In this document: piece by piece, positions 1-64,000 of the stretch | Position numbering within the stretch: position 1 is the first letter of the stretch | Layout of the letters: the number at the start of each line of letters is the position of its first letter | DNA from: Escherichia coli | GTDB taxonomy: Bacteria > Pseudomonadota > Gammaproteobacteria > Enterobacterales > Enterobacteriaceae | Strand: one strand, 5' to 3' | DNA: 64,000 nt | Assembly: GCF_016026235.1 (NCBI RefSeq) | Contig: NZ_CP065613.1 | Made by a program: the position numbers and the translations under genes | The notes under the pieces: generated by a model | What the model was told of the DNA's origin: nothing | Database searches by the model: none | What the model saw: only the letters and a program-made list of their open reading frames with translations

Positions 1-645
1 GCCAGAGCAAAAAATACTAAAGCTTTCCGTTTCACAAGTCAGGTTAATGACGCTATTAATCCTCCAAAACAACCAAGACAGCCACGAATTAGCGGAAACA
101 GAGCAATCACAGCAGCTTACTCAGCGAATATGAGCAAGCTAAAAGGCTTTGACCCTATTTTGCAGAAATACATCAAATCTCAATTTTACGGGCTATCTGC
201 TAAAGCTGGGGCAATGGATAATTCAAAATTCAATGAGAAGTTAGCTCAGTTAAATGCTTCAGTCAGAGAAGCAATTGCTAAAGCCAGAGGTCATACATCC
301 ACCAGCATTAATGGTGACAGAGCAGCTAGCAGCCTTGATAACCTGTCTTCAGCAGCAGTTAGAGCAGCAGGTGCATTTATCAGCTTTCAGGCTGTACTAT
401 CCGCTTATCAGCGAGTACTGGAAGTTGGTTTACAGCGTGCAAGTGCTGAACGTTCAATTGATTTCGTATTCGGTGACCAAAGTACACAGGTTAAAAAGTT
501 CATTCAGGATTTAACTCAAATTACTGGTATGGACACAACCGAAACACAAGCGCAATTTGCTTCATTTGGTGCATGAAGTGGCACACTGAATTTGGCCACC
601 TGAACAGAGGTGATATGCTCACCTCAGAACAACACAGGTGCTCCA

Positions 646-1814
<1,169 letters not shown>

Positions 1815-3088
1815 CCACTTCAGCAAGTGCAACGACTACGATGGGTCTTGAAGGGTCAGAAGAGCTATTTAAAAACCTTACAGGTTATGCTCGTTTAATG
1901 GGGCGTTCAGATGAGCAGATTCAAAGAGCATTAACCGCAGTGTCACAGATGGCCTCTAAGGGTCAGGTGATGGCTGAGGAGTTGAAGGGGCAATTATCTG
2001 AAGCTTTACCGGGTGCTACTCAGGCATTTGCAAAGGCTTTAGGTCTGACTGAAAAACAGCTTTTCGATAAGATGAAAAATGGTGATGTTAAAGCCTCTGA
2101 TGCACTTCCTAAGTTTGCTAAAGAACTTGGTGCACAGATTAATTCAAGAGGTGGCTGGAAAGCTATTCAGGATTCTACGCAGACGATGTTAGGAAACTTA
2201 AAGAATACTTGGAACAACTCACTAACGGATATTTTCAGAGGTTCTGAAAATGGTCTGCAAGATTTCACAAGAAGCCTAACAACGCTTTTAAACAGTTTAG
2301 GTGGAAGTGGTAAAAGTCTTGGTGAATCTCTTGGTAGCTTGATGAGCGATATGTCGCATGGTGTCGATAGTCTGACTGATATCAGCTACAGGGTGAGAGC
2401 GTTCTTTGATGAGGTGACATTAGCTTACCGTGGTTTAACCGATGAGCAAAAGAAAGTAGTTGATGCTTTAGGTTCTGGCTTGATTAATAGTTTAAAAGTC
2501 TTGGCTGGTGTTATTGCTGTAAATAAAGTTGTTGGTGTAACCAGAAGTATTTACGGGCTTATGACTGCTATCACAAGATTAGGTCAGGTCGCTGATACAA
2601 CAGCGGATAACGTGAATAGAAAGAATGGGAAACCATCAAGATTGAATCTTGGGAATATGCTATTAGCTGGTAGCGCTCTCTATGCAGGTTATGAAAGATT
2701 AGCCTCTACACCTGAACGAATGGAAGCACAAGCTAAATTACCAGAGCTGGCTAAAGAGTCTGGACTTAAACCCGCTTTCACTATGGATGATGTTAAAGGG
2801 TGGTTTAATAGTGCTGCTATGAATCTTGCTAACTTCCAGCATCCAGAATTAAACAACATTAAGCAAGATTCAGCATTAACGAGTGCAGATATCCAAAGCC
2901 TGAGAGATGAAATCTCCGCTTTGAGCAAACGTATTCAGGAGCCTGTGAAAGTTTCACTTGGTGGTGAAGTTGCCATTAAACCAGATGAAACCAGCTTTAT
3001 GACCTTTAGCAGTAATATCTACGACCAATATGCAGAAGCTACGCTATTAAGTTCATCATTCCCAGAAGATGATTAATAATAGTCGAAT

Positions 3089-3143
3089 GCTACGTGAATA
3101 AAGCAAAGTTAATACCCACACCAAAAGTTATTTTTCACGTAGC
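3089..3143. repeat. 10-bp perfect inverted repeat GCTACGTGAA / TTCACGTAGC with a 35-bp spacer
   Basis: Read directly in the intergenic region between the tape-measure gene and the next phage gene. Confidence 0.5.
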
Positions 3144-4111
3144 TCACGCTTAACAGAGAAAATACTTATATATCAAAGGAGAATTTAATGATTTACACTA
3201 ATCAGCTTCGTTACACTGGTAAAGATGGCGTTTACTTCCACTTAAGAGATAATGTAGATGCCTTCTTAACCTTATCAGCAACTGAAAACATGGAATTTGA
3301 TAGCCCTATGATGGTTACCACTCAAAATATGCAATCAGGGCAAACCGTCACAGATAATGTTCAAAGAGCACCCAGAACAATTACTATTAGTGGTGTGGTT
3401 GTAGTTGGTGAATCCGGTAGTATCCTTATCTCAAGAGATAATAAGCTGGTAGAAAACTTCATTGACACTCTTGAAAGCTGGCGTGACCAGAAGCAGATTA
3501 TTTCGGTCATCTGTAAAGACGGAATTAAAATTGATGATTCCATTATTACAAGCTTTAAAGCCTCTAAAGATGTTGGTATTTCAAATGGCCTAAGAATCCA
3601 GCTAACTTTTCAGGAAATTAACTTCAAAGCTATTGTGGGTCAAACTGATATTTCGGCTGCAACTGGAAAGACTGCTACCACAAATGATGGTGGTGCTACC
3701 AGTAAAAAGAATACAGGGAACACTACGACAAGTTTAGGTAATGGTATGTTGATGTGTCAGGAGCTATATAATCGCTCTACGAGTGAACTTACTAATGAGC
3801 AACTTCAAGCCCGTATCAATTGTGGTAAAAGTGTCAAAGTTGAGAATGGAAAAAGCACCTTCTCAGATGCCGCTAATGAGCAAGCTTCAAAGGTGCTTAA
3901 TAATGCTGGTACAGGTAGTGCGTATTTTCATGAAAGGAGATCACTCAATAACTTCCATCGAGATCGGGTAATAACATTTGAACAGATCGCTGAATAACAT
4001 CGATGGAGATCACTTTTGACTCATTTTGTTATTCAGTGATCTCCATCAATGTTATTGGAACTTCACAGGTGTGTTGATCTGTATCTTTTGCCATTCCGGT
4101 AAAGGATACCT

Positions 4112-5512
4112 ATGCCAACAGTTCCAATTTCTATGAGAAAACTTAAAGAAATTCTTAGGCTTAAATACGGTGTTGGACTCAGCCATCGACAAATTGGTCG
4201 TAGTCTTGCAATCTCCCCTTCCGTTGTATCCAGATATGCTAATCGGGCGGCTCAACTTGGCATAAAGCAGTGGCCCTTACCTACAGGATGGGATGATACA
4301 AAACTAAAACATGCGTTCCTTCAGACCCAGGTTAAGATGAAGAAGCACTCTCTGCCTGACTGGGCTACAGTACACTGGGAACTGCGTAATAAATGCGTGA
4401 CGCTGCAGCTACTCTGGGAAGAATACTGTGAGCGTAATCCAGGCGGTTTTTACAGCTATAACCATTACTGCCGGATGTACCGTGAATGGCTCAAAACCAC
4501 TTCACCATCAATGCGTCAGGTACATAAAGCTGGCGAAAAACTTTTCGTTGATTACTGTGGACCTACCGTTGGCGTTACCGACCCTGAGACCGGAGAAATA
4601 AGAACTGCTCAGGTCATCGTAGCTGTTCTCGGGGCATCAAGTTACACATGGGCAGAGGCCACCTGGTCTCAGCAGCTTGAAGACTGGGTGATGAGTCATG
4701 TTCGCTGCTTCCAGTGGTTGGGTGGCGTTCCTGAACTTGTTGTTCCGGACAATCTGAAAAGCGCCACATCCAGGGCATGTAAGTATGATCCTGACGTTAA
4801 CCCTACCTACCAGCAGATGCTTGAGCATTATAATGTCGCAGTTTTGCCTGCGCGGCCACGTAAACCGAAAGATAAAGCCAAAGCTGAAGTTGGCGTTCAG
4901 GTTGTTGAACGCTGGATCATGGCCCGAATCAGGCATGAGATCTTCTACAGCCTTGCATCGCTTAATCAGCGCATTCGGGAGTTGCTGGAAAGACTGAATA
5001 ACAAAATAATGCAGAAGTTGGGTTATTCACGTGCAGAACTCTTCATCCAGCTTGATAAACCCGCACTGAAGCCTCTTCCTGAAGCCAGTTACAGTTACAC
5101 CCTGGTGAAGAAAGTCAGAGTTCATGCCGATTACCACGTGGAAATCGACAAACATTACTACTCGGTTCCATGTTCGCTGTTAGGCCAGCAACTGGAAGCA
5201 TGGATCTCCGGAGAACTGGTAAGACTCTTCAATCAGGGGCAGGAGGTTGCTGTGCACCCGCGCAAGCGTACTTATGGCTACAGTACCCGCAACGAGCACA
5301 TGCCTGAAGCTCATCGACAGCATGCCACCTGGACGCCAGAGCGTCTTCTGGAATGGGCGGGGCACATAGGCAGTGAAACTCATAGTTATGTGCTTCATAT
5401 ACTGAACTCTCGTCCACATCCGGAACAAAGCTATCGCTTCTGCCTTGGACTCCTGAACCTTCATAAAAATACAGTAAAGCCAGACTTAATGCAGCATGTG
5501 CAAGAGCTCTGA
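4112..5512 (+). CDS. istA: IS21-family transposase IstA, apparently frameshifted near its 3' end
   Basis: N-terminal helix-turn-helix-like region MRKLKEILRLKYGVGLSHRQIGRSLAISPSVVSRYANRA and a DDE-type body. The ORF stops at 5512, but the -1 frame is open from 5467 to 5652 and ends 12 nt before istB. Confidence 0.8.
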   Translation: MPTVPISMRKLKEILRLKYGVGLSHRQIGRSLAISPSVVSRYANRAAQLGIKQWPLPTGWDDTKLKHAFLQTQVKMKKHSLPDWATVHWELRNKCVTLQLLWEEYCERNPGGFYSYNHYCRMYREWLKTTSPSMRQVHKAGEKLFVDYCGPTVGVTDPETGEIRTAQVIVAVLGASSYTWAEATWSQQLEDWVMSHVRCFQWLGGVPELVVPDNLKSATSRACKYDPDVNPTYQQMLEHYNVAVLPARPRKPKDKAKAEVGVQVVERWIMARIRHEIFYSLASLNQRIRELLERLNNKIMQKLGYSRAELFIQLDKPALKPLPEASYSYTLVKKVRVHADYHVEIDKHYYSVPCSLLGQQLEAWISGELVRLFNQGQEVAVHPRKRTYGYSTRNEHMPEAHRQHATWTPERLLEWAGHIGSETHSYVLHILNSRPHPEQSYRFCLGLLNLHKNTVKPDLMQHVQEL

Positions 5513-5663
5513 AAACAAAGGTATGGCGTCTGTCAGGTATTAAATCGATCCTGGAAAAAGGTCTGGATAAACAACCTGTTCAGGATCCAAAACCAGATCT
5601 GTTATCCACGATGGAACACGAAAACGTACGCGGCAGTGAGTATTACCACTGATACGGGATCCA

Positions 5664-6413
5664 ATGATGAATCATCTTTACGAACAACTGACCGCACTTA
5701 AACTCACCGGCTTCCGTGATGCGCTTAAAAAGCAACTTGCTCAGCCGGGCACATACCAGGAGCTGGGCTTCGAAGAACGCCTGTCATTACTGACAGCAGA
5801 AGAACTAACCTGCCGTGAAAACAGGAAGGCAGAGCGTCTGATCAAACATGCACGGTTCAGACTTAATGCTGAGTTATCAAAGCTGGATTATCGTAACAAT
5901 AGAGGGCTGGACAGGGCCCTCATCCGTTCACTCAGTCAGGGAAACTGGTTAACCCTGAAACAAAATATTTTACTGACCGGGGCCACCGGCAGCGGTAAAA
6001 CGTTCCTGGCATGTGCACTTGGTCATAATGCCTGCCGACAGGGATACAAGGTCTACTATTATCGCCTTAAAGCGCTGATGGAACAGTGCTATCAGGGGCA
6101 TGCTGATGGAAGATACAGCAAACTTTTGACTAGGCTGAATAATAGCGATCTGCTGCTTCTGGATGACTGGGGGCTGGAACCTCTCTCATCAGAACAGCGT
6201 AGCGACCTGCTGGAAATAGTGGATCTGATGTACCAACGAGGCTCAATCATCGTAGTGAGCCAGTTGCCGGTGGAAAACTGGTACAAAATGATCGGAGACT
6301 CCACACATGCGGATGCCATCCTAGATCGACTGGTTCATGGCAGTATCAAGATTGAACTTAAAGGAGAATCAATGCGGAAAATACAATCTCCGTTGACCGA
6401 AGGAGATCAGTGA
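5664..6413 (+). CDS. istB: IS21-family helper ATPase IstB
   Basis: Walker A motif LLTGATGSGKTFLACALG and DnaC-like layout, located immediately after istA. Confidence 0.9.
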   Translation: MMNHLYEQLTALKLTGFRDALKKQLAQPGTYQELGFEERLSLLTAEELTCRENRKAERLIKHARFRLNAELSKLDYRNNRGLDRALIRSLSQGNWLTLKQNILLTGATGSGKTFLACALGHNACRQGYKVYYYRLKALMEQCYQGHADGRYSKLLTRLNNSDLLLLDDWGLEPLSSEQRSDLLEIVDLMYQRGSIIVVSQLPVENWYKMIGDSTHADAILDRLVHGSIKIELKGESMRKIQSPLTEGDQ

Positions 6414-6560
6414 AGGTAATTTAAAAACGGTTCTGTGAAAGTGACACGAACCGATCTCCATCGATGTTACTCACCGATCTCCTTCACGGTAATACGCAGG
6501 TAGTACTTTGAAGAAGTTTAGTGTGAATCCTAACAAGCGATACTGACGATAGAATCTCAA

Positions 6561-8090
6561 CTATATGATAACCTCATCAACATCTATTAAACCCCTCTCA
6601 GTGACTTCAGAAAGCGACTGTATAGCCTCTGTAACGTCCTCTGAGGGGTTTTCTGTTATTGGTAGGTCAATTACCTTACCGTTGTGAAAAGTTACTTTAC
6701 AGCGACGTTTAGCGGCATCTATAACTATTTCTTTGAGTACGCCCTTGATAAGTAGCTGTGTCTCTACCATCCCTTCCTTTGTTGTCCTGTCAATATCTTT
6801 GAGGCTTCCAGTTGTGATGGCCTTTATCCGCTGTGTTTCCTCTTCGATATCATGATTGAGTTTTGATAGCGCATTCTTCATATCACGTAATTTCTCTGTG
6901 ATAATTGTCATGTCATCGAGTTCAATAGCGAGTTCTGCCATTTTTGAGATTTTACGCTGCAAATCTTCACGCTGTAATTTAAGGCTATCAATAGTGTCAG
7001 TATTTTCAGTTTCAAAACGGTCGCATAATGCGAGCATGTAAAGGATAGTTGCATCCGTTTGCTTACGACTGATAGCCTTTGCACTACACCTGTTAGCTGA
7101 ACGATTAGGACATCTGTACATCCCAAAACGTTTTAAGGCATATCCACCAAGAACAATAGTAGCCCCACACTCAGAACATTTGATGATACCCCTGAACAAG
7201 TTGACTGATAGCGGATTACTTGATACAGAAGCCCTACCATATTGCCCTGTGTTCAGTTGCTGTACTCGATAGAATAGTGACTCACTGATTATTGCGGGGT
7301 AGTAACCCTGAACTTCTTCACGTCCAGCAGGTGTGAAACATCCAATCACAGCACGATTTCTGAGTAGTTTCTTTACAGCAGTATCAGACCATCCCTTTTG
7401 TTTAGGTGTGTATTGATTCAATGACAAGTGGCCTTCATCGTTTAAAGTTCTGGTGATAGCCCAAAAGCTTAAACCCTGTAATCTCAGGTCAAATGCTCGT
7501 TTAACAACTTCCACTTTATCGGGGATGATAGTGAATGTTCGACGGTCATCATTCAGCCTTAACCATGCAGGACAACGCCTAGATACCTTGATACCTTCGG
7601 AGATGAGTTCTTTTTTACGGTTCCATGCAGCTTGGACACGCTCAGACTTCCTCAGACTTTCCTCATGCGCCCGCTGCATTATCAGAATGCTTTTAATCAG
7701 GGATAACGGGTCTTTTAAACTTTCTCGTGTGTAATGTTCACCATCGGACAGGGTGACTACATCTACACCAGCCCTTAAGATACGGCGTAATAGCTCAGAA
7801 GCAATATCAATATCCTGACGTGACAGACGGTCTAAACTCTCGATTAGTAGCGTATCACCAGCTTTAACAAGCCCTTTCTCGATAGCGGTTAGAAAGTCAC
7901 CTAGACCACCTTTCAGGTGCTTACCACTAAAAGCACTTTTCCCCAAATCTTTAAAGCTCAAGGATGAATCCAAGTAAAACTCAGGGTTCTTATCAAGCCA
8001 GTCAGTAACCAGCTTAGATTGTCTGCGTACAGAGTCCCCTTTTAGTTGTCGTTCACTTGAAAATCTGATGTAGCTGATTGCCCGTCTCAT
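6561..8090 (-). CDS. Large serine recombinase (phage integrase type)
   Basis: N-terminal resolvase-like catalytic region (AISYIRFSSERQ), a cysteine-rich zinc-ribbon-like segment (CSECGATIV...YRCPNRSANRCS) and a C-terminal extension. ATG at 8088-8090 is preferred over the TTG at 8096 used by the ORF track. Confidence 0.85.
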   Translation of the reverse strand: MRRAISYIRFSSERQLKGDSVRRQSKLVTDWLDKNPEFYLDSSLSFKDLGKSAFSGKHLKGGLGDFLTAIEKGLVKAGDTLLIESLDRLSRQDIDIASELLRRILRAGVDVVTLSDGEHYTRESLKDPLSLIKSILIMQRAHEESLRKSERVQAAWNRKKELISEGIKVSRRCPAWLRLNDDRRTFTIIPDKVEVVKRAFDLRLQGLSFWAITRTLNDEGHLSLNQYTPKQKGWSDTAVKKLLRNRAVIGCFTPAGREEVQGYYPAIISESLFYRVQQLNTGQYGRASVSSNPLSVNLFRGIIKCSECGATIVLGGYALKRFGMYRCPNRSANRCSAKAISRKQTDATILYMLALCDRFETENTDTIDSLKLQREDLQRKISKMAELAIELDDMTIITEKLRDMKNALSKLNHDIEEETQRIKAITTGSLKDIDRTTKEGMVETQLLIKGVLKEIVIDAAKRRCKVTFHNGKVIDLPITENPSEDVTEAIQSLSEVTERGLIDVDEVII

Positions 8091-8094
8091 ATTC

Positions 8095-8130
8095 AATACC
8101 TAAAATGATGTGTTTAGGAACCCATTATAC
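8095..8130. other. Prophage-chromosome junction (attR-type site) within mdtG
   Basis: mdtG-like codons diverge from the recalled K-12 sequence about 8120-8128 and are followed by phage-derived codons MGS and a stop. Inverted repeat CCTAAA-N8-TTTAGG at 8099-8118. Confidence 0.5.
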
Positions 8131-8311
8131 TGAAGACAATACCGGACCACATATTCAGGGCGGAGTGGCCGGTAACGCCAAGCTGCTCAACGTAGAGGGG
8201 TAAGAAGGGCATTACCAGACTGAAGGCGGCACCGGTAAGAAAACAGCCTAGCCAGGCGACGATCAGGTTTCGTTTCCAGTTTATAGGGGTGTCATTTTCA
8301 CAGGGTGACAT
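8114..8311 (-). pseudogene. mdtG: mdtG (yceE) 5' fragment, about 62 native codons, truncated by prophage insertion
   Basis: Translation [62 protein letters not shown] matches the recalled MdtG N-terminus, then ends MGS-stop instead of continuing into the transporter. Confidence 0.85.
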
Positions 8312-8482
8312 AGCAATCCGCTATTGGTGCGCCAGGCGCGGTGAACATAAGAAGAAAAGATAAGCACACTAATTATGCGCCCGACTTCCAGGGGGTGCAA
8401 TCCAGAGAGCTTTTATCGCTAAATCAGGGGGATTTGCTGTGGTAATGCCGGATGCCATTCTGAAGCATCCGGCATGGAAGAT

Positions 8483-9403
8483 TTAATAGCGTGAAGGAAC
8501 GCCTTCCGGGCGTGTTTTAAAGCGACGGTGTAACCACATATACTGCTCTGGTGCCATCATGATGCATTTTTCGACCACTTTGTTCATCCACGCGGCGGTA
8601 GTTTCGGCATCATCCAGTGGCGGAGAACACTCTGGCGGCAGCATAATCAATTGATACCCTTTGCCATCTGGCTTACGGCGTGGAACGAAGGGCACCAGAC
8701 ATGCGCCGGACATCCGTGCCAGCATCCAGGTTCCGGTCGTGGTCGCAGCCTGCTCAACGGCAAATAACGGGACGAAAACGCTTGAGCGCGGGCCGTAATC
8801 ATGATCCGGTGCGTACCAGACCACTTCGCCTTTTTTCAGGGCTTTAATCATGCCTTTTAAATCTTTGCGGTCGAGCATCGATTTATTTGAGCGCAAACGG
8901 CCCCAGGTTTGTAGCCAGTCAATCAGTGGATTATCGTTCGGGCGGTAAACGCCAATCCCCGGTTCCTGCATACCAAACTGCCGCGCGCCCAGCTCCAGTG
9001 TCAGAAAATGGATGCCAACTAACAGGATGCCGCGTTTTTGCGCCTGCACGTCACGAATGTGTTCCATGCCGATCACTTCCGTCCAGCGGGCGATTCGGCG
9101 GTCCGGCCAGAACCACGCCATGCCGGTTTCCATCAGGCCCATGCCAACGGATTCGAAATTCTTCACCACCATTTTACGGCGTTCTTGTTCGCTCATTTCC
9201 GGGAAGCACAGTTCCAGGTTGCGATGCACAATTTTTGCGCGTCGTTTCATAAAACGTAACGCCAGTTTTCCTAATCCACAACCGAGGCGGTAGATAACCG
9301 GGTAGGGCAATTGCACGACTAACCAAAGTACGCCAATACCCAACCAGGTTAACCAATAACGCGGATGAAGCAGTGCGGTGGAGAACTTGGGTAGATTCGT
9401 CAT
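8483..9403 (-). CDS. lpxL: Lipid A biosynthesis lauroyltransferase LpxL (HtrB)
   Basis: 306 aa from MTNLPKF, matching recalled LpxL; synteny next to mdtG. Confidence 0.93.
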
Positions 9404-9627
9404 ATCAATCCTGTTTTTCAACCTATTCGGGCAATTGTATGTATTGTCGCATTTTTTCGCCCGCAACCAAAATTTGTGGCTGAAGACTGGGCGAAATTGC
9501 CGCGCTTGTAAATAACAAATAATTTTTAATGCGCAAATGTAGCGTAAAATGTGTGGATGTTAATTATCGATAATTGCTATATCATGCCGCGGATTTTTAC
9601 TTTCCCATCTCGCAGGAACCGTACACC

Positions 9628-10680
9628 ATGCCAGTGTTACACAACCGCATTTCCAACGACGCGCTAAAAGCCAAAATGTTGGCTGAGAGCGAACCGCGAA
9701 CCACCATTTCGTTTTACAAGTATTTCCACATCGCCGATCCTAAGGCGACCCGTGACGCTTTATATCAGCTGTTTACCGCGCTGAATGTTTTTGGGCGAGT
9801 GTATCTGGCGCATGAGGGCATTAACGCGCAAATCAGCGTACCTGCGAGCAATGTTGAAACATTTCGCGCGCAGCTCTATGCCTTCGACCCGGCTTTAGAG
9901 GGTTTACGCCTGAATATCGCGTTGGATGATGACGGGAAATCCTTCTGGGTACTGCGCATGAAGGTACGCGATCGCATTGTTGCCGACGGTATTGACGATC
10001 CTCACTTTGATGCCAGCAATGTTGGTGAGTATCTGCAAGCGGCGGAAGTGAACGCCATGCTTGACGATCCCGATGCACTATTTATCGACATGCGTAACCA
10101 CTATGAGTATGAAGTGGGGCACTTTGAAAACGCTCTCGAAATTCCGGCAGATACCTTCCGTGAGCAGCTGCCAAAAGCAGTCGAGATGATGCAGGCACAT
10201 AAAGATAAAAAAATCGTCATGTACTGCACCGGCGGCATTCGTTGTGAAAAGGCCAGTGCCTGGATGAAACATAACGGATTCAACAAAGTCTGGCATATCG
10301 AGGGCGGAATTATTGAATACGCCCGTAAGGCGCGCGAGCAGGACTTGCCGGTGCGTTTTATTGGCAAAAATTTTGTTTTTGACGAGCGGATGGGCGAACG
10401 TATATCTGATGAGATTATCGCGCATTGCCACCAGTGCGGTGCGCCGTGCGACAGCCATACCAACTGTAAAAATGATGGCTGCCACCTGCTGTTTATTCAG
10501 TGTCCAGTATGTGCGGAAAAATACAAAGGTTGTTGTAGTGAGATTTGCTGCGAAGAAAGCGCGTTACCGCCAGAAGAACAGCGACGCCGTCGGGCAGGAC
10601 GTGAAAATGGCAATAAGATCTTTAATAAGTCTCGTGGACGTCTGAATACAACACTGGGCATTCCTGATCCAACGGAATAA
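9628..10680 (+). CDS. yceA: Rhodanese-domain protein YceA (TrhO, tRNA uridine hydroxylase)
   Basis: 350 aa from [17 protein letters not shown]; cysteine-rich C-terminus; synteny. Confidence 0.9.
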
Positions 10681-10688
10681 ATATCATT

Positions 10689-10710
10689 GCCGGATGCGTG
10701 CCATCCGGCA
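10689..10710. terminator. Hairpin GCCGGATG-N5-CATCCGGC between convergent yceA and yceI
   Basis: Perfect 8-bp inverted repeat read directly between two convergent genes. Confidence 0.5.
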
Positions 10711-10721
10711 ACATTTCACTC

Positions 10722-11297
10722 TTACTTCTGCTGTACGCCTTCCACTGAAATAATCAGATCCACTTCCTGAGAAGCTGGACCTAAATCTGTCTTGATATTG
10801 AAGTCCTTGAGCTTAATTTTGCCTTCGGCCTCGAAGCCTGCACGTTTACCACCCCATGGGTCGTCGCCCTGACCAATTAATTTCGCTTCCAGCGTGACGG
10901 GTTTGGTTACGCCATTCAGCGTCAGATCGCCGGTAATATCCAGTTCGTCACCGTCTTTCTTCACGCTGGTGGAGGTGAATGTTGCCTGTGGATATTTTGC
11001 GGTATTGAGGAAATCTGCACTGCGAAGATGTTTATCGCGTTCGGCGTGATTAGTATCGACGCTGGTGGTGTTAATTGTCACATTCACTTTATCGGCAGCC
11101 GGATTTTTTTCGTCAAAGGTAAAAGTACCGTCGAAATCTTTAAAGGTGCCGTATAACCAGCTATAGCCAAGGTGCTGGATGCGGAAATTAACAAAGGCGT
11201 GCTGACCTTCTTTGTCAATTTTGTAATCGGCGGCAACCGCTGAACCGGCAGAGAACATCAGGGACGCGAAGGTTAAACCAAGCAGGCTTTTTTTCAT
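10722..11297 (-). CDS. yceI: Periplasmic YceI-family protein
   Basis: 191 aa with signal peptide [22 protein letters not shown]; synteny. Confidence 0.92.
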
Positions 11298-11300
11298 TTT

Positions 11301-26543: not shown

Positions 26544-27299
26544 ATGGATCACGCAATTTATACCGCGATGGGAGCAGCCAGCCAGACGCTGAATCAACAG
26601 GCGGTAACCGCCAGTAATCTGGCCAATGCCTCTACGCCCGGTTTTCGCGCGCAGTTAAACGCCTTGCGTGCAGTGCCGGTGGAAGGGCTTTCACTGCCCA
26701 CGCGCACGCTGGTAACGGCGTCAACACCGGGTGCAGACATGACGCCCGGCAAGATGGATTACACCTCGCGCCCGCTGGACGTTGCGTTGCAGCAGGATGG
26801 CTGGCTGGCCGTGCAGTCCGCTGACGGCAGCGAAGGGTATACGCGTAATGGCAGCATTCAGGTTGATCCCACCGGGCAACTGACAATTCAGGGGCATCCG
26901 GTGATAGGCGAGGCTGGGCCAATTGCTGTGCCGGAAGGGGCGGAAATCACTATTGCTGCCGATGGCACAATCTCGGCGCTTAATCCGGGCGATCCGGCAA
27001 ATACGGTTGCGCCAGTAGGGCGTCTTAAACTGGTGAAAGCCACGGGCAGCGAAGTGCAGCGCGGTGACGACGGCATTTTTCGTTTAAGCGCAGAAACCCA
27101 GGCCACGCGTGGGCCGGTACTGCAGGCAGATCCAACCTTGCGTGTGATGTCGGGGGTTCTGGAAGGCAGTAACGTCAATGCCGTTGCGGCAATGAGCGAC
27201 ATGATTGCCAGCGCGCGGCGTTTTGAAATGCAGATGAAGGTGATCAGCAGCGTCGATGATAACGCAGGCCGTGCCAACCAACTGCTGTCGATGAGTTAA
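26544..27299 (+). CDS. flgF: Flagellar proximal rod protein FlgF
   Basis: 251 aa. Confidence 0.95.
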   Translation: MDHAIYTAMGAASQTLNQQAVTASNLANASTPGFRAQLNALRAVPVEGLSLPTRTLVTASTPGADMTPGKMDYTSRPLDVALQQDGWLAVQSADGSEGYTRNGSIQVDPTGQLTIQGHPVIGEAGPIAVPEGAEITIAADGTISALNPGDPANTVAPVGRLKLVKATGSEVQRGDDGIFRLSAETQATRGPVLQADPTLRVMSGVLEGSNVNAVAAMSDMIASARRFEMQMKVISSVDDNAGRANQLLSMS

Positions 27300-27324
27300 T
27301 TGAAAGGATACATGACAAGTATAA

Positions 27325-27430
<106 letters not shown>

Positions 27431-27452
27431 GACATATGCACTTTGTCACTAA

Positions 27453-28253
<801 letters not shown>

Positions 28254-28305
28254 GGCTTAACCGGTGGCAGGTTCACCGGTTTACTGATTTTTGAAGATGA
28301 TAGCC

Positions 28306-29004
28306 ATGCAAAAAAACGCTGCGCATACTTATGCCATTTCCAGCTTGTTGGTGCTTTCACTAACCGGCTGCGCCTGGATACCCTCCACGCCGCTGGTGCA
28401 GGGGGCGACCAGTGCACAACCGGTTCCCGGTCCGACGCCCGTCGCCAACGGTTCTATTTTCCAGTCTGCTCAGCCGATTAACTATGGCTATCAACCGCTG
28501 TTTGAAGATCGTCGACCACGCAATATTGGCGATACGCTGACCATCGTGTTGCAGGAGAACGTCAGCGCCAGCAAAAGCTCCTCTGCGAATGCCAGCCGTG
28601 ACGGTAAAACTAATTTTGGCTTTGATACTGTGCCGCGCTATTTGCAGGGGCTGTTTGGTAACGCTCGTGCCGATGTCGAAGCCTCCGGTGGTAACACGTT
28701 CAACGGAAAGGGCGGGGCCAATGCCAGCAATACCTTTAGCGGCACGTTGACGGTGACGGTTGACCAGGTACTGGTCAACGGCAACCTGCATGTGGTGGGT
28801 GAAAAACAGATTGCCATTAATCAGGGTACCGAATTTATTCGCTTCTCGGGCGTGGTTAATCCACGCACTATCAGCGGCAGCAATACCGTACCGTCTACTC
28901 AGGTGGCGGATGCGCGTATTGAATACGTAGGCAATGGCTACATTAACGAAGCGCAAAATATGGGCTGGTTGCAGCGTTTCTTCCTTAACCTGTCGCCAAT
29001 GTAA
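28306..29004 (+). CDS. flgH: Flagellar L-ring lipoprotein FlgH
   Basis: 232 aa from [22 protein letters not shown]. Confidence 0.93.
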
Positions 29005-29015
29005 GTGAGGCTGTG

Positions 29016-30113
29016 GTGATTAAATTTCTCTCTGCATTAATTCTTCTGCTGGTTACGACGGCGGCTCAGGCTGAGCGTATTCGCGATCTCACCAGTGTTC
29101 AGGGGGTAAGGCAAAACTCACTGATTGGCTATGGTCTGGTGGTGGGGCTGGATGGCACCGGTGACCAGACAACCCAGACGCCGTTTACCACACAAACGCT
29201 TAATAACATGCTCTCACAGCTGGGAATTACCGTTCCGACGGGCACCAATATGCAGCTAAAAAACGTCGCTGCGGTAATGGTGACAGCGTCACTTCCTCCG
29301 TTTGGACGTCAGGGGCAAACCATCGATGTGGTGGTTTCTTCCATGGGAAATGCCAAAAGCTTGCGTGGAGGTACGTTGTTGATGACGCCGCTTAAGGGCG
29401 TTGACAGTCAGGTGTATGCGCTGGCGCAGGGCAATATTCTGGTTGGCGGCGCAGGAGCCTCCGCTGGCGGTAGCAGTGTTCAGGTGAACCAACTGAACGG
29501 TGGACGGATCACCAATGGTGCGGTTATTGAACGTGAATTGCCCAGCCAGTTTGGCGTCGGGAATACCCTTAATTTGCAACTTAACGACGAAGATTTCAGC
29601 ATGGCGCAGCAAATTGCTGACACCATCAACCGCGTGCGTGGATATGGCAGCGCCACCGCGTTAGATGCGCGGACTATTCAGGTGCGCGTACCGAGTGGCA
29701 ACAGTTCCCAGGTCCGCTTCCTTGCCGATATCCAGAATATGCAGGTTAATGTCACCCCGCAGGACGCTAAAGTAGTGATTAACTCGCGCACCGGTTCGGT
29801 GGTGATGAATCGCGAAGTGACCCTCGACAGCTGCGCGGTAGCGCAGGGAAATCTCTCAGTAACAGTCAATCGTCAGGCCAATGTCAGCCAGCCAGATACA
29901 CCGTTTGGTGGTGGACAGACTGTGGTTACTCCACAAACGCAGATCGATTTACGCCAGAGCGGCGGTTCGCTGCAAAGCGTACGTTCCAGCGCCAGCCTCA
30001 ATAACGTGGTGCGCGCGCTCAATGCGCTGGGAGCTACGCCGATGGATCTGATGTCTATTTTGCAATCAATGCAAAGTGCGGGATGTCTGCGGGCAAAACT
30101 GGAAATCATCTGA
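29016..30113 (+). CDS. flgI: Flagellar P-ring protein FlgI (GTG start)
   Basis: 365 aa from (M)[18 protein letters not shown]. Confidence 0.92.
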
Positions 30114-31054
30114 TGATCAGCGACAGCAAACTACTGGCAAGTGCGGCCTGGGATGCGCAATCACTCAACGAACTAAAGGCGAAAGCGGGCGAAGATCCGG
30201 CGGCAAATATCCGTCCGGTGGCCCGCCAGGTGGAAGGGATGTTCGTGCAGATGATGTTGAAAAGCATGCGCGACGCTTTACCAAAAGATGGCCTGTTCAG
30301 CAGCGAGCACACTCGTCTGTATACCAGTATGTATGACCAGCAAATTGCCCAACAGATGACGGCGGGCAAAGGTCTGGGGCTTGCAGAGATGATGGTTAAA
30401 CAGATGACGCCAGAACAACCATTGCCAGAGGAGTCCACGCCAGCAGCACCGATGAAATTCCCGCTCGAAACCGTGGTGCGTTATCAAAATCAGGCGCTTT
30501 CGCAGCTGGTGCAAAAGGCCGTGCCACGTAACTACGATGATTCGCTGCCGGGTGACAGTAAAGCATTCCTCGCGCAACTCTCGCTGCCCGCCCAACTGGC
30601 AAGCCAGCAAAGCGGTGTGCCACATCATTTGATCCTCGCTCAGGCGGCACTGGAATCTGGTTGGGGGCAACGGCAAATCCGCCGCGAAAACGGCGAGCCG
30701 AGCTATAACCTGTTTGGTGTCAAAGCCTCTGGCAACTGGAAAGGGCCAGTTACTGAAATCACCACGACTGAATATGAAAACGGCGAAGCGAAGAAAGTAA
30801 AAGCGAAGTTTCGCGTCTACAGCTCGTATCTGGAAGCCTTGTCGGATTACGTTGGGCTGTTAACGCGTAACCCGCGCTACGCCGCCGTGACGACCGCCGC
30901 GAGTGCGGAACAGGGGGCGCAGGCCCTACAGGACGCGGGCTATGCCACCGATCCTCACTATGCCCGCAAACTCACCAACATGATTCAGCAGATGAAATCG
31001 ATAAGCGACAAGGTGAGCAAAACCTACAGTATGAACATTGATAATCTGTTCTGA
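30113..31054 (+). CDS. flgJ: Flagellar rod assembly protein and muramidase FlgJ
   Basis: 313 aa from [14 protein letters not shown]; the ATG overlaps the flgI stop. Confidence 0.93.
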   Translation: MISDSKLLASAAWDAQSLNELKAKAGEDPAANIRPVARQVEGMFVQMMLKSMRDALPKDGLFSSEHTRLYTSMYDQQIAQQMTAGKGLGLAEMMVKQMTPEQPLPEESTPAAPMKFPLETVVRYQNQALSQLVQKAVPRNYDDSLPGDSKAFLAQLSLPAQLASQQSGVPHHLILAQAALESGWGQRQIRRENGEPSYNLFGVKASGNWKGPVTEITTTEYENGEAKKVKAKFRVYSSYLEALSDYVGLLTRNPRYAAVTTAASAEQGAQALQDAGYATDPHYARKLTNMIQQMKSISDKVSKTYSMNIDNLF

Positions 31055-31119
31055 ATAACTCAAGTCCGGCGGGTCGCTGCCGATAATACTCTGTAATTGA
31101 AGGCTTATAAGGAACCTCC

Positions 31120-32763
31120 ATGTCCAGCTTGATTAATAACGCCATGAGCGGACTGAACGCGGCCCAGGCGGCGTTAAATACGGCAAGTAATAATATCTCC
31201 AGCTATAACGTTGCCGGATATACCCGCCAAACCACTATTATGGCGCAGGCCAATAGCACGTTGGGCGCTGGCGGCTGGGTTGGCAATGGTGTCTACGTTT
31301 CTGGTGTGCAGCGTGAGTATGATGCTTTTATTACCAACCAGTTACGTGCGGCGCAGACGCAAAGTAGCGGCCTGACTGCCCGCTATGAGCAGATGTCGAA
31401 AATCGACAATATGCTCTCCACCAGTACCTCTTCGCTGGCAACACAGATGCAGGATTTCTTCACCAGCCTGCAAACGCTGGTGAGTAACGCGGAAGACCCG
31501 GCAGCGCGCCAGGCGCTGATTGGGAAATCAGAAGGGTTGGTGAATCAGTTTAAAACCACCGATCAATATCTGCGCGACCAGGACAAACAGGTCAATATCG
31601 CGATAGGTGCCAGCGTTGATCAGATCAACAATTACGCTAAACAAATTGCCAGCCTGAACGATCAAATCTCGCGCCTGACAGGCGTGGGGGCAGGGGCGTC
31701 ACCTAACAATCTGCTGGATCAACGCGATCAACTGGTGAGCGAATTAAACCAGATTGTTGGCGTAGAAGTCAGCGTTCAGGATGGCGGTACTTATAACATC
31801 ACGATGGCCAATGGTTACTCACTGGTTCAGGGAAGTACGGCGCGGCAACTGGCGGCAGTTCCTTCCAGCGCCGACCCTTCTCGTACGACTGTCGCTTACG
31901 TTGATGGGACGGCAGGCAATATTGAGATCCCGGAGAAATTACTGAATACCGGGTCGCTGGGCGGCATTCTGACATTCCGTTCTCAGGATCTGGACCAGAC
32001 GCGTAATACGCTTGGACAACTGGCGCTGGCATTTGCCGAGGCTTTCAACAGCCAACACAAAGCCGGATTTGATGCCAACGGCGATGCTGGTGAAGATTTC
32101 TTTGCTATCGGTAAGCCCGCGGTTCTGCAAAACACGAAAAACAAAGGTGACGTTGCGATCGGTGCCACGGTAACTGATGCCTCCGCGGTACTGGCAACAG
32201 ATTACAAAATCTCGTTCGATAATAATCAGTGGCAGGTCACCCGCCTTGCCAGCAATACCACTTTTACGGTGACGCCGGATGCCAACGGTAAAGTGGCATT
32301 TGATGGTCTGGAGTTGACGTTTACAGGAACGCCTGCCGTTAACGACAGCTTCACGCTGAAACCAGTAAGTGACGCCATCGTCAACATGGATGTATTAATC
32401 ACCGACGAAGCGAAAATCGCGATGGCGAGCGAAGAAGATGCGGGTGATAGCGACAACCGCAACGGTCAGGCCCTGCTGGATCTGCAAAGCAACAGTAAAA
32501 CGGTGGGCGGTGCGAAATCCTTTAACGACGCTTATGCCTCGTTAGTGAGTGATATCGGTAATAAAACCGCGACGTTGAAAACCAGTAGCACCACGCAAGG
32601 TAATGTGGTGACGCAGCTTTCCAATCAGCAGCAGTCGATTTCCGGTGTCAATCTCGATGAGGAGTACGGAAATCTGCAACGTTTTCAGCAGTATTACCTG
32701 GCGAATGCGCAGGTTCTGCAGACGGCAAACGCGATTTTTGATGCGCTGATTAACATTCGCTAA
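31120..32763 (+). CDS. flgK: Hook-filament junction protein FlgK
   Basis: 547 aa. Confidence 0.95.
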   Translation: MSSLINNAMSGLNAAQAALNTASNNISSYNVAGYTRQTTIMAQANSTLGAGGWVGNGVYVSGVQREYDAFITNQLRAAQTQSSGLTARYEQMSKIDNMLSTSTSSLATQMQDFFTSLQTLVSNAEDPAARQALIGKSEGLVNQFKTTDQYLRDQDKQVNIAIGASVDQINNYAKQIASLNDQISRLTGVGAGASPNNLLDQRDQLVSELNQIVGVEVSVQDGGTYNITMANGYSLVQGSTARQLAAVPSSADPSRTTVAYVDGTAGNIEIPEKLLNTGSLGGILTFRSQDLDQTRNTLGQLALAFAEAFNSQHKAGFDANGDAGEDFFAIGKPAVLQNTKNKGDVAIGATVTDASAVLATDYKISFDNNQWQVTRLASNTTFTVTPDANGKVAFDGLELTFTGTPAVNDSFTLKPVSDAIVNMDVLITDEAKIAMASEEDAGDSDNRNGQALLDLQSNSKTVGGAKSFNDAYASLVSDIGNKTATLKTSSTTQGNVVTQLSNQQQSISGVNLDEEYGNLQRFQQYYLANAQVLQTANAIFDALINIR

Positions 32764-32774
32764 GGGGAGATAAA

Positions 32775-33728
32775 ATGCGTTTCAGTACCCAGATGATGTA
32801 CCAGCAAAACATGCGCGGCATCACCAATTCTCAGGCAGAATGGATGAAGTACGGCGAGCAGATGTCGACGGGTAAGCGAGTCGTTAACCCTTCAGACGAT
32901 CCCATTGCTGCATCACAAGCTGTTGTTCTCTCCCAGGCACAGGCGCAAAACAGCCAGTACACGCTGGCACGTACTTTCGCCACTCAAAAAGTGTCACTGG
33001 AAGAGAGTGTACTTAGCCAGGTCACCACTGCTATCCAGAATGCTCAGGAAAAAATTGTCTACGCCAGCAATGGCACCTTGAGTGACGATGACCGGGCCTC
33101 GCTGGCTACGGATATTCAGGGGCTTCGTGACCAGTTGCTGAATCTGGCGAACACCACTGACGGTAATGGGCGCTACATTTTTGCCGGTTATAAAACAGAG
33201 ACTGCGCCGTTTAGTGAGGCTAACGGTGATTATGTCGGCGGAACAGAAAGTATTAAACAACAGGTCGATGCTTCGCGTTCGATGGTGATAGGACATACGG
33301 GCGACAAAATTTTCGACAGTATTACCAGTAACGCGGTAGCGGAACCAGACGGTAGCGCTTCTGAAACCAATCTTTTTGCCATGCTGGATAGCGCCATCGC
33401 AGCCCTGAAAACGCCGGTCGCGGATAGCGAAGCGGATAAAGAAATCGCCGCTGCGGCATTGGATAAAACCAACCGTGGACTGAAAAACTCGCTGAATAAT
33501 GTCCTTACCGTTCGCGCGGAATTAGGCACGCAGCTGAACGAACTGGAGTCGCTGGATTCATTAGGTAGCGATCGCGCTTTAGGGCAAACGCAGCAGATGA
33601 GCGATCTGGTTGATGTGGACTGGAATGCAACTATTTCATCTTACATCATGCAGCAAACGGCATTGCAGGCATCGTATAAAGCATTTACCGATATGCAGGG
33701 ATTGTCGCTCTTCCAGCTCAACAAATAA
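32775..33728 (+). CDS. flgL: Hook-filament junction protein FlgL
   Basis: 317 aa. Confidence 0.95.
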   Translation: MRFSTQMMYQQNMRGITNSQAEWMKYGEQMSTGKRVVNPSDDPIAASQAVVLSQAQAQNSQYTLARTFATQKVSLEESVLSQVTTAIQNAQEKIVYASNGTLSDDDRASLATDIQGLRDQLLNLANTTDGNGRYIFAGYKTETAPFSEANGDYVGGTESIKQQVDASRSMVIGHTGDKIFDSITSNAVAEPDGSASETNLFAMLDSAIAALKTPVADSEADKEIAAAALDKTNRGLKNSLNNVLTVRAELGTQLNELESLDSLGSDRALGQTQQMSDLVDVDWNATISSYIMQQTALQASYKAFTDMQGLSLFQLNK

Positions 33729-33874
33729 GCTCGCTTTAAAACATATCATGAAACTGGGTATGTTTTGTCTGCCTGCTCTGGGATCGCCGGGGCGGGCATT
33801 TTTTTTGCCTATTTTGCATTGTTGGTTAGCAAGGATGCCATTTGATGAATTTTAATATGTTGATTCAAAGATGA

Positions 33875-33906
33875 AATAAAAAAGCCCTGGCAGTTACCAG
33901 GGCTTG
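33875..33906 (-). terminator. Rho-independent terminator downstream of rne
   Basis: Minus-strand stem GCCCTGGTAACTGCCAGGGC followed by a T-run. Confidence 0.65.
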
Positions 33907-33924
33907 ATTACTTTGAGCTAATTA

Positions 33925-36900
33925 TTACTCAACAGGTTGCGGACGCGCAGGAGCGGCAGAGGCATGATGCGTTGCCGTATGACCACCTGCGGCACCTTTA
34001 CCTTCGAAGGCAAAAGTAGGGCGCTGCCAGTCACTGTGACGCGGTGCCTCCGGAACATATTCCGGTGCCGGAGCGCGCGTCATTGGCGCGGTAGCGTGGT
34101 TATGCTCAACGGTGATCTCTGGTTCAACCGCGGCTACCGTTTCAACTTCTGCTGCGACTTCAGCGACGACTGGCGCGGCAGGTTGAGCAACAACTTCAGG
34201 TTCAGCAACCACAACCTCAGCAGTTTCGGCAACTTCTTCAATATCTGCCGTCTCTTCCTGCGGTTCAACCACCGGTTCTGCGTGTTCTGCGACTTCCTGG
34301 GCTACGGCAACATCAGACTCGGTAATCACCTGCGGCTGTTCAGTTACCGCGGCGGCAATCACTTCAGGATGCGTCGTTTCAACCACTTCCGGTTGCGGTT
34401 CGGCAACCGGTACGGGGGCTTCTACGACTTCAGCCATTTCTTCAACAACTGGCGCGCTAACAACAGGTTCGACAGCGGCGGCGACAGGGACCTCAGTCAC
34501 CATCGGCTGCACTTGTACTTCTTCCTGTTCGCGCTGCTCTTCAACTTGTACATCTTGCGGACGTACAATTGGATAGCGGATCCAGACTTTGCCAGAGGCC
34601 AGTTCCGGAGACGCGCACGCTACGGTCAACGGCATTGGCGACTGGGTTGGATAACGCTCGTCACGATAGCGACGACGACGCTGACCACTCACGCGCAGGT
34701 GACGAGGCGAGCGGCGAGAACGACGCGGCATGCCACCGTTGTCACGGTTATCAGCATTGTTCTCTTCTTGCTGTTCTGGTGCGGTTTGCGCTACGACTGG
34801 CAGCGGGACTTTCACCAGTTCTGTGCGTGGAGCTGGAGCTTCCTGAACAATTGGTTCGGCAGCGGCAGTTTCTTCAACCACCGGTGCGACTACCGCTTCT
34901 TCGGCTACGCTTTGCTCGTAACGCACTTTCTGATTGAGCTGACGCTGTTTACGACGCGGCTGAACCGGACGTACACGTTCTTCCTGTTCGGTTTCCTGAA
35001 CAGATTGCTCTTCAACATTCAGCGCCTTCGCTTCTTGTTGCGCCTGACGTTTATCATCGTTACGGCGGCGGCTACGTTCACGACGCGGCGCTTGCTGCTC
35101 GTCGGTGGTACGTGCTTTTTCCGTTACCTCAGCTTGCTGACGGCTCTCACGCGTCTCGGCAGTCTGCTGCTGTGCCTGGCGACGATTACGACGGTTTTCT
35201 TCGCGATTATCGCTGCCTTCAGTACGTTCGCTACGGGTGTCGCGGCGCTCATTACGGTCACGGCGGTTGTTCTGACGAGGCTTGCGACGATCCTGTTGAC
35301 GTTCCGGTTTCGCTTCTGCTTTCGGTGCTGGTTGCTCGGTCGGTTTGGTTTCTTCACTACCGCTGAACAGCGCTTTCAGTGCGCCGAAGAAGCGGCTCAA
35401 CAGCCCAGGTTGTGCAGGAGTTGCTGGTGTTGCCGGTGCAGCTTTCGGTGCTGGGGCTACAACAGGCGCGGCAGGTTCAGCTGGCGTTGGCGCTGGCGGC
35501 ACATCCGGCATGGCAAAGGTTGCCAGCGCAGGTTGTTCCGGACGCTTACGTTCAGCGAACTCTTCTTCAGACGGCAGCGCCATCGCTTCTTCATGCAGCT
35601 TCGGCAGCATGTAGCTTAAGGTTGGGGTTTCTTCCCCTTTACGCACGCGCAGCACGTGGTAGTGCGGGGTTTCCATCTGATCGTTTGGCACAATTACACA
35701 GCGCACACCGTCCTGACGAGTTTCAATGGCATTTACCGCAGAACGTTTTTCATTCAGCAGGTAAGAAGCGATTGGCACAGGAACAATGGCGTGAACTTCC
35801 TGGGTGTTCTCTTTCAGCGCTTCTTCTTCGATCAGACGCAGAATAGAGAGCGACAGCGATTCGTTGTCACGCACGGTGCCAGTACCAGAACAACGCGGAC
35901 AAACGTGATGACTGGATTCACCCAGTGATGGGCTCAGGCGCTGACGGGACATTTCCAGCAGGCCAAAGCGAGAAATATGGCTGATTTGAATACGCGCACG
36001 GTCCTGACGCACCGCTTCACGCAGACGGTTTTCTACCGCACGCTGGTGGCGTACAGGCGTCATGTCGATGAAGTCGATAACAATCAGGCCGCCGAGGTCA
36101 CGCAGGCGCAGCTGACGAGCAATCTCATCGGCAGCTTCCAGGTTGGTGTTAAACGCAGTTTCTTCGATATCGCCGCCACGGGTCGCGCGTGCGGAGTTGA
36201 TGTCGATGGCTGTTAACGCTTCGGTGCTGTCGATAACAATGGAACCACCGGATGGCAGACGGACTTCACGCTGGAAGGCGGACTCGATCTGCGACTCGAT
36301 CTGGTAGTGGCTGAACAGCGGGATCTCGCCGGTGTACAGTTTGATTTTGCTGCTGAAATCCGGGCGACCTAATGCAGCGATATGCTGACGTGCCAGTTCG
36401 AGCACTTTCGGGTTATCGATAAGGATTTCGCCGATGTCCTGACGTAAGTAATCGCGGAATGCGCGAACGATTACGTTGCTCTCCTGATGAATCAGGAACG
36501 GGGCCGGGCGGCTTTCAGCGGCTTTTTTGATGGCTTCCCAGTGTTTCAGACGGAAGCTTAAATCCCATTGCAGCGCCTCAGCAGATTTGCCGACGCCAGC
36601 GGTGCGCACGATAAGCCCCATGCCTTCCGGCAGTTCAAGGCTTGCCAGTGCTTCTTTTAATTCGGTACGGTCGTCGCCTTCGATACGGCGAGAAATGCCA
36701 CCCGCGCGCGGGTTGTTCGGCATCAGAACCAGATAGCTACCCGCCAGACTGATAAAGGTGGTTAATGCCGCGCCTTTGTTGCCGCGCTCTTCTTTATCGA
36801 TCTGAACAATGACTTCCTGACCTTCACGCAACACATCTTTAATGTTGGGACGACCATGAGCACTGTAGTTAGCAGGGAAATATTCGCGGGCAATTTCTTT

Positions 36901-37110
36901 TAGTGGGAGGAAACCGTGACGTTCAGCGCCGTAATCAACAAAAGCAGCTTCCAGACTCGGTTCAATGCGGGTGATTTTACCTTTGTAGATGTTTGCCTTT
37001 TTCTGCTCGTGCCCTGGACTTTCGATATCCAGGTCATACAGACGCTGCCCATCTACAAGGGCAACGCGCAACTCTTCCTGCTGAGTTGCGTTGATTAACA
37101 TTCTTTTCAT
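33925..37110 (-). CDS. rne: Ribonuclease E
   Basis: 1061 aa from [30 protein letters not shown]; arginine/proline-rich C-terminal scaffold region. Confidence 0.96.
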
Positions 37111-37471
37111 CGTAACTTACTCATTATTCTTACATTGACGACTAAGCTGCGGGCAAAGTAACGCCTTTCCGGGTGTGAACCGATGGCCTCGTGTCTAGTC
37201 GCGTCGCCAACCTCACGGTTATCGTCAGCTCAAAGAGGCGCAGAGTGTCGGTTGCCCGTTTTTCATGCGGAAAAACAGCGCAATTATCAAAGAAACAGAC
37301 TGGGTATTACTCTCCAGAAATATTTCCATCTACCGGTAAGGACTGCAACCCGCAGCCCGCTAACTGCCTGAAAGATCAATACGTCTTACGCCATTGCTGC
37401 GTGGATGATCGGTCGGGCAAAATGGGTTATTCCGTAAAATTTCTTGTTTTAACAAGGATGGACACGGAAAC
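37111..37471 (-). promoter_or_regulatory. rne 5' untranslated leader (autoregulatory region)
   Basis: Long non-coding stretch upstream of the rne start. Assignment follows established knowledge that rne has a ~360 nt autoregulatory leader; exact limits not determined here. Confidence 0.55.
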
Positions 37472-37682
37472 GGCCTCATTATTCCACTGCAAGCCTTGTT
37501 ATAGCAAGATGACTTTTACCATTTATCACCCGCTTACTCACAGTTTTTTCACTTCTTGCTGGTGATTGGTTTAATAACCATCAATAAAGTGATCACGTAG
37601 TGAAGTAATAAGGTGCAAAACTAAATATAAGCATAGAAAAATGAGTGGCGCGAATCCTGTTGGCTAATTAGAATCGCCCACC

Positions 37683-38642
37683 ATGAAAACAGAGACTCCA
37701 TCCGTAAAAATTGTTGCTATCACCGCTGACGAAGCGGGGCAACGTATCGATAACTTTTTGCGTACCCAATTGAAAGGCGTACCAAAAAGTATGATTTACC
37801 GTATTTTGCGTAAAGGCGAAGTGCGGGTGAACAAAAAACGTATTAAGCCTGAATATAAACTCGAAGCGGGTGATGAGGTGCGTATCCCACCGGTTCGCGT
37901 TGCTGAGCGGGAAGAAGAGGCGGTTTCGCCACATCTGCAAAAGGTGGCGGCGCTGGCGGACGTCATCTTATATGAAGATGATCATATCCTGGTGCTGAAT
38001 AAACCTTCCGGTACGGCGGTACATGGCGGCAGTGGTTTAAGCTTCGGCGTTATCGAAGGTTTGCGGGCGTTGCGCCCAGAAGCGCGGTTCCTTGAACTGG
38101 TTCATCGTCTCGACCGGGACACTTCAGGTGTGTTGCTGGTAGCGAAAAAACGCTCGGCGTTGCGTTCTCTGCATGAGCAATTACGTGAAAAAGGAATGCA
38201 AAAAGATTACCTGGCGCTGGTGCGCAGTCAGTGGCAGTCGCATGTGAAGAGCGTTCAAGCGCCGTTATTGAAAAATATTCTGCAAAGCGGCGAACGTATC
38301 GTGCGTGTCAGTCAGGAAGGCAAACCGTCGGAAACACGCTTTAAAGTGGAAGAACGCTATGCATTTGCCACCCTGGTGCGTTGTAGCCCGGTAACCGGAC
38401 GTACTCATCAGATCCGTGTGCATACACAGTATGCGGGTCATCCGATTGCCTTTGACGATCGCTACGGTGACCGTGAATTTGACAGACAGCTCACTGAAGC
38501 AGGCACGGGATTAAATCGTCTGTTCCTGCACGCCGCAGCGTTGAAGTTTACCCATCCGGGGACCGGTGAGGTGATGCGTATCGAAGCGCCGATGGATGAA
38601 GGTTTGAAGCGTTGTTTGCAAAAGCTGCGTAACGCGCGCTAA
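37683..38642 (+). CDS. rluC: 23S rRNA pseudouridine synthase RluC
   Basis: 319 aa. Confidence 0.94.
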   Translation: MKTETPSVKIVAITADEAGQRIDNFLRTQLKGVPKSMIYRILRKGEVRVNKKRIKPEYKLEAGDEVRIPPVRVAEREEEAVSPHLQKVAALADVILYEDDHILVLNKPSGTAVHGGSGLSFGVIEGLRALRPEARFLELVHRLDRDTSGVLLVAKKRSALRSLHEQLREKGMQKDYLALVRSQWQSHVKSVQAPLLKNILQSGERIVRVSQEGKPSETRFKVEERYAFATLVRCSPVTGRTHQIRVHTQYAGHPIAFDDRYGDREFDRQLTEAGTGLNRLFLHAAALKFTHPGTGEVMRIEAPMDEGLKRCLQKLRNAR

Positions 38643-38654
38643 TACAAGCATATA

Positions 38655-38750
38655 AGCCTGATAATGGGCGGTTGGCCTGATAAGGCGTTTACGCCGCATC
38701 AGGCCGCCTGCACCGATTGCCGGATGCGACGTAACCGCATCCGGCGCAAA
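38655..38750. repeat. REP-type palindromic units between rluC and yceF
   Basis: GCCTGATAAGGCGTTTACGCCGCATCAGGC and GCCGGATGCGACGTAACCGCATCCGGC read directly. Confidence 0.7.
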
Positions 38751-38753
38751 CAA

Positions 38754-39338
38754 CTATCCCATCAGCGGGTTTTTCCCTTCCCGACGTAACATCTGACACA
38801 GCGCGATTAGCGGTAAACCAACCAGCGTGTTAGGGTCACGTCCCTCTAAACGCTCAAACAGCGTAATGCCAAATCCTTCACTCTTAAAGCTACCCGCGCA
38901 GTGCAGGGGATGCTCCTTACGCACGTAATTATCAATCTCCGCCTCGCTCAGGTGACGGAAATGGACGTCAAAAGGCTCCACTTCTGTTTGTAGATGCCCA
39001 TTCGCCGAATTAAACAACGCCAGTCCAGTATAGAAGGTGACGATATTGCCGCTGGCTTTGCGTAATTGCAGACGGGCATTTTCTTCCGTTAACGGTTTAC
39101 CGGTGATTTCGCCATCAAGAACACATACCTGGTCTGAACCAATAATTAAATGATCCGGATAACGTGACGCCAGAGATTGCGCTTTTTCTTGTGCCAGTCG
39201 AAGCACCAACTGTCGCGGTGATTCGTCGCTGCGTGGGGTTTCGTCGACCTCTGGTGCTGCACATTCAAAAGAGATTTGCAGTTTTTCCAGAAGAGCGCGA
39301 CGCCATGGCGAGGTGGAGGCTAAAATAAGTTTAGGCAT
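38754..39338 (-). CDS. yceF: Maf-like nucleotide pyrophosphatase YceF
   Basis: 194 aa from [20 protein letters not shown]. Confidence 0.92.
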
Positions 39339-39524
39339 ATTTTTTTCCATCAGATATAGCGTATTGATGATAGCCATTTTAAACTATGCGCTTCGTTTTG
39401 CAGGTTGATGTTCGTTATCAGCACTGAACGAAAATAAAGCAGTAACCCGCAATGTGTGCGAATTATTGGCAAAAGGCAACCACAGGCTGCCTTTTTCTTT
39501 GACTCTATGACGTTACAAAGTTAA

Positions 39525-40058
<534 letters not shown>

Positions 40059-40097
40059 TTGGTGCTCCCCGTTGGATCGGGGATAAACCGTAATTGA

Positions 40098-40283
<186 letters not shown>

Positions 40284-40363
40284 TCACGCGTCTGCGTGAT
40301 GAAGCTTAGTGAGGATTTTCCCCAGGCAACTGGGGAAAGACCAAACCGGGCGGCGACGATACC

Positions 40364-54294: not shown

Positions 54295-54627
54295 TTGAAA
54301 TCTCTTGGTTTATGTTGTCGTCAGGCTCATGCCGGAGGAGGGTGATGAGCGATTATATTTAGTGTGCGAATAATTTTGTTTGTAAATGCAAATGAGAAAT
54401 ATACGCATTCATATTTGTCGTGTAAACCAAACAGAGAATGTCTTTTCAGCGCATTCGCAGGCAGAAATGGGAATAATGGCGATATATACGGCAGCAAAAC
54501 GATTTTTTGCTTAAGAAATCGTGAGTTAAGGTTGAAAGAGCAGGTTTAACTCGACCATACTCTATACTCGCAGTGTGGCGCGGCGTAGCATGGCGCAACG
54601 CATGGCTATTTGAAAAAGGAAAATGTC

Positions 54628-54987
54628 GTGGCAGAAGAAACTATATTCAGCAAAATTATTCGTCGTGAGATCCCCTCCGATATCGTCTACCAGGATGATC
54701 TGGTAACGGCGTTTCGCGATATTTCGCCGCAAGCGCCAACGCATATTCTGATCATTCCGAATATCCTCATTCCGACTGTGAACGACGTGTCAGCTGAGCA
54801 TGAGCAGGCGCTGGGACGCATGATCACCGTAGCGGCAAAAATTGCTGAGCAAGAAGGTATTGCCGAAGATGGCTATCGTCTGATCATGAATACCAACCGC
54901 CATGGCGGACAAGAGGTTTACCACATTCATATGCACTTGTTGGGTGGCCGTCCGCTGGGACCAATGCTGGCGCATAAAGGTCTGTAA
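54628..54987 (+). CDS. hinT: Purine nucleoside phosphoramidase HinT (GTG start)
   Basis: 119 aa from (M)[15 protein letters not shown] with HIT motif HIHMHLL. Confidence 0.92.
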
Positions 54988-54989
54988 CG

Positions 54990-55367
54990 ATGAGAAAAGG
55001 ATGCTTTGGGCTGGTGTCTCTGGCGTTGTTACTGCTGGTGGGCTGTCGTTCACATCCGGAAATTCCGGTGAATGATGAGCAATCGCTGGTGATGGAGTCA
55101 TCTTTATTGGCTGCGGGCATTAGTGCAGAAAAGCCCGTCCTTTCGACGTCTGATATTCAACCTTCAGCATCCTCAACGCTTTATAACGAAAGGCAAGAAC
55201 CCGTTACCGTTCATTATCGTTTTTACTGGTATGACGCCAGAGGGCTGGAGATGCATCCTCTGGAAAGGCCACGCAGCGTTACCATTCCCGCACATTCGGC
55301 GGTAACGCTGTACGGCAGCGCCAATTTTCTGGGGGCGCACAAAGTCAGACTTTATCTATATTTGTAA
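54990..55367 (+). CDS. ycfL: Lipoprotein YcfL
   Basis: 125 aa with lipobox LLVGC. Confidence 0.92.
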   Translation: MRKGCFGLVSLALLLLVGCRSHPEIPVNDEQSLVMESSLLAAGISAEKPVLSTSDIQPSASSTLYNERQEPVTVHYRFYWYDARGLEMHPLERPRSVTIPAHSAVTLYGSANFLGAHKVRLYLYL

Positions 55368-55380
55368 GGGGTGAATCTTG

Positions 55381-56002
55381 ATGACAAAAATGAGTCGCTA
55401 CGCCTTGATTACCGCGCTGGCGATGTTTCTCGCCGGGTGTGTGGGGCAACGTGAACCTGCACCGGTAGAAGAAGTGAAACCAGCGCCGGAACAACCAGCC
55501 GAGCCACAACAGCCTGTCCCCACAGTGCCCTCGGTGCCGACGATCCCGCAGCAGCTAGGCCCAATTGAGCACGAAGATCAAACTGCACCGCCTGCGCCGC
55601 ATATTCGCCATTATGACTGGAATGGCGCAATGCAGCCGATGGTCAGTAAGATGCTTGGGGCTGACGGGGTGACTGCGGGTAGCGTCCTGCTGGTTGATAG
55701 CGTTAACAACCGTACTAACGGTTCGCTGAATGCCGCAGAAGCGACCGAAACGCTGCGAAATGCGCTGGCTAATAACGGGAAATTTACCCTGGTTTCCGCC
55801 CAGCAGCTGTCGATGGCTAAGCAACAGTTAGGTTTGTCGCCGCAGGACAGTTTAGGCACCCGTAGTAAAGCCATAGGCATTGCCCGCAATGTCGGCGCTC
55901 ATTACGTGCTGTACTCCAGCGCCTCTGGCAACGTTAATGCTCCGACCCTACAAATGCAGCTGATGCTGGTGCAGACGGGCGAAATTATCTGGTCAGGTAA
56001 AG

Positions 56003-56022
<20 letters not shown>
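55381..56022 (+). CDS. lpoB: Penicillin-binding protein activator LpoB
   Basis: 213 aa from [20 protein letters not shown]. Confidence 0.92.
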
Positions 56023-57863
<1,841 letters not shown>

Positions 57864-57885
57864 CCCTGGCTTATGTGAGGAAGCG

Positions 57886-58428
57886 ATGATTATCTATTTA
57901 CACGGTTTTGACTCTAACAGTCCGGGTAACCACGAGAAAGTCTTACAATTGCAGTTTATTGACCCGGATGTACGCTTGATAAGCTACAGTACGCGGCATC
58001 CGAAACATGATATGCAGCATCTGCTTAAAGAAGTGGACAAAATGTTGCAACTGAACGTTGACGAGCGTCCGCTAATTTGCGGCGTTGGCCTGGGCGGATA
58101 CTGGGCGGAACGGATTGGTTTTCTTTGCGACATCCGCCAGGTGATCTTCAACCCTAATTTGTTCCCTTATGAGAACATGGAAGGCAAGATTGATCGCCCG
58201 GAAGAGTATGCCGATATTGCCACTAAGTGTGTGACCAACTTCCGCGAGAAGAATCGCGATCGTTGTCTGGTTATTTTGTCGCGTAATGATGAAGCACTTA
58301 ACAGCCAGCGGACATCTGAAGAGTTGCATCATTATTACGAGATTGTCTGGGACGAAGAGCAGACGCACAAATTCAAGAATATCTCCCCGCATTTACAGCG
58401 CATTAAAGCGTTCAAAACCCTCGGGTAA
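57886..58428 (+). CDS. ycfP: Esterase-like protein YcfP
   Basis: 180 aa from [18 protein letters not shown]. Confidence 0.92.
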
Positions 58429-58437
58429 ATGCCCTCG

Positions 58438-58565
58438 TCGCATCAGGTAACCTTGCCGGTACCTGATGCGCTCCGAATTCTGTAAGTCGGATAAGGCGTC
58501 CACGCCGCATCCGACAGTCGAGCATCAATGCCTGATGCGATGCTGCGCATCTTATCAGGACGACC
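58438..58565. repeat. REP-type palindromic units between ycfP and ndh
   Basis: Several units such as CGGATAAGGCGTCCACGCCGCATCCG and GCATCAGG...CCTGATGC read directly. Confidence 0.7.
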
Positions 58566-58835
58566 AAACGCCCTCGATATACGCTTCACCCTATATTACT
58601 CTTCCGAATTTGCTCAAATAATAAACAATAAACTCTATTTTTTGATCTCACCCGGTAAAGTCGCCTATCTTTTCAGCAACAAAACTTGATTAACATCAAT
58701 TTTGGTATGACCAATGCACCATTCATGTTATTCTCAATAGCGAAGAACATTTTCATTGCTGTAACCTGTTGTTAATTAAGAGCTATGTTAATAACCATTA
58801 ATTAACAATTGGTTAATAAATTTAAGGGGGTCACG

Positions 58836-60140
58836 TTGACTACGCCATTGAAAAAAATTGTGATTGTCGGCGGCGGTGCTGGTGGGCTGGAAATGGCAAC
58901 ACAGCTGGGGCATAAGCTGGGACGCAAGAAAAAAGCCAAAATTACGCTGGTCGATCGTAACCACAGCCATCTGTGGAAACCGCTGCTGCACGAAGTGGCG
59001 ACTGGCTCGCTTGATGAAGGCGTCGATGCGTTGAGCTATCTGGCCCATGCGCGCAATCATGGTTTCCAGTTCCAGTTGGGTTCCGTCATTGATATTGATC
59101 GTGAAGCGAAAACAATCACTATTGCAGAACTGCGCGATGAGAAAGGTGAACTGCTGGTTCCGGAACGTAAAATCGCCTATGACACCCTGGTAATGGCGCT
59201 GGGTAGCACCTCTAACGATTTCAATACGCCAAGTGTCAAAGAGAACTGCATTTTCCTCGATAACCCGCACCAGGCGCGTCGCTTCCACCAGGAGATGCTG
59301 AATCTGTTCCTGAAATACTCCGCCAACCTGGGCGCGAATGGTAAAGTGAACATTGCGATTGTCGGCGGCGGCGCGACGGGTGTAGAACTCTCCGCTGAAT
59401 TGCACAATGCGGTCAAGCAACTGCACAGCTACGGTTACAAAGGCCTGACCAACGAAGCCCTGAACGTAACGCTGGTAGAAGCGGGAGAACGTATTTTGCC
59501 TGCATTACCGCCACGTATCTCTGCTGCGGCCCACAACGAGCTAACGAAACTTGGCGTTCGCGTGCTGACGCAAACCATGGTCACCAGTGCTGATGAAGGC
59601 GGCCTGCACACGAAAGATGGCGAATATATTGAGGCTGATCTGATGGTATGGGCAGCCGGGATCAAAGCGCCAGACTTCCTGAAAGATATCGGTGGTCTTG
59701 AAACTAACCGTATCAACCAGCTGGTGGTGGAACCGACGCTGCAAACCACTCGCGATCCAGACATTTACGCTATTGGCGACTGCGCGTCATGCCCACGTCC
59801 GGAAGGGGGCTTTGTTCCGCCGCGTGCTCAGGCTGCACACCAGATGGCGACCTGCGCAATGAACAACATTCTGGCGCAGATGAACGGTAAGCCGCTGAAA
59901 AATTATCAGTATAAAGATCATGGTTCACTGGTATCGCTGTCGAATTTCTCCACCGTTGGTAGCCTGATGGGTAACCTGACGCGCGGCTCAATGATGATTG
60001 AAGGACGAATTGCGCGCTTTGTATATATCTCGCTATACCGAATGCATCAGATTGCGCTGCATGGTTACTTTAAAACCGGATTAATGATGCTGGTGGGGAG
60101 TATTAACCGCGTTATCCGTCCGCGTTTGAAGTTGCATTAA
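58836..60140 (+). CDS. ndh: Type II NADH:quinone oxidoreductase Ndh (TTG start)
   Basis: 434 aa from (M)[18 protein letters not shown]. Confidence 0.93.
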
Positions 60141-60154
60141 TCGACGTACACTGG

Positions 60155-60245
60155 CGGATGTGGCATAAACGCCTCATCCGCCCTGGACAAATGGTACGAG
60201 CGGTAGGCCTGATAAGACGCGTTAAGCGTCGCATCAGGCATTCCT
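60155..60245. repeat. REP-type palindromic unit downstream of ndh
   Basis: GCCTGATAAGACGCGTTAAGCGTCGCATCAGGC read directly. Confidence 0.65.
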
Positions 60246-60366
60246 TCAGACTCCTCCGAATCCTTAAGTATTTCCAGCCATTCCCGCGCTTTTCATCTTC
60301 TGTCTGATAGCTGCTTTTCTCCTTCGCTTGCATGATTGGCATAACTGCAAAGAAGGAGGTGTTCCC

Positions 60367-60906
60367 GTGAATAAATCAATGTTGGCGGGTATCGGGATTG
60401 GTGTCGCAGCTGCGCTGGGCGTAGCGGCAGTGGCCAGTCTGAACGTGTTTGAACGGGGCCCGCAATACGCTCAGGTTGTTTCTGCAACCCCAATCAAGGA
60501 AACGGTTAAAACACCGCGTCAGGAGTGTCGCAACGTCACAGTGACCCATCGTCGACCGGTGCAGGATGAAAATCGCATTACCGGGTCGGTGCTCGGCGCT
60601 GTTGCTGGCGGCGTGATAGGGCATCAGTTTGGTGGTGGTCGTGGTAAAGATGTCGCCACTGTTGTGGGGGCGCTGGGTGGTGGATATGCCGGTAACCAGA
60701 TCCAGGGCTCTCTCCAGGAAAGCGATACTTACACGACTACGCAACAGCGTTGTAAAACGGTGTATGACAAGTCAGAAAAAATGCTCGGTTATGATGTGAC
60801 CTATAAGATTGGCGATCAGCAGGGCAAAATCCGCATGGACCGCGATCCGGGTACGCAGATCCCGCTAGATAGTAACGGGCAACTGATTTTGAATAACAAA
60901 GTATAA
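60367..60906 (+). CDS. ycfJ: Glycine-zipper membrane protein YcfJ (GTG start)
   Basis: 179 aa from (M)NKSMLAGIGIGVAAALGVAAVA. Confidence 0.9.
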   Translation: MNKSMLAGIGIGVAAALGVAAVASLNVFERGPQYAQVVSATPIKETVKTPRQECRNVTVTHRRPVQDENRITGSVLGAVAGGVIGHQFGGGRGKDVATVVGALGGGYAGNQIQGSLQESDTYTTTQQRCKTVYDKSEKMLGYDVTYKIGDQQGKIRMDRDPGTQIPLDSNGQLILNNKV

Positions 60907-60927
60907 CAAGGCTGTACTCTGCAATTT

Positions 60928-60963
60928 GGCCCCTCATTCGCTCAGGCTGAGGGGCTTTTTTTG
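60928..60963 (+). terminator. Rho-independent terminator downstream of ycfJ
   Basis: Stem CCCCTCA...TGAGGGG followed by a T-run. Confidence 0.65.
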
Positions 60964-60967
60964 CGAC

Positions 60968-61600
60968 TTATTTCACCAGTTCGGGCCATAAACGCAAAGT
61001 CGTTCCGGCAATCTGCATCAGTTTTTCCAGCGATGCACCTTCGCGTGCGCTGATCGACATCCCCTGAATAATACAATTAAGGAATTCTGCCAGATGTGTC
61101 ACGTCACAGTGGGTCGGGATTTCCCCGCGCGCTTGTCGTTGACATAAAAACTGCTGCAAAGTGCGCTCTTGCATCGCATGGCGTGATTTCAACGTATTGG
61201 CGATATCTCCTGAATCTGGGGAGAGGGTGGTGCAGTTGTTGATCATGAAGCAGCCTGCCGGGGTGTCTTTGCTGGTAAAGCAGTTGGCGATGGCAGCAAA
61301 ATAGTCAGCCAGCGCAGACTCCACGCTTTTCTCTTCACAAAACAGCTGTGCTTCATGCTTAGCGGCAAAACGATCGATATAGCGGTCGAGAACGGCACGA
61401 AATAACCCCTCTTTGTTGGTAAATTCCGCGTATAGCGTGGGCGCTTTGGCTCCGGTCGCTTCGACGAGGTCCGCAAGAGAAGTCGCTTCATAACCGTGTT
61501 GCCAGAACAATTTCATGGCCTTATCAAGCGCGGCATCCCTGTCGAACACTTTTGGGCGGCCACGGCTTTTTTTTACACATTGTGTTGAGTCAGTTGCCAT
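60968..61600 (-). CDS. comR: TetR-family transcriptional repressor ComR (YcfQ)
   Basis: 210 aa from MATDSTQCVKKSRGRPKVFD with N-terminal HTH. Confidence 0.92.
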   Translation of the reverse strand: MATDSTQCVKKSRGRPKVFDRDAALDKAMKLFWQHGYEATSLADLVEATGAKAPTLYAEFTNKEGLFRAVLDRYIDRFAAKHEAQLFCEEKSVESALADYFAAIANCFTSKDTPAGCFMINNCTTLSPDSGDIANTLKSRHAMQERTLQQFLCQRQARGEIPTHCDVTHLAEFLNCIIQGMSISAREGASLEKLMQIAGTTLRLWPELVK

Positions 61601-61840
61601 GATGCCGTTGTACCTGGTGACTGTGAATGAAAGGTTATTATAAAAATAATCACCTCCGTTCACCAGTCCAGATCCCATAAAAATAATTGCTTTCTATTTA
61701 ACTGAAATATAAAGATTTTTAAATTAATTAATGATCGTTATAAAAAATATCTTGTATGTGATCCAGATCACATCTATCATTTAGTTATCGATCATTAAGT
61801 AATTTCTTGCGACGTCATTCATCTGCATAAGGCCACTATT

Positions 61841-62098
61841 ATGAAAAACGTAAAAACCCTCATCGCTGCGGCGATTTTAAGCTCCATGTCATTTGCCAGC
61901 TTTGCGGCTGTCGAAGTTCAGTCAACGCCAGAAGGCCAACAAAAAGTCGGTACAATCAGTGCTAACGCGGGGACAAATCTGGGATCGCTGGAAGAGCAGC
62001 TGGCGCAAAAAGCGGATGAGATGGGCGCAAAATCTTTCCGTATTACTTCTGTAACCGGTCCGAATACCCTCCATGGAACAGCAGTAATTTATAAATAA
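61841..62098 (+). CDS. bhsA: Stress-response outer membrane protein BhsA (YcfR)
   Basis: 85 aa with signal peptide MKNVKTLIAAAILSSMSFASFA. Confidence 0.93.
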   Translation: MKNVKTLIAAAILSSMSFASFAAVEVQSTPEGQQKVGTISANAGTNLGSLEEQLAQKADEMGAKSFRITSVTGPNTLHGTAVIYK

Positions 62099-62136
62099 GC
62101 ATTAACCCTCATTAATGCCTGCTACTGCTGATTTTT

Positions 62137-62171
62137 TCCCCGCGACATGCCGTGTCGCGGGGATTTTTTTT
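62137..62171 (+). terminator. Rho-independent terminator downstream of bhsA
   Basis: Stem CCCCGCGACA / TGTCGCGGGG followed by TTTTTTTT. Confidence 0.7.
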
Positions 62172-62180
62172 ATCCAGGAT

Positions 62181-63143
62181 TTACAGAGTTTGTGGGCTCA
62201 CTTGATGACGGCGGACATCCACCGGCATCCCGGAACGGACATCCATCACATGTTGCATCACTTCAGCGTCAGTTTGTGCTGCATCTTTAAATGATTGCAT
62301 TGCGCTATTCAGCGTAATTGGCAGCAGCTGCGGATCGTCATCAATCTTCTCTGACAGCGGCTGATGTACTTCAACCAGACGCGCACCGTTTGGTTCGGCA
62401 GAGACTTTTATCGGAGTGTTGATGATATTCACTTTGGTGCCTGGGGTGACCTGGCTAAAGAGTGTTTTGATATCGTCATCCCGCAGACGAATACAGCCAG
62501 AACTTACCCGCATGCCAATGCCGAAATCGGCGTTCGTACCGTGAAGCAAATAAACGCCGCCATAGGCCGCCAGACGAATCGCATGATGGCCCATTGGGTT
62601 ATCCGGTCCAGCCGGCACTACCGCAGGCAACTCAATTCCCTGTGCTTTATAACGGGCGCGGATGTTTGCCGTTGGCGTCCAGGTTGGGTTTGCACGTTTG
62701 TCTGAAACGGTGGTCACCATTGTCGGTGTCAGCGTGTCACCACCTAACTGACCAATACCTATTGGATACACGGTTACCGAATTTTTACCCGGCGGGTAGT
62801 AATAGAGACGCAGCTCCGCAATGTTGATCACAATGCCTTCGCGCGGCGCGTCTGGAAGTAGGGTTTGCAACGGGATCGTTAACACGCTGCCCGCGCGCGG
62901 TACGTAAGGATCAACGCTGGGGTTAGCCTGTAACAGAGCGAGAAAGCCGACGTTATATTTTTTGGCGATGGCTTCCAGAGAACCACCGTCATTTTCCACC
63001 ACATGAAATTTGTTTTCGCCAACCAGACGACTGCTCGCTGGCGGCAGCGGCCAGGTGTTGGCTTTTGCCGGTAGCGCCAGCGCCACGGCAGCGGCGAACG
63101 TAAAAAACGTTAGCCAGCGAGAAAAACGCGTTTTGATCATCAC
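62181..63143 (-). CDS. ldtC: L,D-transpeptidase LdtC (YcfS); start codon uncertain
   Basis: About 320 aa with signal peptide; candidate starts GTG at 63143 or ATG at 63140. Confidence 0.9.
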   Translation of the reverse strand: MMIKTRFSRWLTFFTFAAAVALALPAKANTWPLPPASSRLVGENKFHVVENDGGSLEAIAKKYNVGFLALLQANPSVDPYVPRAGSVLTIPLQTLLPDAPREGIVINIAELRLYYYPPGKNSVTVYPIGIGQLGGDTLTPTMVTTVSDKRANPTWTPTANIRARYKAQGIELPAVVPAGPDNPMGHHAIRLAAYGGVYLLHGTNADFGIGMRVSSGCIRLRDDDIKTLFSQVTPGTKVNIINTPIKVSAEPNGARLVEVHQPLSEKIDDDPQLLPITLNSAMQSFKDAAQTDAEVMQHVMDVRSGMPVDVRRHQVSPQTL

Positions 63144-63286
63144 CAAAAATCCATAATAAATATAAGGTTATTGTAATAAACAGATAAGCCTGAATTATGG
63201 ATGGTGACAGTGTCGGATAGTGCAGGGAAGTGCAAAGAATTTGTAAATGTTGCAGATGGGGGCGCAGAAACGCCCCCGATTTACCA

Positions 63287-64000
63287 TTAAGCGATCGCGT
63301 TCTCTTCCAGTTCACGCATAAACTGGCGTACCCATTCGATACGCGTTTTCCGCTCACTCAAATCCTGAATAAATTTCAGGCGCGTCGGACCATCAAGGCG
63401 GTAATGCTGCGGCTGTTTTTGCAGCAAACCAATCAACCAGGCCGGATTAACGTGATTCTTCTCGGCAAATTCGATCACCCCGCCTTTCTCATTACCTTCC
63501 AGCTTCCTGATCCCCAGTTTCTGCGCTTGCTGGCGCAGACGGGCAATATCCAGCAGGGTACGCGCCGGATCTGGCAGCAGGCCGAAGCGATCGATAAGCT
63601 CGACTTTGATCTCTTCCAGTTCGTTTTCCGTTTTGGCGCTGGCAATACGTTTATAGAACGACAAACGCGTATTCACGTCAGGAATGAAATCATCTGGCAA
63701 TAGCGACGGCATCCGCAGCTCGACCTCTGTTTGCTGGCTGGTGAGATCTTCCAGCGACGGCTCGCGTCCGGCTTTCAGTGCATCGACGGCGTTTTCCAGC
63801 AACTCCATATACAGCGAGAAACCGATGGTTTCCATTGAGCCGCTTTGTTCTTCGCCAAGCAGTTCACCCGCGCCGCGAATCTCCAGATCGTGCGTTGCCA
63901 GCGCAAAACCTGCCCCGAGATCTTCCAGCGAGGCAATCGCTTCAAGACGTTTTTGCGCATCGGTAGTCATCGCTTTTGGATGCGGTGTCAGCAACCATGC
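63287..64000 (-). CDS. mfd: Transcription-repair coupling factor Mfd, 3' part only (gene continues beyond window end)
   Basis: C-terminal sequence ending ...RKTRIEWVRQFMRELEENAIA; the frame is open to the window edge. Confidence 0.9.
   Translation of the reverse strand, partial: AWLLTPHPKAMTTDAQKRLEAIASLEDLGAGFALATHDLEIRGAGELLGEEQSGSMETIGFSLYMELLENAVDALKAGREPSLEDLTSQQTEVELRMPSLLPDDFIPDVNTRLSFYKRIASAKTENELEEIKVELIDRFGLLPDPARTLLDIARLRQQAQKLGIRKLEGNEKGGVIEFAEKNHVNPAWLIGLLQKQPQHYRLDGPTRLKFIQDLSERKTRIEWVRQFMRELEENAIA

Follow-up and report, generated by a model that had tools for sequence, protein, structure and literature searches.

Several bacterial operators are built from two inverted half-sites held apart by a spacer, as in those of PaaX (TGATTC-N27-GAATCA) and NikR (GTATGA-N16-TCATAC), and in bioO of BirA. 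The lambda sib/tI retroregulator places a terminator within a larger, RNase III-sensitive hairpin beside int. In P1 parS, the ParB box A heptamer ATTTCAC flanks an IHF bend, and the half-site of chromosomal parS reads TTTCAC-GTGAAA. Here, we compare these systems with a dyad from a 64,000-nucleotide stretch of Escherichia coli DNA (the window), whose two 10-bp arms enclose 35 nt and which recurs in many mobile elements.

The dyad resembles the PaaX, NikR, and bioO sites in its inverted half-sites, its long spacer of fixed length and free sequence, and its position at or near promoters. Unlike them, it has longer half-sites (9-16 bp) with a gap of 25-35 bp, and instead of belonging to a single regulon it turns up in many mobile elements that are unrelated to one another. 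As in lambda sib/tI, some copies hold a small terminator-like hairpin and a T-run within a longer palindrome that adjoins a recombinase gene; in contrast to sib/tI, the dyad lies upstream of that gene, combines a conserved arm sequence with a loop of constant length, and has the T-run in only ~20% of copies. ParB box A is echoed by those arms whose first spacer position is A (both sides in 31 of 68 copies), which contain GTGAAAT...ATTTCAC, and two arms flanking a spacer of ~31-35 bp are reminiscent of boxes A1 and A2 around the IHF site of P1 parS. However, conservation of the dyad peaks outside the heptamer (at CTAC and TCTG) while the CAC part of the heptamer varies, box B is missing, and the window copy reads GTGAATA/TTTTCAC. 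Furthermore, we know of no ParB link for many of the replicons that host the dyad. The resemblance to PaaX/NikR-type operators, lambda sib/tI, and ParB box A may be likeness rather than membership in any of them.

Two classes of repeat also share features with the dyad. Like REP/REPIN elements, it is a short extragenic palindrome with GTAG at the outer edge of each arm; it differs in its 1-3 copies per genome (among the matches listed) rather than hundreds, its location mostly on mobile elements, its arms that are identical across bacterial orders where REPs are species-specific, and the lack of any RAYT gene seen nearby. Like attC sites (59-base elements), it is an imperfect palindrome with conserved ends and a variable center; some of its copies border a gene, and a tyrosine recombinase gene is close by in many cases. 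Unlike attC, the dyad has no RYYYAAC/GTTRRRY core pair, is of fixed length instead of 57-141 bp, and comes without cassette arrays or IntI.

The inverted repeat and its island

A check of the sequence confirmed the perfect 10-bp inverted repeat and the 35-nt A+T-rich spacer reported in the preliminary description: the right arm is the exact reverse complement of the left, and the spacer is 71% A+T. The features of the region are as follows.

4-573, plus strand: tape-measure gene, N-terminal fragment (amino acids 77-261), extending beyond the start of the window
574-1823: IS911, which splits the tape-measure gene (99% identical to IS911 of phage Sf6)
1841-3076, plus strand: tape-measure gene, C-terminal fragment (amino acids 267-678), within the open reading frame 1808-3076
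3089-3098: left arm GCTACGTGAA, with the family core CTACGTGAA at 3090-3098; unchanged across all related islands
3099-3133: A+T-rich spacer of 35 nt, with the island-specific motif TAATACCCACAC
3134-3143: right arm TTCACGTAGC, with the family core TTCACGTAG at 3134-3142
3143-3155, plus strand: conserved flank CTCACGCTTAAC adjoining the right arm, from comparison of islands; CGCACGCTTA in some P1-like copies
3172-3179, plus strand: ATCAAAGG, junction of a 46-bp deletion, from comparison with E. coli relatives
3188-3997, plus strand: Dit-like "phage baseplate protein" gene (Pfam PF21821, Dit_like)
3919-6498: IS21-family element (istA/istB), abutting the 3' end of the Dit-like gene
6561-8096, minus strand: large serine recombinase of the island

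A gap of 111 bp separates the tape-measure stop codon (3074-3076) from the ATG that follows it (3188), and the dyad sits within this gap. It lies downstream of the tape-measure gene, as had been described, with the left arm beginning 12 nt past the stop codon. Allowing one mismatch extends the repeat to 13 nt (3089-3101/3131-3143), and the inner motif WTCTG...CAGAW that is typical of the family is missing from this copy. In relatives, the 46 bp missing from the window sits downstream of the dyad between two direct copies of ATCAAAGG.

Perfect inverted repeats of 10 bp or longer whose arms stand 3-60 nt apart number 16 in the window, against 2.7 ± 1.8 expected from first-order Markov simulations. 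Since about three 10-bp inverted repeats are expected by chance per 64-kb window, the repeat by itself is statistically unremarkable, and the significance of the dyad rests on conservation and recurrence rather than on repeat statistics. The 9-mer CTACGTGAA does not occur a second time within the 64-kb window. Another perfect inverted repeat, of 11 bp with a 31-nt gap (TGAATCTTGCT ... AGCAAGATTCA, 2820-2873), lies within the tape-measure coding sequence, and ordinary REP-type palindromes (GCCGGATG...) are found in the chromosomal part of the window at 8445-8475, 10687-10711, and 38719-38745.

The surroundings were described as phage DNA, a view that we have to revise. Core genes flanking the region, solA, trhO, lpxL, and yceI among them, match E. 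coli at 99.7% identity, and the first 8 kb of the window is a decayed island in an E. coli/Shigella chromosome, not a phage genome. Its tape-measure gene is FelixO1-like, and the Dit-like gene shares ~90% nucleotide identity with the Felixounavirus gene next after the tape-measure gene. In true FelixO1-like phages these two genes abut with no gap between them; therefore, a homologous gap is absent from those phages. The island spacer motif TAATACCCACAC was also not found in the FelixO1-like phage tail region. Of 5,426 complete E. coli genomes, 394 (about 7%) have related islands of ~11-13 kb, which occupy three or more integration sites: yecE, ymdF-wrbA, and, in this window, next to solA (examples are window 1-8096, locus L012 35240-48125, and loci L013, L014, and L015). 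Their other cargo consists of small uncharacterized genes and an HNH endonuclease, joined in some by a Dam-like methyltransferase and an HTH protein. The tape-measure and Dit-like genes are the sole virion genes of the islands; Felixounavirus, the source of the ~90% DNA match, is strictly lytic. The island has the look of a FelixO1-like phage satellite, or else of an island that interferes with tail assembly. Given IS911 in the tape-measure gene, the IS21-family element by the Dit-like gene, and the 46-bp loss, the window dyad is probably an inherited relic, perhaps inactive.

A two-part motif with fixed spacing

Lack of conservation in homologous regions, which the preliminary description named as evidence against the dyad, was not what we observed: the dyad is the best conserved part of the intergenic region. 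Across 21 related island loci, the arms are unchanged or carry single transitions only, and the spacer is always 35 nt with its sequence swapped. When nine E. coli islands were aligned, the arm columns were invariant save for C-to-T transitions in the right arm (TTTACGTAG, TTCATGTAG), and only 2 of the 35 spacer columns were invariant. The islands hold at least four versions of the spacer, unrelated or partly related, each exactly 35 nt long. A second copy of the dyad lies 22 nt upstream of the tape-measure start codon in loci L015-L018, L022, and L026; in L015-L018 and L022 the tape-measure gene has a copy on either side. A third, degenerate copy (CTACGTGAA-N35-TCTTCGTAG) is present in the large non-coding left region of islands L012 (37798-37910) and L014 (10139-10246). 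A perfect 12-bp palindrome, ATCTACGTAGAT, comes after it in L012; L014 has an additional right arm, CAGATTTCATGTAG, ~100 nt past the left arm.

Islands included, the dyad motif was found at more than 140 loci in phages, plasmids, and genomic islands across Gammaproteobacteria, with the extended consensus (G)CG-CTACGTGAA-WTCTG-N25-CAGAW-TTCACGTAG-CG(C). Among viral contigs, 23 loci match CTACGTGAA-N35-TTYAYGTAG. When perfect arms with 20-50 nt between them were allowed in the same contigs, the spacing was exactly 35 nt in 12 of 15 matches, and in a scan anchored on a single arm all partner arms with up to two mismatches sat exactly 35 nt away. A scan of one genome per species returned at least ~120 loci. 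The main hosts among the matches listed were Pantoea, Erwinia, Rahnella, Buttiauxella, Klebsiella, Yersinia, Xenorhabdus, Alteromonas, Shewanella, Moritella, Colwellia, and Azotobacter; these genomes hold one to three copies each. The outer CTAC and inner AA of the arms never vary, and changes, all transitions, are confined to central positions 5-7. The arm sequence is identical across bacterial orders, and no compensatory changes were seen in scans that all needed at least one exact arm, so that copies with compensatory arm changes would be missed. We found no description of the motif in the searchable literature, including papers on P1 loxP and Cre-type recombinases; a two-part motif with a fixed 35-bp gap has apparently not been described so far.

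The same arms and spacing at more than 140 independent loci, together with arms kept while the spacer is swapped in islands, refute a chance inverted repeat without biological meaning. Although a 64-kb window should contain ~2.7 perfect 10-bp repeats at spacings of 3-60 nt, we regard such an origin as extremely improbable.

Isolated or embedded arms were seen as well. Viral contig L028 (4577-4660) has two direct right arms 21 nt apart, TTCACGTAGctcactgcgtgagtgtactatTTCACGTAGcacacg. In T7-like phages of several genera, a lone 14-16-mer, (C)GCTACGTGAAATCTG, lies ~12 nt upstream of the ribosome-binding site of gene 18.5 (Rz-like), near the T7 "E" promoter region (for example, phage Berlin, L044 1182-1290, L167-L175, and others) and outside any predicted long helix; RNase III processing sites of the T7 R18.5 kind are cleaved within a helix of ~20 bp. 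With a BLAST E value of ~8 and effectively one lineage, the 16-mer was left out of the evidence; it may be a coincidence or a solitary half-site. In Azotobacter beijerinckii DSM 378 (L154-L162), the dyad is at the center of a 185-bp MITE with at least 10 copies at unrelated loci. The MITE ends are CTCAGAGGTTGTGAAAAAAT ... ATTTTTCACAGCCTCTCAG, with CTCAG at each end, and these terminal repeats differ from the dyad.

Gene context of the dyad

The usual position of the dyad is 19-45 nt upstream of the start codon of a Cre-like or ResD-like recombinase gene. A tally of neighbors covered 143 loci listed, among which were the following.

Cre-like tyrosine recombinase, 32 loci: gene start toward the dyad, at a median distance of 38-39 nt
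ResD-like recombinase (~250 amino acids), 8 loci: dyad 23 nt ahead of the ATG
Tape-measure/Dit islands, 9 loci: dyad flanks the tape-measure gene
Core site in the emtA/cupin gene interval (Rahnella and relatives), 7 loci: dyad ~38 nt ahead of the cupin gene

In phages P1 (L040) and P7 (L039), the dyad is at nt 119-171, with the Dam sites of the cre regulatory region on one side and cra-cre on the other; in P1 it lies between loxP and cre. There it forms a palindrome with a 17-bp stem, GCGCTACGTAAAATCTG...CAGATTTCGCGTAGCGC, that is unannotated in either record. The annotated P3cre -10 of P1 (TAAAAT, nt 124-129) falls within the left arm. Genes downstream of the P1-family copy vary, being either cra alone or open reading frames of 68 and 356 amino acids plus cra. 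Divergent Cre-like loci share one order: a lox-like site (13-8-13), 35-190 bp, the dyad, ~20-40 nt, and the recombinase gene. The lox arms differ between these systems, whereas the dyad arms are identical. In P1-like contigs, a 123-nt match to the tRNA model, unusually long for a tRNA, lies ~435 nt from the dyad in the interval between the lox site and coi (L037 2425-2547, L027 1926-2048, L032 12885-13008).

Plasmids of the Dre/rox type retain only the gene-proximal arm (TTCGCGTAGCG), 31 nt ahead of the ATG and downstream of a strong promoter, TTGACA-N18-TCGAAT. At more distant Cre-like genes (Shewanella, Vibrio, Klebsiella, Methylobacterium) the dyad is absent. A Methylobacterium plasmid (L355) has a different perfect palindrome of 17 bp with a 13-nt gap, ATATCACTCATGGGGAG...CTCCCCATGAGTGATAT, ~110 nt upstream of its Cre-like gene, in a position analogous to that of the dyad. 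A scan of viral contigs for Cre homologs returned P1 Cre loci of ~99% identity only and was uninformative. At Pantoea-type loci, predicted sigma-70-like promoters either precede the dyad or lie inside it, with none in the interval that separates it from the ATG; a sigma-70 promoter scan of the window gap gave no match. A mini-ORF through the right arm was considered and rejected, as it was confined to one Pantoea subgroup in sequences read by eye.

Operator, RNA hairpin, or recombination signal

The dyad did not fit the following described classes of site. An intrinsic (Rho-independent) terminator has a GC-rich stem, a 3-8-nt loop, and an immediate T-run, whereas the arms here would enclose a loop of 35 nt and the right arm is not followed by a T-run; no terminator-like sites were found on either strand of window positions 2700-3500 or in the E. 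coli homolog, and the earlier remark that the spacer is long for a simple terminator holds, a terminator loop being far shorter. Rfam models gave only chance-level matches in window 2700-3500 (E > 3), only tRNA in 14 related loci at the gathering threshold, and only miRNA-like matches far under threshold in the P1 copy. A lox-type core site has 11-14-bp arms and a crossover spacer of 6-8 bp, as against the 35 bp of the dyad (25 bp between extended arms). In integron attC terms, GCTTAAC occurs on one side only, the length is fixed, and neither IntI nor arrays are among the neighbors. REP/BIME elements number tens to hundreds per genome as species-specific 35-40-bp palindromes; the dyad has one copy in 64 kb and the same arms across orders. 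A MITE has terminal inverted repeats, several copies at unrelated loci, and both empty and filled sites, whereas window and island copies of the dyad are single and positionally fixed, the Azotobacter dyad being cargo inside a MITE. The attP site of a large serine recombinase is a quasi-palindrome of ~50 bp, symmetric about a central dinucleotide, whose single copy is split on integration, whereas the dyad has an asymmetric and unpaired interior and two to three intact copies inside integrated islands; P1-like phages and Pantoea plasmids, moreover, carry the motif in places where no nearby serine integrase was seen. The P1 Lpa late promoters LPmat, LPpro, and LPlyz (a 9-bp -22 box, AACAAGTGA-like, 4 nt before the -10) are unrelated to the arms. 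A CRP site (TGTGA-N6-TCACA in 22 bp) does not fit, since GTGA and TCAC of the arms stand 37 bp apart; the CRP-like site of E. coli abgA-abgR has one arm in common (TTCACGTAGCG) and no partner arm. On inspection only, sites for sigma-32, sigma-E, and sigma-54, RfaH ops, boxA, Xer/dif, matS, and T7-type promoters all mismatched at key positions.

From the observed anatomy, conservation, strict spacing, distribution, and gene context, we infer DNA binding, a factor, and a regulatory outcome: the reading we favor, tentatively and at somewhat less than even probability, is that a putative factor would recognize the dyad in double-stranded DNA by its sequence, as an operator-like element of two parts. 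The dyad comprises two inverted half-sites of ~16 bp each (CG-CTACGTGAA-WTCTG), of which the window copy retains only the 9-10-bp core. With the 9-mer cores 35 bp apart edge to edge and 44 bp center to center, about four helical turns, a putative dimeric or tetrameric factor could touch both half-sites along one face of the helix. Because the dyad lies at or just downstream of promoters, 19-45 nt ahead of start codons, binding would gate downstream transcription. Across Gammaproteobacteria, mobile elements have the dyad module ahead of recombinase genes, and the island family has it ahead of the tape-measure and Dit genes, the two captured tail genes of FelixO1-like origin. We know of no operator consensus that fits the motif.

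The preliminary description had offered a protein-binding dyad or an RNA structure; both are still live explanations. The main rival to the operator, which we think possible though rather unlikely, is that the dyad acts as an RNA element in an mRNA leader or between cistrons, its arms pairing into a long hairpin in transcripts that span both. Such a hairpin might, on a similarly doubtful footing, attenuate read-through transcription into the downstream gene, insulate that gene from it, or form a site of RNA processing or stability, with RNase III as one candidate enzyme, and copies that enclose a small terminator-like hairpin and U-run might, with no greater confidence, follow a logic like that of lambda sib/tI. 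Perfect complementarity of the arms and good RNA folding favor the hairpin and count against the operator: folding was better than in shuffled sequences, with z-scores of -3.6 for the window copy and -4.4 to -9 for the P1 and Enterobacter copies, although the interior of the window copy is almost without structure. So do the covariation of spacer positions 1 and 35 (A-T 31, T-A 18, thus 49 Watson-Crick pairs against 35 expected) and a modest pairing excess in the flanks, with palindromic extension in some copies (such as the 22-nt arms of L088), neither of which an operator needs. The position 12 nt past the tape-measure stop codon and 19-45 nt ahead of start codons would also suit an RNA element, and in Dre-type plasmids the strong upstream promoter means that the element is transcribed as a leader. 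In the Pantoea group, an inner GC hairpin and T-run are co-oriented with the recombinase gene; a small GC hairpin with a T-run occurs in ~20% of spacer groups, which speaks against an operator. The low share of T-runs in turn counts for recognition as duplex DNA, and it led us to reject the idea that all copies have an intrinsic terminator in the spacer. Arm variants in islands are G.U-compatible on the sense strand, whereas at Pantoea-type loci the variant arm makes an A.C mismatch in sense RNA. An apparent excess of wobble-compatible arms is uninformative, since any transition that makes G.U on one strand makes A.C on the opposite one; wobble-type variants showed no strand bias overall, and the variant arm had none with respect to T-runs or genes. 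At spacer positions 2-5, the symmetric pairs (TCTG/CAGA) form no more commonly than independent conservation predicts, with the interior unpaired, and this asymmetric interior, as read by eye, faces either way relative to the gene (P1/Alteromonas versus the Pantoea group). The pairing result and the free orientation both favor recognition of duplex DNA. A fixed 35-nt loop of unrelated sequence is unexpected for a hairpin, and invariant arms lacking compensatory changes (within the exact-arm scans) argue against one; conversely, island arms kept while the spacer changes in sequence but not in length, and conservation of sequence rather than pairing (CTAC and AA fixed, central transitions only), support the operator. 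Half-sites also persist singly at conserved positions, as in the Dre/rox-type plasmids, and the promoter-proximal position in P1 and at Pantoea-type predicted promoters points the same way. Since the P3cre -10 of P1 lies within the left arm, its transcript should begin in the spacer, without the left arm. The missing Rfam matches and terminator calls further weigh against the hairpin.

A DNA-level signal for recombination or mobility, or a conserved module boundary for cassette exchange, with no regulatory role, would account for several of the same observations. Copies bracketing the tape-measure gene in several islands would mark that gene as an exchangeable module, and the P1-family copy is followed by varying genes. 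The dyad repeatedly adjoins tyrosine recombinase genes and is carried within the Azotobacter MITE, and the half-sites are long (16-23 bp) in the manner of transposon ends. However, genuine lox-like 13-8-13 sites are separate, lying 35-190 bp upstream in four Cre-like loci and also present in P1/P7, and differences between lox arms are not matched by any in the dyad arms. Core sites of tyrosine or serine recombinases do not allow a spacer of 25-35 bp, the 57-bp unit shows neither target-site duplications nor insertion polymorphism, the dyad of the MITE is central cargo rather than a terminal repeat, and copies number only 1-3 per genome among the species-scan matches listed. Overall, we judge a recombination signal improbable.

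To return to the operator, it is conceivable, if rather doubtful, that the dyad belongs to a widely conserved, unrecognized cis-regulatory system, in which a host or mobile-element factor would act on CG-CTACGTGAA-WTCTG half-sites 25 bp apart. No more firmly, such a system might control recombinase genes and hijacked structural genes in phages, phage-plasmids, plasmids, IS derivatives, and FelixO1-related islands. For the window itself, a copy in a decayed island, this carries little weight; the interest is in the family that the dyad reveals. The motif offers a compact, easily searched marker of such modules and a candidate part for recombinase control in Gammaproteobacteria. If the dyad is a true regulatory site, it would provide a handle on how the captured tail genes of FelixO1-related tape-measure/Dit islands are switched on. 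One common module, through a factor as yet unnamed, would then control recombinase expression in many mobile elements, including the natural lox-cre locus of P1, among the most used DNA segments in biology.

Follow-up and report, generated by a model that had tools for sequence, protein, structure and literature searches.

The stretch of Escherichia coli DNA analysed here, 64,000 nucleotides long and called the window below, holds the right-hand part only of a small chromosomal island that is related to phages and lies beside lpxL; a tape-measure gene, a Dit-like gene and a serine integrase gene are the island genes present in it. Two insertion sequences lie in this part, and the features read as follows, with coordinates counted from the first letter of the window.

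574-1822, plus strand: IS911 (IS3 family) in the tape-measure gene, with a 3-bp duplication GCA at 571-573 and 1823-1825
3188-3918, plus strand: 5' part of a gene for a Dit-like "phage baseplate protein", comprising codons 1-243 plus the first part of codon 244 (Pfam Dit_like, 4.6e-19)
3914-3918, no strand: left copy of the target duplication GGTAG, abutting the IS terminus
3919-6498, plus strand: ISEc12 (IS21 family) as identified by sequence, 2580 bp, one base short of the 2581-bp reference copies
3919-4056, plus strand: left end, with terminal TGCGTATT, four IstA-site-like repeats at 23-bp spacing and an inverted copy at 4035-4056
4112-5652, plus strand: istA transposase gene, frameshifted (Pfam rve and Mu-transpos_C_2; NCBIfam IS21 transposase; 513-aa reference IstA)
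5465-5469, plus strand: A5 run, A6 in the reference copies; the loss of one base shifts the istA frame at codon 453
5667-6413, plus strand: istB helper AAA+ ATPase gene, intact (Pfam IstB_IS21, 2e-67; protein identical to WP_001016257)
6399-6498, plus strand: right end, with repeats at 6450-6462 and 6473-6485 (23 bp apart), an inverted copy at 6399-6413 and terminal AATACGCA
6499-6503, no strand: right-hand GGTAG of the target duplication, abutting the IS terminus
6504-6546, plus strand: displaced 3' end of the Dit-like gene, the last 13 codons and the stop
6561-8096, minus strand: large serine recombinase (integrase) gene, intact (Pfam Resolvase, Recombinase and Zn_ribbon_recom; PHROG integrase for the homolog)

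Judged from its sequence, the insertion sequence at 3919-6498 belongs to the IS21 family and is a copy of ISEc12. Copies that match it at 99.8% nucleotide identity and 100% length coverage are present in 1771 E. coli records and also on 608 plasmids, and more than 1700 of these near-identical copies carry the RefSeq label "IS21-like element ISEc12 family"; the name is taken from this RefSeq (PGAP) annotation. By the ISfinder convention, elements with a DNA identity above 95% count as the same insertion sequence. ISEc12 is a well-known and very common jumping gene of E. coli, and as an already known element it offers nothing new in itself. Some match to it occurs in 1908 of the 5426 complete E. 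coli genomes, and in 1365 of them, about a quarter, a single copy spans 80% or more of the element; the median number of places per genome with any match is 3 in complete E. coli genomes. The original prediction, made from the letters of the window, had proposed an IS21-family element of about 2.58 kb with edges at 3919 and 6498, and both parts hold. The sequence gives 2580 bp between these positions, and for the family, besides the 99.8% identity to copies annotated as ISEc12, both gene products score above the NCBIfam IS21 equivalog cut-offs (transpos_IS21 on IstA, 310 bits against 160; IS21_help_AAA on IstB, 270 bits against 200). When aligned with the copy on pAPEC-O1-ColBM, the similarity begins at 3919 and ends at 6498, with none outside either edge, so a reference copy reaching past 3919 or 6498, which the prediction had named as the finding that would overturn it, is not seen there. 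An element longer than these ends, or one that is part of a composite structure, was also considered; the alignment boundaries rule it out, together with flanks that are colinear with IS-free islands.

The gene layout is that of IS21, istA (HTH, DDE transposase and beta-barrel) followed by istB (AAA+ helper ATPase). IstA aligns to the IS5376 IstA structures 8B4H and 8Q4D across the DDE core and the beta-barrel (E = 3e-13), and IstB to the IS5376 IstB structures 8Q3W and 5BQ5 (E = 2e-27). From their positions in the motifs FVDYCG, VPDNLK and KAKAEVG, which align with VDWK, FDNMK and KGKVERA of IS5376 IstA, the residues D147, D213 and E259 are the putative catalytic DDE residues.

The ends of the element also follow the family pattern. 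Termini of the IS21 type, 5'-TG...CA-3', are present as TGCGTATT on the left and AATACGCA on the right, with multiple repeat units at each end; in agreement with the predicted inverted common termini, TGCGTATT stands at both of them in inverted orientation with 8 of 8 positions matching. An alignment of the left end with the right, with one gap, covers about 50 nt and contains the shared blocks TGCGTATT, GTGAAGGAGATC and ATCGATGGAGATCGG. In the left end, whose sequence is the same as in three reference copies, the unit cores lie in a 23-bp register at 3936, 3959, 3982 and 4005, the middle two being degenerate (CGAGATC and ACAGATC), while in the right end the inverted copy at 6399-6413 overlaps the istB stop. 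Several GGAGATC repeats had been expected at the ends, and this motif indeed has 10 occurrences in the 64-kb window, where 4.6 +/- 1.8 would be expected, and 0 of 100 shuffles reach that count; seven of the ten belong to the element, six of them to its ends (left 3936, 4005 and, on the minus strand, 4038; right 6402 and, on the minus strand, 6453 and 6476).

As a separate observation, the two ends could together form a candidate promoter at the junction in tandem or circular ISEc12, with TTCACG from the right end and TATTTT from the left end at a 17-nt spacer if the ends lie 3 bp apart. This candidate is put forward purely by analogy with IS21.

The istA reading frame as present stops at 5512 and encodes 466 aa, against 513 aa in the reference, the last 14 being out of frame, and the original 61 C-terminal codons run on in another frame at 5467-5652; the uninterrupted 513-aa frame expected of an autonomous, active ISEc12 is therefore not found in this copy. 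Compared with one reference copy (L001), the window copy has four differences, namely the deletion and three C>T substitutions, all four missing from the other two reference copies, and one of the substitutions is non-synonymous (IstA R89W). Since istA is frameshifted at codon 453 and carries R89W, this copy is most likely non-autonomous and decaying, though its ends and istB are intact, and it would be movable only with IstA from another ISEc12 copy. The loss of IstA activity is not proven, because the missing residues 453-513 fall past the DDE and beta-barrel domains.

It is possible, though clearly the less probable reading, that the insertion is the same but the copy is intact and autonomous, the A missing at 5465-5469 being a homopolymer error of sequencing or assembly. 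An A-run is the kind of place where such errors are commonest, the ends and istB are unaltered, and the A5 variant is found in just 16 of 1855 IS-bearing E. coli records, sporadically and in unrelated strains and plasmids, a pattern that suits recurrent error as much as recurrent slippage. The three private C>T substitutions, absent from the other three copies, suggest on the other hand a copy that is truly diverging, and the presence of a pair of insertion sequences in adjacent genes agrees with a decaying region.

The gene entered by the element is Dit-like, matching Pfam PF21821 over residues 30-146 with 69 bits (cut-off 24). Joining 3188-3918 to 6504-6546, the check proposed with the original prediction, restores an open frame of 257 codons that ends in ...LKKFSVNPNKRY, and 257 aa is also the annotated length of the homolog in three related islands (L002, L004 and L007), while in the island of GN4751 it is 255 aa. 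The statement that the IS splits a phage gene needs some refinement: the gene is indeed interrupted, but not in its middle, as no more than its final 13 codons have given way to 25 codons from the IS, in an open reading frame that runs to 3997 and encodes 269 aa. For annotation, the element is best labelled ISEc12 (IS21 family) with istA frameshifted, and the flanking fragments joined as one disrupted Dit-like "baseplate" pseudogene. The Dit-like and serine recombinase genes are convergent, with 14 nt between the stop of the Dit-like gene and the recombinase gene.

With so little of the gene replaced, one may ask whether the insertion has been retained for a function rather than by neutral decay, for example by making a chimeric 269-aa Dit-like protein, or by read-out from the IS right end antisense into the recombinase gene that locks the island. 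Such a benefit seems very improbable to us. Of the 257 codons 244 are spared and the 269-codon frame stays open, but the lost C-terminal tail, L(K/R)(K/R)(F/L)SVNPNKRY, is conserved in four related islands, so that truncation is more likely to be damaging. The right end does face the convergent recombinase gene, 62 bp off, and relatives of the island repeatedly have insertion sequences in or near this gene; yet nothing interpretable came from scanning 3800-6700 for consensus promoters and terminators, which gave one weak promoter-like site within istB and no outward-facing promoter. Moreover the exact insertion junction is in no complete RefSeq E. coli genome, and the exact left junction (a 28-mer) has no match in the GTDB representative genomes, hence no sign of a selected, spreading allele. 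Being absent from the complete RefSeq E. coli genomes, the junction could serve as a lineage marker, comparable to the tssM insertion of ISEc12 that marks ST131 clade C.

The pentamer GGTAG had been taken for a target duplication of 5 bp, and from its place against both termini it reads as a genuine one. A length of 5 bp is the rule for ISEc12: three other copies with identical termini are flanked by the duplications CCCGA, TCGCT and ACTAC, and the copy in tssM of ST131 by ACTGC (PMC10711316). At the empty site, related islands have a single pentamer, GGTAA, as in KSC9, which is 94% identical where it aligns, and in L002 and L004, and the IS-less reconstruction is colinear, as one BLAST piece, with the related islands of 244 E. 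coli genomes. Among the empty sites found, none exceeds 95% identity to the island variant of the window, for which reason the pre-insertion sequence is inferred from relatives of 85-94% identity. That GGTAG is coincidental or internal to a longer element, the mobile unit being larger or the IS having been brought in by homologous recombination instead of transposition, is hardly credible, for although a 5-bp repeat by itself is weak evidence (a random pair of 5-mers from the island matches with a probability of about 0.0014), similarity to the reference copy stops precisely at the two termini, four other ISEc12 copies share these termini with differing duplications, and the related islands have one pentamer copy each.

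It is thus very probable that ISEc12 transposed into this site by the standard pathway of its family and that the copy now present is most likely decaying and non-autonomous. By homology to the structurally characterised IstA and IstB of IS5376, the DDE transposase IstA would bind the repeated sites of both ends and synapse them, while the AAA+ helper IstB would capture and bend the target DNA and activate IstA; strand transfer with a 5-bp stagger between the cuts, and then repair, would leave the GGTAG duplication. The landing site is codon 244 of the 257-codon Dit-like tail or baseplate gene, with the conserved end of the gene exchanged for IS-encoded codons.

The second insertion sequence lies in the adjacent tape-measure gene. 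At 574-1822 the sequence is 99.8-99.9% identical to annotated IS911 copies, with an NCBIfam IS3 transposase match, and taking it out restores the tape-measure reading frame; together with its GCA duplication, this bears out the claim that two different IS families have hit neighbouring genes. By the ISEc12 and IS911 insertions, the island copy here has lost both of its recognisable tail genes. To call these prophage genes, as the original prediction did, is generous, since the intact relatives are islands of about 11 kb without capsid or terminase genes. A complete prophage as the host was considered and seems less likely, as the relatives show such an island instead.

A compact serine-recombinase island of this kind, about 11 kb long, is present in 452 of the 5426 complete E. 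coli genomes. The intact relatives, among them the islands of KSC9 and GN4751, are 11-12 kb long with tape-measure and Dit-like genes, and no annotated capsid, terminase or lysis genes are found in them. For the ten proteins of the GN4751 island, PHROGs gave only HNH endonuclease, tape-measure, Dit-like, integrase and invertase families, Pfam added HNH and resolvase domains only, and a PADLOC scan gave no known defence system. The tape-measure gene and the Dit-like hub gene are the only recognisable phage structural genes, and the pair is syntenic with the corresponding pair of virulent FelixO1-like phages. In Felixounavirus, the gene that follows the tape-measure gene downstream shares 79% amino acid identity with a homolog of the Dit-like protein, and parts of the hub gene reach about 90% nucleotide identity to the FelixO1-like counterpart. 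Insertion sequences recur in islands of this kind, with ISEc12 at three different sites, IS911, IS2, IS100, ISEc52 and IS1. Quite speculatively, and with a low probability in our estimate, the interrupted gene may belong to this compact island rather than to a prophage, and the island might be an undescribed satellite of lytic FelixO1-like phages, or might interfere with their tail assembly; literature searches for a described satellite or island of such a kind returned nothing relevant. If the satellite or interference reading were true, the repeated IS hits would mark inactivation of the island in many lineages. Beyond annotation the importance of the insertion is small, and the nature of its host island is the only wider lead.

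Among known systems, the closest are the reference copies of ISEc12, such as those of pAPEC-O1-ColBM and of tssM in E. coli ST131 clade C (EC958), with 99.8% nucleotide identity over the full length, the same termini and istA-istB organisation, a 5-bp target duplication and an identical IstB protein. The window copy differs from them in its length (2580 against 2581 bp, from the A6-to-A5 deletion), in its three private C>T substitutions, one of which gives IstA R89W, and in its insertion site, which is new and absent from all complete RefSeq E. coli genomes. IS911 resembles ISEc12 as a DDE-transposase insertion sequence that interrupts a tail gene of the same island with a short target duplication; it differs as a member of the IS3 family of about 1.25 kb, with a 3-bp duplication, no helper ATPase, and orfA and orfB joined via programmed frameshifting. 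The prototypical IS21 members are drawn with L1/L2 and R1/R2, whereas ISEc12 has four left-end units plus inverted copies. The structurally characterised model of the family, IS5376 of Geobacillus stearothermophilus, has only a distant sequence relationship to ISEc12, and its solved IstA chains have 373 and 406 residues against the 513 aa of ISEc12 IstA. Nevertheless its IstA and IstB are homologous, and it has, like ISEc12, multi-repeat ends at 23-bp spacing and a terminal CA; in IS5376 the repeats are 23 bp apart, two per end are required, and the insertions come with 5-bp duplications (PMC10122671), as do those of ISEc12.

The element that interrupts the phage baseplate protein gene is a known and abundant insertion sequence. 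Its site is new, in a phage-related island that is decaying, and the original prediction holds with minor refinements. In fact, it matches copies annotated as "IS21-like element ISEc12 family" with 99.8% identity over its full length, and both of its ORFs score above the NCBIfam cut-offs for IS21 equivalogs; together with the domains of the two ORFs, this supports the IS21-family assignment of the original prediction. ISEc12 is matched in 1908 of 5426 complete E. coli genomes (median of 3 places per genome with any), and in 1365 a copy spans 80% or more of the element; 608 plasmids from Escherichia, Shigella, Klebsiella and Salmonella carry it as well. The features concerned are as follows, in window coordinates unless a locus is named.

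Window start to 3076: tape-measure gene, its 5' side cut off by the window start, with IS911 inserted in it
571-573 and 1823-1825: 3-bp GCA duplication
574-1822: IS911 (IS3 family), in the tape-measure gene
3914-3918 and 6499-6503: GGTAG pentamers, each abutting an end of the element
3919-6498: ISEc12 copy, 2580 bp, from TGCGTATT... to ...AATACGCA
3936, 3959, 3982 and 4005: cores of the four left-end repeat units, in a 23-bp register
3993-4014 and 4035-4056: inverted repeat, 22 nt, 95% complementary, arms 20 nt apart
4112-5512: istA ORF, with rve and Mu-transposase-C beta-barrel domains
5664-6413: istB ORF, IstB_IS21 ATPase
6399-6413: inverted copy of the repeat unit at the right end
6450-6462 and 6473-6485: two right-end repeat units, 23-bp spacing
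6561-8096: large serine recombinase gene, convergent with the Dit-like gene
L002 10210-12790 and L004 10240-12820 (loci with related islands): ISEc12 copies, oriented like the window copy

The size, ends, repeats and flanking pentamers are present in the sequence just as first described. The two ends can be aligned to each other over about 50 nt with one gap. The whole window has ten GGAGATC occurrences where 4.6 +/- 1.8 would be expected, a count that no shuffle reached, and six of the ten fall within the two ends. The inverted repeat, which lies between the left terminal repeats and the start of istA, is formed by the fourth left repeat unit together with the same unit in inverted orientation; it may act as a palindromic IstA site, form a hairpin or block read-through. 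Moreover, in the alignment to the ISEc12 copy of pAPEC-O1-ColBM (L001, 2581 bp) the similarity begins exactly at 3919 and ends exactly at 6498, and therefore this reference copy does not extend past either boundary.

As for the target duplication, three other extracted copies with identical termini are likewise flanked by 5-bp direct repeats, namely CCCGA (L001), TCGCT (L002) and ACTAC (L004), and a copy in tssM of ST131 has been reported with flanking ACTGC (PMC10711316). The empty site in the related islands of strain KSC9, L002 and L004 holds a single GGTAA, which supports GGTAG as a duplicated target. Once the IS and one GGTAG are taken out, the sequence that remains aligns colinearly, in a single BLAST piece, to the related islands of 244 complete E. 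coli genomes, and KSC9 is 94% identical to this reconstruction over the aligned part. Joining the flanks in this way also bears out the predicted 257-codon ORF, a Dit-like tail or baseplate gene (Pfam PF21821) of the same length as the annotated homologs in L002, L004 and a further island locus, L007, with 255 aa in strain GN4751; its C-terminal tail L(K/R)(K/R)(F/L)SVNPNKRY is kept in four of four relatives. The gene had been described as split by the element; it is indeed interrupted, but it is not halved, since the insertion at codon 244 costs only the last 13 codons and adds 25 IS-encoded codons, reading to 3997.

Compared with the references, the window copy lacks one base, having A5 in place of A6 at 5465-5469, a variant seen in only 16 of the 1855 E. 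coli records carrying ISEc12. The deletion shifts istA at codon 453 and gives a product of 466 aa against 513, and the original C-terminal 61 codons can still be read in a different frame as far as 5652. All three DDE candidates (D147, D213 and E259), like the beta-barrel (residues 322-385), precede the shift, and the ends and the IstB protein are the same as in the references. Three C>T changes, one giving IstA R89W and two silent in istB, are private to this copy, being absent from all three others compared. The missing A could still be a homopolymer assembly error; loss of autonomy of this copy is likely, if unproven.

The first 8.1 kb of the window are the right-hand part of the island, and from about 8.1 kb onward the sequence is E. 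coli chromosome (lpxL-trhO-yceI-yceJ and beyond). In its relatives the host falls short of a full prophage, the intact islands being only 11-12 kb long (stretches taken: window 1-8100; L003, another island locus, 1-10800; L005, the GN4751 locus, 1-11300; L007 3800-15400; L002 1600-13900). These islands are annotated with a large serine recombinase, a resolvase or invertase of 183 aa, an HNH endonuclease, several unknown genes, the tape-measure and the Dit-like hub, of which only the last two are recognisable phage structural genes; no capsid or terminase gene is annotated in the intact relatives or found by PHROGs among ten GN4751 proteins. The Dit-like gene and recombinase end are matched in 452 of the 5426 genomes. 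The island has a GC content of 37-42% against about 50% in the adjoining chromosome, no PADLOC model of a known defence system matched the ten GN4751 island proteins scanned, and the literature searched held no published description of it. At the right boundary a short N-terminal mdtG fragment (8114-8311, minus strand) adjoins lpxL. The GN4751 island is likewise inserted in mdtG, and there the rest of the gene lies beyond the left boundary (L005 11256-12314). The attachment site of the window serine recombinase therefore lies within mdtG, whereas a related recombinase uses yecE, as in the yecE islands of KSC9 and WCHEC020031.

When IS911 is excised in silico, the tape-measure frame is open again from the window start as far as 3076, and with the GCA duplication of IS911 this shows that two IS families have, as predicted, independently entered neighbouring genes. 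In the islands of other strains, ISEc12 occupies two more positions, each within the serine recombinase gene, and the tape-measure gene contains IS2; IS100, ISEc52 and IS1A lie within the matched recombinase-to-chromosome stretch of three other strains. The host island resembles a regional sink for IS elements, for which AT-rich target preference or a lack of selection could account.

In the virulent Felixounavirus vB_EcoM-VpaE1, the genes VpaE1_065 and VpaE1_066 are syntenic with the island's tape-measure and Dit-like pair (regions compared: window 3188-3740; L006, the phage, 3738-6766). The Dit-like protein is 79% identical to its Felixounavirus counterpart, with the first ~520-550 nt of the gene 89-93% identical at the nucleotide level; the tape-measure protein, compared along its whole length, has only 28% identity. 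From this likeness, the island and lytic phages seem to have recombined recently, and the island might be a satellite or might disturb the assembly of tails.

The cryo-EM structures of IS5376 IstA and IstB define the mechanism of the IS21 family, and the two ISEc12 proteins are their homologs. In IS5376, IstA requires two complete repeats per end and synapses the ends as a tetramer, IstB decamers bend the target DNA and activate strand transfer via the IstA beta-barrel, and insertions are flanked by 5-bp repeats, with end repeats spaced 23 bp (PMC10122671, PMC11208146). By family analogy ISEc12 would have inserted by the same route, with IstA synapsing its ends and IstB bending the target and activating strand transfer; the 23-bp repeat spacing and the 5-bp duplication are shared by the two elements.

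Follow-up and report, generated by a model that had tools for sequence, protein, structure and literature searches.

Sequence and structure comparisons make it nearly certain that the gene at positions 3188-6546 of the window (the whole stretch of 64,000 nucleotides of Escherichia coli contig NZ_CP065613.1 that was analyzed) is a homolog, disrupted by the insertion sequence ISEc12, of the tail tube initiator (TI), a Dit-like protein of Felix O1-like myophages. Moreover, comparison with intact relatives shows that the TI gene is not a prophage gene and belongs instead to the conserved core of a family of integrative elements, 11-12 kb long, that occur in Escherichia and Salmonella. The TI gene family is already known; the element family appears to be undescribed. 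We lean towards the view that these elements are satellites of virulent Felix O1-like phages, similar to the PLE satellites, that would build chimeric tails on helper parts. The relevant features of the window, in which TMP denotes the tape measure protein, are the following.

1..573, + strand: TMP gene, upstream part, aligning to 18262-18825 of L001 and 18256-18826 of L003 (annotated tape measure genes)
574..1822, + strand: insertion within the TMP gene, probably IS911 (IS3 family) judging from its OrfA sequence; inverted repeats TGAAGTGG.../...CCACTTCA
610-948 and 975-1814: IS911 open reading frames orfA and orfB
1826..3076, + strand: TMP gene, downstream part and stop codon, 91% nucleotide identity to 18823-20965 of L001
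3089..3154, + strand: inverted-repeat motif GCTACGTGAA-N35-TTCACGTAGCTCACGCTTAA in the region between the TMP and initiator genes, conserved
3188..3918, + strand: TI (Dit-like) gene, codons 1-243 and 2 nt
3919..6498, + strand: ISEc12 (IS21 family), with istA at 4112-5512 and istB at 5664-6413
6504..6546, + strand: TI gene, last 13 codons (...TLKKFSVNPNKRY) and stop codon, joined in frame
6561..8096, - strand: large serine recombinase of the element, mdtG-specific type, 509-511 aa
8097..8125: right end of the element (attR side), junction ...GGAACCCAT followed by TATACTGAAG, from the left and right junctions of L004 compared with the window
8126..8311, - strand: 5' fragment of the chromosomal mdtG gene, split by the element; translation ends ...WSGIVFSI

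The TMP gene is already about 225 nt in at the start of the window, and the left part of the window's element falls outside it. The recombinase gene shares 98.7% nucleotide identity with the mdtG-borne element of E. coli GN4751; its product weakly matches XisF and Ccr recombinases in NCBIfam and has homologs with Resolvase and Recombinase Pfam domains. The same splitting of mdtG is annotated by RefSeq in L004 and L005.

The insertion that interrupts the TI gene is 2,580 bp long, has TG...CA ends, is located after codon 243 and is flanked by a 5-bp target duplication, GGTAG (3914-3918 and 6499-6503). Annotated copies of ISEc12 (IS21 family) match it at 99.8% identity, and its ends, its istA/istB pair and the short duplication are likewise those of this family. 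The unjoined open reading frame (3188-3997, 269 aa) ends in 26 residues derived from the inserted element, whereas joining 3188-3918 to 6504-6546, as proposed in an earlier note on this DNA, yields a 774-nt open frame of 257 codons and a stop. The beta-rich peptide and the Thr/Asn/Gly/Ser-rich stretch described in that note are both present in the joined protein, the latter at residues ~155-187, and its placement of the gene between the TMP gene (split by IS911) and the recombinase at 6561-8096 also holds. The 257-aa reconstruction is confirmed by uninterrupted homologs of 255-259 aa, which hundreds of E. coli and Salmonella genomes carry and which are 84-94% identical to it; the C-terminal SVNPNKRY is conserved across all intact homologs. 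The portion 3188-3918 encodes a tube-protein-like ring domain, a T/N/G/S-rich linker and most of a C-terminal arm. IS911, for its part, is flanked by a 3-bp target duplication, GCA (571-573 and 1823-1825), and joining the TMP halves 1-573 and 1826-3076 restores an open frame of 607 aa, the C-terminus of which (...EATLLSSSFPEDD) resembles that of the Felix O1 TMP; an intact homolog matches Pfam TMP_3 and phrog_4036. The TI gene of the window is not an intact coding sequence, whereas the TI genes of the relatives are, and the window's copy of the element is dead because its TI is cut by ISEc12 and its TMP by IS911.

With respect to the identity of the protein, the joined sequence matches Pfam PF21821 (Dit_like) at 69.3 bits (cut-off 24.2; E 4.4e-19; residues 30-146), PHROG 3721 (E 6e-133) and PDB 9NDY_A, "tube initiator gp018" (E 2.3e-122; residues 5-256 on 7-262 of the chain). 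It is ~78% identical in amino acid sequence, over its full length, to gp18 of the Felixounavirus Bas63 (PDB 9NDY chain A), and also ~78% identical to Felix O1 ORF68 (NP_944906) and to 261 phage records; the highest overall identity among the 299 matching phage records is 78.4%. At the nucleotide level, positions 3217-3760 are 89.5% identical to Felix O1-like phages. The TI gene lies directly downstream of the TMP gene both in the window (3076 to 3188) and in Felix O1, and its intact homologs are named "phage baseplate protein" in RefSeq. In Bas63, gp18 forms a hexameric ring atop the trimeric baseplate hub, adapts the threefold symmetry of the hub to the sixfold symmetry of the tube and nucleates the tube around the TMP, with the C-terminal arm resting against the spacer protein gp19 (PMC12609058). 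Given this structure and the 83-97% identity of the ring part between elements and phage, the TI of the elements would be expected to form the same hexameric ring between hub and tube.

The window TI thus resembles Bas63 gp18 and Felix O1 ORF68 in length class (257 vs 265 aa), in its position after the TMP gene and in its ring domain, T/N/G/S-rich linker and C-terminal ...SVNPNK; it differs in that the last ~70 residues of the element TI are element-specific (42-50% identity). Furthermore, in Felix O1-type phages the TI gene abuts the TMP gene and is followed by the spacer (gp19) and hub genes, whereas in the elements it is preceded by the inverted-repeat motif, is followed by a recombinase gene (on the opposite strand in the window) and sits in a chromosomal 11-kb element, the window copy being broken by ISEc12. 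The Dit proteins of siphophages, such as SPP1 gp19.1 and T5 pb9, likewise assemble into a distal ring where the tube meets the tip or hub, and Pfam names the family "Dit-like"; by contrast, the near relatives of the window TI come from contractile tails with a sheath and a wedge baseplate, the close homologs belonging to virulent contractile-tailed phages with sheath genes. In Pfam, with E up to 10, the joined protein had no match to siphophage Dit families. The distal tail protein suggested by the earlier note was correct in kind (PF21821, 9NDY_A), although the phages concerned are contractile-tailed and not siphophages. The same note had found no assignable family, where there is now a confident tail-family match (PF21821, 9NDY_A), an outcome that it had itself named as contrary to its reading; its alternative of accessory cargo gives way to full-length homology with a virion protein (9NDY_A).

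The intact relatives are elements of 11.2-11.9 kb found at no fewer than four insertion sites, with a large serine recombinase of their own for each site: yecE (L001-L003), mdtG (L004), a site adjoining wrbA in Salmonella (L014) and a fourth site (L019, L020). Their layout begins with a left arm that varies, followed by a long non-coding region and several small genes, and then by the genes for a 236-aa and a ~69-aa protein, TMP, TI and the large serine recombinase; size and gene order are conserved across relatives and not graded. The framing of the region as a prophage in the earlier note does not fit these relatives, which are ~11-kb elements lacking head, terminase, sheath, tube, hub and fiber genes. 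Prophage modules (head, terminase, tail completion, lysis), or graded remnants of them, are absent from all intact relatives, and the intact elements have no baseplate genes (spacer, hub, spike, wedge), either after TI or elsewhere. A scan of all L004 open reading frames against Pfam and PHROG recognized only TMP, TI, an HNH nuclease and recombinases, and the virion and lysis gene set of L004 is incomplete; the only recognizable virion genes of the elements are TMP and TI, both of which resemble genes of virulent Felix O1-like myophages. Judging from gene content, elements without a full virion set cannot form particles alone. The family is common: 453 of 5,426 complete E. coli genomes (~8%) match the TI region, and there are 1,110 protein clusters; no full-length temperate Felix-like prophage was found among the TI homologs. 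One member, L005, is a 4-kb deletion derivative.

The Rfam search of the element returned nothing, and the NCBIfam search nothing useful besides the weak recombinase matches. Neither the 69-aa nor the 109-aa protein gave a BLASTP match to the Felix O1 chaperones. For the 236-aa protein, the AlphaFold model (pLDDT 77) had matches among coiled-coil folds only and is uninformative; the model of the 109-aa protein (pLDDT 85.5) looks like a tandem ribbon-helix-helix, and its faint resemblance to TraY and DndE (E of 0.2 at best) is uninformative as well.

In the ring part of TI, dS relative to Felix O1 is 0.38-0.52 in five of nine copies. Several element copies show dS above 1 relative to Felix O1, so that exchange with the phage has not been recent in every case. 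In the arm, dS relative to Felix O1 is saturated, and all elements have one arm type of their own in common. Between element copies, dN/dS is ~0.04-0.1 for the ring part and ~0.26 for the arm, and TI is, to judge by these ratios, under strong purifying selection. The element TMP is ~20-37% identical to the Felix O1 TMP outside the ends, only the ends and one central block being conserved, with 62-75% identity over the last 12-13 residues of the window TMP as against ~20-30% over most of its remaining length. At 679-691 aa the element TMP is also shorter than the phage TMP (742 aa), which, at ~0.15 nm per residue, would predict tails shorter by ~8-9 nm. The elements thus carry their own diverged versions of tail-core genes of the putative helper, namely TMP and a TI with an element-specific arm.

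Two non-coding pieces are also common to elements and phage. The first is a 57-nt motif, GATATTT...TTGCAAAGGGG...GGGTACTTAGCAG, which is present in one copy per element and one per phage. No element lacks it, not even the 4-kb derivative, and in the phages it lies across the right-hand end of the 581-bp terminal repeat. The second piece carries a (NNACC)n array. We found nothing in the elements that corresponds to the left boundary of the terminal repeat of the phage, and no enrichment of the TGTTAR repeats with which that terminal repeat is filled. A motif scan of IMG/VR yielded two contigs only, both large and isolate-derived. The inverted repeat ahead of TI forms a 10-bp stem (z = -3.1); intact elements have another copy of it ahead of TMP. 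No sigma-70-like promoter was detected in 2900-3300. We considered the inverted-repeat motif as a helper promoter and rejected this candidate: it is absent from Felix O1 even with mismatches allowed, so that any helper-driven expression is hypothetical.

The element has defined ends, with attL, attR and attP sharing the core AAAATCA. Excised forms were observed in relatives only, as two metagenome contigs, one assembled as a circle with a 55-nt terminal overlap and an attP junction (L027) and the other with a precise attP and the same core (L026). Three stand-alone contigs of 11.4-11.9 kb (L016, L018, L019) were examined as further free forms and discarded, their short chromosomal flanks marking them as integrated copies delimited by assembly breaks. 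A search of IMG/VR with the element-specific 236-aa protein gave three isolate-derived contigs only and no virome evidence.

A precedent is provided by the PLE satellites, which encode a TMP and a tail chaperone of their own, in some cases also a baseplate hub, and make chimeric tails on the virulent myophage ICP1 (PMC11838301). Like the elements described here, the PLEs of Vibrio cholerae are small integrative elements with a large serine recombinase; their helper is virulent and contractile-tailed, as is the candidate helper of the elements; and they carry a diverged TMP and a second tail-core protein of their own without head or terminase genes. The differences are that the elements reside in Escherichia and Salmonella, would depend on another helper lineage, measure 11-12 kb as against ~18 kb, have TI and not the baseplate hub as the second tail protein, and showed no tail chaperone. 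Chimeric tails made from helper parts are the published model for PLE and are also what we propose for the elements. P4, PICI and cfPICI satellites are comparable in size (~11-15 kb), in occurring in E. coli and Salmonella and in relying on helper virion genes, and P4 carries the cos site of its helper. These satellites, in contrast, have tyrosine integrases and temperate helpers and remodel or build capsids, and none has been reported with a TMP (PMC11838301).

We hypothesize, with somewhat more confidence than doubt, that the element family consists of PLE-like satellites of virulent Felix O1-like phages. Upon infection by the helper, the element would excise and express its own TMP and TI, which would plug into the hub and tail chaperones of the helper through their phage-like parts (the TI ring domain, the TMP N-terminus and the last ~12 residues of TMP) and would seed chimeric tails from helper tube, sheath, wedge and fibers. 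The element-specific TI arm would mark the chimeric tails or disturb helper baseplates, and the 57-nt site, taken over from the helper's terminal repeat at its right end, would allow cutting or packaging by the helper terminase. The fuller proposition, in which these are undescribed satellites and the enterobacterial counterpart of PLE, with recombinase-mediated excision, a TMP/TI swap and a mimic of the terminal-repeat end for cutting and packaging, the window TI being a dead copy, strikes us as evenly poised between right and wrong. In the literature covered, which included few subscription journals, we found neither this element family nor any satellite of Felix O1-like phages described. 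Certain observations speak against satellites: 11 kb is only about one-eighth of the helper genome, with no evident means of fitting a head; no capsid-size, small-terminase or replication protein is recognized in the elements; and the left repeat boundary has no counterpart there.

The most credible alternative, although we regard it as rather unlikely, is that the elements serve in defense only, as mobile anti-phage islands in which TMP and TI are dominant-negative decoys that abort tail assembly of Felix O1-like phages, with no phage packaging or transfer. Interference with tail assembly by mobile elements is established for Tai (PMC11364771) and for Rta of PLE11 (PMC11838301), the retention of a hub- and tube-facing ring together with a differing wedge-facing arm is the expected design of a poison subunit, and neither packaging nor capsid genes are recognized in the elements. 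The Tai systems of PICIs, prophages and P4-like satellites (PMC11364771) are likewise borne by mobile elements and act at the tail assembly of the invader, as proposed here; however, Tai proteins have not been reported to be homologs of their virion targets, whereas the elements carry near-copies of two tail-core proteins. Searching the element proteins with PADLOC-DB 2.0, a library without Tai models, gave only a marginal PDC-S26 hit (E 0.003) and no defense model that matched. Furthermore, defense alone leaves unexplained both the single-copy mimic of the terminal-repeat end in every element, even the 4-kb L005, and the tight size of 11-12 kb at four sites. Defense is also compatible with satellites, given that PLE does both.

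It is improbable that the elements are inert remnants of a decayed temperate relative of Felix O1, that is, cryptic prophages in which TI has no present function. The decay of the window copy with its two insertion sequences, the existence of the 4-kb deletion derivative and the presence of only two structural genes are in keeping with such an origin, but the recurrence of the same order and size at four or more sites in two genera, each with its own recombinase, the strong purifying selection on TI, the precisely excised forms and the lack of any full-length temperate Felix-like prophage among TI homologs all argue against it. Finally, an ordinary distal tail or tail-tip protein of a siphophage prophage, or non-structural cargo beside an integrase, is suggested by the location of the gene after TMP and next to a recombinase and by the Dit-like Pfam match, yet is extremely improbable given near homologs in contractile-tailed virulent phages with sheath genes, intact relatives that lack downstream tail-tip or hub genes as well as head and terminase genes, and full-length virion-protein homology, which excludes cargo.

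Taken alone, the TI gene is ordinary, being that of a known tail protein already named in databases; the interest lies in its location. If the elements are satellites, parasitism of virulent phages through swapped tail-core parts would not be peculiar to the PLE of V. cholerae. The system is open to experiment, given that the phage baseplate structure is solved and that both suitable phages (Felix O1; Bas63, from the BASEL collection) and sequenced carrier strains, such as E. coli KFu019, GN4751 and AR434, exist. Felix O1-like phages are widely used in Salmonella typing, biocontrol and therapy; if a widespread chromosomal element hijacks or blocks them, both their host range and the outcome of treatment would be affected.

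The interrupted gene encodes a member of a protein family that is already known and structurally solved. Its product, which the earlier note could not assign to a family, matches PF21821 (Dit_like) in Pfam (E = 4.4e-19, 69 bits against a cut-off of 24), family 3721 in PHROGs (E = 6e-133) and, over residues 5-256, chain A of PDB entry 9NDY, "tube initiator protein (gp018)" (E = 2.3e-122); the RefSeq name of intact homologs is "phage baseplate protein". [quoted passage not shown] In Felix O1 the homolog is ORF68, encoded directly after the TMP gene and before the spacer, hub, spike and wedge genes. When 50,697 phage records were searched in translation, the protein appeared in 299, nearly all from Felix O1-like virulent myophages, at identities of no more than 78.4%. 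The gene is a new, divergent-armed member of this family, housed in a chromosomal element.

The window carries a broken copy, in which the open reading frame at 3188-3997 (269 aa) has a non-native 3' end: the initiator is cut after codon 243 and continues for 26 residues encoded by an insertion sequence that is 99.8% identical to RefSeq-annotated copies of ISEc12 (IS21 family).

Insertions in the window
574-1822: insertion in the TMP gene, presumably IS911, with a 3-bp GCA duplication
3914-3918 and 6499-6503: direct 5-bp repeat GGTAG, either side of ISEc12
3919-6498: ISEc12 insertion, 2,580 bp, starting TGCGTA and ending TACGCA
4112-5512: IstA-like ORF, 466 aa, within ISEc12
5664-6413: IstB-like ORF, 249 aa, within ISEc12

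Removal of ISEc12 with one GGTAG copy joins 3918 to 6504 and restores a frame of 774 nt (257 aa), exactly the product that the earlier note had proposed by joining 3188-3918 to 6504-6546. Many E. coli and Salmonella genomes encode an unbroken homolog of 255-259 aa (84-94% identity), which confirms the reconstruction. The TMP gene, into which the window start falls by ~225 nt, is split by the insertion that we take to be IS911; each of the two virion-type genes of this element is thus knocked out by a different insertion sequence. Because the initiator is truncated and the TMP gene is split, this copy, whose left part lies beyond the window start, cannot work. Its recombinase is 98.7% identical to the type found at mdtG, whereas its TMP and initiator are ~91% identical to those of elements at yecE and only 76-78% to the mdtG type (window 1-8125 compared with L001 and L003 from yecE and L004 from mdtG), indicating a recombinant of the two types.

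Intact relatives reside in E. coli chromosomes at yecE (L001-L003) and mdtG (L004), beside wrbA in Salmonella (L014) and at a fourth site near yciA and ompW (L019, L020). They measure 11.2-11.9 kb, with a gene order that is constant across sites.

Gene order of the element
left arm: variable, with a small resolvase, Dam methylase or AP2-type gene
non-coding DNA: 1.4-1.8 kb, repeat-rich
several small genes
genes for ~105-aa, 236-aa and ~69-aa proteins, in this order
TMP gene: 679-726 aa
initiator gene
large serine recombinase gene: differs by insertion site

When all ORFs were scanned against Pfam and PHROG, the TMP, the initiator, an HNH nuclease and the recombinases were the sole products recognised; genes for head, terminase, sheath, tube, hub, fibres and lysis were not detected. 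Judged from this gene content, the surroundings of the initiator gene are an integrative element and not a prophage. The region is matched in 453 of 5,426 complete E. coli genomes, and the initiator family comprises 1,110 clusters at 90% identity. The conserved 236-aa protein (L004 15831-16541 and homologs) is named 'transposase' in RefSeq, a label without Pfam, PHROG, NCBIfam or fold support; its model shows a long helical hairpin and a small alpha/beta domain. In some elements the 183-aa first gene is replaced by another (the integrated copies L016 2781-3566, L018 2511-3470 and L019 2650-3591, and L002 13646-14636), adjoining the repeat-rich non-coding region; its product, a protein of 261-319 aa that matches HTH_36 weakly, is a candidate replication initiator.

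Several sequences are shared between the elements and Felix O1-like phages. Relative to Felix O1, the initiator is a two-part mosaic.

Initiator compared with Felix O1
residues 1-150: 83-97% identity
linker, residues 151-187: 76-95% identity
residues 1-187 combined: dS 0.38-0.52 in five of nine copies
last 70 residues: 42-50% identity, dS saturated

Nucleotide identity of window 3217-3760 to the phages is 89.5%, and the last 70 residues exist in one version, the elements' own, common to all copies. A variable loop in the ring domain (window 3413-3454, residues 76-89) occurs in two states, one shared by the window and L002, the other, GYEGSLLLTRQGQL, present in the other five of the seven aligned sequences (L001, L003, L004, L014 and Felix O1). 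The element TMP, 51-63 residues shorter than that of the phages, shares with it an N-terminal stretch of ~40 residues (56-77% identity), one central block and the 12 C-terminal residues (QEDxLxSSxYPEE), the remainder being only ~20-30% identical.

Felix O1-like phages use direct terminal repeats in DNA packaging (PMC8303462, PMC11737134). The terminal repeat of phage I14.1 is exactly 581 bp and corresponds to Felix O1 12771-13339, ending within a 57-nt motif, GATATTT-N-TTTGCAAAGGGG-N19-GGGYTACYWAGCAG, of which Felix O1 (13289-13345) and I14.1 (531-587) have one copy each. Nine elements were read in their left part; eight have a single copy of the motif, and the search pattern had no match in L018. 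The motif core was not found elsewhere in 540 kb of flanking E. coli sequence; the surrounding homology extends over ~220 nt at 64% identity. One of the eight is a ~4-kb deletion derivative at mdtG in E. coli EC21Z-147 (L005 17263-21552), in which nothing remains but the motif, a 227-aa ORF and the small and large recombinase genes (the small one a resolvase). In the I14.1 repeat, the left end (GCCCCCTTAACA, L012 1-12) and a sequence just inside the right end (TGTTAAGGGGC, L012 545-575) are almost reverse complements of one another; a single short sequence, in inverted copies, therefore delimits the genome on both sides. The I14.1 record (PP892526.1, Escherichia phage vB_EcoM_I14.1; L012, L013) is filed under Tequintavirus (Demerecviridae), yet it is 90% identical to Felix O1, so that this label is probably wrong; Felix-like sequence is also present in a Staphylococcus record and under the name Campylobacter phage A132 (MG065664.1). 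A second non-coding piece, common to L004, L014 and 107 Felix-like phages (82% over 90 nt, E = 4e-16), consists of GATTTTTAACGTGGCTAC..ATCCACCC followed by 10-12 units of (NNACC), and may serve as an origin or as a binding array for protein or RNA.

Locations of the (NNACC) piece
L004 11759-11851
L014 2799-2848
phage tootiki (L022) 1275-1319 and 2534-2588

The phage copies are located between the ligase gene and genes upstream, and their sole annotation is repeat_region.

An inverted repeat, GCTACGTGAA-N35-TTCACGTAGCTCACGCTTAA, absent from Felix O1, is conserved upstream of both the TMP and initiator genes in every element (window 3089-3154; L001 17955-18020 and 20090-20155; L004 16875-16940 and 19123-19190) and may be an operator or an unusual promoter; no sigma-70-like promoter was found upstream of the window initiator. 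Upstream of the TMP gene, the repeat follows a hairpin resembling an intrinsic terminator.

A scan of metagenome contigs with the 57-nt motif returned 43 contigs, two of them informative. L027 (11,233 nt, with a 55-nt terminal overlap) is circularly permuted, with the element left end fused directly to the recombinase end and intact TMP, initiator and recombinase genes, and L026 (11,473 nt) contains a precise attP, GTGTCTAATAAAAATCA|TCAAGGTCTAAATACAC, whose core AAAATCA recurs in the attL and attR of L001. These junctions indicate that the elements excise precisely and occur as free circles or in tandem.

Among systems that have been worked out, the nearest is PLE of Vibrio cholerae, which carries a large serine recombinase and parasitizes, as a satellite, the virulent myophage ICP1. 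Every PLE has a TMP and a tail chaperone of its own, and some also have a baseplate hub; PLE particles incorporate the PLE TMP, and according to the authors TMP carriage had been reported for no other satellite (PMC11838301). By analogy, we hypothesize that the enterobacterial element supplies its own TMP and tube initiator, which would dock on the hub of a Felix O1-like helper, with chaperones, tube, sheath and wedges also taken from that phage. The divergent initiator arm, which in the phage lies against the spacer gp19, might mark or favour element tails or spoil those of the helper, and the terminal-repeat mimic could recruit the helper's terminase. The data establish what the protein is, how the element is built, how widely it occurs, that it is under selection and excises, and which sequences it has in common with the phages; helper dependence, chimeric tails and packaging are inferred. 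Taken as a whole, this PLE-like satellite is the reading towards which we lean, with modest confidence. Pure interference with the phage, without transfer of the element, appears rather unlikely. That the element is an inert remnant is more doubtful still, given that dN/dS between copies is ~0.04-0.1 for initiator residues 1-187 and ~0.26 for residues 188-257, values not expected under decay. The alternatives of the earlier note, an ordinary prophage tail gene or accessory cargo, are scarcely credible.

The element family appears to be undescribed in the searchable literature and, by comparison with PLE, would be a new variant of the satellite type that PLE exemplifies.

Follow-up and report, generated by a model that had tools for sequence, protein, structure and literature searches.

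Described relatives of the locus

In elements of the IS21 family, istA, encoding a transposase with an HTH region and a DDE domain, is followed by istB, encoding an AAA+ helper ATPase. ISEc12 is a member of this family and very common in Escherichia coli: a 2551-nt query spanning both genes finds matches in 2336 complete E. coli genome records, in 958 records of plasmids and in four of complete phages, and the majority of the matches are ≥99% identical. Intact copies measure 2581 bp and contain a 1542-nt istA that encodes 513 amino acids (WP_001298859.1), together with the IstB protein WP_001016257.1. The target duplication of ISEc12 has been reported as 5 bp (PMC10711316).

Structures are available for the IstA of IS5376 from Geobacillus stearothermophilus (PDB 8B4H, 8Q4D). 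Its DDE domain and β-barrel are homologous to those of ISEc12 IstA (E = 4e-13, query residues 109–391), and both proteins continue past the β-barrel in a C-terminal extension, which comprises ~45 residues in IS5376 and about 125 residues in ISEc12. The last ~45 residues of IS5376 IstA are flexible and contain two predicted helices (PMC10122671). Cryo-EM complexes show this C-terminal region as disordered or not at all (PMC10122671, PMC11208146), and its role is left undefined by the published structures (PMC11208146). One of its residues, Q369, contacts a flipped base, and mutation of this residue lowers integration activity (PMC10122671).

A transposase gene of another type is found in IS911, a member of the IS3 family. 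Its orfA and orfB are overlapping frames joined at an A-rich site, and every copy has both the sequence A-AAA-AAG and this two-frame layout.

The window, i.e., the whole stretch of 64,000 nucleotides of E. coli DNA that was analysed, contains a full-length ISEc12 copy with a broken istA frame. The explanation that best accounts for the locus, and that is considered probable, is a resident ISEc12 copy in which a slippage deletion in a run of six A residues (A6) has left istA defective. Frameshifted copies of such a widespread insertion sequence are ordinary; the case is of an already known kind and involves no new mechanism.

An ISEc12 insertion in a prophage tail gene

The element interrupts a prophage tail or baseplate gene within its 3′ end, with the following arrangement:

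3188..3918, plus strand: prophage tail or baseplate gene, 5′ part (phrog_3721 at 1e-126; the BA22372 homologue is annotated as 'phage baseplate protein')
3914..3918: target duplication GGTAG, left copy (empty-site alignment)
3919..6498, plus strand: ISEc12 (IS21 family), complete copy of 2580 bp versus the 2581-bp consensus (boundaries from alignment to copies in other contexts and from empty-site comparison)
6499..6503: target duplication GGTAG, right copy (alignments and empty-site comparison)
6504..6546, plus strand: interrupted prophage gene, 3′ remainder of 43 nt with its stop at 6544–6546

Over its full length, the element is 99.8% identical to annotated ISEc12 copies, with four differences in 2581 positions. 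Its ends read TGCGTATT...AATACGCA, i.e., TG...CA, as is found at IS21 ends; the terminal inverted repeats are imperfect, and GGAGATC blocks are repeated at both ends. The IS21 gene order is present. IstA matches the NF033546 model (transpos_IS21, 1.8e-92) and contains rve and Mu-transpos_C_2 domains (Pfam, NCBIfam), while IstB corresponds to a full-length IS21 helper ATPase (PF01695 at 2e-67, NF038214 at 2e-80). Ends, 5-bp duplication and istA–istB layout are thus shared with the ISEc12 reference, from which the window copy deviates by a run of five instead of six A residues (A5), by an R89W exchange in IstA and by two synonymous changes in istB.

The interrupted prophage ORF now continues into the insertion sequence and stops at 3995–3997. 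When positions 3919–6503 are removed, the sequence becomes colinear with the prophage homologue of E. coli BA22372, which is not interrupted; the 731 nt and 43 nt on the two sides add up to 774 nt, which is the length of the homologue. The intact ends and the 5-bp duplication demonstrate that the window copy is a simple insertion that arose by normal transposition. An Rfam scan of window positions 1–9000 gave no matches, and a promoter and terminator scan of the element yielded nothing informative.

The first 8200 nucleotides of the window begin within a prophage or prophage remnant, which abuts lpxL and contains a tape-measure gene, the gene for the baseplate-like protein and a gene for a 511-aa serine recombinase (6561–8096, minus strand). 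The nearest chromosome, that of FDAARGOS_943, lacks this prophage region at the site. A 90–95% related remnant is found in 74 E. coli genomes (e.g., BA22372, NZ_CP040397.1, positions 3375597–3379755), where a separate ISEc12 insertion is located ~0.5 kb away, within the recombinase gene, and IS2 adjoins a tape-measure fragment. As this insertion is independent, related prophage ends have been struck by ISEc12 twice. When 5,426 E. coli genomes were queried with the left junction, the matches were confined to related prophages (95% identity) that have ISEc12 at another position. In the plasmid collection, no match to the same insertion extended past the IS end, the exact junction pattern was not found in IMG/VR, and the phage collection contained no close match to the flanking prophage plus chromosome.

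Loss of one A from the istA reading frame

Within the element, the two genes are arranged as follows:

4112..5467, plus strand: istA codons 1–452 in the native frame (HTH region at the N-terminus; DDE (rve) domain, residues 139–252; β-barrel (Mu-transpos_C_2), residues 322–385)
5465..5469, plus strand: A5 run, site of the 1-bp deletion (consensus A6, CTTCATAAAAAATAC; from alignments)
5468..5512, plus strand: out-of-frame tail of 14 codons, NTVKPDLMQHVQEL, followed by a premature TGA
5467..5652, plus strand: 3′ end of istA, shifted to the −1 frame, native codons 453–513 (61 aa), with the natural TGA at 5650–5652
5664..6413, plus strand: istB, AAA+ helper ATPase, intact (the RefSeq start is the second ATG, 5667)

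The istA ORF at 4112–5512 consists of 466 codons and a TGA at 5510–5512. In the −1 frame, a TAA at 5464–5466 is followed by a stretch that is open from 5467 up to the TGA at 5650–5652. This natural stop lies ~11–12 nt ahead of the first istB ATG (5664) and 14 nt ahead of the ATG at 5667. The original prediction had placed the IstA stop at 5512, an open −1 frame at 5467–5652 and the istB start 12 nt further on, and all of these coordinates are confirmed.

The translation of the −1 frame, KYSKARLNAACARALKTKVWRLSGIKSILEKGLDKQPVQDPKPDLLSTMEHENVRGSEYYH, agrees at every residue with the C-terminal end of intact ISEc12 IstA. By chance, 61 codons without a stop occur with a probability of (61/64)^61, or ~5%, and are not rare as such; since the stretch lacks a start codon close to position 5467, it is absent from the ORF list. 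Because its translation matches the intact C-terminus and is conserved in 16 homologues, the stretch 5467–5652 makes sense solely as the continuation of istA. The idea that the IstA C-terminus is encoded in another frame therefore agrees with intact ISEc12, but its proposed length of "45 or so" codons has to be corrected to 61 (codons 453–513). The smaller figure results from counting from the premature stop instead of the shift point at the A run (5465–5469).

Relative to two consensus copies, the window copy shows four differences: A6 is shortened to A5, and C>T changes occur at 4376, 6131 and 6353. The change at 4376 leads to R89W in IstA, while those at 6131 and 6353 are synonymous in istB. 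The A6 run is the only one in istA and the longest homopolymer in the gene. If one A is restored, a 513-aa protein is obtained that deviates from the WP_001298859.1 cluster (P0001) solely by R89W. A 1-bp indel had been suspected at this site, and alignment to intact copies, the check that had been suggested, shows that exactly one A is missing; as judged from these alignments, the frame break is caused by shortening of the A6 run by one A. The encoded product consists of 452 native and 14 unrelated residues and lacks 61 native residues; an exact look-up of this 466-aa product found no record. An autonomous element has an intact 513-codon istA, whereas the frame of the window copy is broken at 5465–5469. 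The copy is ISEc12 by descent, but probably a defective member.

Comparison with programmed frameshifting in IS911

An overlap of two frames at an A run, with the downstream frame ending at the canonical place before istB, is also the layout expected for programmed recoding, in which full-length IstA would be produced by −1 ribosomal frameshifting or by transcriptional slippage on the A run, as in the IS3 and IS1 families. A genuine site is available for comparison in the same window:

575..1824: IS911 (IS3 family), complete copy of 1250 bp with a 3-bp duplication, GCA, and the canonical A-AAA-AAG at 897–903

The IS911 and ISEc12 copies have in common that overlapping frames are joined at an A-rich site in a transposase gene. 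In IS911, this is the state of every copy, whereas the istA of ISEc12 is normally one ORF and is split over two frames only in rare mutants. Matches to a 70-mer with the run at its centre were obtained in 1855 E. coli records, 1839 of which contain A6 in frame (~99%) and 16 of which contain A5; the 16 records represent the ≥99%-identity band of this search, and 13 of them are listed as full-length 100% matches. The arrangement is equally absent from the homologues, since 16 of 16 are single ORFs. In the 0-frame, the window sequence reads CAU-AAA-AAU, and its U-AAA-AAU is not an X-XXY-YYZ heptamer. The 90 nt downstream have a minimum free energy of −17.8 kcal/mol compared to a mean of −16.1 for shuffled sequences (z = −0.59), which indicates no stimulatory structure. 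A run of five A residues is also too short for efficient transcriptional slippage. With a single ORF as the norm, no slippery heptamer and no downstream structure, programmed frameshifting in istA was rejected, and its probability is regarded as close to nil.

The IS911 copy is located ~2 kb upstream of ISEc12 and splits the prophage tape-measure gene into two fragments (130–576 and 1808–3076). Compared to the closest E. coli copy, it shows one C>T change (1414) and no indel.

The natural end of IstA and the putative function of its last 61 residues

A homologue search retrieved thousands of IstA relatives. Among the 120 best-scoring proteins listed, nearly all full-length relatives (59–91% identity) have a length of 513–515 aa, and a few of 507–518 aa; they cover 99–100% of the IstA query. 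The 16 homologues that were aligned (59–100% identity) are all 513–515 aa long, have a conserved C-terminus in common, and none of them ends at the equivalent of position 5512. An intact IstA with such an end had been named as the observation that would speak against a frameshift; neither the 1839 in-frame records among the 1855 nor the homologues down to 59% identity provide one.

In the 16-homologue alignment, the lost segment contains the motifs RLNxAC, IL-KGLD and EHxNxRGxxYYH, with nearly invariant residues H503, N505, R507, G508 and H513. Its mean majority fraction of 0.67 is close to that of the β-barrel (0.70), while the DDE domain reaches 0.79. The conservation of the last 61 residues implies selection for function. 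HTH, DDE and β-barrel domains are all located upstream of the shift and are unaffected; the lost part is only the conserved C-terminal extension, and every catalogued domain lies ahead of it. The alignment with IS5376 IstA, the sole relative of solved structure, stops before the lost segment, and no structure covers that segment.

These data bear on two readings of the deletion. It could be real but harmless, with the truncated IstA (residues 1–452 plus 14) still catalysing transposition and the copy remaining autonomous. The intact domains would fit this reading, as would the equal scores of truncated and full IstA with the NCBIfam IS21 transposase model (310 bits each) and the disordered or invisible C-terminal region in the cryo-EM complexes, for which no role has been defined (PMC10122671, PMC11208146). 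However, the 61 lost residues are maintained in length and sequence down to 59% identity, including a nearly invariant terminal motif, and IS5376 IstA requires a residue of its C-terminal region to reach full integration activity. Truncated alleles are furthermore rare, and no spreading lineage is seen among those examined. A harmless deletion is therefore considered improbable. The conservation of the lost segment rather suggests that the truncation reduces or abolishes autonomous transposition, which is proposed with good confidence.

In the favoured scenario of a defective istA, ISEc12 would have inserted into the prophage tail gene and later lost one A, most probably by replication slippage. 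Ribosomes would then terminate at 5510–5512 and produce IstA residues 1–452 followed by 14 unrelated residues, without the conserved last 61. Such a copy is most likely no longer capable of efficient transposition by its own means and would represent an istA pseudogene; the NCBI pipeline annotates equivalent copies as istA pseudogenes. Since both ends are identical to the consensus, an intact ISEc12 elsewhere in the genome could still mobilise the window copy in trans. Expression of IstB may also be lower, because ~150 nt ahead of istB would no longer be translated.

Truncated transposase derivatives restrain Tn5 and IS1. By analogy, truncated IstA might act as a trans-dominant inhibitor of intact ISEc12, either by occupying IS ends or by poisoning mixed tetramers, but this is judged very improbable. 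If it were the case, the A6 run would constitute a slippage-prone site through which hosts recurrently tame ISEc12.

For annotation, this istA is best marked as a pseudogene with a frameshift, without a separate gene at 5467–5652. Likewise, estimates of IS activity in the strain should leave the window copy out of the autonomous ISEc12 elements. Transposon biology gains one more natural allele without the IstA C-terminal extension and nothing else that is new.

Genuine deletion or sequencing error

A deletion of one A could also exist only in the assembly. The genome would then have the full A6 run and an unbroken istA, the shorter run being a homopolymer miscall. A single-base length change in the longest homopolymer of a gene is compatible with such a miscall, and no second assembly confirms the allele, neither among E. 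coli genomes, plasmids and IMG/VR nor in the protein look-up. The remainder of the window provides a control. Positions 8200–64000 correspond to E. coli chromosome (lpxL, flg operon, rne, fabHDG, ptsG, ndh) that is 99.9% identical to FDAARGOS_943, and a three-way alignment of window, FDAARGOS_943 and, as outgroup, SFE8 covers 53 kb. The 55.8-kb core has 63 homopolymer runs of ≥6 nt and 215 of ≥5 nt, and over the 53 kb compared not one of them deviates in length from its counterpart in the nearest genome, which bounds the error rate per run at about 5% or less. The sole homopolymer difference to SFE8 (23613, C5 against C6) is shared with FDAARGOS_943 and hence lineage-specific, and the IS911 copy 2 kb upstream is likewise free of indels. 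In total, 33 substitutions were counted over the 53 kb, together with two indels outside homopolymers, one of 1 bp and one of 5 bp. The clean homopolymers in the window favour a genuine deletion, so that A5 is regarded as probably real, and a sequencing or assembly error as unlikely.

The other A5 records were considered as possible relatives of the window allele. Three of these copies were fetched (BA22372, G5, E302); they are located in ypfH, near yhhH and in an ImcF-like gene, and in each of them istA is annotated as 'frameshifted' by PGAP. These pseudogenes have A5 at the same run as the window copy, but differ from it by their unrelated loci and by 3–16 further gap openings (4–16 gapped positions) at homopolymers and CCWGG sites, which extend to istB in two of the three. 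That these three copies lie in assemblies with a typical long-read indel pattern is a further point in favour of an error in the window. Common ancestry with the window A5 was rejected because the loci differ, the window substitutions are absent and many other indels are present. The three copies would thus seem to be independent events or assembly noise and not the window allele. The C>T changes of the window copy are private to it, as the best intact matches in 5,426 E. coli genomes all score exactly four differences. The record of ATCC 11775, the GTDB representative of E. coli, contains A6 and is not among the records matched by the junction query.

The public genomes BA22372, G5 and E302 are designated as complete, and their ISEc12 copies contain miscalls and gaps at CCWGG sites and homopolymers, i.e., the signature of long-read errors. 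Such errors are turned into 'frameshifted' istA and istB pseudogenes by PGAP, and counts of defective insertion sequences from such assemblies are consequently inflated.

Substitutions in the window and in the nearest genome

Polarised against SFE8, the window lineage shows 18 derived substitutions, 10 of which turn the inner C of CCNGG into T (18159, 27625, 38078, 46421, 47716, 56282 and 62918, for example, and also 24330, 55556 and 59232). Seven of them occur at CCSGG (P = 2e-13) and three at CCWGG, compared to none and three, respectively, in the FDAARGOS_943 lineage; the CCSGG contrast between the two lineages is significant (Fisher P = 0.009). Eight of the 10 CCNGG changes are nonsynonymous, as opposed to none of the six other coding changes (P = 0.007), and they affect genes such as ndh, yceG, lpoB, thiK, pabC, mdtH and flgG. 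Two of the three substitutions in the ISEc12 copy (4376 and 6131) belong to the same class. This pattern may reflect an additional CCNGG or CCSGG 5mC methyltransferase, with deamination events that escape Vsr repair. Alternatively, it could result from base-calling errors at methylation motifs in the assembly, e.g., from long reads. The excess of CCNGG-centred changes with its nonsynonymous bias is compatible with methylation-related miscalls, and if this were their origin, the prior for other errors, including the missing A, would be modestly higher.

An indel of ~80 bp separates the window at 19612–19615, near the yceH/yceM region, from both SFE8 and FDAARGOS_943. In FDAARGOS_943, C>T nonsense changes (CAG>TAG) are present at Dcm sites in flgE and flgF (window positions 26486 and 27099), and the corresponding window genes are intact. 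Ten of the 15 changes derived in the FDAARGOS_943 lineage are nonsynonymous, three of them in ptsG. The sequence changes in FDAARGOS_943 suggest relaxed selection or laboratory evolution of this strain.

Follow-up and report, generated by a model that had tools for sequence, protein, structure and literature searches.

The serine integrases of Bxb1, phiC31 and A118/LI recognize attP sites of ~50 bp, which form an imperfect dyad about a 2-bp crossover and share a few base pairs with attB. In the standard serine-integrase mechanism, recombinase dimers bind the sites, cleavage takes place at a dinucleotide, and the strands are religated after subunit rotation. To our knowledge, the att sites of large serine recombinases (LSRs) are simple, ~40-50 bp in length, and carry no accessory sites. 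In IS10, fold-back inhibition involves a sequence at the element end that can pair with the ribosome-binding site of the recombinase gene.

Closest to the locus described here is Ec07, an E. coli LSR (HAJ7447475.1), which Durrant et al. 2022 (Nat Biotechnol 41:488; PMC10083194) list, together with attP and attB, in a supplementary table of experimentally characterized LSRs. According to the supplement entries covered, both sites are predicted 104-bp sequences, each composed of 50 bp, CTGA and 50 bp (PMC10083194). A 2025 review includes Ec07 in a table of integrases that have been applied to integration in human cells.

Here, we analysed the window, the whole 64,000-nucleotide stretch of E. coli DNA, around a recombinase gene that adjoins a fragment of mdtG. 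As in the Bxb1, phiC31 and A118/LI systems, attP adjoins the integrase gene and attL and attR each combine one P-type with one B-type half-site. Unlike in these systems, the host is Gram-negative, the target lies inside an efflux-pump gene and the site sequences are unrelated; also unlike in this comparison set, no directionality factor was identified for the Ec07-type element.

The integrase gene and its element

The recombinase gene occupies positions 6561..8090 on the minus strand, with its ATG at 8090..8088, and encodes 509 amino acids followed by a stop codon (translation beginning MRRAISYIRFSS). The reading frame is intact in the window. Its product scored above the Pfam cut-offs for Resolvase (PF00239, 60.1 bits), Recombinase (PF07508, 64.7 bits) and Zn_ribbon_recom (PF13408, 31.1 bits), and this set of domains therefore places it among the LSRs. 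The N-terminus of the protein was located in the supplement of Durrant et al. 2022 under the entry Ec07, and the two proteins are distinguished by 2 differences in the 399 residues given there (PMC10083194). Compared with the sites printed in the same entries, window positions 8080-8129 agree with the integrase-proximal half of the Ec07 attP, and positions 8134-8183 with the mdtG 5'-side half of the Ec07 attB, at 49/50 positions in each case (PMC10083194). The integrase is therefore Ec07, and recombinase, target gene and att sites are all known from published work. What was published are attP and attB, whereas the window contains an integrated hybrid attR and an element with two IS insertions. 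The passages of Durrant et al. 2022 covered here give neither a half-site anatomy nor a choice of dinucleotide (PMC10083194), and a literature term search on mdtG as an integration site returned nothing specific. To this, the present analysis adds an anatomy of the half-sites, the assignment of CT and a comparison with a paralog in yecE.

In the window genome, mdtG is split by a small, decayed phage-like element of ~11 kb plus IS insertions, and the element extends beyond the left end of the window. The insertions were located by the annotation of matching records and by colinearity. One, of the IS3 family, lies in the tape-measure-like gene (574..1822, plus strand). The other, an IS21-like ISEc12, separates the baseplate-like gene from the 3' end of the integrase gene (3900..6513, plus strand; istA at 4112-5512, istB at 5664-6413), and here the window shows a colinearity gap relative to the uninterrupted elements of L002, L004 and L012. 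At mdtG in other genomes the element measures 3-11 kb and carries genes for a small DNA invertase, a replication-initiator-like protein, a tape-measure-like protein, a baseplate- or endolysin-like protein and the LSR; some copies additionally encode an HNH endonuclease. Elements of this ~11-kb phage-like family were found in ~299/5,426 E. coli genomes, with LSR variants that target mdtG or yecE. Family members are seen at window positions 1-8133, L002 positions 9320-20534, in L004, and at L012 positions 4023-15593. They carry too few genes for a phage and may be remnants or satellites.

The paralogous LSR, 71% identical in amino acid sequence to that of the window, is found in yecE in many E. 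coli genomes. For comparison we used an occupied site (L012, strain KSC9), an empty site (L013) and further IMG/VR loci (L007-L010). The yecE-type element resembles the mdtG type in its backbone of a tape-measure-like gene, a baseplate-like gene and the LSR, and in an integrase gene that closely follows the 5' fragment of the target gene and is codirectional with it. It differs in its target, in a 2-bp AA core and in an LSR of only 71% identity. A DNA search of 50,697 phage records for an intact mdtG-type attP gave no match, and the IMG/VR search retrieved nothing beyond one fragment and yecE-type relatives (68-69% identity).

The left ends of the elements have features of their own. At positions 9352-9385 of L002 (GN4751), immediately interior to the P' arm, are inverted repeats in a nested arrangement, ACCTGTTAATTACAGG and ACCTGTT...AACAGGT. 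They are kept in mdtG-type copies, with small changes or an insertion in some; they are also present in the published Ec04 attP (PMC10083194, supplement entry) and absent from the yecE-type left end. Ec04 has its attB in wrbA, and its attP as listed shares the left-end CCTGTTAATNACAGG repeat (PMC10083194), so Ec04 may belong to the same element family. The yecE-type left end carries GGTTCCTAAAGGTG ~40 bp inside the P' arm (L012 ~4060-4075, +37..+50 from the core). It shares ten identical bases with the mdtG-type P arm read on the integrase strand (GGTTCCTAAA) and may represent an accessory site or the relic of a half-site.

The junction with mdtG and the anatomy of attP

In nearly all of the about 5,425 complete E. 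coli genomes searched, mdtG is uninterrupted. The same recombinase-mdtG junction as in the window was found in 18 of these complete genomes and the opposite junction in 21. None of the complete genomes matches the window perfectly in this region, the closest reaching 98.9-99.5%. We aligned the empty site of K-12 (L001) and the occupied sites of five other E. coli genomes (L002-L006) on their host flanks. Only CTGA, at positions 8130..8133 of the window (plus strand), was common to attB, the five left junctions and the six right junctions. Element DNA extends from the integrase start codon up to 8129, and mdtG sequence from 8130 rightward; this boundary is the same in all copies. Identity as short as this, 4 bp here and 2 bp (AA) at the yecE paralog, is in keeping with LSR att sites; tyrosine integrases usually have longer stretches of identity.

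The initial annotation had placed a candidate attR core at 8091-8135. The interval indeed holds a serine-recombinase attR, and the crossover core CTGA falls inside it. The comparison it had proposed, with the opposite junction and an uninterrupted mdtG, did reveal this shared core, and related sequence in inverted orientation is present at the opposite junction of the five other genomes. It had placed the divergence from mdtG at about 8120-8128; at the DNA level homology to intact mdtG stops at 8130. The protein match extends further, to 8126, only because two element-derived codons are by chance synonymous (AGT for AGC, ATA for ATT).

On the host side, tblastn with MdtG matched residues 1-62 only, at 100% identity (8311..8126), and the remainder of the protein is absent from the window. 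According to the ORF list, tblastn and the sequence itself, the truncated mdtG ORF (8114..8311, minus strand) encodes these 62 residues followed by M-G-S and a stop codon. The host-derived arm of attR, the B' half-site inside mdtG, is assigned to positions 8132..8156 (plus strand); its nominal length of ~25 bp is inferred, and over this stretch the sequence is identical to K-12 mdtG, beginning at 8130. The truncated ORF is codirectional with the integrase gene and ends 23 nt before the integrase AUG, with its TAA (8116..8114) inside the TTTAGG hexamer at 8113-8118. In the paralog, the truncated yecE ORF likewise stops at a TAA within the conserved half-site motif (GTTTAAATAC). Since in both systems the integrase gene is codirectional with the 5' fragment of the host gene and lies just downstream of it, read-through from the host promoter into the integrase gene is likely. 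Upstream, at 8362-8382 (minus strand), the interval that separates lpxL from the start of mdtG contains a terminator-like hairpin followed by a T run. This hairpin presumably terminates lpxL transcription, and only ~50 bp remain for mdtG's own promoter.

The left junction is not contained in the 64-kb window, where tblastn detects MdtG residues 1-62 only and the half-site motif described below has a single exact copy. Therefore, attP was rebuilt with the left junctions of other genomes, by joining the element arm of the window to the arm that follows CTGA there (GATATTTGTTCCCTAAATACAC[C/T]AT...). The rebuilt attP is complementary at 18/25 positions about the CT at 8130-8131; all other centres tried gave 4-9. 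For one centre this corresponds to a binomial P of ~4e-6, and the symmetry ends at +-25. The element-derived arm of attR is thus the 25-bp P half-site at 8105..8129 (plus strand), defined by its 18/25 complementarity to the P' arm. As CT lies inside the CTGA overlap and the symmetry centre falls there, CT (8130-8131) is most likely the crossover dinucleotide. The method of finding the centre is supported independently, at the level of sequence, by the yecE paralog, whose attP also shows 18/25 symmetry and whose junction overlap of exactly 2 bp (AA) coincides with the symmetry centre.

All four P-type half-sites, the P and P' arms of the mdtG and the yecE type, share an outer motif at -24..-13 with the consensus TGRTGTRTTTAG. 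In the window it reads TGATGTGTTTAG (8106..8117, plus strand). We take this motif to be the contact of the zinc-ribbon domain, by extension from the LI integrase-attP structure. A copy of the P-type motif displaced inward was also sought in the attB half-sites, and no convincing match was recognized by eye. Across five other copies, the 43 bp at 8091-8133 carry 0-1 substitutions, while the integrase coding sequence differs by 0-9%. This near-invariance fits constraint on the att arm and the leader, and does not single out the CCTAAA hexamer at 8099-8104; the mdtG-type copies are so nearly identical over the interval that they hold no variation by which CCTAAA alone could be judged. We are highly confident of the att-site anatomy as such.

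The inverted repeat and the integrase leader

Direct reading of the sequence shows the inverted repeat at 8099..8118, CCTAAA ATGATGTG TTTAGG on the plus strand, with perfect 6-bp arms and an 8-bp spacer. Its position was correctly described initially, both as just 5' of the recombinase start (minus-strand ATG at 8090..8088) and as adjoining the end of the mdtG fragment. With spacers of 0-12 allowed, the whole window contains 334 perfect inverted repeats of 6 bp, ~1 per 192 bp, and 9.5% of the 45-bp windows across it contain one. The 6-bp repeat by itself is statistically unremarkable and not above chance.

The two arms belong to different features. The right arm, TTTAGG, forms part of the outer motif of the P half-site together with the spacer; TGATGTGTTTAG, which has its sole exact copy in the window here, covers the spacer and most of this arm. 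Its true partner is the CCCTAAA at the far end of the element and not the nearby CCTAAA. The left arm (8099..8104) lies at -31..-26 from the crossover, beyond the attP dyad. In the half-site comparison its hexamer was absent from the three other P-type half-sites, and it falls outside the 25-bp half-site. Read on the minus strand it gives UUUAGGU, 7 nt and AUG, with the Shine-Dalgarno-like AGG(U) located 8 nt 5' of the integrase AUG, and the left arm is likely, judging from this arrangement, the ribosome-binding site of the integrase. On the best reading, the repeat comprises two side-by-side features of separate origin, the outer motif of the P half-site and the ribosome-binding region, and it probably has no function of its own.

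Three readings give the repeat such a function. That it is the dyad of the att core, with crossover in the 8-bp spacer at 8105-8112, was suggested by its closeness to the junction and by the dyad symmetry typical of serine-recombinase sites. However, element sequence continues to 8129 and host sequence begins at 8130 in all copies, and the repeat centre (8108/8109) lies ~22 bp from the symmetry centre of attP at the CT, with only the right arm and the spacer inside the att site. The published Ec07 sites, as listed in the supplement, are likewise centred on CTGA (PMC10083194). The junction comparison refutes this reading, whose probability is practically nil. An operator for the recombinase gene was the other role considered from the start; more broadly, the repeat could be a DNA operator or accessory site, bound by the integrase, a directionality factor or a repressor and controlling integrase transcription or the direction of recombination. 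The repeat does lie between a lone perfect TATAAT (8124..8129, minus strand), which abuts the core, and the integrase AUG, within a stretch that is invariant or nearly so in diverged copies. Yet no acceptable -35 hexamer accompanies the TATAAT in the integrated or the excised configuration; on the integrase strand, promoter prediction found no sigma-70 promoter in attR, and our own scan found none in attR or the rebuilt attP. The mdtG and yecE types both have a third half-site hexamer (TTTAGG/CCTAAA) just outside the dyad, at about -25..-31, and this could hint at an accessory contact. Its orientation is opposite in the two types, however, neither P' arm has a mirror copy, the LSR att sites known to us have no accessory sites, and a 6-bp repeat is expected by chance in ~1/10 such windows. 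Altogether, an operator or accessory site seems very improbable.

The remaining possibility concerns the transcript. In the integrase leader, the hairpin CCUAAA-CACAUCAU-UUUAGG could hide the ribosome-binding site. A transcript entering from the mdtG promoter would contain all of the hairpin, with one of two outcomes: integrase translation would be damped, as in IS10 fold-back inhibition, or it would be coupled to translation of the truncated mdtG ORF, which terminates (stop codon 8116..8114) within the 5' arm. No Shine-Dalgarno-like AGG other than that of the 3' arm precedes the AUG, and the hairpin alone (28 nt) reaches z = -2.1 against shuffles. As in IS10, an element-end sequence complements the ribosome-binding site of a recombinase gene that reads away from the end; unlike in IS10, the pairing amounts to 6 bp and -3.9 kcal/mol only, and the resemblance is one of analogy. 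In contexts of 46-76 nt, z lies between +0.5 and -0.8, no better than shuffles. Rfam returned no RNA-family match, and terminator prediction called no terminator at the repeat. The mdtG-type copies are without variation in the hairpin. More favourable are the leaders of the yecE type, in which the P arm pairs with both the ribosome-binding site and the AUG (L008, -27.1 kcal/mol, z = -5.7; L012, -19.4 kcal/mol, z = -3.1) and a TTTAAA-17-TACAAT promoter lies between the two arms, the layout expected for fold-back inhibition. This strong folding makes a regulatory pairing in the element family not far-fetched. However, an alignment of five yecE-type leaders contained no compensatory changes and gave an unfavourable covariation term, and the arms of the hairpin occupy non-homologous positions in the two types. 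A regulatory hairpin at the mdtG site, the coupled variant included, is accordingly unlikely in our view. Unlikely, too, is the broader proposal that in this element family the pairing of the P arm of attP with the start of integrase translation is deliberate. Transcripts from the host gene (mdtG or yecE) would then be translated poorly, or solely through coupling to the truncated host ORF; integrase expression would also be set by integrase itself, bound to the P arm; and 8099-8118 would be a reduced, mdtG-type form of the yecE-type hairpin.

The yecE-type leader deserves description in its own right. It is ~30 nt longer than that of the mdtG type and differs from it by its own promoter-like TTTAAA-17-TACAAT and a strong hairpin, in which the P arm is the pairing partner of the Shine-Dalgarno sequence and start codon (L012 15525-15600, minus strand; L007-L010 2925-3012). 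The promoter-like sequence lies inside the P arm, its -35 hexamer being the half-site motif itself. In its layout, the leader is analogous to a combination of IS10 fold-back inhibition with autorepression.

Integration at mdtG and its meaning

The reading we prefer is that the repeat is a half-site motif beside a ribosome-binding site, at an Ec07 attR with its crossover in CTGA, and we regard this explanation as a whole as quite probable. Positions 8105-8156 are the attR hybrid left when the ~11-kb phage-like element integrated into mdtG by means of its own LSR, Ec07. Recombinase dimers would bind the ~52-bp attP and the attB inside mdtG, both sites would be cut at the central dinucleotide, most likely CT (8130-8131), and subunit rotation would be followed by religation of the strands. 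The product in the window consists, in this order, of the P half-site (8105-8129), CT, and the mdtG-derived B' half-site. In the source genome, the left junction should consist of mdtG from codon 63 onward, CTGA and TATTTGTTCCCTAAATACAC.

The general understanding of serine integrases is unchanged by this analysis of the junction. Ec07 is a serine integrase explored as a genome-engineering tool, and the half-site motif and the CT assignment could aid in trimming its att sites or in changing the core dinucleotide. Of practical value is the correct annotation of the locus: mdtG is split by the element, and the crossover lies in CTGA, not in the repeat.

Follow-up and report, generated by a model that had tools for sequence, protein, structure and literature searches.

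A truncated mdtG gene in Escherichia coli probably marks the right-hand end of a compact island moved by a large serine recombinase

The window analysed here, a stretch of 64,000 nucleotides from an Escherichia coli contig (NZ_CP065613.1), starts inside a mobile island, and the segment under study (positions 8091 to 8311) holds the 5' part of mdtG at the right-hand end of that island. The mdtG fragment, which comprises the start codon and codons 2-61, lies on the minus strand at 8130-8311 and is identical to the intact mdtG of L003 (0 differences over 182 nt); position 8130 is where homology to the uninterrupted mdtG-lpxL locus of L003 ends. From this point the reading frame runs on into island DNA, giving a truncated frame of 65 codons (8114-8311, minus strand) of which about the last four (MGS and the stop codon, TAA at 8114-8116) belong to the island. 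The lpxL-mdtG intergenic region with the native mdtG promoter occupies 8312-8482 on the same strand. On the island side, an intact gene for a large serine recombinase (LSR) of 509 amino acids (6561-8090, minus strand) begins at 8090, in the same orientation as mdtG. The original prediction had placed an insertion inside the mdtG reading frame with a recombinase next to the fragment, and both points were borne out by the 61 identical codons, the end of homology at 8130 and the position of the LSR gene.

The boundary between the two sequences is formed by a CTGA core at 8130-8133, which is common to attB, attL, attR and the reconstructed attP and lies 40 bases from the start of the LSR gene. The island-side arm of attR, GTGTTTAGGAACCCATTATA (8110-8129), forms an imperfect dyad attP together with the arm at the left end of the island, TATTTGTTCCCTAAATACAC. 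The same junction was found, identical in sequence, in 22 of 5,426 complete E. coli genomes, the other matching genomes having an uninterrupted mdtG-lpxL locus, and because it recurs in this way it is not a chance match.

The part of the island that lies to the left of the LSR gene carries two insertion sequences. A tape-measure gene, the start of which lies about 224 nt before the window, is represented by a 5' portion (1-574, plus strand) and a 3' portion (1828-3076, plus strand) separated by IS911 (575-1824, plus strand). It is followed by a gene for a Dit-like (distal tail or baseplate-like) protein (3188-3919, plus strand), whose 3' end is displaced by ISEc12 of the IS21 family (3920-6496, plus strand), with the remaining 14 codons at 6505-6546. 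The placement of ISEc12 in these last 14 codons of the Dit-like gene, and not in the LSR gene, follows from an 8-bp target duplication (3912-3919 and 6497-6504) and from a sister lineage (L004) that is free of the element. Compared with other copies, the istA gene of ISEc12 has a 1-nt deletion near position 5465 that leaves an IstA protein of 466 amino acids instead of 513, and therefore this copy is probably not autonomous; look-up of the frameshifted IstA protein returned no record. When the Dit-like variant was looked up as an exact protein, the only contigs obtained were 2.3 kb long and flanked by IS elements, and the N-terminus of the tape-measure protein is highly mosaic among relatives. 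IS911 had raised the suspicion of a Shigella origin, which was set aside: no IS1 is present in the window, and the flagellar and other genes have reading frames of normal length.

The LSR contains a PF00239 Resolvase domain (residues 4-160, E=3.5e-16) with the catalytic serine motif YIRFSSERQ at residues 7-15, together with PF07508 Recombinase and PF13408 zinc-ribbon domains, and residues 244-459 align to the zinc-ribbon and coiled-coil region of the C-terminal domain of A118 integrase (4KIS). Judged from its sequence, the protein is a large serine recombinase, having the catalytic, Recombinase and zinc-ribbon/coiled-coil domains as well as a crossover core and an attP dyad. An inactivating lesion was sought and none was found: the identical protein is encoded on at least 23 other contigs, and comparisons with three other alleles from the mdtG site gave dN/dS values of 0.15-0.19 at dS values of 0.035-0.13. 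The flanking mdtG sequence diverges by 0.3-0.6%, far less than the LSR genes, and the islands therefore represent separate, independent integrations into the same site; the LSR alleles diverged under purifying selection before landing independently in mdtG. Among the 22 carriers of the junction, the LSR gene is uninterrupted in 9, while 13 have no contiguous LSR gene as a result of IS splits and truncations.

The recombinase and its mdtG attB are already published as Ec07, an LSR from E. coli HAJ7447475.1 that Durrant et al. (2022, Nat Biotechnol; PMC10083194) include, in their supplement, among the LSRs characterised by experiment. The attB listed there for Ec07 is the mdtG site and contains GGTATTGTCTTCAGCATTACATT. 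Candidates in that study were picked for independent integrations into one site, and Ec07 was among the 17 LSRs of the first batch; 15 of these 17 recombined attP with attB in human cells (PMC10083194). The window protein has the same N-terminus as Ec07 and, over the approximately 400 residues listed, differs from it only at V111I and A347T, both of which are shared with Ec07 by the LSR of a 4.3-kb island at the same site (L021) over the listed stretch; the window and L021 proteins differ at 6 of 509 residues. The attP of Ec07 (supplementary file 4) equals the L021-type junction from the 4.3-kb island and is one base off the window arm, whereas the window copy of the Ec07-type enzyme belongs to an island of the 11-kb type into which IS911 and ISEc12 have inserted. 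In the available text of Durrant et al. (PMC10083194) the enzyme is treated as a genome-engineering tool, and its effect on mdtG is not discussed there. A literature search returned no paper that links mdtG with a serine recombinase or describes prophage integration into mdtG. Within the phage collection, the closest match was YbcK of lambdoid coliphages and the DLP12 prophage, which has the same three-domain layout and aligns over 97% of the length, but with only 37% identity, in a different genomic context and without connection to mdtG.

In order to describe the island without its IS elements, we refer to three IS-free copies in mdtG: 11.2 kb in GN4751 (L019:4406-15621), 11.4 kb in JNU (L020:3171-14612) and a mini-island of 4.3 kb in NT1F25 (L021:10249-14559). 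The two larger islands share a gene order consisting of a small serine recombinase, variable small ORFs (Dam and HTH genes, or an HNH nuclease), proteins of 236 and 69 amino acids, the tape-measure protein, the Dit-like protein and, on the opposite strand, the LSR. The 4.3-kb island has the same LSR and att site, with a coiled-coil protein and a small serine recombinase as its only cargo. Islands with the same LSR thus differ in their cargo (11.2, 11.4 and 4.3 kb). Profile searches with Pfam, PHROGs, NCBIfam and PADLOC found no capsid, terminase, portal, lysis or replication family among the island ORFs; the sole virion-type matches were the tape-measure and Dit-like proteins, plus the HNH nuclease. 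On the island cargo, PADLOC gave coiled-coil noise only, and the AlphaFold model of the conserved 236-aa protein (mean pLDDT 58.6) was too poor for a fold search. The original prediction had read the IS-disrupted structural genes as a sign that the element may no longer excise as a phage. The disruptions themselves are real, IS911 splitting the tape-measure gene and ISEc12 clipping the Dit-like gene, but the implied degraded full phage did not hold up, and a decayed full prophage was rejected because the IS-free copies span only 4.3-11.4 kb and have no capsid, terminase or lysis genes.

Apart from the LSR and the att arms, all that the 4.3-kb and 11-kb islands have in common is a conserved non-coding block of about 470 nt. 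This block (~470-700 nt; L021:12300-12830, L019:5930-6420, L020:4700-5180) is ~90% conserved between the mini-island and the 11-kb islands and is rich in repeated CTTAAG/GAGAC-like motifs. It has no conserved ORF and no Rfam match; possible roles are those of an origin, an RNA, or a res site on which the small recombinase would act. Imperfect repeats of ~30 nt flank the small serine recombinase region, in direct orientation in L021 (10436-10469 and 12478-12511) and inverted in L019 (4585-4612 and 6761-6788); these may be the sites of the small recombinase or chance matches. An invertible segment around the small recombinase was considered and rejected, as the genes of L019 and L020 differ in sequence besides orientation, and these differences therefore point to module replacement and not to simple inversion. 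One of the small recombinases, of 183 amino acids, recurs with unchanged sequence in 5,518 blocks of the gene-position index.

Three other locations, in yecE, between tonB and yciI, and beside rutR/ymdF, hold islands that share this architecture but have different LSRs (506 or 547 amino acids). As a family the islands are mosaic and occupy at least four chromosomal sites, with the LSR at one end and the small serine recombinase near the other (L018:5650-17200 and L007:4870-20280 are further examples); most of them carry the tape-measure and Dit-like pair, and their LSRs are 506, 509 or 547 amino acids long. The yecE island splits its gene, and its LSR again lies co-oriented behind the host 5' fragment, while the LSR of the tonB-yciI island is not behind a host ORF fragment. 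The latter island starts ~90 bp from the tonB start codon (L018:5606-5697), in the divergent tonB/yciI promoter region, and might alter the expression of tonB or yciI. Two islands of the family occur together in strain CT265 (NZ_CP095795.1; L014, H10/H92), one in mdtG and one in yecE. A comparison of the family with described satellites and islands gave no match. Known phage satellites (P4-like, PICI, cfPICI, PICMI) were rejected as a classification because searches with Pfam, PHROGs, NCBIfam and PADLOC found no AlpA, primase-replicase, packaging-redirection or capsid match, and because the integrase is a serine enzyme, a tyrosine integrase being the hallmark of the satellites.

The features of this family bear on the first of the alternatives to a simple insertion, namely that the island is a helper-dependent, satellite-like element in which the LSR is expressed from a captured host promoter and a directionality factor from the island or from a helper phage triggers excision for transfer, the repair of mdtG being a by-product. 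The compact conserved architecture (small serine recombinase, non-coding block, tape-measure, Dit-like protein, LSR), its presence with different LSRs at no fewer than four sites, the repeated independent integrations implied by LSR allele divergence, and the co-oriented LSR of the yecE version all speak for such a life cycle. We nevertheless regard it as unlikely, given that no replication, packaging or helper-interference gene was recognised with the four profile collections named above, that the element does not occur in the phage collection, where 37% identity was the best LSR match, that its attP was not in viral contigs, and that the tonB-yciI LSR has no host ORF fragment in front of it.

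The left end of the island falls outside the window, and neither the mdtG 3' part nor attL occurs anywhere in the 64 kb. In relatives, the mdtG 3' part abuts the left end of the island in all six cases with a readable left end (L001, L002, L019, L020, L021 and L010), and the junctions are identical in these six and, as far as it extends, in the window. At attL, the sequence ...AAAATGTAATG CTGA TATTTGTTCCC... has the junction form AAAATGTAATGCTGA followed directly by TATTTGTTCCCTAAATACAC, and the attL junction of a restorable copy would read AAAATGTAATGCTGATATTTGTTCC, then the rest of mdtG and msyB. The corresponding attR is ...GGAACCCATTATA CTGA AGACAATACC..., and the empty site, attB, is ...AAAATGTAATG CTGA AGACAATACC... 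with the junction form AATGTAATGCTGAAGACAATACC. The attP junction is CCCATTATACTGATATTTGTTCC, and the arms of the rebuilt attP, GTGTTTAGGAAC... and ...GTTCCCTAAATACAC, are imperfectly symmetric. CTGA represents the sole bases common to both ends, and attL and attR together give attB exactly, as for conservative recombination without target duplication; the 2-bp crossover must fall inside these 4 bp.

When attL and attR were joined in silico by deleting the island from five relatives, each gave an intact, scarless MdtG of 408 amino acids, in agreement with the earlier proposal that precise excision would rebuild the gene. The rebuilt proteins differ from that of L003 by at most two substitutions (E405Q in all five, S168N in one). 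Since no bases are gained or lost in serine recombination, attL x attR would restore mdtG exactly, and on these sequences a precise repair of mdtG would be possible in principle. The mdtG halves of the relatives are free of inactivating mutations, and the 5' half in the window is likewise undamaged.

From the relatives we infer that attL is still present in the source genome. The competing view is that attL or the mdtG 3' part was lost or moved by an IS rearrangement to the left of the window, leaving mdtG permanently dead. The two IS elements within the visible 8 kb, the IS-driven truncations in the islands of other carriers and the lack of any mdtG 3' sequence in the window are what one would expect from such an event. 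It seems to us improbable all the same, since attL and the mdtG 3' part are intact in every relative in which the left end can be read, and since the attR arm and core of the window match the consensus obtained by comparison with the relatives.

The position of the LSR gene raises the matter of its expression. It starts 23 nt past the stop codon of truncated mdtG, in the same orientation, and terminator prediction gave no candidate site from the mdtG start codon to the LSR start. mdtG is a member of the mar/sox/rob regulon and is induced by SoxS, MarA and Rob, according to the available text of PMC12046405, which cites Fabrega et al. (2010). With no predicted terminator and a promoter under this control, stress-induced read-through from the mdtG promoter into the LSR gene is plausible, and it could be more than chance that the LSR immediately follows a stress-inducible host promoter. 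In the absence of a directionality factor, such read-through would be of no consequence. A perfect TATAAT (8124-8129, minus strand) abuts the core 34 nt upstream of the LSR start and is present in both attR and attP; a promoter rebuilt across attP/attR was rejected, as this TATAAT has no acceptable -35 element in either state.

Large serine integrases that bear a coiled coil need a directionality factor for attL x attR recombination, an example being the LSR SprA of SPbeta, which requires SprB (PMC5499854). The original prediction had allowed for excision by the recombinase alone. This is unlikely because the LSR has a coiled-coil C-terminal domain typical of directionality-factor-dependent enzymes (PMC5499854), and excision of an Ec07-type island would be expected to need such a factor. 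Searches for Xis/RDF-like families gave no match among the island ORFs, although known directionality factors are too diverse for this negative to decide the matter; besides the LSR, no ORF is common to the 4.3-kb and 11-kb islands. The attP junction was not found in assemblies of viral contigs, metagenome contigs, complete E. coli genomes or plasmids, and these negatives too are weak because the metagenome set holds only 3 attR copies and because assemblies rarely catch rare excision products.

These observations weigh on the proposal that the insertion is a regulatory switch, in which a precise and non-killing excision rebuilds mdtG under some condition and may be followed by reintegration, as with SPbeta in spsM or the comK prophage. 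Its appeal lies in an intact LSR within an interrupted ORF, the scarless restoration obtained in silico, the co-orientation of the LSR with mdtG a short, terminator-free distance past the stop, the induction of mdtG by SoxS, MarA and Rob, by which stress could raise LSR levels, and the existence of LSR-based gene-rebuilding switches elsewhere (PMC5499854, PMC5025042). However, no directionality factor was recognised and the two island sizes have no second ORF in common, an LSR by itself would not be expected to act on attL and attR (PMC5499854), and the attP junction was absent from all collections searched. Moreover, the insertion is present in only 0.4% of complete E. coli genomes, and the LSR gene is no longer contiguous in 13 of the 22 carriers; this rarity and damage are the opposite of what a conserved, domesticated switch would look like. 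MdtG is also a dispensable accessory pump. Overall, we consider a switch of this kind very improbable, and the regulatory reading of the original prediction was not supported. A yet more specific version, in which integration placed the LSR under the mar/sox/rob-controlled mdtG promoter and antibiotic or oxidative stress raises LSR levels and, together with an unrecognised directionality factor (candidates would be a small ORF of the island, a protein of a helper phage, or the small serine recombinase that is always present), brings about scarless excision and turns the MdtG pump back on, is likewise very improbable.

By comparison, it is probable that we are dealing here with attR, at the right-hand end of a compact LSR-mobilised island, and that the disruption of mdtG is collateral and not a host control device. 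In this account, the island would have integrated by conservative attP x attB recombination at the CTGA core inside codon 61/62 of mdtG, catalysed by the Ec07 enzyme, whose gene has the orientation of mdtG and begins 40 bases in from the junction. Integration would cut MdtG to a 65-residue stub and thereby switch the pump off, mdtG being damaged because the target of the recombinase happens to lie there. Recombination of attL with attR would restore mdtG exactly if a directionality factor were supplied, although none is recognisable. Reversibility is physically possible as far as can be told from the sequences, the mdtG halves of relatives being undamaged and 9 of the 22 carriers retaining an uninterrupted LSR; the copy in the source genome carries the two IS insertions.

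Our verdict is thus one of ordinary site-specific integration with collateral gene disruption. The mdtG island is a further copy of a catalogued integrase-attB pair, and its reversibility follows from serine-recombinase chemistry. If regulated excision were true, active lysogeny would extend to E. coli and a mobile element would be tied to stress-inducible drug efflux; if the stress-driven version were true, E. coli would have its first example of an LSR-based switch that rebuilds a gene in response to stress. The Ec07-type recombinases belong to widespread, undescribed compact E. coli islands that split or flank mdtG, yecE and the tonB-yciI region, and this island family, with its tape-measure and Dit-like pair, may merit a study of its own.

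The closest known systems are those in which an LSR element interrupts a coding gene, as it does here: SPbeta SprA/SprB in spsM of B. subtilis (PMC5499854) and skin in sigK of Bacillus and Clostridioides (PMC5025042). They share with the mdtG island a conservative recombination, a short core within imperfect inverted repeats and an exact rebuilding of the reading frame. In contrast to the mdtG island, they possess dedicated, developmentally regulated directionality factors (SprB, and CD1234 in C. difficile) in a lineage-conserved arrangement, whereas the mdtG insertion is rare and often decayed, with no directionality factor recognised and no excision junction found in assemblies. The comK prophage phi10403S of Listeria monocytogenes, the model of active lysogeny, is a complete inducible phage whose non-lytic excision under particular conditions has been demonstrated (PMC7397523), while the mdtG element is an island of 11 kb in which just two genes are recognisable as tail-type and for which assemblies showed no excision junction; what the two have in common is the arrangement itself, an element lodged in a host gene that excision restores in phi10403S (PMC7397523) and would restore in mdtG.
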